Below are positions 1 through 64,000 of a DNA stretch of 64,000 bases, piece by piece. Numbering within the stretch: position 1 is the first letter of the stretch; every line of letters begins with the position of its first letter. A program made the position numbers and the translations under genes. The DNA is from a virus. Lineage: Duplodnaviria; Caudoviricetes. The notes below the pieces were generated by a model. It was not told where the DNA came from and made no database searches. It saw only the letters and a list, made by a program, of their open reading frames with translations. The DNA is taken from positions 128,001 through 192,000 of IMG/VR virus record IMGVR_UViG_3300014000_000001. One strand, given 5' to 3'.

Positions 1-1
1 A

Positions 2-619
2 TACATCGATGTTCGTGCTTTACTCTTTGCTTTAGAGTTTCCAACGAAACTCAAATGGCAAGTGTTTAAGAACGGCCCTTACTCCCAAGCCGAGTTCGAA
101 AAATCAATTCTTAAGGACAAGCGAAAAAGATCGATGTATGCACAGATGTTAATTAGTTTTATTTCTGACTACTATGAACAAATAGCGGAAGGAAATGACA
201 AATTAGCAATATATGCATCGACGGTCGATATGTGTACATTTCTCACTGATCAATTCCAAGATCACTTTTCACATCGTATTGTGAATCGTTATGTTGGGGA
301 AGATGAATATGATAATTTAATGAGTAGTGATATTGTTGTCACCACCCCCGGTTCTGCTGGTACTGGTGTCGATATTAAAGGTTTGCGTCGAGTTATCATG
401 ACGCTTGCACAAAAATCATCACAGCGTAATTTCCAAATCAAAGGTCGATTACGTGAACTCTTTGAATTGTCATCAACAGGAGAGGTTAAAGATACGGTCT
501 TCTACTACTTGGTATGTACTGATATTCAACAACATCTTGACTATCACCATTTCAAGAAGAAGAAGTTCAGAGGACGTGTCAAATCTCACGAAGAAATCCA
601 AACTGACTTTATGTTATAG
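2..619 (+). CDS. SF2 (DEAD/UvsW-like) helicase, C-terminal part; 5'-truncated by window edge (phiKZ gp75-like)
   Basis: Frame open from nt 2. Helicase motif V-like TTPGSAGTGVDIKGL and motif VI-like QIKGRLR. Confidence 0.8.
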   Translation, partial: YIDVRALLFALEFPTKLKWQVFKNGPYSQAEFEKSILKDKRKRSMYAQMLISFISDYYEQIAEGNDKLAIYASTVDMCTFLTDQFQDHFSHRIVNRYVGEDEYDNLMSSDIVVTTPGSAGTGVDIKGLRRVIMTLAQKSSQRNFQIKGRLRELFELSSTGEVKDTVFYYLVCTDIQQHLDYHHFKKKKFRGRVKSHEEIQTDFML

Positions 620-886
620 GTGGGTATTATGAGAAAAGATGCATTAAGGCAAAACGTCGAATCCGATGAATTCAACCGTCAATTCACTTCCGATGGAAAG
701 ATTGACTTTAAGGCTCGTGTGGGTCTGACTAAAGATCAAGATCCATTTAAGCAGTTCAACTATCCAGCTGATTCTGCAGAACAGGTCGCATTCGATGAAC
801 ATCGTTCTTTCCAAGAAACCTCATTTGATCATCAAGCTCGTAACTTTGGCGATGATGACGATGCGGGATTTAGTGAACGTTGGTAA
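620..886 (+). CDS. hypothetical acidic protein
   Basis: 88-aa ORF abutting the helicase stop and followed by a terminator hairpin; alternative ATG at 629. Confidence 0.6.
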   Translation: MGIMRKDALRQNVESDEFNRQFTSDGKIDFKARVGLTKDQDPFKQFNYPADSAEQVAFDEHRSFQETSFDHQARNFGDDDDAGFSERW

Positions 887-892
887 TCCAAA

Positions 893-922
893 CTAACCAC
901 AATCATTCGTGGTTGTGGTTAG
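893..922 (+). terminator. stem-loop terminator
   Basis: CTAACCACAATCA-TTCG-TGGTTGTGGTTAG, followed by TCTTATGC. Confidence 0.7.
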
Positions 923-975
923 GTCTTATGCTGAAATTCTCAAAAACTTGATTAAACAAAACAGAGGTAATAAAC

Positions 976-1467
976 ATGAATGAACTTGAACCTTTTGAAT
1001 TAACACCTATTGAAAAATTTAACTATCTTATCGAAACCGAATTAGATTGCCCTGGATGTGTTACTAGACCTAAGGTGAATCCAAATTATGCGGATGAGTT
1101 CAAAGACTATTTTCTTCATGAATGTCTATATCCGTTCTATAGAAGTTTCATGGAAGCATTTAGTGAAAGTAATTTTGAGCAGTATTCTAAAGAAGAACGT
1201 AAGAATATTCTTCTGCAAGTCCGTGACTTTTCATCGTGGGTAAAACGGGAAGAGGATGAAAGTAAACACACGATTACCATGTTAAGACACAATGAAGATG
1301 GAGTTTTAGAGCCTGTACAAGCTATGTTTGAATATTGGAAAGAAGGGGGTGGGTTTATGTTATCTGAGTTTTATATCGGTGGACGAGGTACAATTGGTTC
1401 TTTAGCAATGGTATCTTTTTGCCAAACCAAAGGGATAGCTTTAGTCGATCTAATGTATGGGAATTAA
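976..1467 (+). CDS. hypothetical protein
   Basis: 163-aa ORF, SD ACAGAGGT, CPGC motif. Confidence 0.75.
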   Translation: MNELEPFELTPIEKFNYLIETELDCPGCVTRPKVNPNYADEFKDYFLHECLYPFYRSFMEAFSESNFEQYSKEERKNILLQVRDFSSWVKREEDESKHTITMLRHNEDGVLEPVQAMFEYWKEGGGFMLSEFYIGGRGTIGSLAMVSFCQTKGIALVDLMYGN

Positions 1468-1519
1468 GGTAAGTTCTTTTTCCTTTAATTCTATGACAAC
1501 ACATTAGAGATTAATCCTC

Positions 1520-1999
1520 ATGAACAAAGCAATCACTCGAGGATCACCAATTAACTTCGCTAAGAAGCTCAAGCAATTTATTGTTGATCCCAATCCTGAT
1601 CTTGATTATCTTGAATTCGATCACATGGAATACACTCGCGTTCCACATGGACAATTCAAAAAAGTAACGGATTCAACAAAGTTAAATTTTGAATGTCGTA
1701 TTTCAATGATCTATCAAACCCAAGATGGTCAACAACAGAAAATGAATCTGTATTACATCACAACAGATCATCAGTCGCTCAGTTTAACAATGTTGGATCT
1801 AGACGCTTTGGCACGCTGTTATAGCAATGGTGTAGAAGCTAAACTAGTCTATGCTAGATCAATTGTTAAACCTCTTCTCACACGTCGTTTGAATGATTTA
1901 ATCGAACGTAAAGAAGTAGATACAAGTAAACATAATGTTCGGGTAGAGTTTATCGATGGTGAAAACCAACATGTCTTAAGTAAAATGAGTTTTGATTGA
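1520..1999 (+). CDS. hypothetical protein
   Basis: 159-aa ORF ending at a bidirectional terminator. Confidence 0.7.
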   Translation: MNKAITRGSPINFAKKLKQFIVDPNPDLDYLEFDHMEYTRVPHGQFKKVTDSTKLNFECRISMIYQTQDGQQQKMNLYYITTDHQSLSLTMLDLDALARCYSNGVEAKLVYARSIVKPLLTRRLNDLIERKEVDTSKHNVRVEFIDGENQHVLSKMSFD

Positions 2000-2011
2000 A
2001 ACTGCATAAAT

Positions 2012-2041
2012 AGATCATCCATCCCAAGGGATGGATGATCT
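2012..2041. terminator. bidirectional terminator between convergent genes
   Basis: AGATCATCCATCCC-AA-GGGATGGATGATCT, flanked by GCATAA and TTATGC. Confidence 0.8.
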
Positions 2042-2052
2042 TATGCTATCTA

Positions 2053-2394
2053 TCAATATTGTCTAAATGGGTCAACGTTCTCTTGCCTTAGTTTTTTTTC
2101 GTTCGCTCGAATCTCCTTCTCTAAAGCTTCATCTAATACGTTCTTATCTCCACGACGTAGAAGTTTCACCCAGTCTTTAATTAACCAATCGCACATCCAG
2201 TTAGGAAGCTTGATGAATTCATTAAAGCTCATGTTTGCACTTTCAGCAAGTCCTGAGTTACAAAAGTCAGCGAAGACCTTAGCAATACCTTTATAATCTT
2301 CAAGGTGCTCACTATCGTTATATGCAATGACTTCGTAAGGGTCTTCAGGCTTTTGCTCTAAAAACGTCATGTGAAAGAGTTGGCGTTTGATCAT
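2053..2394 (-). CDS. tail assembly chaperone C-terminal (GT/gp51-like) domain; frame open upstream to 2601 and probably reached by a -1 frameshift from the 570-aa ORF
   Basis: MSFNEFIKLPNWMCDWLI resembles the GT/gp51-type 'S..E...MP.W' motif. No clear SD before ATG 2394. Stop-free frame continues through the slippery site. Confidence 0.65.
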   Translation of the reverse strand: MIKRQLFHMTFLEQKPEDPYEVIAYNDSEHLEDYKGIAKVFADFCNSGLAESANMSFNEFIKLPNWMCDWLIKDWVKLLRRGDKNVLDEALEKEIRANEKKLRQENVDPFRQY

Positions 2395-2555
2395 CGAGAG
2401 TTCAAACCCATTTAACTTACCATCATAACCTTTTTTGATGCGACCAATATTATCAACGATTAAACCCCAAAGGTCTTGAGTGTAAGCAGGGTGCTCAAGG
2501 TTAAAAATATGAGTACCCCACTTTTGTTTAAACTTGGCTTGATAATCGTCATCGA

Positions 2556-2590
2556 ACCCTACGGGTTGCGGGCCGCTAGGATAAAAAAAC
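2556..2590 (-). other. candidate programmed -1 ribosomal frameshift site (T TTT TTT plus GC-rich stem)
   Basis: Minus strand reads CGT TTT TTT ATC CTA GCG GCC CGC AAC CCG TAG GGT. The -1 frame reads FFYPSGPQPVGFDDDYQAKF... and is continuous with ORF 2053-2394. Confidence 0.7.
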
Positions 2591-4271
2591 GACTCACCGC
2601 ATCAATTGGAGTATAAATTGCGGTGCCGTTGTTATTGATCACATTGGATAATTCACCGCAACTTGGGCAAGTGTTGGTGGGTACTGCAAGTACTGCTGCC
2701 AAACGCGATGCAGTTACTCGGCGAATATCATCGTAAATTTTATTACGAATCTCTTCGTTATTACTTAATGTATGGAAAGTTTTACGAATCGCTTCTTCAT
2801 CACGGATTTCTTCCCCATCAATTAAGAACCCATCCACCCAATGCGATACATCAAGCGCTGCAGTGGCCGCCATCTGACGTTGAATCATTTCATTACGGGT
2901 TTCTTCATCCACATTAGTTGTGATTGCATCATCCACTGAATCGATGACAGCTTCAATCCACTTTTCCCCGATTTCAATATGTTTTGCCGCGTTGGGAGCT
3001 TTAAGGATTAAACTAACCCCATTAGCCACTTCAATTATATCTCGTTCATGCATACGTCCTAAACGTTGATACTTTTGAATATCTTCAACGGTTGCTTTAT
3101 CTGCAGACAATGGTTTTGCAATGAATGACTTTTGCCAATCGTTAAACATAGATGAATCAATTTGTGGCAGTAGCATTAAATCAATTAAAGATTCATGACG
3201 ATGACCACATAATCCTTTCTTCGGTTTTCCATCTTCATCTAAGATTGGTTTTTTATCAGCATCCAATCGTGTTTTAAGACCACCACAAGTTTCAACATAA
3301 TTATAACCACGTTGGAATCCAGACGCCATTAACGCCCACGCCATGATTTGAATATCACGATGATCGATATATTGGAAGATATCAGCCCACAAAGATTTAT
3401 CTACGTTACTATCTACCACTTGATTCATGAATTCTTTCATGATGATGCGGTTAGCATAATAAGCAGATGACCCATGAATAATTCCATTAGTACTGCGTAG
3501 GATATCTAAATGGGCGTTATTAACCTTATCCACCATAGCGACTCGTGCAGCTTTAGATAAAGGTTCTATTGCGAACACTAGACCTGAATGCCATAAACGC
3601 ACTAATAAAGAAGAACCAATATCTAAACGACGGAACAATACAGTAATAAGTTGCTCGTGATTTTCTTTATTGGCTAAAGTGTTACCTTGTGCTTTGGTTG
3701 CGAAGTTAATCTTATTGGCACGTAATTTACGTCCATCAACATTTAAATGATCATCCCAACTTGCACCTTCACGAGCACAGAAGGAGAACATATGTCGATC
3801 CATGACGACTTTATTTTGCTCGGCATAATCAATCATCCGTATATCGGTTTCACTACCGCGACCATTTTCTAAACGATCTACGCTGATGTTTGCGGTAATC
3901 TCCATAGTGTTTGGATTACGTGCCCAAACAGCCAATGGATAATACGTGAGCTTTTCATCAGTTGCTTTTTTAATAGCGTCTAAACTTGTACCAATGGAGT
4001 AATCAGAGCTACCATATTTTTTACTCTTTGCTTCTTGTTCGACTGCAACTTCGACCACAGTCTGATCATCACTGTGATAGTCTTCATTTTCTTCTTTAGT
4101 GAGTTCAACCGTTTCAAATTCCGATTCAGTTTCATTCTTTGCAGGTTGTTGAACTTCAGTAGTTTCCTGAGTAGTTTCAGGAATATCTTTAGCTACCTTT
4201 TTAGTTGAAGTGCGTACGCGTGGTTTACGTACAGGTTTGGTTTCATCAACTTTGTTTTCTTGATCGCTCAT
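2559..4271 (-). CDS. putative tail/baseplate-hub assembly chaperone (T4 gp26-like; phiKZ gp77 position)
   Basis: 570 aa with an acidic disordered N-terminus, Cys motifs ETCGG/LCGH and TCPSCG, ending just past a slippery heptamer; synteny. Confidence 0.55.
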   Translation of the reverse strand: MSDQENKVDETKPVRKPRVRTSTKKVAKDIPETTQETTEVQQPAKNETESEFETVELTKEENEDYHSDDQTVVEVAVEQEAKSKKYGSSDYSIGTSLDAIKKATDEKLTYYPLAVWARNPNTMEITANISVDRLENGRGSETDIRMIDYAEQNKVVMDRHMFSFCAREGASWDDHLNVDGRKLRANKINFATKAQGNTLANKENHEQLITVLFRRLDIGSSLLVRLWHSGLVFAIEPLSKAARVAMVDKVNNAHLDILRSTNGIIHGSSAYYANRIIMKEFMNQVVDSNVDKSLWADIFQYIDHRDIQIMAWALMASGFQRGYNYVETCGGLKTRLDADKKPILDEDGKPKKGLCGHRHESLIDLMLLPQIDSSMFNDWQKSFIAKPLSADKATVEDIQKYQRLGRMHERDIIEVANGVSLILKAPNAAKHIEIGEKWIEAVIDSVDDAITTNVDEETRNEMIQRQMAATAALDVSHWVDGFLIDGEEIRDEEAIRKTFHTLSNNEEIRNKIYDDIRRVTASRLAAVLAVPTNTCPSCGELSNVINNNGTAIYTPIDAVSRFFILAARNP

Positions 4272-4273
4272 GA

Positions 4274-4843
4274 TTAAGCTCCTTCAACCATATTTACTTC
4301 TGTGAATTGCTGTGCCTCATTGAGGCAAGTTAATAAACTCTTAATAACTAACATGAGGTCATGAGCAGCTTCTTGGATCAAGGATTGTAATTCGGTATAG
4401 CCTTCAATCAACCCCATGCACTCTGCCCAATGCTCAACCACTAAAACTGTACCTAAAGAGGTCATGTGTTCGATGTTGTCGTTATACAGTTTAGTTGTTG
4501 CGGTTTCAAATGCGGTGAGAGTTTGCACTGCGTCAACTACATTTGTATAAACCTGTGGCCATGCTTGTTTGAATGCTGCCTCAAATTCAGGTTGAGATAC
4601 AAAGTTTTCATTAGTATCCTGAATTAACTTAAAGTGTTCAAGAATTGCTAAGGTGTCAGCGTGCACCTCATCTAAAAATTGCTTAGGGGTTTTCTTGTCT
4701 TTCACAGCTTTTAAGTAGAATTTGGTTTCCTTGGCACTCATAGTGCTGTTGCCTAACATTCCCCGAACACGATTAAGGCGTTTGGTTTCTTCACGTTTGC
4801 GTGCATTATCTTTCACACGACGTTTGCTTTTTGATACAGGCAT
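4274..4843 (-). CDS. conserved hypothetical protein (phiKZ gp78 position)
   Basis: 189 aa, basic N-terminus, coupled to the downstream gene. Confidence 0.7.
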   Translation of the reverse strand: MPVSKSKRRVKDNARKREETKRLNRVRGMLGNSTMSAKETKFYLKAVKDKKTPKQFLDEVHADTLAILEHFKLIQDTNENFVSQPEFEAAFKQAWPQVYTNVVDAVQTLTAFETATTKLYNDNIEHMTSLGTVLVVEHWAECMGLIEGYTELQSLIQEAAHDLMLVIKSLLTCLNEAQQFTEVNMVEGA

Positions 4844-4921
4844 ATTACTTATCCTTATTTGCTTAGATGATCAACTGTTCATATGGAATAGCATAGAAGT
4901 AAAAAGATAAGGTAATTTTTT

Positions 4922-5806
4922 ATGTTTGATGAATTATTTACGGAATATCTCTTTCGGGTATTCCCCGAAGAATATGCAGCTATGATCATGAGTGCACGGG
5001 AAGCGTTAATGGTTTATGAGTATGCGCTTTGTGAAGCTAACCTTTATAAAACCATGCCTGAAGATTCTGATATTGATTTAGCGACATCTAAAATCTTAAT
5101 TCAACAATGTTTGAAAGATGGTTTTAATCAAGTCTTTGCGGTGATTGGAATTCGTTCCCGTTTGGATTTAAGTGATATCCATGCAATGGATCAACTACTT
5201 CGTTCATTGAAGAACTTAGAAGAATCATCAGATCACGAAGCAATTGTTAATATCGTGATTAATGATCAATACTCCCAAGCTGAAATTATTGAAGAACTCT
5301 TTAAATTAGTAGTGTTAGATGATAATTTCATTAATATTTTGTTAGAGTTTGATTTAACTGATACCAATGATTTTATTAATCGTCTTTATGACTTACATAG
5401 TCGCGCATTATTGAATCGTGTTGGTGAGGCTACTGAAGACCGTCCTGATCGTACTTACCTAGATCGCATTCGGTCATTTGTGGATAAATACCCACAAACC
5501 ATTGTGGCGCGAAAGTTTGAGGCTAAGCAAATTCTGTTTGGTCAAAACTATCAACATTATATTGCTGAAAATATGGCAGAGTTACAGCAACTTTATCCAA
5601 ACTACCCTGATCGTACTCCGATTGAGTTTTTAGGATTAGCGTTCTTTGCCAATATTCAACGTCATGATTTATCAGGTCACGTTAAAACAGCGATTGCTAA
5701 GTTTTATAATGATCTTAAATTTACAACCCAAACCAATATGATGGTGGATAAACTTATCGAGGAGATTGAGAGAGATGGCATCAGTCAACCTGATCGAATG
5801 GTTTAA
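4922..5806 (+). CDS. hypothetical/virion-associated protein (phiKZ gp79 position)
   Basis: 294-aa ORF, SD AAGGT, upstream TATG at 4882; overlaps the RNAP subunit gene. Confidence 0.7.
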   Translation: MFDELFTEYLFRVFPEEYAAMIMSAREALMVYEYALCEANLYKTMPEDSDIDLATSKILIQQCLKDGFNQVFAVIGIRSRLDLSDIHAMDQLLRSLKNLEESSDHEAIVNIVINDQYSQAEIIEELFKLVVLDDNFINILLEFDLTDTNDFINRLYDLHSRALLNRVGEATEDRPDRTYLDRIRSFVDKYPQTIVARKFEAKQILFGQNYQHYIAENMAELQQLYPNYPDRTPIEFLGLAFFANIQRHDLSGHVKTAIAKFYNDLKFTTQTNMMVDKLIEEIERDGISQPDRMV

Positions 5807-7094
5807 ACAAGCCATTAAGAAAGATCGCTGGAAAGAACCAGGTTGGGTTACTCAAATTTTCTGTGTGACTGAACTTGAAAACATGAAAGATGTAGTGGTC
5901 GATGTAAATAAACCCATTGCGCCTTTTGAGTTATTTGTGTTTATGGATGATAAAACTTATTGTTATTGGGATGCCGATGAGAATGAGTTTATTCAAATCA
6001 ACAATACTTTAGTTACTGAACCTTTGTTTAAAGTTGAAGATAAAATCAAACTAAACCCGGGAGATATCGCTAATGTTAAAGAGTCTGTCGACAGCACGCT
6101 TGGCTGTGTCATTATCAACCTCTATATGTGCGTCTACGCCTTTGGAGATAAAGTGCCTTACTTTAACGGTCAAACAAAAGGAGGCGATATTGAAAAATAC
6201 ATTGTCTCAAAAAGTCAAGAGCGTACAAAAGATGCTCCTATTGACGCGATCTTCCCGGATGAAATTGTTCAGTACAAAAAAGCGACCATGGCCTTAGCCC
6301 CTTTTGCAATGATCTGTTGTGCTTCTGCAGATAAGGCTTCTTTAACGATTAACCCTAAAGTGTTAGAGTTAAGAGATAGTTTATTTGCTAAACATAAAGA
6401 TGAATTATCTAATCCTGCGGTTGTTGCAGATATTGAAAAACAATGCGTGGATTTGGATATTGAATTACGTAAAGGATCGATTTCAGATGGATTCTTTATG
6501 GGTGATCGTAAGTTACAAGCCGTGGGTCGTAAGAAAGCATTTATCTCTTATGGGCTAGAAGGCGGTTTAGGTGGAGAGCTTTCCCTAGTAAAGAACTCCT
6601 TATCCGAAGGAATCAATTACCAAGACCTTCCTTTATATGCTGATGCTATTACTGCAGCATCTCAATCACGTGGTCTTCTCACCGCACAAGGTGGGGAATT
6701 GGTGAAATATAACTTACGTATGTTTCAGAATGCTTCAATCTCGATGGATGACTGTGGTACAACAGGTTATATTGATTTCTTAGTCACTGCAAGTAATGTA
6801 AAAATGCTACCTACACGGTATATGTTTATGGGTAAAGAAACGGTAATGATTACCAGTGATCAAACTAAGTCATTAATTGGTACCCGAATTAAGTTACGTT
6901 CCCCTGGTTATTGTTTGGCTTCTGGACGTAACTTTTGTAAACACTGTGTCGATGTTAACATCGCAGCGCGACCAAACGGTATTGCAACCACCACATCAAA
7001 AGGTTCAAGCGTTATTATGAACGTGGCAATGAAAAAAATGCACGGTACTGTACTTGAAGCATTTGATTTTATCATTGCTGACCACATTAGTTAA
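5775..7094 (+). CDS. virion RNA polymerase beta' middle subunit (phiKZ gp80-like)
   Basis: Bridge-helix-like SRGLLTAQGGELVK...MDDCGT, Zn site RSPGYC...FCKHC and trigger-loop-like MKKMHG. ATG 5775 follows SD GGAGA. Confidence 0.88.
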   Translation: MASVNLIEWFKQAIKKDRWKEPGWVTQIFCVTELENMKDVVVDVNKPIAPFELFVFMDDKTYCYWDADENEFIQINNTLVTEPLFKVEDKIKLNPGDIANVKESVDSTLGCVIINLYMCVYAFGDKVPYFNGQTKGGDIEKYIVSKSQERTKDAPIDAIFPDEIVQYKKATMALAPFAMICCASADKASLTINPKVLELRDSLFAKHKDELSNPAVVADIEKQCVDLDIELRKGSISDGFFMGDRKLQAVGRKKAFISYGLEGGLGGELSLVKNSLSEGINYQDLPLYADAITAASQSRGLLTAQGGELVKYNLRMFQNASISMDDCGTTGYIDFLVTASNVKMLPTRYMFMGKETVMITSDQTKSLIGTRIKLRSPGYCLASGRNFCKHCVDVNIAARPNGIATTTSKGSSVIMNVAMKKMHGTVLEAFDFIIADHIS

Positions 7095-7105
7095 TGGAGT
7101 AAACC

Positions 7106-7762
7106 ATGAGTAACAAACAAACAGCTCGTCAACGCAATCAAGCTCAAGCTGCTCAAACTTCTAAACCCACTAGCACCCAAGCAACGGATGCTGATGAACT
7201 TTATAGAATTGCTCAAAGCATGAATGAAAATGAAGTTCAAGGTTTAACTGTTGAAGCGGTTGAAGAGATTAGTCCAATTGATGCTTTCACCTTAGCAGCT
7301 TACGGAACTAAACTTGTAGATCAATCAGCTAACGTGAATAAGATCGTTGAACGTATGAATGTTTACATGGGTAAAATGAATTCTCGTACACCGATCTCTT
7401 CAGCAAAAGAAGGGGCTGAGAATCAAGTCTATTTACTCAACACCTTTATGCGTGCGTTAAGTTATGAGGGAAGTGATATGCTTCGTTCAGTGGACTTAAT
7501 CTTGTTCTTGATTCACGCTAACCGCAATGACAGTTTCCGTGATGATATGGTGTATCGTTTTATCCCATTCATTCAACGTCAAGCAACTGATGTTAATACC
7601 TTCACTAAAGTGTTAGAGATCTTCTTAAAGTTATCTAACCCAGCAACCCGTGCAATTCAAGCGGGTGACGGTTCAATTAAAAAAGCTTTAACATTAATTG
7701 ACCCAAGTTATAAACAGGTAACTTTTGCACTGGTTACCTATTTATCACAATATACAACATAA
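7106..7762 (+). CDS. conserved hypothetical protein (phiKZ gp81 position)
   Basis: 218 aa, SD GGAG. Confidence 0.7.
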   Translation: MSNKQTARQRNQAQAAQTSKPTSTQATDADELYRIAQSMNENEVQGLTVEAVEEISPIDAFTLAAYGTKLVDQSANVNKIVERMNVYMGKMNSRTPISSAKEGAENQVYLLNTFMRALSYEGSDMLRSVDLILFLIHANRNDSFRDDMVYRFIPFIQRQATDVNTFTKVLEIFLKLSNPATRAIQAGDGSIKKALTLIDPSYKQVTFALVTYLSQYTT

Positions 7763-7766
7763 CGGC

Positions 7767-7800
7767 TAGATGGGGGAATCCTTTAGGATTCCCCCATCTA
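7767..7800. terminator. bidirectional terminator
   Basis: TAGATGGGGGAATCCT-TT-AGGATTCCCCCATCTA between convergent genes, flanked by ACATAA/TTATGC. Confidence 0.8.
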
Positions 7801-7809
7801 TTATGCAGT

Positions 7810-9624
7810 TTACACCGCATCTAGTATCCGTTGTGATCTTTTAGCTGCTTCACGCGCACGCTGTTTCTTCTCAATCCTCTCTTGTTCCCACGCTTCGATA
7901 CGCTTACCTTTAGAACTCTCTAAACCATGAGCTTTTTCAAAATCTTCCAATTGATCTTCAAATCCTTTTAAACCAAACACTTCTTCAGCAATTACCATAG
8001 AGTTTGCTTTACCTGCAGTGAGATTTACTCCAAACTCACGGTATTCATGATACCCTAAACCTTCGATCTTACAAGTTTCAAAGAGCGCACATTCACGAGA
8101 AATATTAAATACCATACCCAAAATAGGATAGGTAGATACAATATCCAAGTCGGCGTTGTGAATAAAGATTTTAGATCGCTTAACCCCTTGACTAATTCGA
8201 TTACGTTTAAACCCAGCCCTGTCAAGTAACATGAGTCCAAAGTCTTCAATGATCGGAGCCTCAAGAGTAACAATCCAATCTTTAGATGCGGGTATGTGTT
8301 TATCAAGAGGTGATTCCATCTCTTGACCAGTTGAGCCTACTACTGCACCTTTGGTTAAGAAGAACTCATGTAACTGATCACATAAACGTCTAGGGTTAGA
8401 GTTAAAGTCTTTAAAGTGCGAACCCATCGATAAGGTAGGTACTTTTTGAGAAATATCTCCTAACTTACGATCCATCAGTACAGGTTGAATTACATCTACC
8501 AATGCATAGGCAATATACCAAAGCTGATAATGCTTTTGCATCTGATAGTGCCATTTGAGTGTACCTTCGATTTGAACTAGATCTTCGAATGGAGGTTTAA
8601 GCTTACCAGCGCCTACAACCTTAGTGGTGATATATTCTAAACCATAACTCGGTTCAGATTTCTGACGACGCAGACAGCGATATACTGATGCTGGGTCAAT
8701 GAAATAAAATGAGGCTGGGGCAAGTACACTATGCCACTGCTGTGATGGAGCGAGTGGCATGTATTTGCCTGAGTCGGTAAGTTTAGTAGTTTGTCCCTCT
8801 TTGTATTTAAAGTACTTAAATTCTTTAGGAACAGAGGGGTCAGTAAAGATATCCGCTGGATCGTGCCCTTCTTTTTGTAAGGTCTTAATCAACAAAGGCA
8901 TATCGAAGTTGATGTTCCAAAACCCAACGATGTCAGGTTTAAGCTCATGCGCTCGATTAATAACATGAATCACACATTCAGCTGCTGATTCACAAATCTT
9001 TACTTCAACATTTATTCCATGTTCTTTAACTTCAGGAACATTTGCAACTACGAAATCGCGGATGACTTCTTCAGTGTGTCTTGAGTCATGTAACCATTCA
9101 CCATGTACCGCAATAACTCCCACATTACCATGGTAAAATGACATGATAATTAAATCATTGGTCCCATTTACAACATTGGTCTCGGTATCCATACATCCCA
9201 CTTCTAAGTCGAAAGGTTGTACTTCTGGATATTGTTTCTTGTACATGTCATTAACAATGCAAGTAATGTCTTTATCCACACCGTAGATAAAAGGAGAATT
9301 ACACAATTGCCTAAGACTAGTTCTACTATTTGGGATCAAACCTAATTTTTGTTGAATGTTTCTCACCAGTTTACGTTGGGTAGATCGATGATGAGTTACT
9401 CGATCTAAATATTCATATTCAAGCTTACCTTCTTGGTGCTGTCGATAAGCAGGTTTGGTAATCCAGTAATCACGATGGACGTTCTTATGGACTTTCATCT
9501 CAGGAACACGTGTTCCGTCTGGATGGATTGCGTAACGCTTTACAACGACTGCATCGTCCTCATCATTGTTTAATGAGTTACTATAACAGGCGTGTACAAA
9601 TGCGTATTGTATTTTGTCGGCCAT
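7810..9624 (-). CDS. split family-B DNA polymerase, 3'-5' exonuclease + motif A subunit (phiKZ gp82-like)
   Basis: ExoI MDTET, ExoII FWNINFDMP, ExoIII YALVD and PolB motif A DLDIVSTYP present; motifs B and C absent. Confidence 0.85.
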   Translation of the reverse strand: MADKIQYAFVHACYSNSLNNDEDDAVVVKRYAIHPDGTRVPEMKVHKNVHRDYWITKPAYRQHQEGKLEYEYLDRVTHHRSTQRKLVRNIQQKLGLIPNSRTSLRQLCNSPFIYGVDKDITCIVNDMYKKQYPEVQPFDLEVGCMDTETNVVNGTNDLIIMSFYHGNVGVIAVHGEWLHDSRHTEEVIRDFVVANVPEVKEHGINVEVKICESAAECVIHVINRAHELKPDIVGFWNINFDMPLLIKTLQKEGHDPADIFTDPSVPKEFKYFKYKEGQTTKLTDSGKYMPLAPSQQWHSVLAPASFYFIDPASVYRCLRRQKSEPSYGLEYITTKVVGAGKLKPPFEDLVQIEGTLKWHYQMQKHYQLWYIAYALVDVIQPVLMDRKLGDISQKVPTLSMGSHFKDFNSNPRRLCDQLHEFFLTKGAVVGSTGQEMESPLDKHIPASKDWIVTLEAPIIEDFGLMLLDRAGFKRNRISQGVKRSKIFIHNADLDIVSTYPILGMVFNISRECALFETCKIEGLGYHEYREFGVNLTAGKANSMVIAEEVFGLKGFEDQLEDFEKAHGLESSKGKRIEAWEQERIEKKQRAREAAKRSQRILDAV

Positions 9625-9689
9625 TTTTCTATCCCCTTCTCAATACGATTCCTATGTGATGTAATTTATAAAAAAGAGCGAGCAGACTT

Positions 9690-10952
9690 ATGAACCGATA
9701 TGGTGGCTTTTTAAAGATGGAAGGGTATGCGAATATCAGCTCGCGTCTAATCCCATCTTTAGTCGAAGAAGTAGCAAGAATTCGTAAAGAAGGTGATTAT
9801 TCTCAAGAAGCGATTGAGAAATCAAAACTCTCTGAAATCGTTAAAGCATTTGTTGGTATTCGTGCGGTGTTTTTTATCAGTCCGAATATTAATCGTAATG
9901 CTTTTTTCAAAATCCCTTCACTGGATAACAACCATCCCTTCTTCACTCAAGCAGGGTTTCAAAATTGGTTTGGCTCTGAATCAGGAGTGATTGTCGTTGA
10001 TCGCAATACACCGCTTGAAGGTTCAGTGGATATTAAAAATTATAAAGTCAGTGGAATCTTTTCTGAAATTGAAATCAGTATTGTGATTGGTCATTCTTGG
10101 ATGAAAGATCGTAAATATACTGATGAAGAAATTGCTGAAGTGTTAGCTCATGAAATTGGTCACGCTTATGATTACTTCCGTTTGCTAGGTAATGTTATTC
10201 GTGACAGTTGGTTGATCTCTAATGCTTCTAAAGTTGCAATTAGTGATGCTCCTCCAGAAGTTAAAGAGAAGTTATTGGTCCGCACTAAAGAACAACTAGG
10301 TGTGGACGAACTTAACTATAAAGATCTATTACAAACTGCAGATGTGAATCGAAAAGATGCTGTGGAGTTAGTATTAGTTACCAACTCTTTAATCAAAGGT
10401 GCAACCCAATCGAAAACCCCACTTTATGATGCACGAACTGTAGAGCAATCTGCAGATGCATTTGTTGCCTATCATGGCGGTGGTCGTGCCCTTGCTTCTG
10501 CTTTGGTAAAAATGAATAAAGAGAACTGGGATGTTTCTACTCGTTCTCCTGTGTCTTATATTGTGGTTGAATTAATGAAGACTTTAATCACTTTATGGAT
10601 GTTCTATGGTTCACCAATCTCAACCATCATTTGGTTATGTTACATGATCCCAAGTAACAAACTCTATGATTCTCCTGAAGCACGCGTAGAAACATTAAAG
10701 CAGAACTGTGTAAACGCATTGCGTCAGACCAAAGACCCAGAAGAGAAAAAGCAATTGCTTGAAGAAATCGCAGCAATTGATGTTTCTTTAAAAGAGTTGA
10801 AAGATCGTCGCACATTCTACGAGCTGATTTACGACACCATTACCCCGCTTGGACGTAAACGCTATCAGCAAGAGCAACATCAACAAGCGGTAAAAACCTT
10901 ATTGTTTAACGAATTGCAAGCAAAAGCAATGACTTGGAGAGATAACAAATGA
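9690..10952 (+). CDS. virion protein with HExxH zinc-metallopeptidase-like motif (phiKZ gp83-like)
   Basis: AEVLAHEIGH, downstream EQSADAF...G.GRALASALVKM (M48-like), a hydrophobic segment, and N-terminal LKME. Confidence 0.65.
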   Translation: MNRYGGFLKMEGYANISSRLIPSLVEEVARIRKEGDYSQEAIEKSKLSEIVKAFVGIRAVFFISPNINRNAFFKIPSLDNNHPFFTQAGFQNWFGSESGVIVVDRNTPLEGSVDIKNYKVSGIFSEIEISIVIGHSWMKDRKYTDEEIAEVLAHEIGHAYDYFRLLGNVIRDSWLISNASKVAISDAPPEVKEKLLVRTKEQLGVDELNYKDLLQTADVNRKDAVELVLVTNSLIKGATQSKTPLYDARTVEQSADAFVAYHGGGRALASALVKMNKENWDVSTRSPVSYIVVELMKTLITLWMFYGSPISTIIWLCYMIPSNKLYDSPEARVETLKQNCVNALRQTKDPEEKKQLLEEIAAIDVSLKELKDRRTFYELIYDTITPLGRKRYQQEQHQQAVKTLLFNELQAKAMTWRDNK

Positions 10953-11377
10953 GTGACAACAAATTACTCTTGAGTTTACAACGTTTAAATCAACATGATT
11001 TATCAGGTTATGTAACAGCCGAAAAACGCGATGTGCTTGGTATTATTACTGGGGTATTGGTTGCCATGCGCTTACCTTTACCAACTACACCAGTAACTGA
11101 AGTAGTGAACTACTACGTCTCTACTCATGAACCTGTGGCTGCAAAGATGTTCGATCAAGTGAACTCACAGTTATTCATCAATACATTAAAAGCTGCTGAA
11201 GTTGCGCGTAATGTATATATGTTCCGTTATCGTGCAGTTTATGATGATGAGTTCGTATTGAAGTTTATGCCTTTGATTTTTAATAATTCAATTGCAGCTC
11301 TTCCAGCAGGTGTAAATGAACTGATTGGAAAAGTTACCCCAGAAGTAATGGCAAAAGCAACTGAATATTATTTTTAA
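10949..11377 (+). CDS. putative virion/head protein
   Basis: 142 aa, ATGA overlap with the upstream gene; synteny. Confidence 0.65.
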   Translation: MSDNKLLLSLQRLNQHDLSGYVTAEKRDVLGIITGVLVAMRLPLPTTPVTEVVNYYVSTHEPVAAKMFDQVNSQLFINTLKAAEVARNVYMFRYRAVYDDEFVLKFMPLIFNNSIAALPAGVNELIGKVTPEVMAKATEYYF

Positions 11378-11403
11378 AAGAAAGGGGTTCGCGCCCCTTT
11401 CTT
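11378..11403 (+). terminator. stem-loop terminator
   Basis: AAGAAAGGGG-TTCGCG-CCCCTTTCTT followed by GTTTATG. Confidence 0.7.
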
Positions 11404-11424
11404 GTTTATGAAAGGTTCTAAAAA

Positions 11425-12936
11425 ATGACAAACTTTATTAGTATCGAACATGCTGCGAGCCGTCAGTTGTTAAAGCTTAAACGGCTAACATTACAAGAGT
11501 CTATCTCCCAAGCTCTAAAGCAAGAAGCTTACGATGATTCAGGGATTGACAATACTTGGGTGAGTAATTTAGAAAAAGAAGCTCCAGGGATTATTACTGC
11601 GTATTCTGGAGATCATAACTTCACTACAGCAACACCTGAAGAGAATCGTCGAGTAGTGATGGAAGCTGTTAATTCTGGAACTGCTTTAAAGGCAGGGATT
11701 GTAGCTGCAGTAATCTTATTGATTTTTAAAGTCTATCGGGTTTTAACGAACAATAAAGAATTCAATATGGGCGGGAGTGGCGGTCGTGGTACCAGTTCTT
11801 ACAATGCTCAACAGTTAGAAGAAGTACGCGCTAAAGGCAAACAAGCTTTAGAAGAACTTGAAAAAGCCAAAGAAGTTATTAATCAGGTTAAGAGCAATCC
11901 TCTGAATCGAGAAGATGACTCACCAGTTTATAAAGCCGTTGAACAAATGAACAAAGCCGCAGCAGGTAATGTCCCAGCAGATGAGCAGAAGACAAATAAA
12001 AACCCGCTAGATGAAGCTGTTAATCTTAAGTTTGAATTTTTAACTCGAGTGTTTCACTTGCTTCCATTTTATTTTATAACAAGTAGTGATGAGGCTTTTG
12101 AAACAGCATTAACGTTTTACGAGCTTTTGGTAAATTTCAACACTGGTAAAATGTCGAAGGTCTTTGACTTCCGTGTATTCATTACAAGTATGTTGAATAT
12201 GGTGGAAGATTTATCCAGTATGGATTTAATCCAGATGAGTGATAATTTGGTAAGTCCAAAATACCAAGATGTTTGGATTACTATCTGTCAAGGTATCTTT
12301 ACTGAATTTGGTAAGTTGGTTCCAGAGATTCAACAAGCAGCTTCGACGCTACAAGGAGCTAAACTTCCAGAATATGTAGAAGCGCTACAAAAAACTGTTA
12401 AACCATTTACAGCTATGGCATCTGAAATGATGGCACCGAACACCGAATCGCTAACGTCTCCAGATGGTGAAACCTTCGGAATATTTACAGATGATGAACT
12501 CTATAAACAAGCAATCGCTTATTTTGAGTCCAGTGGCCAAACAACTACAGGTTCTATTTTCTCCCGCATTGAAAAGATAGGCTCAGCAAACGAGCACTTT
12601 AAAGAATTTGTTACGTTGTATGAACGCGAGTTTGAATCATCGGACGGTAGTGGAGCAATGCAGCAAATCTATAGTAGGCTCGATCAAATCATTGCTCGAA
12701 TAAAAGAGTCAGGTGAATTAGAACCAGATGCTAAATCGGTTATGATGGCACACATCACATCTTACAAATCATTGTTCGATATAGTGATAACCCAACTATT
12801 AAAAACCCTCTTTAATTTCCGTACATCTGCTGATAAAGCTAATGTCATGTTAAAACGAATGAACTCGGATCTAGACATGATGTTGAAGAAAATCGTAGCA
12901 AGTATAGATACTGTTAAGAAAAACGAAGGAGCTTAA
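11425..12936 (+). CDS. internal head/ejection protein (phiKZ gp84-86 type)
   Basis: 503 aa; VVME followed by hydrophobic AGIVAAVILLIFKVY and a coiled coil. Confidence 0.6.
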   Translation: MTNFISIEHAASRQLLKLKRLTLQESISQALKQEAYDDSGIDNTWVSNLEKEAPGIITAYSGDHNFTTATPEENRRVVMEAVNSGTALKAGIVAAVILLIFKVYRVLTNNKEFNMGGSGGRGTSSYNAQQLEEVRAKGKQALEELEKAKEVINQVKSNPLNREDDSPVYKAVEQMNKAAAGNVPADEQKTNKNPLDEAVNLKFEFLTRVFHLLPFYFITSSDEAFETALTFYELLVNFNTGKMSKVFDFRVFITSMLNMVEDLSSMDLIQMSDNLVSPKYQDVWITICQGIFTEFGKLVPEIQQAASTLQGAKLPEYVEALQKTVKPFTAMASEMMAPNTESLTSPDGETFGIFTDDELYKQAIAYFESSGQTTTGSIFSRIEKIGSANEHFKEFVTLYEREFESSDGSGAMQQIYSRLDQIIARIKESGELEPDAKSVMMAHITSYKSLFDIVITQLLKTLFNFRTSADKANVMLKRMNSDLDMMLKKIVASIDTVKKNEGA

Positions 12937-12938
12937 TC

Positions 12939-14570
12939 ATGGCATCGTTATTACATATCGTGGATACAGACTCCTTAGAGAAAGATCCCAATTTAAAATT
13001 TGACCCCCAAAATGCATCAGCATTTTTAAATAATGACCATCCGAAATTTCAGGAATTAAAAGAAGGTCTTACTCCTGAACAGATCGAAATTCTCGAGAAC
13101 GTGACTCAGGTGGATGGATTTGAACTTAAAGACCATGATGAGAAAATTCTCAATGGAGATGAGGAGTTTATTGATCCTGACACAGGAGAGAAGATCAAAC
13201 TCGATGATACTGATCTCACCTTAGATGATCTAGGGTTTGTTGATCCGTCTAAGTTACGCACGCTTACCCTTGAAGCGTTCTATCATTTTGAAGCCTACGA
13301 GCTCCAACAGAAGATTTCAGGAGCTTATGGTGAGTTATCTACCTTAAGTAAAGAACTTGCTCGTACAGGCTATGTATCGCGCTTACAAGCGGATAACATC
13401 AATGGTTTACTCGGTGGTGGATTATACGACAATGTGGTGATGGAATCATTTACTAAACTTCCAACTAAAACTAATTTTAATTTAGTGATGGAGGAAGTTG
13501 ATCACGCCAAAGCTGCATTAGCTGCAGGTGCTGGTGTTGTAGGTGCAGCAGTGCTTTATAAGTTAATCAAATGGTTCTTAAACTCCTGGAACAAGAATGC
13601 AGTCGCGTCAGGTTCTATTGCAGGTAACATCAAAAATATGCAAGAACGTGCTGAGCGTTTGAAGAATTCAACTGATATTATTAATACTGCCAATACTGCA
13701 CTCGCTCAAACCATCCAAGATCTTAAAAACTCTGGAGAGTTAAACAACTCTTTAAAACCATTCCTTACAAAACTTCAAGGGATGCAGAATGTTTCAGATC
13801 AAAATCAAGCAATGCAGCTAATGGGTGAGCTTGAAAAAGCAGTTTCGATTAAAGCATTGAAACCTTATTATTCAAATATGTGGTTATCAATCTCTACAGG
13901 ACAACAGGTTCAAGTTGGTAGTGGTTCATTCATTGCCAATCAAGCTTTCTTTGCTGCAATTCCATTGGTGATCGGAGCGTGTAAGGAACTGCAGAATATT
14001 GTTAACTCTCAAGTTGAAAATATTCGAACCACTGGTGCTGATAAAGCGATTCAGGATAAGGATACTGAATATAAAAAAGCTTTAGATTCTTTCAAACAGT
14101 TTGGTGGAATTGTGGGTTATACCCAACAAAGTGATAACGTGTTTGAATATTGCAATGGGATGATGAATCACATTCTACAAAATATTGTTGCTCCGTTAAG
14201 TGATAGCTTTATCATTAAAGATGTTCCAAATGCCCAGAAGATGCAGGTAGTCAATGCAGAGGCATGGAATAATGTTGATGATGACTATGAAAAAGAAGTG
14301 AGTGATTTCCAAGAGAGTATCACTTCTTTAAATGGTAAAGAAGGTAAAGCTGGGGTATTTGGTATTGGTGCAAAAGCAGCTCAACCTGATAAAGTGCAGC
14401 AAGGTAATGATGTACAAAAAGATTCACGTATTGCTGAGTATGAAAAGATTACTCAAGCATTCCGTGGTTCGATGTGTGTGATGCGCGCATTACTTGCTGT
14501 TCGAAATAATTTAGGTAAAGGTTTATCTGCACTCAATAAAGAAACTGAAAAACTCTACGGTGGCAAGTAA
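12939..14570 (+). CDS. internal head/ejection protein (phiKZ gp84-86 type)
   Basis: 543 aa; acidic propeptide, VMESFTKLPTKTNFNLVMEE, then hydrophobic AAGAGVVGAAVLYKLIKWF. Confidence 0.65.
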   Translation: MASLLHIVDTDSLEKDPNLKFDPQNASAFLNNDHPKFQELKEGLTPEQIEILENVTQVDGFELKDHDEKILNGDEEFIDPDTGEKIKLDDTDLTLDDLGFVDPSKLRTLTLEAFYHFEAYELQQKISGAYGELSTLSKELARTGYVSRLQADNINGLLGGGLYDNVVMESFTKLPTKTNFNLVMEEVDHAKAALAAGAGVVGAAVLYKLIKWFLNSWNKNAVASGSIAGNIKNMQERAERLKNSTDIINTANTALAQTIQDLKNSGELNNSLKPFLTKLQGMQNVSDQNQAMQLMGELEKAVSIKALKPYYSNMWLSISTGQQVQVGSGSFIANQAFFAAIPLVIGACKELQNIVNSQVENIRTTGADKAIQDKDTEYKKALDSFKQFGGIVGYTQQSDNVFEYCNGMMNHILQNIVAPLSDSFIIKDVPNAQKMQVVNAEAWNNVDDDYEKEVSDFQESITSLNGKEGKAGVFGIGAKAAQPDKVQQGNDVQKDSRIAEYEKITQAFRGSMCVMRALLAVRNNLGKGLSALNKETEKLYGGK

Positions 14571-14575
14571 AGACG

Positions 14576-14601
14576 ATGATCCCTACCTAGGTAGGGATCA
14601 T
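14576..14601. terminator. terminator (perfect 26-bp palindrome)
   Basis: ATGATCCCTACCTAGGTAGGGATCAT. Confidence 0.75.
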
Positions 14602-14617
14602 TCTCCTATGCTCAAAT

Positions 14618-14665
14618 CATTAATCTCAATTTATTTCAGATATATATTATCTAGGTGAATCAAGT
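14618..14665 (+). promoter_or_regulatory. putative early (virion RNAP) promoter, copy 1
   Basis: CATTAATCTCAATTTATTTCAGATATATATTATCTAGGTGAATCAAGT; core TATATTAT resembles the phiKZ early motif TATATTAC. Confidence 0.75.
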
Positions 14666-14708
14666 CGTTCTTAATACGACCATCTTATTTAATCTAGAGG
14701 TAATTAAA

Positions 14709-15107
14709 ATGAATATTGAAGTTATGAATGTAGTCAAAAATGCAATGATTAAAGACATCAAAGAAAACCCAACTAAAATTGCTGAGTTAGAAACTAACCC
14801 AGCTATAGCTGTAAGCTATAGTGATATTGAAGGTTTCTGTGCACTTTATCCGAATAAAGAAGCAGCTTTAGTTGCTTTAGAAGAAGTCAAAAATCTTCCA
14901 GACGTAGATGATTTATCCCTATCCTCTAACGGGTTAGTGGTGTCATGTACATTCCTAATTCCTAACGAAGCTCAAGGATTTGAGTTAGAATTGTACTGTG
15001 GTTGTGCTCAAGCGGTTGCAGAATTAAGTGGTACTGAGTTCATTTCAAATTGGGTGGACTTACATCATCGCGCTAACCAAATGTGGATGGCTGATACATC
15101 GTTCTAA
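14709..15107 (+). CDS. putative early hypothetical protein
   Basis: ATG 14709 follows SD AGAGGT; the track start 14655 lies inside the promoter. Confidence 0.7.
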   Translation: MNIEVMNVVKNAMIKDIKENPTKIAELETNPAIAVSYSDIEGFCALYPNKEAALVALEEVKNLPDVDDLSLSSNGLVVSCTFLIPNEAQGFELELYCGCAQAVAELSGTEFISNWVDLHHRANQMWMADTSF

Positions 15108-15216
15108 AAATGATTTACCCGTATTGGATGTTTGGGGTTATAAAACGTCCTGCCAGTCATGGTGAAAATATGAATAACTTAATATCAGAATCATTCTATG
15201 TACAGGTAATTAAAAT

Positions 15217-15492
15217 ATGAAAAATTCACAAGTAACAATGGCGATCGTAATTACAATCATCGTAGGTATTGTTAGCTACTACTTTGCAGCTAACAAGGAG
15301 AATGTAACCATGGCAAACGCCATGGTTAAAGCTGGTCTATCTGCGCCAGAATACGTGGATATTGAATATTCCACAGAAAAGAAAGATCTATATATCGTCA
15401 AGTACGGTCTGGGCGGCCGTACCTGTAAATCTTTCATTAAAATGGAAGATGGTGTAATTACCGAGGAATTCGGTAAGAAGTGCTGGGGGTAA
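15217..15492 (+). CDS. small membrane-anchored protein
   Basis: N-terminal TM segment MAIVITIIVGIVSYYFAA, SD CAGGT, two Cys. Confidence 0.7.
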   Translation: MKNSQVTMAIVITIIVGIVSYYFAANKENVTMANAMVKAGLSAPEYVDIEYSTEKKDLYIVKYGLGGRTCKSFIKMEDGVITEEFGKKCWG

Positions 15493-15494
15493 AT

Positions 15495-15578
15495 ATGCAA
15501 GCATTTCTATATTCTTCTGGAGCATTAGGCTTGTTAGGCTTAATGCTCATTCTCTCAACTATTGTTCATGGAGTTTAA
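15495..15578 (+). CDS. putative 27-aa hydrophobic micropeptide
   Basis: MQAFLYSSGALGLLGLMLILSTIVHGV; SD GGGGGT; starts 2 nt after the previous stop. Confidence 0.45.
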   Translation: MQAFLYSSGALGLLGLMLILSTIVHGV

Positions 15579-15583
15579 TTAAA

Positions 15584-15661
15584 ATGAACACACCTCTCCC
15601 TTTCGACATTATCATTCCAAACAATCCTTATAAAGATTGTCCTTGGAAAGACTGTCGATAA
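15584..15661 (+). CDS. putative 25-aa micropeptide
   Basis: MNTPLPFDIIIPNNPYKDCPWKDCR; SD GGAG; ends immediately before a terminator. Confidence 0.35.
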   Translation: MNTPLPFDIIIPNNPYKDCPWKDCR

Positions 15662-15665
15662 ACAT

Positions 15666-15697
15666 AAAAGAAGAGTACCCTAGGGTACTCTTCTTTT
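15666..15697. terminator. bidirectional terminator (perfect 32-bp palindrome)
   Basis: AAAAGAAGAGTACCCTAGGGTACTCTTCTTTT between convergent genes. Confidence 0.8.
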
Positions 15698-15710
15698 TTT
15701 ATGCTATTAA

Positions 15711-18662
15711 TCAATTTTCACGTTTAGAATGCCACACAAATTCAATCTCTACATCATCTTCAATCACAAGTTCAAGCTTAGAGTTGACGCTTAATCGCTT
15801 ACCGATAGATGGTGTAGTCAATGCATCAACTACAGTGATGGTGTTATATTCGTCATTCATGAAACCTTTTAAATCAATCCCAAGAATATTTTCACCTAAG
15901 TTATCGCTTACCGCTTTAGTTAGATCGGATACTGACATAGTTTGTTTGGTTTGTAATACAGTTTGAATCACTGTCTTAGTAGTTAACTCTAAACTATTTC
16001 TTAAGTCAATGTTGTTATAAACTGCATCACCTACAAATAAACGAATGTATAACTGCTGATCAGATTTCACTAAAGCTTTAATGCCGTTCTCTACATAAAC
16101 TTCAATTGAACCCACAGTTGATTTAGGATGATACAACACAGAAGTACGTTGTAGCAATTCTGGAGTGACTTGATCTCTTAGGATATCAAATACCCAACTA
16201 TCGATAGTATTCAACACAGTTTTCACATAACTAATGGTTGCACTGTGGGTAGTTAAGTAATATAGACCATCCATTACCACTAAATCATATTGGCATTTAA
16301 GTCCACGTAACCCCTCTTTAAGAACAGGCTCTCCATTCTCAAGAACAATATCACCCACTTTATGTTTGTATTGAATCACCCCATCAATCACAACCGTCTC
16401 ACCTTTACGATGTAAATAGATCGGCTCTAATTTTTTGGTTTCAGGATTATACCAAAGTTCAATCACACCATTACTATCACGTTGATAAACATCTTCTGAG
16501 TAAACCGCAGGGATATCTTCTTCATAAAGTTTATAGTCGTTGATGTCAATTGTGGTTCGTGCACGATTCCAAATATTAGACATGTAACTACCAAGTTTCA
16601 AACTGATTCGTTCTTGAATCAATGCAGCTTGAATGGTTTGTCCATCATAGTTGGTTAATGAGAATAGGTTAATCACATTATCCATCGTAGTTGGTGTGAA
16701 TCCAACAGGCTGATAGCCTTTAACAATGATAAATACATCCATATCACATTCAAGCGGAACAGGAATGAATGAATCACTTAAAATTAACTGATGATCTGAG
16801 TTTATATCCCAATTGGTATTTAGGTCGAAACGATAAACATAAGAGTCGTTCAAGGGTCGTCCTGTATTAACATCTACAGGGGTATCGAGTACTCCATTAA
16901 GATAGTAACGATTCTCCCCACTCTCATCAGTATAACTAATTTGTAAACTGATATCGCTTAAGGGAATCTCTTTAAAGTTATCCCCTACAGCAATACCTAG
17001 ATACAATGTATAACCACTCATGTCAGTGTTCATAACCAATTGATAGTTATAAACCCCTGCATCTAACTGCAACGTTGGGTTTTCATCCACGGTGTATTTG
17101 TTAGAGATTTTAGGATCATCTAAACGGTACGGACGAACTGCGTATTCGTTGTTACTCACATCATGTACGTAGAAGTACGGAGTGTAAACCAATTCATTAG
17201 CATTAGCCCAAGTCGCTAAAGATTCAGGTGCAGTGATGGCTGGGTCAGTCATTGTAGCAACAGTATCATTGTCCACTACATTTAGCACCCCATTCACCAC
17301 ATTGTAAAGTGTGTTAGGGAGTACGGTGACACGACTACCGTTGTCACGAGAGGTGACTAATCCCGCTAAAATCTCCATGGTGGTTTGGTGGGATTGTACA
17401 TTACAGCCCATTCCCGTCACGGTTAAATTCACATCTGGAGTAGGTAATAACTTAGAAGCAGCAAAGATACGATCCGTGACGTTATCAATTACCAAAGTAG
17501 AACTCATTCCATAATCCATGAGTTTGTTATTTAATTCCAATTCAGTAATTGGAATGCCTTCGCTAATTGATGAACGATTGATGACTCTATTTTTTGCTTC
17601 ATTGAAACTTAAACGATTACGACCACCGATAATAGTATCTGTAGAATAAACTCGAAGAATAGAGAAACTCCCGAGCAATCCTGCATACTTGTTATTAGGA
17701 TTGTTATAATCAAAATACTGTAACTTGTAAGCGGCTTCACTGTAGTTAACTAGAGGGTGTTCAATTTCGCCTTTAGTGGTGTAGATATCCAAACGTACTT
17801 CTGAACCCATCATTCCATTAATCAGATAAAATGGAGGAATACATAAGGTAATTTCTCCATCTCCTTCAATTAACTGAATCGTAGTTTTGTTACGGTTTAA
17901 TGCTTTTAAGCGACGAGTAACATCAATTTCAATCCAACTTGAAGATTGGCTAAAACGGGTGTAAGCTTTGAGCCTAAATAAATTATCATTGATTTTAATA
18001 CTGCGTCTAAACCCTGAACTTTGTGATACAGGTATTACACTAGATTTAAGTGCAACTTGTACCACTTCTAATGGGAACATAATTACATCTACATCATTGT
18101 AACGCAGATATTTAAATTCGATCAATGCGTTAGTGATGGTGCCTAGTGTATCATCTCCTGAAAGATTATACTTAATACTGATGTTACCGTGACGATTGAT
18201 CCGAATAGTGAACGGATACTTAAACATCAAAGTATAATCACCCACAGTGATTTGAGTATGTCTGGGAAACTCAACCATCTTAATATCAGAATCATCACTA
18301 ATTGGCAAGGCTTTTTGTTTTAACTCACCCACTGCCATAAAGATGTTAATCGTAGCTTCCCCAGGTTGAGAAACCATTTCTTCTAAATCGTCATCTTGCT
18401 GGTGTAGATAAAGCTCATCCCACTTATCGACTGCAGGTGCGTATAAACTACGGGTTAAGGTTCTAAATTCTTGCAACACTGAAGTGCTGGTGAGGATACC
18501 AGCCTCAATTGGACCCATCATTGGATTTGATGGGTTGAATAAGGTTACGGTCCCTTCGGTATTTTGTTGAATTCCATTTAAGATAATTCGATGAATTTCA
18601 GATGGGTTAAAATTGAGTTGTTGGATTTGATCAACAATATCTCTAGATGTAATATCAGCCAT
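15711..18662 (-). CDS. virion structural protein, probable baseplate wedge (phiKZ gp87-like)
   Basis: 983 aa; PSNP N-terminal motif and gp6/J-like GGRNRLSFNEAKNRVI; synteny. Confidence 0.7.
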   Translation of the reverse strand: MADITSRDIVDQIQQLNFNPSEIHRIILNGIQQNTEGTVTLFNPSNPMMGPIEAGILTSTSVLQEFRTLTRSLYAPAVDKWDELYLHQQDDDLEEMVSQPGEATINIFMAVGELKQKALPISDDSDIKMVEFPRHTQITVGDYTLMFKYPFTIRINRHGNISIKYNLSGDDTLGTITNALIEFKYLRYNDVDVIMFPLEVVQVALKSSVIPVSQSSGFRRSIKINDNLFRLKAYTRFSQSSSWIEIDVTRRLKALNRNKTTIQLIEGDGEITLCIPPFYLINGMMGSEVRLDIYTTKGEIEHPLVNYSEAAYKLQYFDYNNPNNKYAGLLGSFSILRVYSTDTIIGGRNRLSFNEAKNRVINRSSISEGIPITELELNNKLMDYGMSSTLVIDNVTDRIFAASKLLPTPDVNLTVTGMGCNVQSHQTTMEILAGLVTSRDNGSRVTVLPNTLYNVVNGVLNVVDNDTVATMTDPAITAPESLATWANANELVYTPYFYVHDVSNNEYAVRPYRLDDPKISNKYTVDENPTLQLDAGVYNYQLVMNTDMSGYTLYLGIAVGDNFKEIPLSDISLQISYTDESGENRYYLNGVLDTPVDVNTGRPLNDSYVYRFDLNTNWDINSDHQLILSDSFIPVPLECDMDVFIIVKGYQPVGFTPTTMDNVINLFSLTNYDGQTIQAALIQERISLKLGSYMSNIWNRARTTIDINDYKLYEEDIPAVYSEDVYQRDSNGVIELWYNPETKKLEPIYLHRKGETVVIDGVIQYKHKVGDIVLENGEPVLKEGLRGLKCQYDLVVMDGLYYLTTHSATISYVKTVLNTIDSWVFDILRDQVTPELLQRTSVLYHPKSTVGSIEVYVENGIKALVKSDQQLYIRLFVGDAVYNNIDLRNSLELTTKTVIQTVLQTKQTMSVSDLTKAVSDNLGENILGIDLKGFMNDEYNTITVVDALTTPSIGKRLSVNSKLELVIEDDVEIEFVWHSKREN

Positions 18663-19782
18663 TACTTACACTCTCCATAACTTCTTTATAGCGATCATTC
18701 GGTACATACCACTCAAGTTCACTGGTGGCAAGGTTAATCCAAGGGTAACCTTCATCGCGAAAATACTTACGATAAAACGCAGGAATCTTGGTGTATAAAC
18801 GACTTCGATTCGTTGGGAACATATTGGGGTTAAAATCAACTACAGTAATATTAAAAGCAACCGCAGTATAAGGATCATAATACATTGCTCCTTGACACTT
18901 CCAAGACATACTGATGGTGTCTTGTCTTTGGTTTACAGGTTTAGTAGAATCGTAGTCGAACGATGCACCTGTATTTGACGCGGTGGGGAAAGACGCACCA
19001 GTACATGCAATCTTTTGCACGAAGGTTTTAGTTTGATCCATTACTAACCGATATATACGAGTTTCAAAATCTTTCTCCATATCCATAATGGAGTCGATCC
19101 AAGGAATCCATTGTTCGTCAGTTTTAGCCAAGGTAGCGCCCGTTACCCAACTATGGAACATTAACCCCAAAGGATCACCACGCATATTAACGTGGCTACT
19201 GTTTAAATCAAATGTACCAAAATACTTCGAAATGCCATCGTACATCGACCATTGCTCACGCATAATCCCTTCTTGTGAGGTGTAAGTATCAACATTGATA
19301 TCTGGCCATCCTGTTAAAGAAATCAAGCTGTTTGACAATATTGATATGAACGGAAATAGAGGATCTACGAGAGGGCATGAATATTTTGGCGATGGTAAGG
19401 CGTCGGGTACTGTGAAACCCACTGGGCTCCCTGAGCCTATTGGATCTAAATATGCCCGCACTGCCCTTGGGATGGTCAATGCATCATCATTTAATAAATA
19501 AAGTAATGAGCGGTCAGTTAAACAATTTTTATCACTAAACTTCATTCGAGGTCGAGTGAAAAAAGTATAACCATGTTGATCGTAATTCGCTGGAAAAGCA
19601 CCACCTGTGTTGAAATGATTAATCCCCCTGAATGCACGAGTCATTGCAGTGTAGACTGCACCTGGACCTTCAGCAAACAAAGCATCAATCATATCACGGG
19701 TGACCCCAACTAAGGTACCATCAGTAAATCCATTTTGTTCTAATGTTGCTCGGATATCTGAGTTAAAATTAAATTCTTGCAT
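18655..19782 (-). CDS. virion structural protein, tube-like baseplate/tail initiator (phiKZ gp88-like)
   Basis: 375 aa; GYTFFTRP and SLTGWPD motifs; synteny. Confidence 0.7.
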   Translation of the reverse strand: MQEFNFNSDIRATLEQNGFTDGTLVGVTRDMIDALFAEGPGAVYTAMTRAFRGINHFNTGGAFPANYDQHGYTFFTRPRMKFSDKNCLTDRSLLYLLNDDALTIPRAVRAYLDPIGSGSPVGFTVPDALPSPKYSCPLVDPLFPFISILSNSLISLTGWPDINVDTYTSQEGIMREQWSMYDGISKYFGTFDLNSSHVNMRGDPLGLMFHSWVTGATLAKTDEQWIPWIDSIMDMEKDFETRIYRLVMDQTKTFVQKIACTGASFPTASNTGASFDYDSTKPVNQRQDTISMSWKCQGAMYYDPYTAVAFNITVVDFNPNMFPTNRSRLYTKIPAFYRKYFRDEGYPWINLATSELEWYVPNDRYKEVMESVSNG

Positions 19783-19811
19783 TTCACAAACCTTCTAGTG
19801 AGGAAAAGTTA

Positions 19812-20936
19812 ATGATTGATAAATTGGGAGAATCCCTCTTAAGTGTCACGGGTAAACTCGGTGACCTAATTCGGGCAGGTAACGCCAATTCCTTAACTGA
19901 ATTTACCCAATCAGCACATATCTTACCCGTTTTCCTAATGGACTCCAGCGTTGCGCTTATGACAGAAGCTGAAGCAATCATTGGTGGGGTACTTAACTAT
20001 TATGCGGCATGTTATTTAATGGCTGCACAAATGAGTGTTAATATCGGCGATATCAATGTTACTCGTCAATTAGAACGATTGAATACTCGTCGTTCACCGT
20101 TGAATGCTGGTATCGGTATGGCAAACACATTACTCCACATGGAAAGCTATACCAATGGCTTACCTAACCCTAAACAAGCTAAACTTGTTGAAAACCTAGA
20201 GGGTATAAAATTCGAATCAAAAGATTCAGAAACGGGTATGGGTGCGCAGGATGAAACCACAGCACAAACTGCACGTGGGGTAATTGATCGTATTGAAGCC
20301 AACTCAAAACTTTCAATTGGGAAAACATTAGAAGTCAATTGGGAATCCAATGGTCATCGCGGTACAGTGGTCGTGTCTTTACGTCCATCTATTCAAACCA
20401 CATCTGATGCTTCAATGACCAATATCTTATCCATTGGTACGAAGAATCTGGAATTCAAAGAACGGATGCACGGAATCAAGTCTGGAACACTACATTGGTT
20501 CTACGACGGTGTACTTGCCATGGATGTTATTAAAGAAATGCGTAAAGCGCGCATTCAAGATAACACAGGGTATTACGCTGATGCACTGGCTCGTCACCGT
20601 AAAAACAAAATCTCTTCAATCATTTCCTTAAACCCATCTGTAGCTCAGCTATCTTCAGTATTCATCATCAGTGCTGAAACCGCTCGTGATCTTGAAGTAC
20701 GCACTAATTTAAACTTGAAGAAGTTTAAAGATCGTCAGAAGATGTTTGAGAACTCTTTTGGTATGGTGTTGGTCGTAGTAGATAAAGCTTGGAAGAATTG
20801 CAAGATTTATTCTCACGGTATTCAAGATTACACTACAGTATCATTCAGTCAACTTGATGGCGTGAGTAAAGGTAAAGGCGGTGACATTAAAGAGATGTTA
20901 AACGCTTTGATGCTCTCAGATGCTCCACGTTTCTAA
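19812..20936 (+). CDS. internal head/inner body protein (phiKZ gp89-like)
   Basis: 374 aa, SD GAGG; LHME and IKFE motifs; synteny. Confidence 0.7.
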   Translation: MIDKLGESLLSVTGKLGDLIRAGNANSLTEFTQSAHILPVFLMDSSVALMTEAEAIIGGVLNYYAACYLMAAQMSVNIGDINVTRQLERLNTRRSPLNAGIGMANTLLHMESYTNGLPNPKQAKLVENLEGIKFESKDSETGMGAQDETTAQTARGVIDRIEANSKLSIGKTLEVNWESNGHRGTVVVSLRPSIQTTSDASMTNILSIGTKNLEFKERMHGIKSGTLHWFYDGVLAMDVIKEMRKARIQDNTGYYADALARHRKNKISSIISLNPSVAQLSSVFIISAETARDLEVRTNLNLKKFKDRQKMFENSFGMVLVVVDKAWKNCKIYSHGIQDYTTVSFSQLDGVSKGKGGDIKEMLNALMLSDAPRF

Positions 20937-20951
20937 AAGGTAAAAACGATA

Positions 20952-21857
20952 ATGAAACTCACTGCACTTATGGCGTCCTTGATGCCTACGTTCACCAAAG
21001 GCACTTTAGAAGATGAATTCGAAGAAGTGCAAAAGATCGTAAACCAGATCAATATTCCGTTTTTAGAAGCTGGTGTAAAGCAACTTGGTAAATATAAGTT
21101 CAAAACTGAATTTGTAGATACCATGGAAACCCAGTTGGTTGATTCAGCGAAGATGAAGAAGTTCCCTAACTTCTTAGGTTCGTTCTTAGAAATCAATAAA
21201 CGGATGCGTGATCAATTCCCTGTAATTCAACGTTTGATTGATGAGTATTTTGAAGAAGACATCAGTGTACATGCGCTGAACTTACAACGTGTTAACCTTT
21301 TGCAATACATTCCAATCATGATGTTTATTGCACGTTACATCCGTACCTTCACCAATTATGCTTTAGGTTTAGAGATCAACATTGCATCTGAATCACCAGA
21401 AGCAACCTTTGAACTTATTCCAGCAGAGCGTGATTGGTTAAAAGCGAACCGTAGTACATTCTTAGATTCAGTGAATGTAGTTATGCATCGTGGCGATAAG
21501 CTTGAAAAAATCTTTGAGCAACTCCCTGATATGGGTATCGATCCAAGTAATGCAAAGATCGTTGAACAAACCCAAGGTTTAAAAGCTGATCCAATGGGTT
21601 TAGGTTTTATTCCGCTTTCAGTCAACCCATTCTTCTGGGCAGGTAAGTTCTTAGTCAATTACCAAACTGAACGTTATCACTTAGCTAAAGATGAACTCGA
21701 TATGCTCGAGCGTAAACTTTACAACTTAAAGATCATCAATGATGGGCGTAATGATGCGAAGCTTCAAAAAGAGATTAAATATCTCGAAGAGAATCGTGTT
21801 AAGCCTCTTAAAGAAAAGATCATGAATTGGGAAGAGGAATATGTCCATAACTCTTAA
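20952..21857 (+). CDS. internal head/inner body protein (phiKZ gp90-like)
   Basis: 301 aa with C-terminal coiled coil; synteny. Confidence 0.7.
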   Translation: MKLTALMASLMPTFTKGTLEDEFEEVQKIVNQINIPFLEAGVKQLGKYKFKTEFVDTMETQLVDSAKMKKFPNFLGSFLEINKRMRDQFPVIQRLIDEYFEEDISVHALNLQRVNLLQYIPIMMFIARYIRTFTNYALGLEINIASESPEATFELIPAERDWLKANRSTFLDSVNVVMHRGDKLEKIFEQLPDMGIDPSNAKIVEQTQGLKADPMGLGFIPLSVNPFFWAGKFLVNYQTERYHLAKDELDMLERKLYNLKIINDGRNDAKLQKEIKYLEENRVKPLKEKIMNWEEEYVHNS

Positions 21858-22386
21858 ACAATATCCATCTGGGTTACGTACCCTAGAAGGTAAGTATAAC
21901 CCAGCAGTTGACTTTCGTACCTACCGTGTTGAAAGTATTAAAGACGGTGATCCCCTTCTCAATCAGTTAGTTCATCGTGTTCAATTAGATCGCTTAGCTA
22001 ATCTTTCATCTTTAGATAAGTTAGCTTTTGTTGATTGCGCTAAACGTTTGTTTGGAAACTTCGATGAGTTTGTGAAATACAACATCCAGAACAATCAACT
22101 GTGTAATGGAAAAGATCTAGATTTCCTCATCGATACTGTACAGTTTGTGAATGGTGGTGTTCGTTCAATGAACATCAATACTTGGATGAGTTATTTGGAT
22201 CAAAAACCAAAGAAACCTGAAAGTCTACCTACTCATCAAAACCTCACGTTAAATTTTACGGGAGCTAATTATATAGGTAAGTGGCTACGTCAGCCTGATG
22301 GTATGGCGGATTTAATTGCCACCCTTATTCTCATGTTTGGGTTGAAGTTAACCGACCCAAAAAACATCAAAAATGGTCTAATCTAG
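21841..22386 (+). CDS. virion structural protein (phiKZ gp91-like)
   Basis: 181 aa; KWLRQPDGMADL motif; SD GAGG. Confidence 0.65.
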   Translation: MSITLKQYPSGLRTLEGKYNPAVDFRTYRVESIKDGDPLLNQLVHRVQLDRLANLSSLDKLAFVDCAKRLFGNFDEFVKYNIQNNQLCNGKDLDFLIDTVQFVNGGVRSMNINTWMSYLDQKPKKPESLPTHQNLTLNFTGANYIGKWLRQPDGMADLIATLILMFGLKLTDPKNIKNGLI

Positions 22387-22402
22387 ATTGGAGCTATAAG
22401 CC

Positions 22403-23773
22403 ATGGCTAATTTATTTGCACACCTTCACATGGAAGATCGTACTGCAGACTTTCCTGAAGGTGCTTTAATCACTGAAGGCGACGAAGGTGAATCAGTAGC
22501 TGCTGCGATTGCAGAAGCAACAGAAGAAGAAGCGGGTGTTGTTGAAGCTGAAAACGAGATGGATGATCTTGTTGAAGGTGAAGAAACAGCAAGTGATCTT
22601 GTTGATGCGGTTGAAGAAGCGCCAAAAACTGAATCTGCTGGTCTTACAACTACTAATGCACGTTTGCTTTCTAAAGTGTTGAAACACTTAGGTGGTGCGG
22701 CTACCGCTAAATCACTCATGCCGAAAATGGAACACTTTGATGGTCGCGCAAGTCGTCGCGATGCAACCCAGTTGGTAATGGAAGGTATCAAAGATTCTTT
22801 GAAAAACTTCTGGGAAGCATTGAAACGTCAATTCCAAAAAGTTTGGGCAAAGCTTAAAACTTGGTATGTGAAAACATTCTCTGCTGCTAAACGTATCGCT
22901 GATCGCGCGAAAACCATTCGTGATCGTGCTGAAGGTATGTCAGCCACAATCGATAAAAAATCGTTTCAATTCGGTCAAGCTAAACAACTGGTTGTTGGTG
23001 GTAATTTAAAATCAGCTTCGGCATTTGAATCCGCGTTTAATCGGGTTATTGCATTGGTGGAAGGTGTTACTGATGTCCCAACTGACGCACAATTGGACAA
23101 CCTTGCGGATTCGTTGGATGGTTACGGTAAAACTGATAACAAATTAGAATCGATTGCAGCAGTTGCAATGGAAGAAGTTTTCGGTAAACTTGGGAATAAA
23201 ATTGGTGGCGGTGCAGCTGGAACACTGGATTCTAAAGTAGCTGCTTCTTTGGGTGAAGGTGATGGCGGTAATGCTCAAACAGCGGCGTCAGATGTATTAC
23301 CTGGAGACAAACAACTCGTATTTGTAACATCTAAAGATAATAAAGATACGAATGCTATTCTTCGCATGTGTCGTATTGTTTTTGTTAACACCAAAGACAA
23401 ACCGAAAGAAATCGATGGTAACGTTGATGTAGTTACCTTAAATGCATCTCAAGTAGCCAATTTCTGCGATCAAATTACAAGTGCTGCTGGTTCAATTGCG
23501 GACTATGAAGCTAAATGGCAAAAAGTAGATAAGGCTCAAGAGCATGTTCTTCGTAAACTTGATGAATTAACTCGTGATGCTTTAAATGATGTTAAAGATA
23601 ATGACAATGCGGACAGCAAAGATGAGCGTGCAGTTCGCACATTATGTACTAATGTAACTAATTTTACTAAGCGTGTAGCTAATATGCCTGGTCAAATTAA
23701 CAGTTATGCAATGGGTATCTTTGGTGCAACTTTGAACTGGTGTGAAGGTTCAATGCGTAATTACAAAAAGTAA
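22403..23773 (+). CDS. phiKZ-like internal head protein, paralog 1
   Basis: Acidic propeptide, then VME-GIKDSLKNFWEALK..VWAKLKTWY; similar to three downstream paralogs. Confidence 0.8.
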   Translation: MANLFAHLHMEDRTADFPEGALITEGDEGESVAAAIAEATEEEAGVVEAENEMDDLVEGEETASDLVDAVEEAPKTESAGLTTTNARLLSKVLKHLGGAATAKSLMPKMEHFDGRASRRDATQLVMEGIKDSLKNFWEALKRQFQKVWAKLKTWYVKTFSAAKRIADRAKTIRDRAEGMSATIDKKSFQFGQAKQLVVGGNLKSASAFESAFNRVIALVEGVTDVPTDAQLDNLADSLDGYGKTDNKLESIAAVAMEEVFGKLGNKIGGGAAGTLDSKVAASLGEGDGGNAQTAASDVLPGDKQLVFVTSKDNKDTNAILRMCRIVFVNTKDKPKEIDGNVDVVTLNASQVANFCDQITSAAGSIADYEAKWQKVDKAQEHVLRKLDELTRDALNDVKDNDNADSKDERAVRTLCTNVTNFTKRVANMPGQINSYAMGIFGATLNWCEGSMRNYKK

Positions 23774-23789
23774 TTCTCTAAACCATCAA

Positions 23790-23813
23790 CTCTAGCGGAT
23801 TAATCCGCTAGAG
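23790..23813 (+). terminator. terminator-like perfect palindrome
   Basis: CTCTAGCGGATTAATCCGCTAGAG. Confidence 0.6.
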
Positions 23814-23884
23814 CTTGCTTTCCACGTAATATTTTATGATAGTAATTATCATAACAGAATAATCTCATTTTGGAGCTGTAATCC

Positions 23885-25264
23885 ATGGCTAATTTATTTG
23901 TAAAATTGGAAGATGCATCTGAAGAACAACGCTTAGGTGATGATCTTCCTGCAGGTGGTTTAGACGAATCTGAAACTGCAACTGCTGAAATTGCTGATCT
24001 CCGTGCTGAAGAAGCGGAAGTTGTTGAAGCTGAGCGTGAAGCTGACGATCTTGATGACCGTGTTGAACTTGCTGAAGATGTAGCTGAAGAAGTTGAACCA
24101 GTTGTAACTGAAGGTAAAGGTCTTGACAAAGCAGGTATGGCAATTGCACTTGCTGCACTTCGTCGTATTGCTGGTAAACAAGCGAAACATCTTGTTGGTA
24201 AAAACATTCGTATGGAAGCAATCGATGCAGGTGCTTCTGGTCGTGCTGAACAAACCAAAATTGTTTTTGAAGATCTTAAAGATACTTTGAAATCTGCTTG
24301 GGCTGCGATTAAAGCTGCGTTCAAAAAAGCATGGGCAAAAATCAAAACTTGGTACATCAAAACTTTTGATGCTTCTAAGAAGTTGAAAAAGCGTGCTGAA
24401 AACATCCGTACTAAAGCCGAAAATACTTCAGCAACCATTGACAAGAAAACGTTCTCTTTCTCTGGCGCTAAGTCTATTTATACTGGCGCTAAGTTACAAC
24501 CGGGTGAATTGAATACAGCATTGGCTGCAGCAAAAAATCTTGCTGATAAATACTTAGATACAGTAAAATCTGATGACGTAGGTAATAAAGCTACTGAATT
24601 AGGTACTCTTCTAGGTGAAGTTGGAAAGGATGAAGCTGCTATCAATAGTGCCATTTCCGCTATTTATGAAAAAGTTATCAATGTTCAAGATCCGGCGAAT
24701 CTTAACTCTGACAACGTGGTTGAATCAAAAGTAAAAGACTCTTTTGGTGCGAATAATGAAGTAAATGTAAAAACATCTGTTGAATTGCCTGGTGCTCGTG
24801 CGGTTGCCTATGTTAAAGGTACTGCTGGTAAAAATGCCGACATCAATAGTAAAATTGCTGCGGTTCGTCGCACTCGTTTGACTATGACTAATACAAAAGA
24901 CAAGCCAAAAGAAATTACAGGTGATGTTACAACAGCATCAACTTCACAAGTCTCTACGCTTTGTGATCATGTAATCGAAATTGCTGAACTCATTTTTGAT
25001 TTCAAGAAAGGCTGGGAAAATCGTGACCGCGATCAAGAAAAATTGATCAAAGCTATCGATGATGCCTTCAAAGACGTATCCAGCGAAAAAGATGAAAATG
25101 TTACTTCTCCAATTCGTCGTCACGCTCGTGGCCTAGCTTCTGCTGCTACCGGACTACTACGTCGAGATTCTGCGTTCAAAGCATCTTTCGTTGGTTATCT
25201 GATGACTACTTGTAACGTTGCATTGTCTTACGCTGAAGGTTCTTTGCGTCAGCACAAAAAGTAA
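23885..25264 (+). CDS. phiKZ-like internal head protein, paralog 2
   Basis: VFE-DLKDTLKSAWAAIK..AWAKIKTWY; closest to paralog 1. Confidence 0.8.
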   Translation: MANLFVKLEDASEEQRLGDDLPAGGLDESETATAEIADLRAEEAEVVEAEREADDLDDRVELAEDVAEEVEPVVTEGKGLDKAGMAIALAALRRIAGKQAKHLVGKNIRMEAIDAGASGRAEQTKIVFEDLKDTLKSAWAAIKAAFKKAWAKIKTWYIKTFDASKKLKKRAENIRTKAENTSATIDKKTFSFSGAKSIYTGAKLQPGELNTALAAAKNLADKYLDTVKSDDVGNKATELGTLLGEVGKDEAAINSAISAIYEKVINVQDPANLNSDNVVESKVKDSFGANNEVNVKTSVELPGARAVAYVKGTAGKNADINSKIAAVRRTRLTMTNTKDKPKEITGDVTTASTSQVSTLCDHVIEIAELIFDFKKGWENRDRDQEKLIKAIDDAFKDVSSEKDENVTSPIRRHARGLASAATGLLRRDSAFKASFVGYLMTTCNVALSYAEGSLRQHKK

Positions 25265-25285
25265 TTGATTTACTTTGATTGCTTT

Positions 25286-25311
25286 AGATAGGCTGCTTAA
25301 GCAGCCTATCT
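25286..25311 (+). terminator. terminator (perfect palindrome)
   Basis: AGATAGGCTGCTTAAGCAGCCTATCT, then TTTATGC. Confidence 0.75.
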
Positions 25312-25328
25312 TCATTTATGCAGCTTTT

Positions 25329-25376
25329 CATTAATCTCAATAAATTTCAGATATATATTATCTAACTGAATCAAGT
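25329..25376 (+). promoter_or_regulatory. putative early promoter, copy 2
   Basis: CATTAATCTCAATAAATTTCAGATATATATTATCTAACTGAATCAAGT. Confidence 0.75.
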
Positions 25377-25419
25377 AGATCTATCTTCTACTTAAACTTA
25401 TATCCCAGAGGTAATTATC

Positions 25420-25683
25420 ATGTTAACAGTATTAAATGCAACTCAATCTTTTGAAGCTATGATGTTCAACGTTAAACTAGCACCATTGTGTTCTCAAGCT
25501 GATTTGAAGAAAGAAGAAGTTATAAATCTTCTAAAAGGTAAACTTACTCCTGATGAGTATCAGGAAGCTTCAAAGAAAATTATCGCAGTTAGCGATATGG
25601 GTTATCGTGAAGTTTATCAAATGTTAAATACTATTACTACCTATTTCCAAAAAGGAAATGGACGTTACGCACAATTTGCATAA
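25420..25683 (+). CDS. putative early hypothetical protein
   Basis: 87 aa, SD AGAGGT, with its own promoter and terminator. Confidence 0.7.
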   Translation: MLTVLNATQSFEAMMFNVKLAPLCSQADLKKEEVINLLKGKLTPDEYQEASKKIIAVSDMGYREVYQMLNTITTYFQKGNGRYAQFA

Positions 25684-25709
25684 AAGAAACCTAGGTTTCT
25701 TTTTTTTTT
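25682..25709 (+). terminator. rho-independent terminator
   Basis: AAAAGAAACCTAGGTTTCTTTT followed by a long T tract. Confidence 0.7.
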
Positions 25710-25751
25710 GGCATTCACTTGAATTTTATGGTAAGATAGGAGTTTATAACA

Positions 25752-27275
25752 ATGTCTTTTGAAGATGATTTAATTGATCTTCCTGCACGGATTAATCGTT
25801 ATCGTGATGCAGGATATGATCGAGCTGAAGCCGCACGTATGGCTCGCTCAGATGCAGTTGGGGTAGCGAAGCAAGTTTTAATGGAAGACTACGCTGACCC
25901 AGTTGCAGTTGAAATTGAAAACCTTGATCAAATTCCAGTGGAATCAGTGGAAGATGATATTATTCATGAGCGCTTAGAAACAGCTGTTGAAGTTGCTGCG
26001 ATCACCAATGCTTGTGTGCGCCACCGCATTGGAATGAGTGATACTAATTACAAACTCCTCGCAGCATTACAAAACCATTTACTTTCAAAAGGGATTGGTT
26101 CAGCAGCTGTGATGCCTAAACTTGAATCCATCCATGCTGAAGCTATTTCCCCAATGCAGCTTACAATTCACATGGAAGATACTTCTAAGTTCTCCATGAA
26201 AGAAATGTGGCAGAAGCTTAAGCAGTCATTTATCAATGCGTTTAACCGTATTAAGAGCTGGTATATTAAAGCTTTTGATGCGACCAATCGTTTGGGTAAA
26301 AAAGCAGCAGCGGTGAAACAAACTGCTGAAAACAAACAAGGTACCATGAATAATAATACCTTTGAATTCAGTGGCATGAAACAACTTGCTATGAATAATA
26401 AAGCTCCTGATCCAGCGCAGTTTGCTCAGTCCATTCAAAGCATGTCTGGAATGACCATGAACATTCTGGGTAAGAATGCTGAGTATTATAACAAGTTGAC
26501 TGAGAACATGGATAAGGCTCTGCAAGAGTTAATTAAACAAGTTCCAAAACAAGCCCCAGCACAGCAAGGTAATAACACCACTCAACAGCAACAGCCGACA
26601 GGTAATCAAGCTGACTTCACTACCGCAACTGCAAATAACAATGTCATGACCGCAATCATGGCAGAAGTGGGTAATGTGCAAAAAGCATTGGGTGGTGATC
26701 AGAATCTTGAACCTTGGACAAATGCTGGGCAAGATGAACGCTTTAAAGATCTTGCAAGCTCTGGTAATGCCACTTTCTACAAATCTAAAGCCATTCTCCC
26801 AGGAGATAAAATGGCGGTGATCTCTGTACCTAATGTTGCTTCAGCTAACGGTGGTCAATCAGGTGCTTCTGACTTTAAAGACATGAAGCTTGCGTTTGGT
26901 TGTACAGTTGAACCAATTAATCCTAAACCGCGTGAGATGGAAGACAATGGACAATTCCGTACATTGAACACTTCTCAAATTATCTCGATCTGTGATTCAG
27001 TCATGGAAGCGTGTAAGGTTGGTTTAGATTATAAACTTCTTTTTGCACAGCGCGATAAAGCTTTCCAAACTTTAGGGAAACAACTTGAACAAACTGTCAA
27101 CCAAGCCGAAAACTTACATGGCCCATCCTTAACCTTTGCTCGTGCTAACATCTCTGCATGTACCGCGATCTTTAATAAGATCAACTCAGGTGAAGGTCGT
27201 TGGTTCCGCTATGCGATGGGGGTGTTCTCCAAAGCGGTAGATTATTCTCAACAATCACTGAATCAAATTCAATAA
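25752..27275 (+). CDS. phiKZ-like internal head protein, paralog 3
   Basis: PKLE/IHME motifs, then MWQKLK..AFNRIKSWY; Q/N-rich insert. Confidence 0.8.
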   Translation: MSFEDDLIDLPARINRYRDAGYDRAEAARMARSDAVGVAKQVLMEDYADPVAVEIENLDQIPVESVEDDIIHERLETAVEVAAITNACVRHRIGMSDTNYKLLAALQNHLLSKGIGSAAVMPKLESIHAEAISPMQLTIHMEDTSKFSMKEMWQKLKQSFINAFNRIKSWYIKAFDATNRLGKKAAAVKQTAENKQGTMNNNTFEFSGMKQLAMNNKAPDPAQFAQSIQSMSGMTMNILGKNAEYYNKLTENMDKALQELIKQVPKQAPAQQGNNTTQQQQPTGNQADFTTATANNNVMTAIMAEVGNVQKALGGDQNLEPWTNAGQDERFKDLASSGNATFYKSKAILPGDKMAVISVPNVASANGGQSGASDFKDMKLAFGCTVEPINPKPREMEDNGQFRTLNTSQIISICDSVMEACKVGLDYKLLFAQRDKAFQTLGKQLEQTVNQAENLHGPSLTFARANISACTAIFNKINSGEGRWFRYAMGVFSKAVDYSQQSLNQIQ

Positions 27276-27287
27276 GGGAGATCCAAG

Positions 27288-28550
27288 ATGAGTGATCTTA
27301 ATGTTTCTGATGTATTATCAGAAGCCAGTGACATTTATCAGCAGATCACCCAAACCAGTGATCAAAATGATAATATCGACAATGCATTAGAACTCGTTGA
27401 AGAAGTGGGCGACAGTGCAGGTGGGTTAGTTCAAGAAGGTTTTAGTTCAGTCAACACCAAACTGTTAAAAATCGTACTTGAAGATATTGTGGGTGTGGAT
27501 CTACTTACCACTTATTCAGTTAAACTTGAAGATGGTATGAATCCTACCCAAACCAAATTGGTGATGGAATCAGTTAAACAAGTGGTGCGAGATTTCTGGC
27601 AAGCCTTAAAGAACTCTTTCAATGCGATTTGGGCAAAGCTTAAGAGCTGGTACATTACAGTAACATCAGCATCAGAGTCTCTGGTGAAAAAAGCCAATAA
27701 GATTAAATCTCGTGCTGAAACTTTATCTACTACTCCAACTGAACGTAAGTTTGAATTTAAACATCCTGAAAACATTCAGATTCAACGTAAAGTAAATTCT
27801 GCTTCGTTACAAGCTGGGCTTAAAACCGTTAATACTGTACTTGAACAAACGCTTAATACTCGTTCAACCAATGAAGTGGAAAACTTCATTGAAGCTGCAG
27901 AAGATGCGCTTGATAACTTCATTAAGAACTCATCAGCGTCGAATCCTGATTCATCTTGGGCGAATCGTTTCTCTGATCTTTATAAACCATCAGTGAATGT
28001 AAAAACTTCACCATTATCGGATGTGAAGATCAAAGAGCAAATCATCTATGATGATAAGAATGCTGAGTATGACATCACTGATGTTATGCCTGGTGATACT
28101 TCGATTGTTTATTCTAAACTCAAAGCCGAATCAACTTTACCTCTTTCTGAGAAGCTAGGTTTGATTTCTGCACGCTTAGTGAAGACCACTCAAAAAGAAG
28201 CCGAATCAACAGTACAGGCTGATACACTCTATCCTGAGCAGGTATCTGCAATTTGTGATTTAGTGGTTGAATTGAATGAACAGATCACCTTCTATGAAAA
28301 AGCATGGCAACGTCGTGACAAATTCATGAACAAAGTGCTTTCATCTTTAGATAAGTCAATTGAAAAGATTGACAATGAAGAAGTTGCGGAAGGTCACGAC
28401 AAGGTGTACAAGAAGACGACGCGTGCTATTCTTTCAGCGATCAAACGCTCAAATACCTTTAACGCCTCTCTTATCAACTATGTTGTTAAAACCAGTGCTG
28501 GAGCATTAGCGTATTGCGAAGCTTCCATTTCTTTCTACAAGAACGCATAA
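27288..28550 (+). CDS. phiKZ-like internal head protein, paralog 4
   Basis: VKLE/VME motifs, then FWQALK..IWAKLKSWY. Confidence 0.8.
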   Translation: MSDLNVSDVLSEASDIYQQITQTSDQNDNIDNALELVEEVGDSAGGLVQEGFSSVNTKLLKIVLEDIVGVDLLTTYSVKLEDGMNPTQTKLVMESVKQVVRDFWQALKNSFNAIWAKLKSWYITVTSASESLVKKANKIKSRAETLSTTPTERKFEFKHPENIQIQRKVNSASLQAGLKTVNTVLEQTLNTRSTNEVENFIEAAEDALDNFIKNSSASNPDSSWANRFSDLYKPSVNVKTSPLSDVKIKEQIIYDDKNAEYDITDVMPGDTSIVYSKLKAESTLPLSEKLGLISARLVKTTQKEAESTVQADTLYPEQVSAICDLVVELNEQITFYEKAWQRRDKFMNKVLSSLDKSIEKIDNEEVAEGHDKVYKKTTRAILSAIKRSNTFNASLINYVVKTSAGALAYCEASISFYKNA

Positions 28551-28551
28551 C

Positions 28552-28579
28552 AAGATAGGGTGCCTAGGCACCCTATCTT
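28552..28579 (+). terminator. terminator (perfect 28-bp palindrome)
   Basis: AAGATAGGGTGCCTAGGCACCCTATCTT. Confidence 0.75.
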
Positions 28580-28625
28580 AATTTACGATGTTATCTGTTT
28601 ATGTGATGAAAAAGAGGATAATCAA

Positions 28626-29582
28626 ATGTACATGTATAAGTTTACTCGCGAAGATCTCCAACAACTAGGATTGTTGAGTGATCCAGATGCAGAACCTCGT
28701 CTCATGGGGATTCAGATGTGTGTTGTTGCTAACGAAACATTAGAAGGTGTGCTGGGGTTTCACGGCTATGATCAAATCAAAGAAGTTAATTTAATTGAAC
28801 TTTCTGCTAACGCTGAAGTGTGTTTAAAAGCAACTGGTCAGGGTTCGGCATTCATTCGTACTGGGGAAGATGGTAAATGGGAAGTTATCTCACAACCTGC
28901 GTCATGGTGCACTTCAAACCAGTATACTGTAACCACGTTCATGATTCCCCTTCTCCCTCCATATGTAACGTTGAAGTTCACAGATGAACAATATCAACAA
29001 TACTTAAAAGGAGGCTCGTTCCTCTCTGTAGTGACCTATCATAAACTTGAAGAATATCCAGTTCCTTACACTCGCTTAATCCCAATGTTTGATCAACCCG
29101 CTGCTGCTGGATTTATTCCATATACAGGTAATGGTTTTGAATTTAAAATCCTCTATGGGACCATCTTTGGTTTTGTAAATCATCTTGGATTAGTGGAAGG
29201 TACTCTATCACGCGTAACTGCTGATGGATATGAACCTGTGGATATCAACCTAGACGATTATCCGGTGGATGTGCGTAATGGGGTAGTGAATGTCATTCCC
29301 GATTATTCAAATCAAGATGGTCGTCGTTTTACTTACGAACGTAAAGATCCAGCACAGTATTGGATGATTAAGCGTAAAGAGGTAAAACCTCAATACGTGG
29401 TGAGTGTAAAACCAGAACCGTTTGAAACCATTTTGATTCAAGCTCCAATTGGTGCAGTCATTCTAATTCGTGAAGCATACAGTCAAAAAGCATTGGTGGT
29501 GACCAAAGACTCAACCTTTGAAGTAGATCCAGAGATCTATTTAAATGATCCACGTTTTGAACTCATGCCAATTCCAGCATAA
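28626..29582 (+). CDS. hypothetical protein
   Basis: ATG 28626 follows TTTATG and SD AGAGG; the track start 28560 lies inside the terminator. Confidence 0.7.
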   Translation: MYMYKFTREDLQQLGLLSDPDAEPRLMGIQMCVVANETLEGVLGFHGYDQIKEVNLIELSANAEVCLKATGQGSAFIRTGEDGKWEVISQPASWCTSNQYTVTTFMIPLLPPYVTLKFTDEQYQQYLKGGSFLSVVTYHKLEEYPVPYTRLIPMFDQPAAAGFIPYTGNGFEFKILYGTIFGFVNHLGLVEGTLSRVTADGYEPVDINLDDYPVDVRNGVVNVIPDYSNQDGRRFTYERKDPAQYWMIKRKEVKPQYVVSVKPEPFETILIQAPIGAVILIREAYSQKALVVTKDSTFEVDPEIYLNDPRFELMPIPA

Positions 29583-29588
29583 GTAGAT

Positions 29589-29613
29589 GATAGAGGGCAT
29601 TACGCCCTCTATC
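29589..29613 (+). terminator. terminator
   Basis: GATAGAGGGC-ATTAC-GCCCTCTATC followed by GTTTTATG. Confidence 0.75.
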
Positions 29614-29624
29614 GTTTTATGATG

Positions 29625-29663
29625 TTCTCAATAAATTTCAGATATATACTATCTAGGTGAAAT
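29625..29663 (+). promoter_or_regulatory. putative early promoter, copy 3
   Basis: TTCTCAATAAATTTCAGATATATACTATCTAGGTGAAAT. Confidence 0.7.
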
Positions 29664-29697
29664 AAATATTACTTTTCTAATAATAGAGGGTTTCACC

Positions 29698-29976
29698 ATG
29701 CATACATTATTAAACTTCAATGAGCTTCGCCAACACATCCATGAATTGATTGGTGGCGCTCACCCACACGCAGTCGATAACTTCACTCAAGATGCGATTG
29801 ACTTCATCATCAACAATAAACATGTGATTCACGATGGCTTAGATCAAATTACCGTTCTTGGTAAGATCTCGCGCGCAGTAGTGAAGATCGGAGCAACTCA
29901 TGCCATCATCGTGATCAACGGGAATAAATCAATATTCCCGTTGAGCGTGGTGGGGAAGTTCTCTGAAGCAGCCTAA
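29698..29976 (+). CDS. putative early hypothetical protein
   Basis: 92 aa, SD AGAGGG, with its own promoter and terminator. Confidence 0.7.
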   Translation: MHTLLNFNELRQHIHELIGGAHPHAVDNFTQDAIDFIINNKHVIHDGLDQITVLGKISRAVVKIGATHAIIVINGNKSIFPLSVVGKFSEAA

Positions 29977-29993
29977 GGGTTGCTTCTTTTTTT
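29965..29993 (+). terminator. rho-independent terminator
   Basis: GAAGCAGCC-TAAG-GGTTGCTTC followed by T7. Confidence 0.7.
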
Positions 29994-30026
29994 GCTCGAT
30001 TTTATGAATAGTAATGGGAGGCTACC

Positions 30027-31601
30027 ATGCCACAGTTTCGAGCAGAGATCCCAGAGATCCATACACGTATCACAAGACCAATTATAAAACAGATTTTAGA
30101 TGATGTGTTGTCTCGGTTTAAAGAGATTCCTTTTCGAGAGTTTCGTTTTCCTGGAGATTCAGAAGCAATCCTAACCCCAGGCTCAGCGATTGATGGGGGT
30201 ATCTTATTTAACCGTGAACTTGTCAGTAACTATGTCGATGTGGAAGTTGAAGATCTACCTGATGACGAATATGGTCGTTCATTCCAAGCAACGAATCAGG
30301 TTAATCACTTTATCTTTCGGTGTGAGAAAACCAAATTAGATTTGTTCCCAGTTTATCAAAATCGTAAACTCACGATTAACTTTAAAGTGGTGTGTTCTTC
30401 AAGAGTGAGACTAAATGGGTTAATTACCCGCATGACTGAATCAATGCGTCAATCTCAGACCCTATTCACTCATTTGATTAGTTACAATTACGATATCCCT
30501 ACTCCATGTGTAGCCTTAATCAATAAAGTGTACGATATGATGCAGGCGAACTATCCTTATCCTGATCTTCCACCAAACAAGTGGTTCGAACAATCGAAGG
30601 TAGATAATCTTCAAATTGCCTATCGTCAAGATGGTAAAGGGGATACCTTGGTTTATAAAGAGAATGCAGTCAATGTACTCTCTAATCTTACCGAGCATGA
30701 GGAAGAGCCAAGAAAGAATAAAGATGCAGAAGTCGGGGTTTGGAATATTGAATTTGATTTAGAAGTTCGTTATCAAAGACCATCTTCGATTCGTGTCTCT
30801 TATCCACCAATCATCCATAATCAGTTTCTTGATGAAAGTTGGTTTAATAAACCGAAGACTTATGATTATACCAAATTTGCCGCAACTTCATCTTTAGGTA
30901 ATATGGCAATTGAGCGCTTCAAATGGAACATTGGTTATGGCGTTCCAGGTCGTGGGGATATCGGCTGTAAGGAACCTTACTTCGATGACTGGGGAAAAGA
31001 CATTGGCACACCTTCATCAGTTACTTTACTGACCGCACTGTCAGTTGTAGATGAAGCAGATCTACGTTACTTCTTTAATCCGTTTACTGATTTAACCGAT
31101 TATCAATTCCCAGAAGAAATTCAAAAACTCATGAAGATTGTACCAGAAGCAATGCTTTATTCGGGGAAACATTTTATTGGAATCAAAGCTTACTCTTGGA
31201 ACGATAATATCCGTCCAGAACATTTAAGTTTTGAAGGATCAGGAAAGATCATTACTGACTTTGATCTTAACCCACGTAACTACTATCATATCGTGTTTTC
31301 ATTTAATGCTGATCCTACCAATATTCATGGAAGTGTTTGGGACGAAGCCCTATGTGAGTTAGATGGATTGATTACTTATTTTGGAGTGTTTGGAGATAAA
31401 TACTCGGATAAGCTTAAAGCCATTATTGCTGAACTTAAAGAAGATCACGGTACTGATGAAGTGTGTCTTACTCGTGGGGTGATTGATGAGGTTATTCGTG
31501 ATCTAATCGAAGACGGCAATGAATTTGAAAACGGAAAATTGTATTGGGATCTTTATCCTGTGAGAACCCGTTTAGATTATCGCGTGATTGGAGAGATTTA
31601 A
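30027..31601 (+). CDS. virion structural (neck/tail) protein (phiKZ gp98-like)
   Basis: 524 aa; SYPPIIHNQ and PYFDDW motifs; upstream TTTATG and SD GGGAGG; synteny. Confidence 0.7.
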   Translation: MPQFRAEIPEIHTRITRPIIKQILDDVLSRFKEIPFREFRFPGDSEAILTPGSAIDGGILFNRELVSNYVDVEVEDLPDDEYGRSFQATNQVNHFIFRCEKTKLDLFPVYQNRKLTINFKVVCSSRVRLNGLITRMTESMRQSQTLFTHLISYNYDIPTPCVALINKVYDMMQANYPYPDLPPNKWFEQSKVDNLQIAYRQDGKGDTLVYKENAVNVLSNLTEHEEEPRKNKDAEVGVWNIEFDLEVRYQRPSSIRVSYPPIIHNQFLDESWFNKPKTYDYTKFAATSSLGNMAIERFKWNIGYGVPGRGDIGCKEPYFDDWGKDIGTPSSVTLLTALSVVDEADLRYFFNPFTDLTDYQFPEEIQKLMKIVPEAMLYSGKHFIGIKAYSWNDNIRPEHLSFEGSGKIITDFDLNPRNYYHIVFSFNADPTNIHGSVWDEALCELDGLITYFGVFGDKYSDKLKAIIAELKEDHGTDEVCLTRGVIDEVIRDLIEDGNEFENGKLYWDLYPVRTRLDYRVIGEI

Positions 31602-31602
31602 A

Positions 31603-33174
31603 ATGCCAGGTTATAAAACCCCTTTCAACCTAAATGCTGATTTAAACGTCAAAGAGCCCGTTAAAAGCGTTGTAGAGGAAAGAGCTAGGGAATATAAGCA
31701 TTCCATTGTAACATCGCAGGAAGCGCCAATAGGAGCCATTCTAGCACACATAGAAGGATCTTCTTGGGTGGTTGATTATTACGCCCAAATGAAAGCAGCT
31801 AATGAAGAACCAAAAGAGTATGATTCTAACCAGTCTAAGCTCAATCAACAATACCATCTCATTTACAATCTAGAACTAAAATCTCAATCCCAAGATCCTG
31901 AAACTGAAGATGTAACCAATCGAGTTAACATGAATGGTACTGCCGTAGTTTATGCTGGGGTGATTCCTAATGTCGGGGATGTGATTATTTCAGATATTGG
32001 TGCAGGTAAAGCAGGACGCTCAACTGTTACACGTGTAGACAAAAAGCAATACATGATGAAAACTGTGTATGAGCTTGACTACACCTTGGTTGAAATTATT
32101 GATAAGGAAAGTACCCTAACTCATCTAGATAGCTACGTAGTAAAAAAATCAGTATTTAATAAAGATTTAATCACGTTCAATACTGACCCACTTATCATTA
32201 AAGAAGACTATGATGATTTTCTTGAAGCCCAAGATGTGGAAGCAGAACTCATCGATGATTTCTTAAAAGAGTTCTTCTCTCAAGAACTTTCAACTTTTGC
32301 AGTTCCGGGTTACGGTAAAAACAAAGTCACGTATGACCCTTATGTTGTTGAAGCGTTTAGAGAGGTGGTGAACGTTGATGAACACCCACTCATGCAACGT
32401 CTGAAAACCGTGAATCTAAATGAACTTCGTGAGGTTTATAGTTTTAGCATTTGGCCAGTACTGCTACATCCAGAAGTAAATAAGATCCGTAACATCTGGA
32501 AACGTGCAGCCCCTGTGATGTTTAATCAATTTCACGTTAATCCAAATATGGCTTCCTTACGTTATTCTGGATTCTATCAATGTTTATCTCCAATTGAGGA
32601 TTTAAACAATGTGGATTACTATCAAGGGTATGCGCAGCGTCCTAAACAAGGTGGGATGATCACAAGCTCTCAAATCACTTCAATCCTTGCAGGTGGTTTT
32701 GGTACCGCAGTTGGTGAACAATTAGCTCAAGAACTTAAAAACCAAAACAAAGTATGTTGTCATCATCTTGTACATTATCATGAAGCGAATAAACAAGCGA
32801 TTGGAACAGATTCAGCACGCTACCTAGACTTAGTGAATAAATGGGTAAGAGCAACAGGTCATTGGTCAGCATGTTCGATTTGTGGTGGGTGTGAGGTATG
32901 TTGTGATGGAAATTGCAATGATGCGAATAACGATGATGGATGTGTGAAAGAAGATCCATATGCTTATGTGATTCCCTCATCCTTCTGGGAGAAGAATGTT
33001 CTTGACGATGTATTCTCTTCAATCATCAGACGTTACCTAGACGGGGTGAGAATCCCATTAAATGAACTCACACGGTATATTAGAGATCGGGAAAGTTTAA
33101 GCCCTAAAGATCGTTTCTATCGCATGATGGTAATGTTGATTATTTTACGGTCAGCTTTAAGGAGTGGTCATTAA
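31603..33174 (+). CDS. virion structural (neck) protein (phiKZ gp99-like)
   Basis: IEGSSWVVDYY, PNVGDVIISDIGAG and YDPY motifs; Cys/His-rich insert; ATG 31603 follows SD GGAGA. Confidence 0.7.
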   Translation: MPGYKTPFNLNADLNVKEPVKSVVEERAREYKHSIVTSQEAPIGAILAHIEGSSWVVDYYAQMKAANEEPKEYDSNQSKLNQQYHLIYNLELKSQSQDPETEDVTNRVNMNGTAVVYAGVIPNVGDVIISDIGAGKAGRSTVTRVDKKQYMMKTVYELDYTLVEIIDKESTLTHLDSYVVKKSVFNKDLITFNTDPLIIKEDYDDFLEAQDVEAELIDDFLKEFFSQELSTFAVPGYGKNKVTYDPYVVEAFREVVNVDEHPLMQRLKTVNLNELREVYSFSIWPVLLHPEVNKIRNIWKRAAPVMFNQFHVNPNMASLRYSGFYQCLSPIEDLNNVDYYQGYAQRPKQGGMITSSQITSILAGGFGTAVGEQLAQELKNQNKVCCHHLVHYHEANKQAIGTDSARYLDLVNKWVRATGHWSACSICGGCEVCCDGNCNDANNDDGCVKEDPYAYVIPSSFWEKNVLDDVFSSIIRRYLDGVRIPLNELTRYIRDRESLSPKDRFYRMMVMLIILRSALRSGH

Positions 33175-33872
33175 TGTCACGTTATGAACGATTTATGCAA
33201 AACGTTGAGTATGATCCAGCGTTTGTTAAACAACTGCAGTCTACCCATAAATTATTTCATGAACGTATGCAAGTTATGGTTCCTGCATATGCAGCTCAAA
33301 GTGTTGAAAAACATAAACTCTATGGAACTGTTTATAATGAGGGTTCGACCAAAGAAGAGCGTGATCAATATAACCGTTCTATGGTTAAGGTGTGGATGGC
33401 GCCAATTCGCCACATCATTCTTTACTCGGAGGGTGTACCAATTGCATACCCTTCTAGAGAACGAGCAGCTCGAATTTACTTTTATATCAAAGATCATGTT
33501 AAGACATGGAATGATCTTCTCTCAACCAGCATGAACCTACGTGCAGTCGCCCCGCCTTTGGATGACTTTGAACTTATGCTTGAGTTTGCTGAGAATTTAG
33601 ATCAGTTCCTTGAATTCTATTATAAGTCAGGGAATAAACAAAATTATTTCCAGCGCCATACCATGAACCGTTTTGCAGCGGATGATAAACTTTGGCATCG
33701 TGGGGACTCTACCTATTCTCGTTTGAAAGAGGGTGTGTTTAGTCTATTGTCTAATCGTGTCCCACGTAATGATGAGCCCGCAACCAAAGTAAATAGTACC
33801 TATCAAGCGCCTCAAAGCGCTGATATTACTACTGCAGATGAGTTTGCGTTGGAAAATGCTATACAACGATAA
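33174..33872 (+). CDS. conserved hypothetical protein (phiKZ gp100 position)
   Basis: 232 aa, TAATG-coupled, PPLDDF motif. Confidence 0.65.
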   Translation: MSRYERFMQNVEYDPAFVKQLQSTHKLFHERMQVMVPAYAAQSVEKHKLYGTVYNEGSTKEERDQYNRSMVKVWMAPIRHIILYSEGVPIAYPSRERAARIYFYIKDHVKTWNDLLSTSMNLRAVAPPLDDFELMLEFAENLDQFLEFYYKSGNKQNYFQRHTMNRFAADDKLWHRGDSTYSRLKEGVFSLLSNRVPRNDEPATKVNSTYQAPQSADITTADEFALENAIQR

Positions 33873-33886
33873 AACAGAGATCAACA

Positions 33887-35251
33887 ATGAATGGACTAGA
33901 TATTAATTCTACTCCCTTTAAACATGAAGTATCATCTGTCATTGATGCAGGGAAATATTCTCCCTGCTATCATTTTGATTTAGAATTTCATGTCAAAGGA
34001 GAAAGCTACAAACCACTTACGATCTTAGGGGTTTCGATTGTGCGAAACTTCCTAAGAGATTATTATCAGATCCTTGCTGTGGAGTTTCAAACCACGGGTT
34101 ATATTCGTGAAGTTCTTATTGAGAATATGGATCAGCTTGAGGTTACTTTCAAAACCTACGAAATAGGACGCAATACCCCTTACTCTTTAGCTGCGCTACG
34201 AAATCCAAAGATTAGACAATACAAAGCTAAACTTTATTTGAGCGAATCAGATTACATCACTCAAAATAACTTTGCAGTTAACAATGCAGCCTACATGCAA
34301 GATAAAAGTTTAGTTGAAGTTAAGGTTCAGTTAGTTGAGAAGGGATTTGAAGAATTAAAAACTCGCTTTGTGGGTGGTAATTACTACAACATCTCAGGAG
34401 GTTCGTTAATTCGCCATCTAATCGATTACCATGCTAACTTAAATAATGATGATGTTAATACACTTATCAATGGAGTAGATTGCGCTCCTAACGAGAATTC
34501 AGAAGCAAGAGAGCAGATTTCCATTCGAGACGGTACCAGTTTAATTGAAGCTATGCATGTTGTGAATGAAAACTGTGGTGGGTTATATCCTGCTGGGTTT
34601 AGTTATTATATCCATAACAACATCTGGTATGTATTTCCTCCTTATTCATTGGCGCGCTTTGGTGAAGATCGTGAACGCTTAGTTATTGTAAACTTACCGA
34701 AGAATAAACTTCCAGGGATTGAAAACACTTATAATGATCAAACTAAAACGATTGTTATTTTATCCACACGTGATTCTACCGTGAAAGATAATCGGGAATC
34801 TAAAAAGATTGAAGTGGGTACTGGAACACGGTTTATTGACGCTGCTAGGTTATTAACTGGTTTTGGTAAAGTTGAAAACAATAAAGTTTTGGTAGATGCA
34901 TCACAAAATGTTAACGACTTGATGGTTGAAGAGCGAGCAGATGGAACAAACTTCATGCGTTTCTCTAAGACCAGGATTACCTCTGGTAAGAATTTAGAAT
35001 TGTCTAAACTTGCACCATCTAAAGGGTTCATGATGCGAATCTCTTGGGAGAATTCAAAAGAGAATCTAATCAAACCAGGAATGGCAGTAAAAGTGCTTTA
35101 TCTAAAAGGCAATAAAACTAAAGCAGCGGTAGGTAGCGTGATTGGGGTTGAATCTGGTTACTATCCTTTTGAGAATAGTTATCCAGCAATGAAATTTGCA
35201 GTTATGAGTTATATTGATGTATTTGTGAGTGAAGAAAATGTCCAAGGGTAA
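33887..35251 (+). CDS. baseplate hub-like virion protein (phiKZ gp101-like)
   Basis: 454 aa; GGLYPAGFSYY, WYVFPPY and WENS..LIKPGMAVK motifs; synteny. Confidence 0.7.
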   Translation: MNGLDINSTPFKHEVSSVIDAGKYSPCYHFDLEFHVKGESYKPLTILGVSIVRNFLRDYYQILAVEFQTTGYIREVLIENMDQLEVTFKTYEIGRNTPYSLAALRNPKIRQYKAKLYLSESDYITQNNFAVNNAAYMQDKSLVEVKVQLVEKGFEELKTRFVGGNYYNISGGSLIRHLIDYHANLNNDDVNTLINGVDCAPNENSEAREQISIRDGTSLIEAMHVVNENCGGLYPAGFSYYIHNNIWYVFPPYSLARFGEDRERLVIVNLPKNKLPGIENTYNDQTKTIVILSTRDSTVKDNRESKKIEVGTGTRFIDAARLLTGFGKVENNKVLVDASQNVNDLMVEERADGTNFMRFSKTRITSGKNLELSKLAPSKGFMMRISWENSKENLIKPGMAVKVLYLKGNKTKAAVGSVIGVESGYYPFENSYPAMKFAVMSYIDVFVSEENVQG

Positions 35252-35852
35252 ATTCATTTGTTTCGAAGGTATGGATTTTTCAGGGAAAACTACAACCCTT
35301 AATAATTTAACGAAATTATTAGATGCACGCGGTGTGGAGTACATCACGACACGTGAGCCAGGTGGTACAGCTCTGGCAGAAAAGCTAAGAGCATTATTAC
35401 TTAACGACACAACGATTGATGTATTCGAACAAGCATTACTTTTCCAAGCGGCTCGTCGCCAACATTGTCGATTGATTATTCAACCTGCTTTAGATGAAGG
35501 GAAGTGGGTAATTTCAGATCGTTACATTATTTCATCTTTAGTTTATCAGCACGATGCCAAGAAACTTTTGCAAGATACCGCAAAGCTAATGAATCTTATA
35601 GAACCTGATTACCTGATCTACACTCGTTGTGGATACGAAACAACTTTGCAACGCAAGCAAAGTCGTAAGGATAATAATCATTTAGACGAGGTATTCACTC
35701 GACATTATGAGAAGTATTCAAAACTTTTCGATCATTATGCATGTCTTTTAGAAGATATGTCTCTAACCATTGACACCAATAAATCTACAGATGAGATTGA
35801 ACTTATCTTGGGGGATTTTGTGGATAAAATATTAGGAGATAAGAATGTCTAA
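35238..35852 (+). CDS. tmk: thymidylate (dTMP) kinase
   Basis: P-loop FEGMDFSGKTT, TREPGGT and ISDRY motifs. Confidence 0.93.
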   Translation: MSKGKFICFEGMDFSGKTTTLNNLTKLLDARGVEYITTREPGGTALAEKLRALLLNDTTIDVFEQALLFQAARRQHCRLIIQPALDEGKWVISDRYIISSLVYQHDAKKLLQDTAKLMNLIEPDYLIYTRCGYETTLQRKQSRKDNNHLDEVFTRHYEKYSKLFDHYACLLEDMSLTIDTNKSTDEIELILGDFVDKILGDKNV

Positions 35853-36222
35853 AGTAGCTGCTTTATTCCTTTCTTTTTTTGTTGCCCTTGGATATCTAAC
35901 GATTGCGAACTCAACATTAGCTAAAACCACCGATCAACCTATCGTGGTTAAGGATAGTTTACCTGCCATTACTGTTGTTGAACAAATTAAACCACCAACA
36001 TCAACGACATTACTAGAGTCAGACAAAATTCTACGGTATCAACTGCGGCATCGTTATACGTTTAATTGTAACGGTGTGAAGTATGGGGTGATTGATTATA
36101 ACCAACAATTTAATTACACTGAAATCACATTACTCAGTGGGCAAAAACTGAAAGTGGGAACATCCTGCTTAATCAAATCAGGAGATCCAATCCATTCCAT
36201 TTATATCTATCAACGTGAATAA
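35845..36222 (+). CDS. putative exported/membrane protein
   Basis: Signal-peptide-like MSKVAALFLSFFVALGYLTIANSTLA; SD AGGAG. Confidence 0.65.
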   Translation: MSKVAALFLSFFVALGYLTIANSTLAKTTDQPIVVKDSLPAITVVEQIKPPTSTTLLESDKILRYQLRHRYTFNCNGVKYGVIDYNQQFNYTEITLLSGQKLKVGTSCLIKSGDPIHSIYIYQRE

Positions 36223-36233
36223 CGCATAGCATT

Positions 36234-36261
36234 CCTAGGGAGTCCAATTGGACTCCCTAGG
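36234..36261. terminator. bidirectional terminator (perfect palindrome)
   Basis: CCTAGGGAGTCCAATTGGACTCCCTAGG between convergent genes. Confidence 0.75.
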
Positions 36262-36276
36262 GTCTTATGTTCCATA

Positions 36277-37827
36277 TTAGAACATATCCGCATTTACATC
36301 ATTATTACCATAACCTGGTAAACGTCTTGTATATTTTGGTTCTCGTTGATAATCCCAAGGAATTGTTGCCACTGGGAGCATTTGATATACACAGAATTTC
36401 ATTGCTTCATCAGTGGGATTACCCGGTTTACGGTGTTTACCGCGTTGCCACATAATGTAGTGTTTCCCACCAATGATAACTTTATGTTGATAGATCTCCA
36501 TGTCTACTTCATTATCGACAGTACGGCAACCTGCGTAGTAGCCTAGTTCACATACTGCTTTAACCAAGATTTCCTCACCGTTACGTTCTAAAGCTTTGGC
36601 TTCTGTAGACATTTGGTGCGCGGTCAAGAATGCGATCTTCTTACGCAACATAAAGTTTTGTACACGCTGGTACAAATCTTGAATGTTCTTACCGTGGGGT
36701 CCTTCCACACAACCACGAGTCGACATCTTACCCATGTAATCTAGGGTAACCATGTGAACTTCATAACCTAACTCTTCATACCCTTCAATGGTTCCAAAGA
36801 GTTGGGCGTAATCGTAGTCCCCTGCAGCAAACTGACAAATCTTAAATTCAAAGCCAGAATTCTTAAAGAATAACATCACGTATTCGCGTGCAGCAATACG
36901 TTCTTCTTTAGTGAGGTTGGTAATACTAACAGGTTGACCTTCAAGCTGTTCACGAATGTATTTATACATGAACAACAATTCACCAAGAGCATCATTCTCT
37001 AAGGTGATATGTAACAACAATGCTTTACGTTTATCTTCCTGACCTTCCTTAGGTTCAGGCATTCTTAAATAGGTTGGTTGGTTAAAATAGGCAGCTTGAA
37101 TAATATTGGTGAATAACGCACCAGACTTCCATTTATGTTGAAGTGCTGAAATAACAACTGTTTCACCACGACGGATACCTTGATGATCACCAAAGAGATC
37201 ATTAAACCCCTGTAAACCAAAACCTAAAATACCACGGGTACTATAAACCTCCATGGCATCATCAAAACCATTATCAATGCTCTCAACGCTAGATAAATCG
37301 ATTTCACGAACTAAATTCTTTTTATTCCCACCAACGGTTCGAATGCTTTCCAATTGCATCGCTAACTCATCATAGAGTTTTCTTTCTTCTTCTGAACCTG
37401 TCGGTGCTGCGTGAATCTTAAACCGAATTGTATCTAAATTTTTAGTAAACTTGAATTTTTTTATATTTGAATCAATCGACGACTTTAATAAACGAATACG
37501 ACTTACGGTTTTGAGTTCATCACTTACATCTGTATTTACCCCAAGTTTAATTGCATTGAATGTTGCTTCGTCTTGTCCTAGCTTTAAACGAACTTGCTGT
37601 AAGAATAAATCTTTATCGTATGACGTGTTATTTAATTGCCAGTTTATGACATCCCTTAAACCCGTAACAGGGTTTTTGCCGAAGTCAAGTTGTTGCCCTT
37701 CAGTTGGGATACAAGTTTGCATCACCGAATCAATGGTGGGGGTATAGTTATTAAGGACGTGTTCCCCAGAACAACCTGCCAAAAACAACATTGTTGCAGC
37801 ATTGGCTAAAATACTTTTGATATCCAT
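36277..37827 (-). CDS. dnaB: DnaB-like replicative helicase (phiKZ gp118-like)
   Basis: GIRRGETVVISALQHKWKSG (divergent Walker A), ITLEN, VTLDY (Walker B), TAHQMS and RGKHR; synteny with the capsid gene. Confidence 0.85.
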   Translation of the reverse strand: MDIKSILANAATMLFLAGCSGEHVLNNYTPTIDSVMQTCIPTEGQQLDFGKNPVTGLRDVINWQLNNTSYDKDLFLQQVRLKLGQDEATFNAIKLGVNTDVSDELKTVSRIRLLKSSIDSNIKKFKFTKNLDTIRFKIHAAPTGSEEERKLYDELAMQLESIRTVGGNKKNLVREIDLSSVESIDNGFDDAMEVYSTRGILGFGLQGFNDLFGDHQGIRRGETVVISALQHKWKSGALFTNIIQAAYFNQPTYLRMPEPKEGQEDKRKALLLHITLENDALGELLFMYKYIREQLEGQPVSITNLTKEERIAAREYVMLFFKNSGFEFKICQFAAGDYDYAQLFGTIEGYEELGYEVHMVTLDYMGKMSTRGCVEGPHGKNIQDLYQRVQNFMLRKKIAFLTAHQMSTEAKALERNGEEILVKAVCELGYYAGCRTVDNEVDMEIYQHKVIIGGKHYIMWQRGKHRKPGNPTDEAMKFCVYQMLPVATIPWDYQREPKYTRRLPGYGNNDVNADMF

Positions 37828-37854
37828 TTTGGAACTCGCTAGAGGATAATTTCA

Positions 37855-38460
37855 ATGTATGATTTACTAAAAGCTAAATTACTCATTATGCCTGATTGGT
37901 TACAGTGTGCATTGGATGCTCACAATCTAACCTATTCTAACATCATTGATATGGGTGGGTTGGAGTCTATACTAAGTCAGAAAGATGTGCTTTTTTATCA
38001 GAAACAAGTAGAGGATGTGATTGCAGTGGTTAGCAAAAGCAGCCCACCTTTGATTTCACCTGTTCAAGCTCTTTTCGAATCTACCCAAGTATTGCATACA
38101 AATTCCCTAGCTTCGATTTCTTTAGGAAACCAAGCTTCCGGTTTAAATGAGTATGTAAAAATTAACGCATTATATGGAATAACCCATACAGGTTATAGTT
38201 TCTTCGGCGGAAGGAATATGCTCAGTTATTTACCACGACAGTTGGGGGCGTCATTAGAACCAACGGTAGCAGTTGATCCTTATGTAGAACGTGCTGGTGC
38301 TGATCTGTATGTTCTCAAGTTCACTTTAGGTTTCTATCAAGAGTGTCCTGTTCAAACCTTTATCTCCAACACATTAAATCTCCTTATGGGGGATTATGGT
38401 TTTAATGAAGTTGCGAAGACGAAACTGTTTGACTATTATACGTTAATGTCTGATAAGTAA
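37855..38460 (+). CDS. virion/head protein (phiKZ gp119 position)
   Basis: 201 aa, SD AGAGGA, directly upstream of the major capsid gene. Confidence 0.6.
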   Translation: MYDLLKAKLLIMPDWLQCALDAHNLTYSNIIDMGGLESILSQKDVLFYQKQVEDVIAVVSKSSPPLISPVQALFESTQVLHTNSLASISLGNQASGLNEYVKINALYGITHTGYSFFGGRNMLSYLPRQLGASLEPTVAVDPYVERAGADLYVLKFTLGFYQECPVQTFISNTLNLLMGDYGFNEVAKTKLFDYYTLMSDK

Positions 38461-38563
38461 TATTGTTAAAGCAATCAGCCTGTATTTTTTAACACAAATA
38501 TTATAGAGCAATATAAAGCTTTAACAGATTTTTTCAAATCGATTGGAAAAAAGGTAAAAACTC

Positions 38564-40831
38564 ATGAGTAAACAAACTTTTAAGGTAACAAGTCAAACTC
38601 CTAAAGCCACTCGCGCTTTAGCTGATTTCACCGATAACCTCAAATCTGGCGCGTTGAATACTGCTGGAATTAAAATGGAAAGCATCAACACAACAGCTGA
38701 TACAGTTGGTGGTGGTGTATTAGCTGCGATCAAAGCGACTTTGAAAGAAGGTGGTTTCCATCGCTTCGCTCAAGCTCGTACAAAAGTGATTCGTCCTGGC
38801 GATCATCTACGCACTTCAGTTAAACTTGAAGATGCTAATGAGCAGGCTGAAGGTGAAACAGTAAACGAAGAAACACAAAATCTTGAATTTACAACTCCTG
38901 CTCAAGAACGTGCTGGTGTTATTGCTGCAGCTATGGCTGATCAACCTGCTGAATGGGCACAAGCAGCCCTCGAAGCCACCAACGATGCACAAAACCATAC
39001 CAACAATACAGAAGATGGTGTTGAGTTTGCTGAGCGTGTTAAACTTGAAGCATATGATGATGCAAACTTCCGTGATGCGGTAGGTTATTCTGTTGTGTGG
39101 AACGTTGTATCTGCGCGTCAATCAAACGCTGTTGAAAACGTCTGGCCGTGTTTGGTTCTTGAACCTAACCAATCTCACGTTGAAGCTGTGGTGCAATTCC
39201 AAACATTCCAACAAGAATTCCGTCACAAACCTACAGGTGATGTGATTGATCCAGGTCGTGTTCTGTTAATGGAAGCAATCATCGATGGTTCTATCCTTGA
39301 TGAAAACATTATCAAAATCGTTCCAGTTTACGAAGATGGTGTTTCTGATAAACACTTCATTGACCCAGCAATCATTGCCCACAAGCAAGTTATTGTTGAA
39401 GGTGAAGAAGTTACTACTGGTCCATTGACTATTGGTGAAGAACACAACTTAATCGGTTTAGGTGCCGCTGCAATCGCAGGTCTTACTCAAGATCCAAACA
39501 CCGCAACTCAGTTGGCTCCAATGCCTCGCTTGGAAAACATCTATCTTCAAATCACCAACAAAACTGATCAGAAGTCAGTAATTAAAATTGATGCGACTAC
39601 ACTTGCTCGCTCAAGCTTTACTGCAGCACCTGAAGGTAACACTCGTGAAATCCAGTTGAACTTCCAAGCAACTCAATTAGGTTTGGATGGTAATACTGTT
39701 GATGTAACTGGCGCCCCTGCTCAAGCGTTGGCATTCTTACGTCAAGCACAATATACCAAGCATCGTCTTGAGTTCTCATTGAAAGTTTATGGTTCTGGTA
39801 ACCTTGAATATGGTCAAATGGAAATCAACGCTGCTAAAGGTAAACTTGGCATTGTTAAAGTACAGCAAGGTCTTGGTCACTTCACTAAAGAAAAAGATAA
39901 CGACGTCGTTACTGCTCTTCACAGTGAAATTAAATCAATTGAATTGATCGCATTTGATCCAGATGCAAGCCGTACAAACATCGACCGTCGTCAACGTGGT
40001 CCATTGACTAACGTAACTGCACAACGTGAAAAATACTACGTGCGTTTGGGTAGCCCGATCTCTACAATCTTCCCAGCAACTGAAGCAACTTCAAACATCG
40101 ATTTGATTGCTCCAATGACCGCAACTCGTATCAAAAACGACTACTACGGTATTAAAGCATTGTTCCGTAACGCGGAAACATTGTCTGGTATCGCTGTGTC
40201 TTACGAAAACGATCTTGCACGTGCTGAAACCAAAGCTATTGGCCGTTACATCATGATGCCTTACTATCGTCATGTTCGTATCTCAATGCTTGACATTGTG
40301 GATTCTAACCGTTCTAAGAACAAGTTAGAAGATGCTCAACATGCGTTCTTGAACTACGTTCGTGATATCATCATCCATGCGATGCGTGATTCTAAATACG
40401 AATTGGCTCTTCAAGTTCAAACTGGTAATGCAGAAGCGAAACCAACTCTTGCCATGATCACTAACCAGGTGCTTGGTAAATACCTATTCCAATTAGGCGA
40501 TACTCGTATCCTAGGTAGCTTGCCATACCCAGTTGTTGCGGATACTCACGCTTCTAACTTGCTTGGTAACTACGGTTCTGATGAACACGAAATGTTCATT
40601 GTTCCGACGCTTCCAGGTACACAAATGAACGCGTTGAACTTCGGTCACTTCTTATGGAAACCAGAACTTGCTTCTACTCTACAAGTAACTCGTGATGGTT
40701 CTACAAGCCGTGAATTGGTCGTACAACCTTGCTGCGAATGGCACATGACTTGCCCATTTATGATTCGTATTACAGTAACTGATATGACTCATGTAATGAC
40801 TTCTAAAACTCCTCTTGCTATTCTTGTTTAA
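38564..40831 (+). CDS. major capsid protein precursor (phiKZ gp120-like)
   Basis: 755 aa; strongly biased codon usage; ~162-aa propeptide ending VKLE-AYDD; RTNIDRRQRG and LNFGHFLWKPE motifs. Confidence 0.9.
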   Translation: MSKQTFKVTSQTPKATRALADFTDNLKSGALNTAGIKMESINTTADTVGGGVLAAIKATLKEGGFHRFAQARTKVIRPGDHLRTSVKLEDANEQAEGETVNEETQNLEFTTPAQERAGVIAAAMADQPAEWAQAALEATNDAQNHTNNTEDGVEFAERVKLEAYDDANFRDAVGYSVVWNVVSARQSNAVENVWPCLVLEPNQSHVEAVVQFQTFQQEFRHKPTGDVIDPGRVLLMEAIIDGSILDENIIKIVPVYEDGVSDKHFIDPAIIAHKQVIVEGEEVTTGPLTIGEEHNLIGLGAAAIAGLTQDPNTATQLAPMPRLENIYLQITNKTDQKSVIKIDATTLARSSFTAAPEGNTREIQLNFQATQLGLDGNTVDVTGAPAQALAFLRQAQYTKHRLEFSLKVYGSGNLEYGQMEINAAKGKLGIVKVQQGLGHFTKEKDNDVVTALHSEIKSIELIAFDPDASRTNIDRRQRGPLTNVTAQREKYYVRLGSPISTIFPATEATSNIDLIAPMTATRIKNDYYGIKALFRNAETLSGIAVSYENDLARAETKAIGRYIMMPYYRHVRISMLDIVDSNRSKNKLEDAQHAFLNYVRDIIIHAMRDSKYELALQVQTGNAEAKPTLAMITNQVLGKYLFQLGDTRILGSLPYPVVADTHASNLLGNYGSDEHEMFIVPTLPGTQMNALNFGHFLWKPELASTLQVTRDGSTSRELVVQPCCEWHMTCPFMIRITVTDMTHVMTSKTPLAILV

Positions 40832-40853
40832 TAGTTAGCTGGTCTTTAGAATT

Positions 40854-40884
40854 AAGAAGCCTCTCCCAATGGGAGAGGCTTCTT
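40854..40884 (+). terminator. terminator after the major capsid gene
   Basis: AAGAAGCCTCTCCCA-A-TGGGAGAGGCTTCTT followed by CTTTATGC. Confidence 0.8.
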
Positions 40885-40891
40885 CTTTATG

Positions 40892-40933
40892 CATTAATCT
40901 CAATTTATTTCAGATATATATTATCTAAGTGAA
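40892..40933 (+). promoter_or_regulatory. putative early promoter, copy 4
   Basis: CATTAATCTCAATTTATTTCAGATATATATTATCTAAGTGAA. Confidence 0.75.
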
Positions 40934-40984
40934 CTAGATCATTAATCCTAATGATCATCAATCTTTATTACAGAGGTAAATAAA

Positions 40985-41338
40985 ATGACTACTTATGTTT
41001 CTAAAATCCAAACCCAATTTAATCTTGCAAATATCAAAGAATGTTTAGAAGATCATAATGGAAAAGGTAGAGCAATATTGCTAGATCTTATTGGTACACT
41101 CGCAGGCATTGGGTTGGCGACCAAAGAAATATCCCACAATGAGTGGGCGATAACCTATATCACCGACATAGACACTCGCTATGTCAAAATAGATTTCGAG
41201 CATGATTGCATCACCTCTTTAAATATTGATAATGATACATTCCTTTCACAATCTACTGATGTGATTTGTTCCGCTGAAAATCTATATAAACTCTGTATAG
41301 GTTTGGAGTACGGGTACACTAAAGCAAATTCTAAATAA
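40985..41338 (+). CDS. putative early hypothetical protein
   Basis: 117 aa, SD AGAGGT. Confidence 0.7.
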   Translation: MTTYVSKIQTQFNLANIKECLEDHNGKGRAILLDLIGTLAGIGLATKEISHNEWAITYITDIDTRYVKIDFEHDCITSLNIDNDTFLSQSTDVICSAENLYKLCIGLEYGYTKANSK

Positions 41339-41341
41339 GAT

Positions 41342-41368
41342 AAAGCCCTTCGGGGCTTTTCTTTTTTT
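41342..41368 (+). terminator. rho-independent terminator
   Basis: AAAGCCC-TTCG-GGGCTTT followed by a T tract. Confidence 0.8.
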
Positions 41369-41474
41369 ATTCTTTTACAGATTTAACTATTATTTGAATA
41401 CCCCTTTCAAGGATATTAAAACAGAGAAAAGATCTATGCCATTAAAGGGGTTTCAATAATGATACTTAACCATA

Positions 41475-41500
41475 TTTTAGATATACATTATCTAATTGAA
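41475..41500 (+). promoter_or_regulatory. putative early promoter, copy 5 (variant)
   Basis: TTTTAGATATACATTATCTAATTGAA. Confidence 0.65.
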
Positions 41501-41523
41501 GATGCTCAAAACAGAGGTTTATA

Positions 41524-42309
41524 GTGATGAACTTAGATGATAAATTATGGAATTCAGAATACGCAGATCATCTGGTATTAGGATCAAACATTCGTACCCA
41601 TAATGAGGAAATCGTTGATATTAAAGTCAATGCATATTTGAATGAAGGATTCGCTCATCTAAATTACAGTAGTACCAAAAAGGGACAACCTGAATATAGC
41701 TTTAGTGGTTTACAAAGCCGTGTAGTTATCTTAGATAAGTTAAGAGCTTTTCGCGATAATGATCACACCAAAACGGAAATGCGTAGCGTTCGCGTCGATA
41801 CTGCAAAGTTATCTGATTTGGATAAAGAAACACTAGAGAATATTTTTCGTCATCCAGTGTTCTTAGAAGGTTATACGGTGACGCTATCTGCAAGTAAAGC
41901 AGTTCAGGTTGAAAAGCCCGTAACTCGTGAAGACTTTAATGATTTATTTTATTCATCTAATTGCCCGAAATTAGATGAGAAAGGTGATGTCTACCTAATT
42001 CTACGTGCAGTTAAGGGTGACGAAATTAAATTCCAATCCTTCAATCTAACTGAATTGTACATTAACCGTTATGTTGAGTTAAATGACATCATTGACCTTT
42101 TAGAGTTTCAGGTGAGTTTGGATGCGCGTAGCTCAACACGTATTGCTCCAGAAGCCTTGCACCGACATGATCCAAATTACAAAGAGCAACTTAAACGCGC
42201 TCAGAGTAATTTAGTTGAGTTAGAAACAAATAACTTAAGAAGTTGGGTATCTGATGTAATTGATGAACAAAAGGCTGGAATTCGTGTAATTCCAAATAGA
42301 AGGAAGTAG
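41524..42309 (+). CDS. hypothetical protein
   Basis: 261 aa, SD AGAGGT; GTG 41524 or ATG 41527. Confidence 0.7.
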   Translation: MMNLDDKLWNSEYADHLVLGSNIRTHNEEIVDIKVNAYLNEGFAHLNYSSTKKGQPEYSFSGLQSRVVILDKLRAFRDNDHTKTEMRSVRVDTAKLSDLDKETLENIFRHPVFLEGYTVTLSASKAVQVEKPVTREDFNDLFYSSNCPKLDEKGDVYLILRAVKGDEIKFQSFNLTELYINRYVELNDIIDLLEFQVSLDARSSTRIAPEALHRHDPNYKEQLKRAQSNLVELETNNLRSWVSDVIDEQKAGIRVIPNRRK

Positions 42310-42315
42310 AGGAGG

Positions 42316-42537
42316 ATGATTATCGCTTATGGGTTTGCGATTATATCCACAATTTGTTTCTGGTTAAGTATAGTGATGTTAGTGTTACTGGCTAGAGATA
42401 AAGACTGGTTGACTCAGTTTGTTGCAGTATCGTTGTTAATCATTTTATTACCCTTAGTAGTCTTTATAACTTATATTTTAATAACAGGGCAGTATTTTGA
42501 CGTATTACAAGGTCAACTTACTAGTCTTCGATCTTAG
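42316..42537 (+). CDS. small two-TM membrane protein
   Basis: 73 aa, two hydrophobic helices, SD GAGGAGG/AGGA. Confidence 0.65.
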   Translation: MIIAYGFAIISTICFWLSIVMLVLLARDKDWLTQFVAVSLLIILLPLVVFITYILITGQYFDVLQGQLTSLRS

Positions 42538-42548
42538 GAGAATTTATC

Positions 42549-42890
42549 ATGCTTCGTCAACGTATTGTTGATGCGGTGAACATGTATGAGCCAGAAGAGA
42601 ATGATATCAGTGAAATGATTCATCATCTTTCAGTGAATTACGTGAAGACCGTAATCGACCAAATTATTGATCAGCAAGACCCCCCATTGGTAGTTGCTAA
42701 TAATGCAATCTATATCAAGATGTTAGATTCTTATTCTCGTCAGTGGATAAGAGTTGCATATAAGGAAGGGAACCAAGTTAAATGGCATGGAGATATGTTT
42801 CATGATCTTCTCATTGATACAGGGTTAAGTGCGAGAGAGTTTGATCAAGCTCTTGATGACATTATTATTAAGTGGCGTCCGTTATTGTGA
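42549..42890 (+). CDS. hypothetical protein
   Basis: 113 aa, SD AGGAG. Confidence 0.7.
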   Translation: MLRQRIVDAVNMYEPEENDISEMIHHLSVNYVKTVIDQIIDQQDPPLVVANNAIYIKMLDSYSRQWIRVAYKEGNQVKWHGDMFHDLLIDTGLSAREFDQALDDIIIKWRPLL

Positions 42891-42896
42891 TAATAA

Positions 42897-42920
42897 ATGA
42901 GGTGGGATTACCCACCTCAT
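42897..42920 (+). terminator. terminator
   Basis: ATGAGGTGGG-ATTA-CCCACCTCAT followed by CCTTATGC. Confidence 0.75.
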
Positions 42921-42964
42921 CCTTATGCTGGTGTTTGAATAAGCTGCTATTAGATTGAAGTTTA

Positions 42965-42988
42965 TTTGAATATACATTATCTAAATGA
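42965..42988 (+). promoter_or_regulatory. putative early promoter, copy 6 (variant), driving the nvRNAP operon
   Basis: TTTGAATATACATTATCTAAATGA. Confidence 0.6.
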
Positions 42989-43012
42989 CGGATAACGAAA
43001 AGGTGTCGTCTA

Positions 43013-44230
43013 ATGCATCGTGGAAGAAAGCAGTTAGGGTTTAAACTTCCGAAGGAATTAGGTAGTGGTACAATCAATCCTATTCCAGTAAAGGAACATC
43101 CTAACACACTGAATAAAATAACACTCTCTTCAGCGTCAACGATAGAGTGCTATAATTATACAGGTCACGTGATTAGAACGTATGATCACATGGGAGTATG
43201 TTTAACTCACGCCCCCATAACAACATCACCTGAAATACCAGAGTTCGTTGGATGTTTTGTTATTAAGAAGCAACTTGAAATTAATGATAAAACTCAAGCA
43301 TATCAGACTTCGTGGTATCAGGAGGATTCCAAATACTTTCAAACTGGGAATCCCACGGATGAATATTCAAAAACGGTAACAGAAATTATTAATCGTTATC
43401 GTGGTTTATCACGACGAATCGCAGGACATTACTTTAAACTTTCTTATACTGAACTCAATGAAAATGAAGGCAGTATATATGTTAGAGCTGTAGATTTAGT
43501 TGTGGTAGATGATACGAATAAGAATTCGATCATTCACCCAAACTCTAAGCAGTATATGGACATTATGATTGATCGACTCTATGATGCTAATCACACCTAC
43601 ACTATTGAAATCAATGACCCCAATGGATCAGGAGAACCTTATTATGTTAACTTAAATGGAAAGGTATTTGCAATTCAACCCACAATGAATGATTATGTGG
43701 GCGATGGTGCACGTATTGTTTATAAACCACCAAATGAACCTTCACAAACAATTGCTGTTTCATCGATGGATGAAAATGAGTTAAAAAATATTGGTATATT
43801 TAAGAATTACAGCGATGCCGATAACTATGGGAAGCAATACGATCTTAAGCTTGCAGAACTTGAAAGAGAAACTCAATTGGGTAAAGCAGAGCTTGCGAAG
43901 AACACAGTGGATAATAAAACACAGCTTGATAATTTAGAAACCACTCATAAGCTGACTAAGATCCTAGCAGATATGCAAGCGTTAAATCAGCAGGCAGAAA
44001 ATGATAGAATCAAATCAGAGAATGAGAAAGCTAAACATGCGCGTGAATTAGAGAAGCTGGAAAGAGATCTTATTATTCAACAGGAAAACCATCGTCGAGA
44101 AATCGAGAATATGCGAATGAAAGACTATTATGACCATCGATCTCATGAGAGAAAAGATAGTTCGGAAATGGTTAAATTTCTTCCAGTGTTAGTAGGTGCG
44201 GGAATTGCTGCATTTGCTTTATTGAAATAG
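43013..44230 (+). CDS. coiled-coil protein with C-terminal membrane anchor (phiKZ gp122 position)
   Basis: 405 aa; long heptad region; C-terminus FLPVLVGAGIAAFALLK. Confidence 0.7.
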   Translation: MHRGRKQLGFKLPKELGSGTINPIPVKEHPNTLNKITLSSASTIECYNYTGHVIRTYDHMGVCLTHAPITTSPEIPEFVGCFVIKKQLEINDKTQAYQTSWYQEDSKYFQTGNPTDEYSKTVTEIINRYRGLSRRIAGHYFKLSYTELNENEGSIYVRAVDLVVVDDTNKNSIIHPNSKQYMDIMIDRLYDANHTYTIEINDPNGSGEPYYVNLNGKVFAIQPTMNDYVGDGARIVYKPPNEPSQTIAVSSMDENELKNIGIFKNYSDADNYGKQYDLKLAELERETQLGKAELAKNTVDNKTQLDNLETTHKLTKILADMQALNQQAENDRIKSENEKAKHARELEKLERDLIIQQENHRREIENMRMKDYYDHRSHERKDSSEMVKFLPVLVGAGIAAFALLK

Positions 44231-44241
44231 AGGTTTAAAAC

Positions 44242-45876
44242 ATGCGTAACATCGTAAACAAAATCCATGAAACAACTATCCGTTTTAATCCGAGATTTGC
44301 AGGTGGTTATGCAAAGCTTGAAATTGAAAAGGGTGTGAAGTATGTTGATAGCATTTTACAATGCGCTAACCAGTCTTTCCCTGAAGGGTTAGTCTACGAA
44401 AGTCCGAAAATCTGTACTGCGGAACAAACATTCAATGTCTTCATGGATCGTGCCAAGAAGAACGACCGTAAATTCGTTTACGATCATGCGCGAACAAATG
44501 TATTCTTGGTACAATTGAATTTCTCATATAAGGGTACCCCACTCCAGCTGTATCAGTATCTGCCTTTCACTAACGATGCAGCTATGATGATCATTCGTGA
44601 TAAAGCATTCTACATCAAACCAGTTGTGGCTGATCCACTGATTTCAGTTTCTGGGGATGGATTATTCTTACCGCTTAACCAAACCAAGATGACAACGCGA
44701 CCACGTTCCCATTATGTATATAAGGATGATATCTTAACGCAAATCAAAATTCTTGATACGACTATTCATCATTCTTTACGTGATGTGCAGCGTAAGGATA
44801 ATAAAGAAGCCAAGATGCGTATCACCACTAATGCGCATTATCTTTTCTGTAAAGAAGGGTATAAGGAGACATTCTTAAAGTATTTCAATGCCACAGTACA
44901 AGCTGGGTATAAGGATACTATTAATTACAAGAACTATCCTAAGGAAGATTGGATCATCTATTCATCTATGGAGGATCGAAGATTCCTACAATTAACAGGT
45001 GAGCCTGAATGGAAACCACATAACGTTCTATTGGCGGTTAAGCGTAAAGATGTGGATAAATCAGTTGAGTCTATTGTTGGTGCATTCTTTTATATTCTAG
45101 ATTTGCTCCCAGATATTGAAGACATCAATTACCTTGATGATACTGCGTGGTGGACAGTATTGATGGGTAAAATCATTTTAGGTATTGAGGAAGATCACCG
45201 TACCTTAATGAAAAAGATGGGTATGCACTTTAGAGCAATCGATACCTATATTGATCCAATGGCGATTAACCTAATGCGTGACAATGATATTTATATCACT
45301 GACATGTATGATTATCTTGTGTGGTTGGTTGATAACTTTGATGAATACATGAACCGTCCAGAAACAGCACCGTCGTCAATGTATGGAAAATACTTGATGG
45401 TAAACCGTTATATCTTCCAAGGTATTCGTGAAGCGATCTTCCGTGCGGTTTACGAGCTTCGTCAGAAAAAGCCTGAGAAACTTACAGCTAAAATTATTTA
45501 CACAGTATTAAGTGGTAAGCTCAAACCTGATCTTATCACTAAGATCAATAACAACTTCCCAAATGTTTCAGCAGTAATTTCATCATCTGATTCTAAACTG
45601 CTTAAAATGGGAATCGAGATTGTCCCGCAGGATAACATGCGGCAAGCCAAACAGGAGAAACAACCTAAAATGCTGCAAAATCCAAAATGGCAATTTGATC
45701 CATCTTTTATCGATGTTGGTGGTTTCTCGTCAATGAGTAAGAACGAACCTATCGGTAAAGATATTGGTAACCCAGCAATGAATGTGGGGATTAATGGTCA
45801 ACTCCACCAGCAAGAAGAACTTAAAGAAGTTCTTGCTGAAGTTGAACGTAATACTCGACGAATTGAAAATCACTAA
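44242..45876 (+). CDS. non-virion RNA polymerase beta N-terminal subunit (phiKZ gp123-like)
   Basis: YLPFTNDAAMMIIRDKAFYIKPVVADP corresponds to the beta 'IPLMT..GTFVING' region; SMYGKYL motif; synteny. Confidence 0.8.
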   Translation: MRNIVNKIHETTIRFNPRFAGGYAKLEIEKGVKYVDSILQCANQSFPEGLVYESPKICTAEQTFNVFMDRAKKNDRKFVYDHARTNVFLVQLNFSYKGTPLQLYQYLPFTNDAAMMIIRDKAFYIKPVVADPLISVSGDGLFLPLNQTKMTTRPRSHYVYKDDILTQIKILDTTIHHSLRDVQRKDNKEAKMRITTNAHYLFCKEGYKETFLKYFNATVQAGYKDTINYKNYPKEDWIIYSSMEDRRFLQLTGEPEWKPHNVLLAVKRKDVDKSVESIVGAFFYILDLLPDIEDINYLDDTAWWTVLMGKIILGIEEDHRTLMKKMGMHFRAIDTYIDPMAINLMRDNDIYITDMYDYLVWLVDNFDEYMNRPETAPSSMYGKYLMVNRYIFQGIREAIFRAVYELRQKKPEKLTAKIIYTVLSGKLKPDLITKINNNFPNVSAVISSSDSKLLKMGIEIVPQDNMRQAKQEKQPKMLQNPKWQFDPSFIDVGGFSSMSKNEPIGKDIGNPAMNVGINGQLHQQEELKEVLAEVERNTRRIENH

Positions 45877-45897
45877 TTAACACAGAGGTAAATAATC

Positions 45898-47598
45898 ATG
45901 GCAATGTTTTATCCAGAAGACTTCCCACCAGCTTTCGATAGAGATTATCACAATGATGTGATGTGGATCATCGATGAGCTTGATAAAGCGATTAACGAAT
46001 TGAGTCACCGCTTTGGCGATCCTTTCAGAATTATTGCCGATAATATAGACCAGCATGTGAGAACTATCACAGACACAGCTGCAGGTATCTTTGATCGAGA
46101 GGTACGAGCTCGTCGTAACCCAAATGATTTTATTGGCCCTATGGTGGATGCTATCTTTGTTGAAATTGCATCAGAGTATTGCAAACGTGATTCACGTTTA
46201 GGTAGTCAAGCGGTCTATGATTTTCTAGATGACCAGTATCGTCGTAATTCATTTCTTGCGAACTCGTCCAATAATCCTAACCGTCGCGATGATTATCGTC
46301 GCAATGAAAATGGTCGTCGTGATGATCGTCGTGATAGTAACCGTTATGGTGGTAATGCTCGTCCAACAAAGCAACGTCAACGGGAATATCGTCAGCGTGA
46401 TGAACGTGATAACTCTCGTTATGGTAATCAACAATCTAGCGGTAATTTCCAAGGACGTCGCTTATCTGATCGTAAGGAGGCACCACCAGTGAATCGTGAT
46501 GAAACACAACAACAGGAACGTAAACCTACTTTACGTGATGGAGATGTAATCACCTCAAGCAATATCTTAGATACAGGTATCACTATCGCACCAGTGTATA
46601 TTATTGGAGAGGAACAAACTGTTCTTCGTAATAACTTATTGGTTAACGAAGCATACACTGGGAGAGAAGCTGTGGATTATGATAAACATCGGGTGGACTT
46701 ATTGTTCCCGAATATCTTTGGTATGTCCAATGATAAAACAGGTAGTCCAAACACCAGCATTGCAATTAGCGCTGCTGACAAAGCGATGGATAATAAAATT
46801 CGATCGTTTGTAGCTGGTGAAGTCGAGGGGTCTTATCAATCTACACCAATATTTAAAGAGACTGGTTCGTTTAAATACGATGTGTTGGTGGAGCAAAGTC
46901 TTCCCAAGCTAGATGTTGTTGAGGTGCGTGATCAACTTATCGAACAACACGCTGGTAATTATGAGTGGTTTGTGAAAAACTCTATGATTGTGAATTTAAA
47001 CCAGTATGTTGATTTAGGTAAAGACAACGATACAGCAATCGCAACGAGTGCTTTGATTACAGCAACCAACTATGAAGATATGGTTAAGCGCATGATCTCA
47101 TTGAGTAATGTATTGGATTCAGCTCGTTGGCGTTGGTTCCATGATTACATCACCCATAAAGTAAATACTATTTTAGTGTTACATGCGGGTATCAATGTTC
47201 ATATCTCTTCAATCATTGCAGATTGGGCAACGCTCAATGAATACGTACACACCAAAGTGGATAAAGCTAAACTGACGTTGTTTGTTATGTGGTTCTCTGC
47301 GATCTTTAAAGATTTAAAAATCGAAAAGAAAGAAGAGAATAACTATCTGACAGTTAAACATACTTTAGTGTATTTGCCTTTAACGAGTTATGAATGTGAA
47401 TTAGCCTCAGCTTCTTTTAAATCAACTGGTGTGGCCTCCATCTCTGCTGACTCAGCTTTGTACCGTTTAGTCTCTCGTGTCTTTAACGATGATATTTACG
47501 GTACGCTTAGTTTTGTAATGTTGGATGGTGTACGTTTTGAAGTGAATCCTAACGACACAACAGCGTCTCCAGAGTACAACATTGTATTGACACCATAA
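45898..47598 (+). CDS. conserved hypothetical protein with an R/D/N/Q-rich low-complexity region
   Basis: 566 aa, SD AGAGGT. Confidence 0.7.
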   Translation: MAMFYPEDFPPAFDRDYHNDVMWIIDELDKAINELSHRFGDPFRIIADNIDQHVRTITDTAAGIFDREVRARRNPNDFIGPMVDAIFVEIASEYCKRDSRLGSQAVYDFLDDQYRRNSFLANSSNNPNRRDDYRRNENGRRDDRRDSNRYGGNARPTKQRQREYRQRDERDNSRYGNQQSSGNFQGRRLSDRKEAPPVNRDETQQQERKPTLRDGDVITSSNILDTGITIAPVYIIGEEQTVLRNNLLVNEAYTGREAVDYDKHRVDLLFPNIFGMSNDKTGSPNTSIAISAADKAMDNKIRSFVAGEVEGSYQSTPIFKETGSFKYDVLVEQSLPKLDVVEVRDQLIEQHAGNYEWFVKNSMIVNLNQYVDLGKDNDTAIATSALITATNYEDMVKRMISLSNVLDSARWRWFHDYITHKVNTILVLHAGINVHISSIIADWATLNEYVHTKVDKAKLTLFVMWFSAIFKDLKIEKKEENNYLTVKHTLVYLPLTSYECELASASFKSTGVASISADSALYRLVSRVFNDDIYGTLSFVMLDGVRFEVNPNDTTASPEYNIVLTP

Positions 47599-47601
47599 AT
47601 A

Positions 47602-47631
47602 AAGATCTCCCTGCCTCGGCAGGGAGATCTT
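47602..47631. terminator. bidirectional terminator
   Basis: AAGATCTCCCTGCC-TC-GGCAGGGAGATCTT between convergent genes. Confidence 0.8.
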
Positions 47632-47646
47632 ATTATTCTTTTTTTG

Positions 47647-50373
47647 TTAAGCGAACGGATCATCTCCGCCGCCAGCGTCATCACCTCCACCGTCGGTTGT
47701 ACCATCACCAGTACCACCATCATTAGCGAACGGATCACTACCTCCAGCATCAGTATCGGTATTATCGTCACTTGTAGTGTTTTGATCACCACCATCTGAA
47801 CTAAAGTCAGACCCACCACCACTACTAGATGAACCATCCAAGCCTTGAGCGTCTTTAACCTTCTGCACTTCATCATTGGCTTTCTGAATGATTTGAGAAG
47901 TTAAAACATCATGCTTTTTCAATACATCAATAATAAAGGATTGGGTAGATTCGATACGTTCCATCACATTATCAACTTCTTCACGATCACCGTTAAACAA
48001 GCTATTAATGAAACCTTCTTTAAACATGTTATTGTTTGCCATCCAATCACGCATGATAAGTGCTTTGATTTTCCGACGTAATGCTTCAAGCACAGCTTCT
48101 AGGTTTTCACCTACATCTGCACCGTCTAGCGCATCTTCACCAATAGTATATTTAAGTACCGCATCAACTAACTTTTCTTGAGCTTGAATTGCACCATCTA
48201 GTAACTCTACTTTCACCATGTCTGGTTTAGGTAAAGCGACTTCGATAGATTTAATAAACTCACGAACAATCGTAGTGGTTTTAACTCCTTTAATCTCAGG
48301 AATATCAGCACGTGCTTTATCAATTGCCTGAATCATCCATTTAAGCACTACTGGAGCGTTTAAGATGTAGTTCTTGATGAACTTACCGATGAACTTGGTT
48401 AAGATCTTTTGGTCCGCAATTGCACGACGTGCCGCTTGTAAGTTAGATTGGAAGTAAGAAGAAGCAAACTCAACATTACGTGCCATGTCAACAACCTCAG
48501 GTGTAGAACCCAAAGCTTGGATTAATAACGCTTCATTCTTTTCCACTACCTCAGGATCAGGTGCTGTACGTTCACGATCTAAATGTTCAATTGCAACTTG
48601 AGTACTTGGAAATTGAGGATGTTGGTCAAACTCCCACTGATATCCTGCAGTTCCTAAGAAATCAACTTGTGTGTTAACATCGGTGTTCATTAAACGCGAA
48701 GCATTTAAGGTACTGTATCGTGCAAGATTACCCGCAACTCCTTCAACTACTTTATTAAAGTCAATCTCATCATCATCGAAAGTCAATCGAATCTTTTTGT
48801 AATCGATAGTATTATTCACCGCAGACAGTGTGTTTGCTAATGTTAGAATACTGTTTAGTACCCCAATGTTTTTATGTTTGATAATTAATGACTGACCATT
48901 ACCCTGGTCATCGTAATCAAAAGCAACATAAGTTAACAAAGTAGCAGGAACATAAACCATCTGAGTTTGTTTATTGGATAACAGTCGAGTAAACATAATA
49001 TCCATCAGTTGGTTCTTTTTAGAAATCGTAAGGTCACGATCTTTGAAGTAACCACTGTTTAATAAACTCTTGATTTTCCTATCCATGAGTTTAGTAAATA
49101 ATGCAGTCTTATCAGATAAGCGTCGTCCTGCCAAGTTATTACTTGCGTAACCTGAATAACCTAATTCAAGATTCCCTTGAGCAAAGTTAGTTTGTCCTGC
49201 CATTGCTGAATTAGTTGCGTCATTACCATAGACACCAGAATACGTTGGCATATACATACCAAGCTCATCATCGATGGAGACTGAATTCCCTGACATATCC
49301 ATAACAAGGAAATAACCTTCATGCTTATCTGGACTACCTGGTTGATGAGCAACGAACATTGCTTCGTGGGCAACGTGCTTAAAAAGAGGAAGGTCATCAG
49401 ATTCAACATCATCTACAGGTTCTAGTGTGATTACATCATCCATCGAATAAGCGCGAGCACGATCTAAAGATGAATCAATTAATGCATCTGTTAAACCTTC
49501 TTGTTTTAACCCTTCGATTTCTTTAGATGGATCGTATTCAGAGAAACTATCCAAACCATCTAAAGAATCATGCGCTTGTTCCATCTTGATAAGTTTGTTA
49601 CGGATTTCCCCTAAACGCACAATATTAAGATCAGAATGAATCATAATACTGGAAGTGTTTGGAAACTTCTCATCGGTGAAGTCTGATGTCTTGAATCCAA
49701 TATCTTCAAGCTTGATTTGAAAATGTTCTGCTTCTACTCCACGGCTTTCGAATTTTAATCTCTTATTTGTCGATAGGTTTTCAAAGAAAGATTCGAGTTT
49801 GACTAATTTCTCTTTATTACCTAAACGATCATCATTGCTAGAGTGATCGATATAATGTTTTATATTTCCCATTGGGACAACAAGCATGGCATAGCTACCA
49901 ACATCATATTTGGCATCACGTAAAACTGTAGGCAAGATTTCTTCAAGTTCGACATATTCATTCATCACGAATTCGATTTTTTGAAGGAGCTTAGATTTTA
50001 ACGTACCCAATTTATCATATGAGCTTTTGTATTGCAGACTACTGTCCAGCGTGTTGTTAGGGGATAGCGTACCATTAACTACAATATCAATTGCTAGTTG
50101 TGCGTTGGGATTCATCGCTAAGATATTACGAATATCTCGGCGATCACTAATGGTTTTATAAAGGTTGGCATCCAGTGCTCCTTGTTGAGGGATAGGATGA
50201 CCATTGGTGGATTGTTGTCCTGAAGACATCACTTGAACAGAAGGGCGCACATAATGACGTAATAAGTCATCAAGATTACCCCCAGCGATAACCTGAGGTC
50301 TTAGCTTCGTTGAAGCTGTGCCATCATCTCGGGTTTGCCCCTGTGTAAATGAGTTCTTAAATGCTTGCGTCAT
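47647..50373 (-). CDS. portal protein (phiKZ gp129-like)
   Basis: 908 aa; HQPGSPDKHEGYFLVMDMSGN and YVPATLLTYVAFDYDDQGNGQSL motifs; acidic Gly-rich tail; synteny. Confidence 0.75.
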   Translation of the reverse strand: MTQAFKNSFTQGQTRDDGTASTKLRPQVIAGGNLDDLLRHYVRPSVQVMSSGQQSTNGHPIPQQGALDANLYKTISDRRDIRNILAMNPNAQLAIDIVVNGTLSPNNTLDSSLQYKSSYDKLGTLKSKLLQKIEFVMNEYVELEEILPTVLRDAKYDVGSYAMLVVPMGNIKHYIDHSSNDDRLGNKEKLVKLESFFENLSTNKRLKFESRGVEAEHFQIKLEDIGFKTSDFTDEKFPNTSSIMIHSDLNIVRLGEIRNKLIKMEQAHDSLDGLDSFSEYDPSKEIEGLKQEGLTDALIDSSLDRARAYSMDDVITLEPVDDVESDDLPLFKHVAHEAMFVAHQPGSPDKHEGYFLVMDMSGNSVSIDDELGMYMPTYSGVYGNDATNSAMAGQTNFAQGNLELGYSGYASNNLAGRRLSDKTALFTKLMDRKIKSLLNSGYFKDRDLTISKKNQLMDIMFTRLLSNKQTQMVYVPATLLTYVAFDYDDQGNGQSLIIKHKNIGVLNSILTLANTLSAVNNTIDYKKIRLTFDDDEIDFNKVVEGVAGNLARYSTLNASRLMNTDVNTQVDFLGTAGYQWEFDQHPQFPSTQVAIEHLDRERTAPDPEVVEKNEALLIQALGSTPEVVDMARNVEFASSYFQSNLQAARRAIADQKILTKFIGKFIKNYILNAPVVLKWMIQAIDKARADIPEIKGVKTTTIVREFIKSIEVALPKPDMVKVELLDGAIQAQEKLVDAVLKYTIGEDALDGADVGENLEAVLEALRRKIKALIMRDWMANNNMFKEGFINSLFNGDREEVDNVMERIESTQSFIIDVLKKHDVLTSQIIQKANDEVQKVKDAQGLDGSSSSGGGSDFSSDGGDQNTTSDDNTDTDAGGSDPFANDGGTGDGTTDGGGDDAGGGDDPFA

Positions 50374-50413
50374 TTATTGCTCCAATACTTTTTAACTTTG
50401 GAATTCAAAAATC

Positions 50414-52864
50414 ATGAGTGATACGTTATATAAAATATTTCGTTCTAAGTGCTTTGCTTTAGCGTACACGACCGTCATTCATAGCACCTTAGAAGCTAAA
50501 GCGCAGAATGTCTTTCTTGAACAGAAAGGATTTACAATCAATCATAATAATCCAAGCACTTGGAAGTACTATTTAAATTTAACTGGAGAGTACCACGACT
50601 ACGATAAAGCATTGATTGGGGAGCTAAATGGGGATGGTCATCCTTATATGCGTATTAAGGTTGCGGGAGATAATCGTCCAATTGAAGTTAATTTCACTAA
50701 GGAATTATTAACAGGGCAAGCGGGGGATTATTCCCTCGCAGCGGAATATAGTTATGGTTCTGATTACTATAATGAATTAGTTGCACGTTATCCCGCTTGT
50801 GAGAGTTTGATTCTAGGGATTTTAAATCCAATTGATATTACAACTGCACTATCTGCAGGCAATGGTGATATTCTTTATTGTGGTGGTTATTATCGTAAAC
50901 GTATTTCCCACATCATGAAGGAAGTCTATGGGTTTGAAAAACGTGAAGATGTAACGATTGATGCAGAATTCTTAATTGAAGATTGGGAGCATGAATTAAT
51001 ATACAGCTTACAAACGTATATCCAACTTTACTTAAAGCGTTGGGAAATTGAAGACTTCACAGCTAACCATTCTTATTACCCTGCTGCGATTCGTATCGGG
51101 TTAATCGCTGGAATGATTCCAATGATTGAGAAAACCCGTTTAAAGTTTGTAAAGTCTTATGCCGCACATTCTTACCATGTTCGTGAATTTATCAATGCGT
51201 ATGGTTATTTGGGTGATTATGTTGATGCTTTAACCCGCGAACAAGCAATGTATCTTTACCATAACATCGATTGGTTGGTGACCAATAAAGGTAAAGAAAA
51301 AGTATTAAAAGCATTGATTGATAATCTGCTCACTCCTTCCAATATCCCTCTACTTGCGTATAACATGGGGCACGATAACTGGGATATGCAGATTCGCAAT
51401 AGCATTAATCCTAGCATTGAATTTAAGAAAGAATACTTAAACCTTGATCCATTGACTAATGATGTGGGTACAGCTACTAGCGTTATTGTTGAGAAAGAAG
51501 AAACCCTTGCTCGGGATAATGGTTTATTTGTAGATGAGCAAGTTGAACACATTGAGAATTTAGCTAAGTATTCTAATTTCAATAGTTTGAAAACTAAAGT
51601 ATTGGAATCCAACTATACCGAATGGGATATGAATGTCTTCTTTAACCTAGATGAGTTTCAATTCCATAACTGGATATATGCAGCCTCGCAAGGCCTGTAT
51701 CAGGGTTCTATCTTTGTCACACATCCTGTAAGTGGAGGGCGATTACAACTCACCCCTAGAACTTCTTTAGTATTGTTCTTATACGCGTTTACTAAAGGGT
51801 ATTATGGTTATACCTTGGAGGAGTGTCCTGAACTTATTATCCGCAATATTCCTAAAGATAGAAACTTTAATCGTGACTATCTAGAACCTTATCCAGATAA
51901 CACTGAATTGTGGCGTAATGTTACCTCTGACCAAATAGATCAAACTAAGATCGATAGTATTGCAGCTTTCCCAATACCTGTACATCGCTATACATCATCA
52001 ACTGACTTTTATTCTAAGACATCAAATATGTTTGATATATTGGAGGAGCGAAGAGCCTTGGCTGCAGCTGAATCTGATATCTTTGCAAATGGTGAGTTAG
52101 AGTTAGTGGTGGCGAAGTTCTACCATTTGTTTATTAAAGTTGATCCATTGATTGATGTTGGTTATCCAATATGGCTTGCTCAAATGGGATTGGATATGGA
52201 TGGACTTGATCAGTATGCTTATCAAAGACTTGCAGATGAATTATTAAATGCAGGTTTGGGTATTTCTGATTCTACCAAGAAATCATCTGCACGAATGCAT
52301 AGTGCACTCATGAACATTGTAAAATTCTTCTTAAGTTATACAGTTCAGTTGGTGAGTAAGTTCTCTAAAGCGTCATCAAGAACATACGGCTTAAAAACCA
52401 TCCGCATGACTCCTTATCAGCATGATACTTCCGGACAAACATTTTTAGACATTGGGATAAGAACCATTGTTGAAGCACTGCAAGATCAGAATAGTGAATG
52501 GTGGGCAGTTATCGGTAGTAGTTTTTTAGATGTGGGTGAGACCTACCAACAGGGAATCGCATTCTTTCCAATCATAGATGCGACAATAGATAATGGATAT
52601 GAGAAGACTGTGGAGGTCGAGTACAATCTTTTAGGATTTACCATGATGCCTCCAGACGAATCCAATCCATCCCTCCCATACGCTGATGTGGAGAGTTACA
52701 CCATTGAAGGATTAGTAGGCAGCAAACTCATTGATCAACACGATGTCACTGGACTCAATATGCAGGTATTGTTGAGCGTGGATACCGTATCATTCTTAGA
52801 TACGTTTGGTTTAGATAAAGTATCTGCAGAAGACTTTAATTTCAACATTTCAATTGGATTATAA
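50414..52864 (+). CDS. virion structural protein, probable baseplate wedge (phiKZ gp128-like)
   Basis: 816 aa; PSTWKYYLNLTGEYH, AHSYHVREF and LTREQAMYLYHNI motifs. Confidence 0.75.
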   Translation: MSDTLYKIFRSKCFALAYTTVIHSTLEAKAQNVFLEQKGFTINHNNPSTWKYYLNLTGEYHDYDKALIGELNGDGHPYMRIKVAGDNRPIEVNFTKELLTGQAGDYSLAAEYSYGSDYYNELVARYPACESLILGILNPIDITTALSAGNGDILYCGGYYRKRISHIMKEVYGFEKREDVTIDAEFLIEDWEHELIYSLQTYIQLYLKRWEIEDFTANHSYYPAAIRIGLIAGMIPMIEKTRLKFVKSYAAHSYHVREFINAYGYLGDYVDALTREQAMYLYHNIDWLVTNKGKEKVLKALIDNLLTPSNIPLLAYNMGHDNWDMQIRNSINPSIEFKKEYLNLDPLTNDVGTATSVIVEKEETLARDNGLFVDEQVEHIENLAKYSNFNSLKTKVLESNYTEWDMNVFFNLDEFQFHNWIYAASQGLYQGSIFVTHPVSGGRLQLTPRTSLVLFLYAFTKGYYGYTLEECPELIIRNIPKDRNFNRDYLEPYPDNTELWRNVTSDQIDQTKIDSIAAFPIPVHRYTSSTDFYSKTSNMFDILEERRALAAAESDIFANGELELVVAKFYHLFIKVDPLIDVGYPIWLAQMGLDMDGLDQYAYQRLADELLNAGLGISDSTKKSSARMHSALMNIVKFFLSYTVQLVSKFSKASSRTYGLKTIRMTPYQHDTSGQTFLDIGIRTIVEALQDQNSEWWAVIGSSFLDVGETYQQGIAFFPIIDATIDNGYEKTVEVEYNLLGFTMMPPDESNPSLPYADVESYTIEGLVGSKLIDQHDVTGLNMQVLLSVDTVSFLDTFGLDKVSAEDFNFNISIGL

Positions 52865-52866
52865 TT

Positions 52867-53682
52867 ATGGATATTGGTTTAAGTCATGTCATCACTGTAA
52901 ATGGTGAGATATACAATGCTTACTGGGATTTGTTTAACCCGAATCAAGCGATAGGTAATGTTCATAGCATCATGATCTTTGAAGAAGATATTCCGCTTGA
53001 TTCTTTGTTTCAAAGGCTCGATGAAGCCATAGCGACAGAGACGATTCAAGGTTCTTTTTATTTAAAAGATAAAACCCAAAGTATGTATAAGTTCGATGCT
53101 AACTATAGTGTCTTTATTGAAGCATTAGATGAAGATATTGATGTTAAGCAGTTCGTATTTGTATCTGATGGAGTTCCTTGGACGTTATGTAAGTTAGATA
53201 AACCTGTAACTGTGCGTGCTAATACTGAAGCGGTTTTTACATTTACCTCAACAGTATTGGTGAACAACAACGATAACATCGCCACTAACCTTTGGAACAT
53301 TAATGTTGATAAATTCAATATTAAATATGCAGCTATGGTCCATCCTGTTGAAGAGTTCTCACGTAATGTTCTGGCTTCGTCATCAAAAGCGTTATTGGAT
53401 GATCCTAGCGATGATACCATTGCTATTGCGCTTAAAAATGGAGTAGAGTTAAAACCTGATTATATTCTTGAACCTGGTAAGATTGGTATCCATATTAAGG
53501 CGAAAACTCGTAACGATGTTGTGGGGGTGAAAGCCATTTTCATTCGAATATTATGGAACCTAGGGATCATGATTTACATTGATTCAGTCACCTACGGTGG
53601 TGTTAAAATTGATAGTTTAACTCTAGCTCGCGGGCATGAACTGACGCTGGTGTTTGGTCTTAATTTTAAAGAGGTAACCTAA
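52867..53682 (+). CDS. putative virion/tail protein
   Basis: 271 aa, coupled to the baseplate gene. Confidence 0.6.
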   Translation: MDIGLSHVITVNGEIYNAYWDLFNPNQAIGNVHSIMIFEEDIPLDSLFQRLDEAIATETIQGSFYLKDKTQSMYKFDANYSVFIEALDEDIDVKQFVFVSDGVPWTLCKLDKPVTVRANTEAVFTFTSTVLVNNNDNIATNLWNINVDKFNIKYAAMVHPVEEFSRNVLASSSKALLDDPSDDTIAIALKNGVELKPDYILEPGKIGIHIKAKTRNDVVGVKAIFIRILWNLGIMIYIDSVTYGGVKIDSLTLARGHELTLVFGLNFKEVT

Positions 53683-53683
53683 A

Positions 53684-54253
53684 ATGGAATTAAGTATTGA
53701 TAATGAGAACCTTAAGTTTTTGTCTCCATTAGATCAAACTTATTCTCCATTTAGTGCTTATGCGAATGGTCGTGATATTCATCAAGAATTACATTCTTGG
53801 GAATTAAGGTTAGATAAAAACGAACTTATTTTATCTAATGAAGTTGGGGCGAGTTATAATCTCGGTGCACTCACAGAGGATAAGTTGGTACGGGTCACTC
53901 TGACCTTTTTCCAATTTGAAACCCCTTACTTTGCGCTAGAGTATAGTAATGGAGTGACTCGATTATTTAAATATAATCTAGTTGAGCGAGAATTAACTTA
54001 TTTGCTCGAACTAACCCATTATAAAAACTTAAGCTTATTTTATTCACGTGCGGTTCAGAAAGATAAAATTATGATGGCTGCAATCTTACCCGACGAAGGA
54101 GTTGTTCTAGGTGAATTTGATGTTGGGCAAGCAACATTTAAATTAGACCTTACAAAGAAGTATAGCAATACTGAGCAACTCAGGATTCATCGGTTTGGCA
54201 TTACAGTAACCAATCAATTGAAAATTGAAGTTGCTTCTTTGGATGAATCTTAA
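53684..54253 (+). CDS. hypothetical (tail-associated) protein
   Basis: 189 aa, SD AGAGGT. Confidence 0.6.
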   Translation: MELSIDNENLKFLSPLDQTYSPFSAYANGRDIHQELHSWELRLDKNELILSNEVGASYNLGALTEDKLVRVTLTFFQFETPYFALEYSNGVTRLFKYNLVERELTYLLELTHYKNLSLFYSRAVQKDKIMMAAILPDEGVVLGEFDVGQATFKLDLTKKYSNTEQLRIHRFGITVTNQLKIEVASLDES

Positions 54254-54258
54254 AAATG

Positions 54259-54287
54259 GAATGAGCATGGTTTTTCCATGCTCATTC
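54259..54287 (+). terminator. terminator
   Basis: GAATGAGCATGG-TTTTT-CCATGCTCATTC. Confidence 0.7.
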
Positions 54288-54314
54288 TTTCATTATGTTA
54301 ATGTGGAGATCCAG

Positions 54315-57300
54315 ATGGATACAAAACAACGTAGACAACCCAAAGCTTTTTCGGGAAATCGCGCGACGGGACTAAGAGAGTTGTACTCGGCTACAGCCGG
54401 TGGTGTCGGTATTATTTCCATTCATGCTATTCAGAACGAAAATAAACGTTATAACACAATGGCAAATGTTCTTGCTCGTGCAGGTTCAGGAATCAAAACA
54501 GTTGATAAAGTAGACTCGGTTTTCTATAATCGTCAAACTTTAAAAGATGTATTCACTAATGCTGGTATTAAAACTCCAGAAGGATTTAAGATTAGCGTTA
54601 AGGATGAGTTCGAACATCCAATTTCTGAACAAGATGTCCTTAAGATTTTAAACGGACAATATCGTTGTGACTTCACTGAAGATGATATCAATGTCACTTA
54701 TATCAACGGCAACTATTATTCAATCGAAGCCTTGGAACAATCATTCGGTTATATCGGTAAATCTACATTAGGTATCGGAATTGAACGTGACGTTCCATTA
54801 GTCCCTACCGAAAATGCGTTGTTCGAATCAGAGCAAAGTACGTTAAGTAGCCTAATCCAAATCAATGGTCGAGAGTATGCGGTTACAAGTCCTAACCTTT
54901 ATGCTCAAGAAAAGGTAATCTTCCACGAGTTTACCAAAAATGATCAGAGTAAACTTGCTTACTTTTTAAACTTAAATGAAATTAGTTTAAACGCTTTGAT
55001 GCCTGTGGATATCTCCTCACGCCCAGCGGGTAGTAACCTAAACGAAACGGTTCGTCCAAGCAATGGTGAATTTATCTTATCGCCATTTGTGCCTGCTTTA
55101 GTGGATAAACCTATAGAAGCTCAAGACGTTGGTGTGGAACTGCGTTTCACGTCATGGTTGACCAGTCTTGAGATGATTGATTCTGTGTTTGAAATAAAAG
55201 TGAATGGGGTAGTTACCACCTTAACACATATCAATGCGAATAGTACTGATCTTACTATTGATACCGCTAATGATGTATTGATTGTAAGCAATAATACTTA
55301 CGCACCTGTAGCTATCCAGCTCCGTGCTAAAACTATTTCTTTAGCTGCTTTAGAAGATCCTCGTTTTACTTTCATTCGCACTGAAGATCAGCCTGAGTTA
55401 GTGGACGGTTATGAGGTTTACGGTTATACCTTAGCAGCTAAGCAAAAACCTTTAGAGCTACTACGAGTTACCCCACATATACCAAATACGTCAAACTACG
55501 CGGTATTGCTTGCTCGTTTAGGTGCAGTGATTGGTGAAGAACCAGAAGTGGTTGAAGAAGGACAAGAGATTGTAGAGATTAAAACCCTCAATCAAGACCA
55601 TGACCCACAATGGATGTACGAAGAAACAATCACTGTATCTGGGTTAGATAAAGTGGTGAATGCATCTCTGATCAAAAACGGGGTGAAGTTTCTTGATGCT
55701 TTCGCAATAGATCAAGAACAGTGGGAAATTCTACAAAAGGTAGATTTAAACCAAACCACTCTTACGATAACTCGCACCAATCAAAACAAAATTGAAAGTA
55801 CCCAAGGTTATTCGGTTAACCAGTTGTTGGCTCGTGGTATTTGGGATGACGCTTTAGGGTTATTCATTTTTGCCTTCGAATGTAAAGATGATTGGGAAGG
55901 TTCTACTAAAGTTGTTTATAATGGCAATACATTATTCCTAAACACCACAGTTGAACTTAAAACTACTCGTGACCTAACTAAAACATATTTACCTAAATTC
56001 TCAATTGTAGATCAAGAACAATGGGAGATTTTAAAACAGGCTAAACCTGAATGGGTGACAAAGTTTGGACAGAATGCTTTTAAAGGTTCTCCTGTGTTGG
56101 TGAGTCAAGACGGATTTTCATTAACTTACGATATCACCCCAACACCTGCAGAGGTTGATTTAGGTTATGTTGAAACCGAGTTTTTAGTAGCTTTGGCATT
56201 TAGTGCGCAAATCAAACCGATCTTAGATCGTGCAATTGAGAAAGTTGAAACCAATCAATTAACTACTCCGTTAATTCGCATTGTTGCTTCAGGTCCTTAT
56301 CTATCTGGTACAGTGTACAGTTTGACGCACGGTCAATACATTGCGAATGGGTTTAAAGATTATTATCTTGACGAAGCATCTGGTGATTATACTATTGTTG
56401 CACGTTATAAAACTCGAATCAATTTAGAACCTAATTTTGATTTAAGTAATCCTGCCAATGTAATTGATCGTATTGATAATGTAGGTACCTTTGAAGTTAC
56501 TTTTGATGCAGATGGTGTGTACGGTGCGGTATTTAAAAATAATGTGGTACGCCAACATAATGTATTGAACTCACTGAGTTTTAATACTCCAGCTTTACCA
56601 TCACCACACTTAATTATCGCCGATCCTTCTTTGGTCGATAATGCGGCTGTTGTAAATAAATTAAATTCCATCTTACCAGCAGGTTATACTCTTGCTAACA
56701 CTACAGCTTTGAGTTTAATTACTCAAGCAACGGATAGTGACCTCAATGTAAATGTTGGTCGTGATTTAACAGGGGTATCAACTTACCATGCATACATTGT
56801 GATGGCTGAGTTAGTAGCAACTCCAGAACAAATTACACGCCTACACCATGCTAAAAATAAGGTCGTGGTAAATGGGATGGTTTTGAACGCAGATGCGTTT
56901 ATCAATAGTTTACTCTTGATTAATGGAAGCTATTATTATCTATTCCCAATCGAGATCATTAATAGTAAGCAAGTTGATTTGAATATCATTATCGATTTAG
57001 ATGGCGATGGAGGTATTTATCTCAGTGGTAATACATCTATCACGATCAACATGCAGGTAATCGAACCCCCTTTATCTGTGTTTATGTTGGTTGACCAAGA
57101 TGCTGATGATCAATCACAACAAGCATTATTAACACACAGCATAGCGTCAGGTTATCCTACGGTTGTTGTTCCAAATGACTCACCGTTTGATTGCTATAAA
57201 ACACCACAAATGGCAATTCACGGGTTAACTTTTAATACTGATGAAAATCATGATGTAACTATAGATGGTAGTATCAACGGTATTGATGAGAATACATTAG

Positions 57301-60300
57301 TTGCTGTTGAATTCATGCTTTATATTACTAAAGCTGAGTTGGATGCACGCGCTGACAACACTGATGTTATCGGTAAGATCACGAAAGCTAATACCAACCA
57401 TTCATTGGATATCACCAACGCATTGATTAAACGTCAAAGCTATATCAAAAATGGGAATCTATATTTCTACAGTTTGATTAAGTTAGGTGAAGCAGGTGGC
57501 TTTAATGGTGAGTATAATATCACTATTGATTGGGATGGTTTAGATAGTGATGACAGCTACATCATTGATGGCGTTGACCATAACTCATTCTACAAACAAA
57601 GTTTAGATTTTATCCTTGATGTGAATGCGGTGTTCTTACCGCGTGATTTGGTCTCACCTAAATTCACATGGGTGGCTGGTGCTAAGCAGCAGGAGTTGTA
57701 CACTGATCTAGCTACTGGTTTGCTTCCAATTCCAAACATCTTACAAAATGATTTGATTGAAGTAGATTATGTTGGTTTCACTAAGGTTGGTGGGGTTGCA
57801 AGTACAACTGTGATCATTCCGCTTGAATCTGCAGGCAAGAAGACTGTTTGGTTTGCTCAGACTGATTTAGATGATGCAACCTATGCAGTATTTAATCAAG
57901 CTAAGGTGATGTGGAACGACCCATTGGTGAATGGAGGTGCAACTTATCAGACTGACGCAGTTTACCTCAAATCACAATTGTTTAAACGCGATGGGGTTTA
58001 CTACCTTCCAATCTTATTAGATCTTGTAGATAACGTTTCAGATATCACAATTGATATCGATTTGGATGCAGGCGGTAAGAAATACAAATCTACCTCATCA
58101 ACATTAAAACGCGTTATAACCACTACAGCTCAAAAACAATCTCCAACCTTTGGCTGGGCAAATAATCAAGAAGAATTGTTTACTGCATTTAAAGCAGGGC
58201 AGCTTGTATTCCCAACCGTTACTTCGAATGAAGTTGTGGATAGCGCTTACGTTACTTACACTTCGGTGACTTCGATAGATCTATCTGCAAATGTTATTAG
58301 TCGCGATAATAACATGATGGTTGGATTTTTACAATTCCTAGGTAGTGAAGAAATATATGCTATTTTAAGCAATGATACTACATTTAAGCGTTCAATTGAT
58401 GGAGTTGAGTCAACATTAACGTGGAACCAACTTAAACCTGAGTTGGTGAAATATCAAAACAAATATTATCTGTTGATGAAACACACAATAGATAAGACTC
58501 AATCTCAAGCAGAGATTAGTTTTGACGTTGATGGTGCTGGAGTTAAATTCACTCCATCTTCAACTACATTGATTGCAAGTGTTACTTGGATTGCTCAAAA
58601 ACAATCACCAAACTTCATTATCGCTCCGAATCAAAAAGAGTTATTAGTGCAAGCGCGTTTAGGATTAAACCCTAGATTGGTGGGTAATCCTGAAGACCTA
58701 GCTGATCCAAATGGAGTGACTTATGAACTCACCGATACAACATTCAAAGCAACATATCTAGCGGAAGAAGAAGGCGCTGTCCCAGTCTTCGTTAAGTTAA
58801 ACGCTAGTGAGTCAGAATTTGCTAAGCTGGGCGATCAAATCAAGTTTGGACGAATCACTGAAGAAGACCCAGATTCTTTCATGGATCTTGGTTGGGAAGA
58901 GTTGAATGATTACATGTTATTCACTTATAACGGTGAGAAGTATTTGATCCTTCATTCTGGTATAGTTAGTGGTTCAATGGTTGATGGGTTCTTACTGGAT
59001 GCCGATGGCGATAAGTTAGAATACTTACCGTCTAAATCTTACTTACAAGCTTCTGTAGAGTTTGTTGAATCAATTGCATCTCCAAGAATGTATTTCCAAG
59101 GTGATCAGCTTGCAATGATGGAATCCTTAGATTCTACTTGGGTGAAAGGCAATGAAGTTAAGGTAGTGGAACAAGGTGGATCAATGATCTACCTAGATGT
59201 GACCACACAGAATCAGATCAAAGCATTACGAGTAAGTTATCTTACTGATTTCACAGATGAGTTGTTTGATGCAATTAATAGTACAACCACATTGGTAATT
59301 AGAAATGAACTCACCAATGAGGAAAATACATACACAGGTACTGCAATCAAAACAATGTTTACCAAAGGTGATGACGGTTATCGTGGTAACCTAGATCTGA
59401 ATAAATTAGATCATCATCTAAAAGTGAGTTTTATACTTGATATCGATGGAACAGGTCGTGTGTATAAAGCAACAACTTCTACACTTGAAGTAGTGTCTAA
59501 CTGGATCGATCCTGTAATGTCGCCTGTTTATACCTTGGCCTCTAATCAACAAGATCTTTATACTCAGTTCCTAGCTGGTAACTTAAGTATTAAGCCTGAA
59601 ACGGTGAATAAACATTGGGTAAGTTTAGAGGACATTACTTACATCACGACCACCCCAACTGAGTTCTCCGTTAACGTGATCAATACTGCCGACCCAGGTG
59701 AGACTTTCATGCTCTTCACTGAAATCAATATCAGTGATGCTCAGGTTGCCGCACTTACCAATAATGCCACCCTTGATCGTGGGTATGGAGTTGAAAACTT
59801 TAAAGACTTTATTGCGCAGAATCTCTTTAAGTATAATGGTAAATGCTATTTTGTTGAGGAAATTTCTGCTGAAGAGTCTTTAACGATTGATAAACGTACC
59901 TTTAAAGTGGATCTCGATGGTAATAATCCATATTACATTCAGTCTTCAGCTGATCATCGTATCTTGGTAAATGCTATCGCACAGAAGCAATCACCACTGA
60001 TTACCTTTGCGCCTAACCAAGCGGAAATTATTAATAAGGTACGAAGTGGGGAGATTGCTTTACCGAGCGGTAATGATAAAGATTATCTTCTCCCAAGTGA
60101 GAATATTACCTATCTTACGCTTAACGATTATGAGTTAAAGGCAACGTATATACCACAACGGATTGAATCAAACAACGAAGATATGGTCTTTAGCTTCTTC
60201 ATTAAAGTAGGGCTAACTAAGGATCAATACGATGCATTAGATGATACCACAACCTTTAGTATCAAGGCTGGGGAGAATGGTGTCGTTACTCCGCTTCCTG

Positions 60301-61034
60301 GTGAGATACTTAAAGCATTTCTGTTGGTAGATGGTGAAAATTATTATATCCTTTCACGTGGTAATGTTCTTCCAAATAGCATGACCTTGGTCATGGATCT
60401 AGATGGTTCAGCGAATGTATATCTTCCCACCACAGCTTTATTACATCTAGGTGTGTCTGAGGAGATCGTTATTAGCTGTGATGATGCCCCACGTCAAACT
60501 CAGTATGTGGCGATTGATGGGAAATTTATAATTAAGCTTGATGGAGAAGAAATTGACCCACATCAAACTCAGGTGGTGAGTTTGACTGAAGCTACTAACG
60601 CGATGAGTGTGGAGGAGATGATTCAATACTTTAATATTGATCACCCTGAACACAATATTGTGGTTGAACCATATTTAGAGATCTCTTGTGAGGGTTCTCC
60701 AAATGAGAGTCAGTGTTTGAAATTGACAGGTCTTTGGGATGTATTCATTGATGAAGTGAAGGTATTGAGTGGAGTCGAAGGTAGTGAACTTCCAACAGAA
60801 CTTAATAATTTAAATGGATCTGTGGTGTTAAAACCATGTGAAGAGATTCCTCCTGAGCCAGTGATTGAACCAAACGCATTTTTAGGACAGGTTAATTTAA
60901 AGCAAGGTCGATATGCTGAAGTTCTAGTAGATGGTAAATCCATTCGTACAGATATCAGGAATTTCGCAGTACTCCAAATTGCTTTAGAAAGCCAAGGCAT
61001 CTTATTCACTGAAATCAGTGATATGCTATCATAA
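54315..61034 (+). CDS. giant repeat-containing tail fibre/adhesin-like virion protein (~2240 aa)
   Basis: ATG 54315 follows TTATG and SD GGAGA. N-terminal FYNRQTL...LNGQYRCDF...SFGYIG resembles the phiKZ gp131-family anchor domain. About nine ~155-aa repeats. Confidence 0.7.
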   Translation: MDTKQRRQPKAFSGNRATGLRELYSATAGGVGIISIHAIQNENKRYNTMANVLARAGSGIKTVDKVDSVFYNRQTLKDVFTNAGIKTPEGFKISVKDEFEHPISEQDVLKILNGQYRCDFTEDDINVTYINGNYYSIEALEQSFGYIGKSTLGIGIERDVPLVPTENALFESEQSTLSSLIQINGREYAVTSPNLYAQEKVIFHEFTKNDQSKLAYFLNLNEISLNALMPVDISSRPAGSNLNETVRPSNGEFILSPFVPALVDKPIEAQDVGVELRFTSWLTSLEMIDSVFEIKVNGVVTTLTHINANSTDLTIDTANDVLIVSNNTYAPVAIQLRAKTISLAALEDPRFTFIRTEDQPELVDGYEVYGYTLAAKQKPLELLRVTPHIPNTSNYAVLLARLGAVIGEEPEVVEEGQEIVEIKTLNQDHDPQWMYEETITVSGLDKVVNASLIKNGVKFLDAFAIDQEQWEILQKVDLNQTTLTITRTNQNKIESTQGYSVNQLLARGIWDDALGLFIFAFECKDDWEGSTKVVYNGNTLFLNTTVELKTTRDLTKTYLPKFSIVDQEQWEILKQAKPEWVTKFGQNAFKGSPVLVSQDGFSLTYDITPTPAEVDLGYVETEFLVALAFSAQIKPILDRAIEKVETNQLTTPLIRIVASGPYLSGTVYSLTHGQYIANGFKDYYLDEASGDYTIVARYKTRINLEPNFDLSNPANVIDRIDNVGTFEVTFDADGVYGAVFKNNVVRQHNVLNSLSFNTPALPSPHLIIADPSLVDNAAVVNKLNSILPAGYTLANTTALSLITQATDSDLNVNVGRDLTGVSTYHAYIVMAELVATPEQITRLHHAKNKVVVNGMVLNADAFINSLLLINGSYYYLFPIEIINSKQVDLNIIIDLDGDGGIYLSGNTSITINMQVIEPPLSVFMLVDQDADDQSQQALLTHSIASGYPTVVVPNDSPFDCYKTPQMAIHGLTFNTDENHDVTIDGSINGIDENTLVAVEFMLYITKAELDARADNTDVIGKITKANTNHSLDITNALIKRQSYIKNGNLYFYSLIKLGEAGGFNGEYNITIDWDGLDSDDSYIIDGVDHNSFYKQSLDFILDVNAVFLPRDLVSPKFTWVAGAKQQELYTDLATGLLPIPNILQNDLIEVDYVGFTKVGGVASTTVIIPLESAGKKTVWFAQTDLDDATYAVFNQAKVMWNDPLVNGGATYQTDAVYLKSQLFKRDGVYYLPILLDLVDNVSDITIDIDLDAGGKKYKSTSSTLKRVITTTAQKQSPTFGWANNQEELFTAFKAGQLVFPTVTSNEVVDSAYVTYTSVTSIDLSANVISRDNNMMVGFLQFLGSEEIYAILSNDTTFKRSIDGVESTLTWNQLKPELVKYQNKYYLLMKHTIDKTQSQAEISFDVDGAGVKFTPSSTTLIASVTWIAQKQSPNFIIAPNQKELLVQARLGLNPRLVGNPEDLADPNGVTYELTDTTFKATYLAEEEGAVPVFVKLNASESEFAKLGDQIKFGRITEEDPDSFMDLGWEELNDYMLFTYNGEKYLILHSGIVSGSMVDGFLLDADGDKLEYLPSKSYLQASVEFVESIASPRMYFQGDQLAMMESLDSTWVKGNEVKVVEQGGSMIYLDVTTQNQIKALRVSYLTDFTDELFDAINSTTTLVIRNELTNEENTYTGTAIKTMFTKGDDGYRGNLDLNKLDHHLKVSFILDIDGTGRVYKATTSTLEVVSNWIDPVMSPVYTLASNQQDLYTQFLAGNLSIKPETVNKHWVSLEDITYITTTPTEFSVNVINTADPGETFMLFTEINISDAQVAALTNNATLDRGYGVENFKDFIAQNLFKYNGKCYFVEEISAEESLTIDKRTFKVDLDGNNPYYIQSSADHRILVNAIAQKQSPLITFAPNQAEIINKVRSGEIALPSGNDKDYLLPSENITYLTLNDYELKATYIPQRIESNNEDMVFSFFIKVGLTKDQYDALDDTTTFSIKAGENGVVTPLPGEILKAFLLVDGENYYILSRGNVLPNSMTLVMDLDGSANVYLPTTALLHLGVSEEIVISCDDAPRQTQYVAIDGKFIIKLDGEEIDPHQTQVVSLTEATNAMSVEEMIQYFNIDHPEHNIVVEPYLEISCEGSPNESQCLKLTGLWDVFIDEVKVLSGVEGSELPTELNNLNGSVVLKPCEEIPPEPVIEPNAFLGQVNLKQGRYAEVLVDGKSIRTDIRNFAVLQIALESQGILFTEISDMLS
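55990..60450 (+). repeat. about nine degenerate ~150-190-aa protein repeats (SP-x-F...NQ..L ... D-x-D-G)
   Basis: Repeat starts near 55990, 56600, 57075, 57654, 58140, 58605, 59079, 59520 and 59991; each ends in DADG/DLDG/DWDG/DLDA/DVDG/DIDG. Confidence 0.7.
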
Positions 61035-61039
61035 ATCAA

Positions 61040-61072
61040 ATAAGAGTGAGGGTGTATATCCCTCACTCTTAT
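61040..61072 (+). terminator. terminator
   Basis: ATAAGAGTGAGGG-TGTATAT-CCCTCACTCTTAT. Confidence 0.7.
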
Positions 61073-61087
61073 AACAGGATGAAACCA

Positions 61088-62338
61088 ATGACTACATTAA
61101 AAGATGATAAGATTTTAGCCGCATTAATATCAGGAAGCAGATATCCTTATAATGGAGATCTTAGTGATGTCCTTAATGGTAACCTACATTTGTTAAATTT
61201 AGATGATAAATCTAAAGAGATTGAAATTAGATGGAAGAAAGGAGACGATGAACCCTATATCGACTATCCTGATAATTTAAATAATAGTACGGGTAAACTA
61301 ACCACTGAAGTTGTTGGAGGAATTACCTATAACGTATATAAAGTAACACTAGGTGCAAACCCGCAAGAACCGCAGTTAGATCGAATTGCTGCAGGTTATT
61401 CAGAAAGTTTAGCCACAAGCTATGGCATTGATTTAGCAGGATCTATGGATCTCGCTTATAAGCCCACATTACTAGGTAACTGGGTAGAGGGTAGAACTGA
61501 TCTCAATGATTACGCGTTCGCTCAATTTGGTTTAATGGCGAGCGAAACGCGTTGGGAAAAAGATGGACGCAGAGTGAATGGGTTTTATCTCCATAACCTG
61601 TTAGATCAACCCCAAACCCTTACAGTTATCGAAATAAAAGGAACTGGACTAGATAAGGTTCCTTTAAACACCTATAAGTTAGTTAATGCGCAAGTTTACG
61701 GATCTACTGCATTATCTCAGATCACAGACAATAATGTTTCAGGTGGATACACTTATGAAATCCAGTTAGAAGCTTGTAACTACAGTACTCCAAATGGTGT
61801 GGATATCCATATTCCTAGCATCAACGAATATGTGTGGAAAGATACAAACAACGAAGATATGGTTTCTTTTGGTTTCGCTTTTAGTACCCATGAAAATCCA
61901 GGGAAAGTATATTTTGCAGTAGTGGATAAGAAACTATCCAATATATCTTTTTCGGATATCGCTTACAATATCAGTTCAGCAATCCAAACGAATTACCCCG
62001 AAATAAACATGGATTATATCTTGGCCCCAGATATTTGGAATGGAACTTTCGTTCTAGATGGTATTCTAGAAGATATAGGATCCGAGGGAGATAAGAGTAT
62101 CAATATAAGACTATATGGGGCTAATAAATGGTCTGGTCGAATGGGGAATATCGATGATTATACATTGATTATGGTTGATCCAGAATATGACTTTGCATTA
62201 GATCATAAGGTGATCAACATTGGTAGAAACCCTTCTTTTTTATCCGATGTGAATTATCAGGGTGAGCAGGCTATTATACATAAACCATACCCGTTAATCA
62301 CAACCGGTTTCAAACTTATTAATAGTCGAGTGGAGTAA
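61088..62338 (+). CDS. putative tail-associated protein
   Basis: ATG 61088 follows SD AGGA; beta-rich composition; the track start lies inside the hairpin. Confidence 0.6.
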   Translation: MTTLKDDKILAALISGSRYPYNGDLSDVLNGNLHLLNLDDKSKEIEIRWKKGDDEPYIDYPDNLNNSTGKLTTEVVGGITYNVYKVTLGANPQEPQLDRIAAGYSESLATSYGIDLAGSMDLAYKPTLLGNWVEGRTDLNDYAFAQFGLMASETRWEKDGRRVNGFYLHNLLDQPQTLTVIEIKGTGLDKVPLNTYKLVNAQVYGSTALSQITDNNVSGGYTYEIQLEACNYSTPNGVDIHIPSINEYVWKDTNNEDMVSFGFAFSTHENPGKVYFAVVDKKLSNISFSDIAYNISSAIQTNYPEINMDYILAPDIWNGTFVLDGILEDIGSEGDKSINIRLYGANKWSGRMGNIDDYTLIMVDPEYDFALDHKVINIGRNPSFLSDVNYQGEQAIIHKPYPLITTGFKLINSRVE

Positions 62339-62344
62339 TAGTGG

Positions 62345-64000
62345 ATGATTAACCTTATAGGCAGTGCAAAAACTGTCCAACAATTGATTGATAATCAGAC
62401 AGGGGTGGAGTTTCAAAACTCCACCATGATGATTCTAAGGGTCATGGGAACCACAGCAGCTGCGCCAACCAGTTACTATTCAGGTTATATCCAGATTAGA
62501 TACTCGGATATCCAATCTTTAGGAACCCCCGAATCATTAGCTGAATCTTTCACTGAATTGTTCGAAGAGACGTTCCGCTTTGCAATAGGATATGATGCGG
62601 CAGTGGATAAAATCACCTTTGGGATAAGCCCTGAAGGTTACTTGACTATCTCTGGGAATAATCCAGATATTAAAGTGGGCGCTTATAGTCCTGTTTTTGG
62701 AGAAGGGTCGGAGTTTATTAATCCGGGAGACATAGGTAAAATCCTAGGGTTCGAGCAAGTACCAAATAATGGGTTGTTAGATTGTTCCTATTCTGGAGCG
62801 GGTGAACTCTGGACCTATGTGAATTTAAACATCGATGAAGAACTACATATCATTGGTCGTACCACCTCACCTACGGTAAATCCCAAAAAATCATACGTGC
62901 GGTTTCGCAATAAAGATGGGAGTAAACATCATCGCATTGAACTTATCCCGACCAATGAAGGGACGGTTGTGTCACGAGATGGGGAAAGTTTAGAGTTCAC
63001 AGAAACCAAAGAGGGTTATGGTTTTTGTTTAGCTCCTGATCTTTGTTTTGAAACAGGGGTGGAGTTATCCATTACTGTTTCTACTGCTTTTAAAACCAAT
63101 GATGATGTGTCGACCATTTATGTTCGGGATAAGCGACGTAATGAACAAATTGCATCCATTCCAACTTATGGTGGGTTGACTCAAGAGCAATTAGCTCAAG
63201 AACTTAAAACTGCACTTGAAAGTACAGGACTAACTGTAAAAACAGAAACAGTTGATGAAACCTATTTAAAGTTAGACCTTATTAATTATTCTAGCGGGAA
63301 TATTACTTTAGAATTAATTTTCCCATATGGTGATTTGATTCCAGAGAATGCCATCACAGTTGAAGGTAATGCAAATACAACGGTCGGTTCAAAGAACTAC
63401 ATGTATGCAAATTATGCGGTTGGTTTTTGTATTGCACCATCTGAAAAACCTCAAATTGAAATTTCATGTGATGGAGCTACATCAACCACTGGTTTTGTTA
63501 CTCTTGATGGTCGTTTTGATGTTTATATTGATGACATGGAAACCCCAACGCACACTAACATCTCAGCTGAAGAGCTGTATGGCATCTATAAAGATGGACA
63601 TAACGGTCTACAGATTGAGACTGATGGTTCTGGAATTCCTATTGGTTGTGAGGGAGCAGCGGATTACATTATTGTTGGTCCATTAACTGATGGTGGCTTT
63701 TATGATGTCACGGTAAATGATCAAGTTGTTCCCTCTAGCGGACGCATGTTTAGGGATGGTGGGTTCCTGTCAGCGTTAGAAGAATATGGAATCAAGTTAA
63801 CTCCATTGGATGTGAGCAACGTAGAACAATCCCCATCCGAGGGAACTACAGATCGGTACTATGACGCTGAAAGAGGCTCATTTGTAAATACGACTGATGA
63901 ATACAAACGCATCTCAATCAAAGCGACGGATGCAACATTCGTTACTAATAACTGGACACCAGATGCTAATCAATCATTCACATTTGATAATGATTCAGCT
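62345..64000 (+). CDS. putative tail fibre-like protein, 3'-truncated by window edge (not in ORF track)
   Basis: ATG 62345 follows SD GGAG; MINLIGSAKTVQQL... appears open to the window end; contains GFCLAP/GFCIAP and ISCDGA/IGCEGA modules. Confidence 0.7.
   Translation, partial: MINLIGSAKTVQQLIDNQTGVEFQNSTMMILRVMGTTAAAPTSYYSGYIQIRYSDIQSLGTPESLAESFTELFEETFRFAIGYDAAVDKITFGISPEGYLTISGNNPDIKVGAYSPVFGEGSEFINPGDIGKILGFEQVPNNGLLDCSYSGAGELWTYVNLNIDEELHIIGRTTSPTVNPKKSYVRFRNKDGSKHHRIELIPTNEGTVVSRDGESLEFTETKEGYGFCLAPDLCFETGVELSITVSTAFKTNDDVSTIYVRDKRRNEQIASIPTYGGLTQEQLAQELKTALESTGLTVKTETVDETYLKLDLINYSSGNITLELIFPYGDLIPENAITVEGNANTTVGSKNYMYANYAVGFCIAPSEKPQIEISCDGATSTTGFVTLDGRFDVYIDDMETPTHTNISAEELYGIYKDGHNGLQIETDGSGIPIGCEGAADYIIVGPLTDGGFYDVTVNDQVVPSSGRMFRDGGFLSALEEYGIKLTPLDVSNVEQSPSEGTTDRYYDAERGSFVNTTDEYKRISIKATDATFVTNNWTPDANQSFTFDNDSA

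Follow-up and report, generated by a model that had tools for sequence, protein, structure and literature searches.

A probable programmed -1 ribosomal frameshift in the gp77 (cg18) core gene of phiKZ-like jumbo phages

Layout of the locus

The window analysed here is a stretch of 64,000 nucleotides from a Caudoviricetes virus (IMG/VR record IMGVR_UViG_3300014000_000001, positions 128,001 to 192,000). Near its left end the minus strand carries a long ORF and a small ORF separated by an apparent gap, and the boundary between them contains the following features.

2559..4271, minus strand: zero-frame ORF encoding the short form of 570 aa, homologue of phiKZ gp77 and of the Chimalliviridae core gene cg18
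2583..2589, minus strand: slippery site T TTT TTT (U_UUU_UUU), located at the conserved pair Phe562-Phe563
2599..2601, minus strand: stop codon TGA that bounds the -1 frame on its 5' side, five codons ahead of the first slipped codon
2053..2589, minus strand: extension in the -1 frame, 178 codons plus a stop at 2055-2053
2559..2582, minus strand: dual-coding overlap, read as ILAARNP-stop in the zero frame and as YPSGPQPV in the -1 frame
2556..2582, minus strand: candidate small hairpin AUCCUAGCGG...CCGUAGGGU directly 3' of the heptamer, clade-local and putative
2395..2558, minus strand: 164-nt 'intergenic gap', protein-coding in the -1 frame and here without ATG, GTG or TTG
2053..2394, minus strand: 113-aa ORF as delimited by gene callers, covering two thirds of the -1 domain at its C-terminal end
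2013..2040, minus strand: terminator-like element, made of an inverted repeat with a T tract 3' of it, just past the stop of the -1 ORF; end of the transcription unit

The long ORF ends in CGT TTT TTT ATC CTA GCG GCC CGC AAC CCG TAG, in which the T7 run at 2589-2583 stands in X XXY YYZ phase and is followed by seven sense codons and the TAG at 2561-2559. The -1 ORF cannot begin further 5' because of the TGA at 2601-2599, and the first 65 codons of the extension in this phage hold neither ATG, GTG nor TTG. The first such codon of the frame is the ATG at 2394 (+65 codons), which opens the 113-aa ORF (105 aa in the public call, from the next ATG); inspection of the sequence ahead of it revealed no Shine-Dalgarno element. 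The conserved NMSFNEFIKLPNW helix region sits within the product of this ORF, and the 164-nt gap is homologous to the annotated N-terminal part of the small gene of relatives. Between the two ORFs the window sequence shows no site resembling a terminator. Since the -1-frame stop density across the body of the 570-aa ORF is 0.146 per codon, a run of 63 stop-free codons ahead of any start has a probability of ~5e-5. The predicted fusion, joined after residue 561, measures 561 + 178 = 739 aa. A sequence-only reading of the same DNA had described the phased heptamer seven sense codons ahead of the stop, a -1 frame that opens past a nearby TGA for ~176 codons (178 by our count), a fusion of ~739 aa and a 113-aa ORF without a clear Shine-Dalgarno sequence, and all four descriptions hold.

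Conservation of the slip site and of the two-frame layout

The comparison covered 34 loci from ~24 deeply diverged lineages, the window included. Apart from this window the unnamed part of the set consists of five metagenomic relatives and 18 IMG/VR contigs, some of them near-identical; the phages are phiKZ, Psa21, FLC9, phiEaH2, Proteus 10, RSF1, PCH45, AH06, RAY, Halocynthia JM-2012 and Goslar, and further 201phi2-1, RTH11, Xoo-sp14, PS119XW, PhiEaH1, pir03, Noxifer, Moabite, Eowyn, sm033 and Totoro. The slippery heptamer and open -1 frame that the sequence-only reading proposed to look for in orthologues recur throughout the set: N TTT TTY lies in phase on a conserved Phe-Phe pair in 33 of the 34 loci, and in all 33 the -1 frame stays open for 151-186 codons counted from the heptamer, with the first ATG, GTG or TTG at a varying position between +10 and +87 codons. 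The tetramer U_UUY in phase is the invariant core of the site.

Over 23 lineage representatives, the linkers before any start comprise 887 stop-free codons, and their joint P of ~1e-37, computed with the -1-frame stop density of each ORF, is to be read as an order of magnitude because the 23 lineages are assumed to be independent. Under the same assumption a joint P of ~1e-14 is obtained for the codon usage at the site, where the first Phe codon is TTT in 23/23 representatives as opposed to 30% of the Phe codons elsewhere in the ORFs; in the 570-aa ORF of the window only 2/13 of the other Phe codons are TTT. The -1 product contains the conserved motifs GH[VIL]..FG and L..REAY..DYGI, which precede every start codon in phiKZ, FLC9, AH06, RAY, PCH45, PhiEaH1 and Moabite, and the peptide encoded by the phiKZ 'gap' matches the annotated N-terminal part of Psa21 gp83. 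The zero-frame tail past the Phe-Phe pair is likewise conserved (I/T-L-A-A/G...) and its stop stands at the orthologous place, which suggests that the short and the long form are both under selection. The close relatives L005-L015 have an ATG of their own 11-25 codons 3' of the site, and there the domain could thus also arise independently.

The homologue search returned no longer, in-frame fused homologue, which is weak evidence. Neither blastn against the phage collection with the region as query nor a scan of IMG/VR with the -1 domain as a single protein gave a match. A 686-aa match of phiEaH2 in BFVD was considered as a natural fusion and rejected, as this phage combines a long N-terminus with the usual GTT TTT TTC two-frame layout. 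A second BFVD match, ctLnO19 with 687 aa, also resembles a possible natural fusion.

In eight further assemblies of the same species, from other samples, the T7 run is kept (8/8), no stop interrupts the -1 frame, and the codon that is ATG in relatives reads ACT. The six SNP bases found within the gap in this species are mostly synonymous in the -1 frame, amounting to four synonymous third positions and one two-base K>R change. Across the window's clade, the 14 codons from the zero-frame stop to the ATG of relatives differ 68/36/110 times by -1-frame codon position, which on this sequence comparison is a coding pattern in the -1 frame. In a phiKZ-like phage, RNA-library contigs from four studies run across the slip site and all of the 'gap' and retain T7, and two of them stop at the end of the -1 ORF; these contigs speak to T7 and to continuity, and rare U8 transcripts or translation lie outside their resolution.

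The nature of the slip site can be compared with measurements in E. coli, where U_UUC and U_UUU rank just behind A_AAG and H_HH.U_UU.Y is among the efficient heptamers (Sharma et al. 2014, PMC4066793). The stem that the sequence-only reading saw past the heptamer can indeed be drawn at 2582-2556, and equivalent folds exist in L009 and L012; it begins 0-2 nt past the site, has an inner CGG/CCG helix at ~7 nt and is made of dual-coding bases and the stop codon. Its proposed role as a stimulator is not supported, the stem being clade-local and thermodynamically undistinctive: the 70 nt 3' of the site in the window do not exceed their shuffles in stability (RNAfold, z 0.2), and in the 70 nt past the site of 32 loci RNAfold detected no shared stable structure, z being near 0 in most. 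An upstream Shine-Dalgarno-like stimulator was not found family-wide either. With neither a family-wide RNA structure nor such an upstream element, the efficiency of the slip may be low.

The gp77 family and its predicted fold

The 570-aa product is homologous to 140 jumbo-phage records in tblastn, PHIKZ077 among them. The core-gene table of nucleus-forming jumbo phages (PMC10299810) lists cg18, which corresponds to phiKZ gp77, Goslar gp081 and RAY gp267, and the gene of the window is assigned to it by homology over the core and by conserved gene position. The downstream ORF is the orthologue of phiKZ gp76.4, so that the phiKZ gp76/77 position named in the sequence-only reading is correct. Nearby in the window are homologues of gp78, gp79 and gp80 (RNA polymerase beta subunit), together with a DNA polymerase gene and small ORFs of unknown function. 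The label of a G/GT-type tail assembly chaperone, which the same reading had attached to the locus, is not supported: there is no sequence-family match, the gene lies beside virion-RNA-polymerase and DNA-polymerase genes, and with 570 aa its product is four times the size of the G protein. In particular, no tail assembly chaperone (TAC) family in Pfam or PHROG matches, and the HK97 TAC appears in the PDB Foldseek list only at E 3.1 and a probability of 0.13.

A likeness to T4 gp26/gp51 had also been suggested, and it is borne out by predicted folds and not by sequence models. Residues 1-119 are predicted to be disordered and 120-570 form the core, of which residues 205-563 have a predicted T4 gp51-like fold. 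A PF12322 cluster model in the Atlas superposes on this part with a TM of 0.66 by target over 230/242 residues, both structures being predicted models, and the next unrelated Atlas rows score only 0.15-0.30. BFVD contributes over 15 models whose names read baseplate hub assembly or hub subunit, which match at E 2e-5 to 1e-2 and TM by target 0.43-0.56, again between predicted models. The PF12322 sequence model matched 0/24 members of the gp77 family at E <= 1; a six-frame genome search with it was also without a match, which says little because the control genomes were silent too. Alignment of the family by hhalign with T4 gp26, T4 gp51 and a gp51 alignment yielded probabilities of 29%, 4% and 19% over 15-28 columns. 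NCBIfam has no match to the 570-aa protein, and across Pfam, PHROGs and NCBIfam no functional family was recovered, PHROG 4585 being without annotated function. Foldseek of the gp77 core against the PDB and VIA-align against 48,161 chains yielded no match better than the common helical hairpins (Z <= 7.1). For the -1 domain, the AF2 model is helical with a mean pLDDT of 60 and has no PDB match at E <= 0.001, and no fold is assigned to it. Judging from the predicted models, proteins of the gp77 family probably act in baseplate-hub assembly without being part of the virion, and have a fold like that of T4 gp26/gp51.

Two predicted isoforms from one gene

The hidden -1 frameshift that the sequence-only reading placed between the 570-aa ORF and its downstream neighbour is supported, its signal being conserved across the phage family, and we put the probability that the locus uses a programmed -1 ribosomal frameshift at roughly 0.84 on the strength of sequence comparison. 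From the observed layout and conservation we infer the steps of the slip. Ribosomes on gp77-family mRNA would meet CGU UUU UUU AUC with tRNA-Phe on both UUU codons, and some of them would slip back by one base, the A-site tRNA re-pairing from UUU to UUU and the P-site tRNA to the preceding U UU. The slipped ribosomes would stay in the -1 frame while they read the overlap, then the 164-nt 'gap' and finally the 113-aa ORF. The two predicted products would have residues 1-563 in common; the short form of 570 aa would end in the conserved tail ILAARNP, and the long form of 739 aa would add a helical C-terminal domain of ~176 residues. The predicted trans-frame junction peptide in this phage is FFYPSGPQPVGFDDDYQAK, and the phiKZ junction is predicted as ...STFF/YFGGLEVKPDGVVNDLR, the two phiKZ forms being expected at 533 and ~687 aa. 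Production of the whole domain in this phage would need the slip because the first 65 codons lack a start codon. By analogy with other frameshifts in phage morphogenesis genes, a fixed ratio of short to long form would serve assembly.

The same fusion could be made without any ribosomal slip if the phage RNA polymerase stuttered on the T7 run, so that some U8 transcripts would encode the 739 aa in one frame. Transcriptional slippage of this kind is unlikely. The run is just T5-T6 in at least seven lineages (A TTT TTC in PS119XW; G TTT TTC in Noxifer; T TTT TTC in L009, Xoo-sp14, pir03, sm033 and phiEaH2), whereas slippage usually takes place on homopolymers of 8-9 or more, and both the phase and the U_UUY tetramer are invariant; a conserved phase is required by a ribosomal mechanism and not by a polymerase. 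The T7 of the RNA contigs from four studies points the same way, a weak argument because contigs cannot show minor species. On the other side stand the T7 or T8 runs of most lineages, the avoidance of UUUUUUU in E. coli genes, possibly owing to slippage (Sharma et al., PMC4066793), and the chance that the phage's own multisubunit RNA polymerases may lack fidelity on homopolymers.

Two separate genes are annotated in every genome record examined, and the downstream ORF might be translated alone from ATG 2394, from the next ATG or from a non-canonical start, the open -1 frame being functionless. The ATG 11-25 codons past the site in close relatives fits this arrangement, as does an ATT in this phage two codons past the lost ATG and preceded at 7 nt by GGGG, which could in principle start a near-full-length domain. 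We nevertheless hold it to be very improbable, because it leaves unexplained the stop-free linkers of up to 87 codons with conserved motifs before any start, the constant length of the -1 frame when counted from the heptamer, the TTT codon bias at the site and the coding-type substitutions from the zero-frame stop to the ATG of relatives, and ATG 2394 is without a Shine-Dalgarno sequence. Almost no credence is due to an artefact or to decay, that is, a true T8 in one continuous ORF or a frameshifted pseudogene. Homopolymers are error-prone, and the public RTH11 record apparently has one T too few at the same run; yet the two-frame layout is the same in the eight other assemblies of the species and in 33 loci overall, and a T8 gene would not keep a zero-frame tail conserved in sequence and stop position. 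The homopolymer error that the sequence-only reading had set against its own proposal is disposed of by this tail and by the T7 of the eight assemblies, which argues that T7 is no miscall.

The literature searched contained nothing relevant on frameshifting in phiKZ, Chimalliviridae or jumbo phage, or on gp77/cg18 in this respect, and the genome records examined carry no frameshift mark at this gene. Phage morphogenesis genes are known to use -1 frameshifting; here it would operate in one of the core genes of an intensively studied family. We consider it likely that all Chimalliviridae, including phiKZ, Goslar, PCH45, RAY and 201phi2-1, make two cg18 isoforms through a family-wide U_UUU_UUY -1 frameshift; that genome records wrongly list the domain of the long isoform as a small gene, separate or truncated; that the pair is a ratio-controlled baseplate-hub assembly factor, a gp26/gp51-like counterpart of the G/GT principle; and that in some phages, among them this one, the full domain can be made by the slip alone. 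If true, every chimallivirus genome would have two gene annotations corrected, since the start now assigned to the small gene is arbitrary and gives 80 aa in phiKZ, 105-113 aa in this phage and 155 aa in Psa21; a second protein isoform would also join the core proteome of the family. The predicted models would offer a first functional lead for cg18 as a gp26/gp51-like hub assembly factor, and the site would provide a natural, stimulator-poor U_UUU_UUY signal for studying how the ribosomes of Pseudomonas, Erwinia, Vibrio and E. coli shift frame.

Comparison with known frameshift systems

A -1 frameshift is reportedly conserved in the tail assembly chaperone genes of long-tailed phages, with lambda G/GT as the example. 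Common to both systems would be a downstream ORF without its own start that is expressed only as a frameshift fusion, a layout kept while the sequence diverges, and a likely fixed-ratio role in tail-related assembly. Unlike lambda G/GT, the gp77-type gene lies outside the interval of tail tube and tape measure and has no TAC family match; its upstream protein has 520-690 aa compared with ~140 in the lambda type, and its slip site is U_UUU_UUY instead of a G_GGA_AAG-type sequence. In E. coli dnaX, which encodes tau and gamma, the -1 frameshift site is A_AAA_AAG, flanked by a Shine-Dalgarno element on its upstream side and a hairpin on its downstream side. The present case would resemble it in the tandem slip of a bacterial ribosome, the homopolymeric heptamer and the two isoforms from one gene; the shifted form is shorter in dnaX and would be longer here, and the stimulators of dnaX have no counterpart found at this site.

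With T4 gp26/gp51 (PF12322, T4_baseplate) the gp77 family would share the predicted fold of residues 205-563, and Cys pairs occur in both, but the gp77 homologue is twice as long, has a disordered N-terminus and lacks a sequence-model match. T4 gene 26 also has two annotated products, 26 and 26', which arise by an internal start and not by a frameshift. T7 gene 10A/10B is another phage gene with a -1 frameshift (Condron, Atkins and Gesteland 1991, cited in Atkins et al. 2016, PMC5009743). As in T7, where the site is G GUU UUC, a U-rich -1 slip a few codons ahead of the stop of a morphogenesis gene would lead to a minor, C-terminally extended isoform, and X_XX is not necessarily three identical bases; a classical nearby stimulator is missing in T7, and none was found family-wide here. 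Whereas T7 10B adds ~50 residues to a capsid protein, ~176 residues would be added here to a non-capsid protein, in a different phage and protein family, and the extension is a separate conserved domain that has been annotated as a gene of its own.

Layout and identity of the locus

The gene under study lies on the minus strand of the window, within a source virus record of 232,790 bases. Every sequence element listed in an earlier sequence-only reading is present, namely a 570-aa ORF, a T7 run in phase, an open -1 frame and a predicted 739-aa fusion.

Features of the two frames in the window
2559..4271, minus strand: zero-frame ORF, 570 aa; 3' end CGT TTT TTT ATC CTA GCG GCC CGC AAC CCG TAG
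2589-2583, minus strand: T7 run (slip site), phase X XXY YYZ
2601-2599, minus strand: TGA closing the -1 frame upstream

After this TGA the -1 frame is open for 178 codons, up to a stop at 2055-2053 (minus strand), and its earliest ATG, GTG or TTG is the ATG at 2394, the start of a 113-aa ORF; joining the frames at Phe-Phe gives 739 aa. A terminator-like inverted repeat (2013-2040) is located 3' of the -1 ORF, and there is no such site between the 570-aa and 113-aa ORFs. The repeat (perfect over 12-13 bp, with a T tract) sits between the -1 ORF stop and a convergent plus-strand ORF ending at 1999, and is likely a bidirectional terminator.

A tblastn search with the 570-aa protein retrieved 140 jumbo-phage records, PHIKZ077 included. 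Among the core genes of nucleus-forming phages the family is cg18, for which the supplement of Prichard et al. 2023 (PMC10299810) gives 'hypothetical protein' (Goslar gp081, phiKZ gp077, RAY gp267). The adjoining genes encode a 189-aa ORF product, a PHROG 5038 protein and an RNA polymerase beta subunit, corresponding to gp78-gp80 of phiKZ, and then a DNA polymerase; the locus is no tail tube/tape-measure module. The beta-subunit ORF begins with a TTG at 5766, inside the gp79-like ORF (4922-5806), and the two share 41 nt (5766-5806); phiKZ gp79 and gp80 are arranged with a similar overlap.

Conservation of the putative slip site and of the -1 frame

When relatives were compared for a slippery heptamer and an open -1 frame, both were found in 33 of 34 loci: an in-phase N TTT TTY on a conserved Phe-Phe, and a -1 frame open for 151-186 codons from the heptamer. 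Zero-frame tails are 9-46 codons long, and the earliest possible -1-frame start lies anywhere between +10 and +87 codons; the length of the -1 extension is nearly constant if counted from the heptamer and not so from any start. In phiKZ, FLC9, AH06, RAY, PCH45, PhiEaH1 and Moabite the -1 frame already encodes conserved motifs of its product before the earliest start, and the peptide of the phiKZ 218-nt 'gap' matches the annotated N-terminal part of Psa21 gp83. Over 23 lineage representatives the linkers before any start comprise 887 stop-free codons, with a joint P of about 1e-37 (5e-5 for the window alone) when stop density is taken from the -1 frame of the respective ORF. The first Phe codon of the site is TTT in 23/23 representatives (joint P about 1e-14), against a TTT share of 30% among Phe codons elsewhere in these ORFs (2/13 in the window, 0/14 in Xoo-sp14); since the lineages are not fully independent, both joint values are orders of magnitude.

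The sole exception, Xanthomonas phage RTH11 (OQ790161.1), retains both conserved frames with one T too few, which is probably a homopolymer error in the public record. At about 1840-1870 it reads ACG ATT TTT TTa, a T7 run in a place that calls for T8 under the family layout, and its annotated 627-aa ORF enters the third frame with neither conserved continuation in frame.

The 164-nt 'intergenic gap' (2395..2558) was also compared with the closest relatives. Their downstream proteins (154-165 aa, 45-59% identity) cover 84-86% of the window's stop-to-stop -1 frame, and the aligned part includes the gap. The five metagenomic relatives (L005, L007, L009, L012 and L015) have a -1 frame open from just upstream of the slip site and a conserved peptide from there to their own ATG; the gene end CGT TTT TTT is common to the window and four of them, L009 having the TTC version. 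Over the 14 codons from the zero-frame stop to the relatives' ATG, pairwise differences number 68/36/110 at -1-frame codon positions 1/2/3, the same pattern as in the annotated part of the downstream gene (220/155/328). Within the window's species, six bases of the gap vary: four are third positions with synonymous changes, and the other two together turn one Lys into Arg; neither a stop nor a new start occurs in any assembly. To judge from these sequences, coding in the -1 frame begins at the slip site. Two features are special to the window: this strain-level SNP evidence of coding in the start-less gap, and the loss of the nearest relatives' independent ATG (ACT stands in place of the ATG of L005, L007 and L009), so that the full -1 domain would depend on the slip.

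Probable ribosomal slippage and its alternatives

The sequence-only reading had named a T8 run as the mark of a miscalled single ORF, yet T7 is found in 8/8 further assemblies of the window's species from other samples, which show 2-16 base differences across 588 nt. A T8 gene would also lose the zero-frame tail after Phe-Phe, which is conserved (window PIDAVSRFFILAARNP-stop; phiKZ PIDMLSTFFTLAASKSNRMV-stop; Psa21 PLDVVSTFFTLAGQRVNP-stop; FLC9 PIDAMATFFTLLGQKV...-stop). Together, tail and assemblies exclude both a homopolymer miscall and a pseudogene. RNA polymerase stuttering at the T run could likewise yield a fusion, but at least seven lineages have a run of just five or six T and still keep its phase, which favours a ribosomal slip. 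The invariant element is an in-phase U_UUY tetramer directly preceded by UU; the base before UU is U in the majority of lineages, with A or G in Psa21-like phages, PS119XW, FLC9, L032 and Noxifer. In E. coli, U_UUC and U_UUU rank directly after A_AAG among tetramers, and H_HH.U_UU.Y is among the efficient heptamers (Sharma et al. 2014, PMC4066793); identical X_XX bases are not required, as in G_GU of T7 gene 10 (Atkins et al. 2016, PMC5009743).

RNA-library contigs from four studies, aligned to a phiKZ-like locus, run across the slip site and all of the gap and carry an intact T7, and two of them stop at the -1 ORF end. This continuity lends the ribosomal slip weak support, as minor species are invisible in such contigs and DNA may be present in the libraries. 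In the phiKZ-like phage PA7, two studies independently yielded RNA-library contigs whose ends (4131-4133) fall a few bases short of the -1 ORF stop (4140), which hints at a transcript 3' end; a one-base strain indel occurs at 4141. No stable RNA structure 3' of the slip site is common to the loci. The hairpin proposed earlier exists in the window's clade; its energy is not distinctive, and the bases that form it are dual-coding or belong to the stop codon. Slip efficiency may therefore be modest.

Predicted fold and comparison with known systems

Sequence libraries searched with the 570-aa protein gave no functional match, and a PDB search with its AF2 model (pTM 0.68; residues 1-119 disordered) no convincing one. 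Among predicted viral structures, jumbo-phage homologues rank first, followed by more than 15 models from T4-like phages that bear the name baseplate hub assembly protein, chaperone or hub subunit (E 2e-5 to 1e-2). Superposition against the ESM Atlas matched residues 205-563 to a cluster made up entirely of PF12322 T4_baseplate proteins (TM 0.66 by target, 230/242 residues), unrelated rows scoring 0.15-0.30; a feature search also pointed to gp26/gp51-like hub assembly. Since profile comparison of the family with a gp51 alignment was not significant, we call the protein gp26/gp51-like by predicted fold and do not assign it to that family by sequence; the likeness noted earlier thus holds for modelled structure and finds no echo in sequence libraries or profiles. 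In the Goslar virion structure preprint the hub is assigned to gp13, gp48, gp203 and gp62, with gp081 and gp082 unmentioned, as would be expected of an assembly factor absent from the virion. For the -1 domain, a helical structure is predicted at low confidence, best at residues 100-170. Residues 1-119 of the 570-aa protein (window 3915-4271) are Lys/Glu/Thr-rich (pLDDT about 30); this N-terminal stretch of about 120 residues is not alignable across lineages, and its length explains most of the family's size variation (489-690 aa).

Our literature search found no paper describing a cg18/gp77 frameshift, and none is marked in the records whose annotation was examined. In Erwinia phage RAY, gp266 (1740-2288) is annotated to start 135 nt inside gp267, by which the annotator accommodated the long open -1 frame; in other records the small downstream gene is annotated at anywhere from 80 to 155 aa.

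The earlier label of a G/GT-type tail chaperone does not hold, as the gene differs from the lambda G/GT family in position (outside a tail tube/tape-measure module), size and sequence. T4 gene 26 (2303-2929), a fold relative, has two annotated products, full-length gp26 and the internal-start gp26'; a possibly related protein is thus made as two isoforms by a route other than frameshifting. The arrangement proposed here would resemble T7 gene 10A/10B and lambda G/GT in that a morphogenesis protein acquires a minor, C-terminally extended isoform from an added ORF without its own start.
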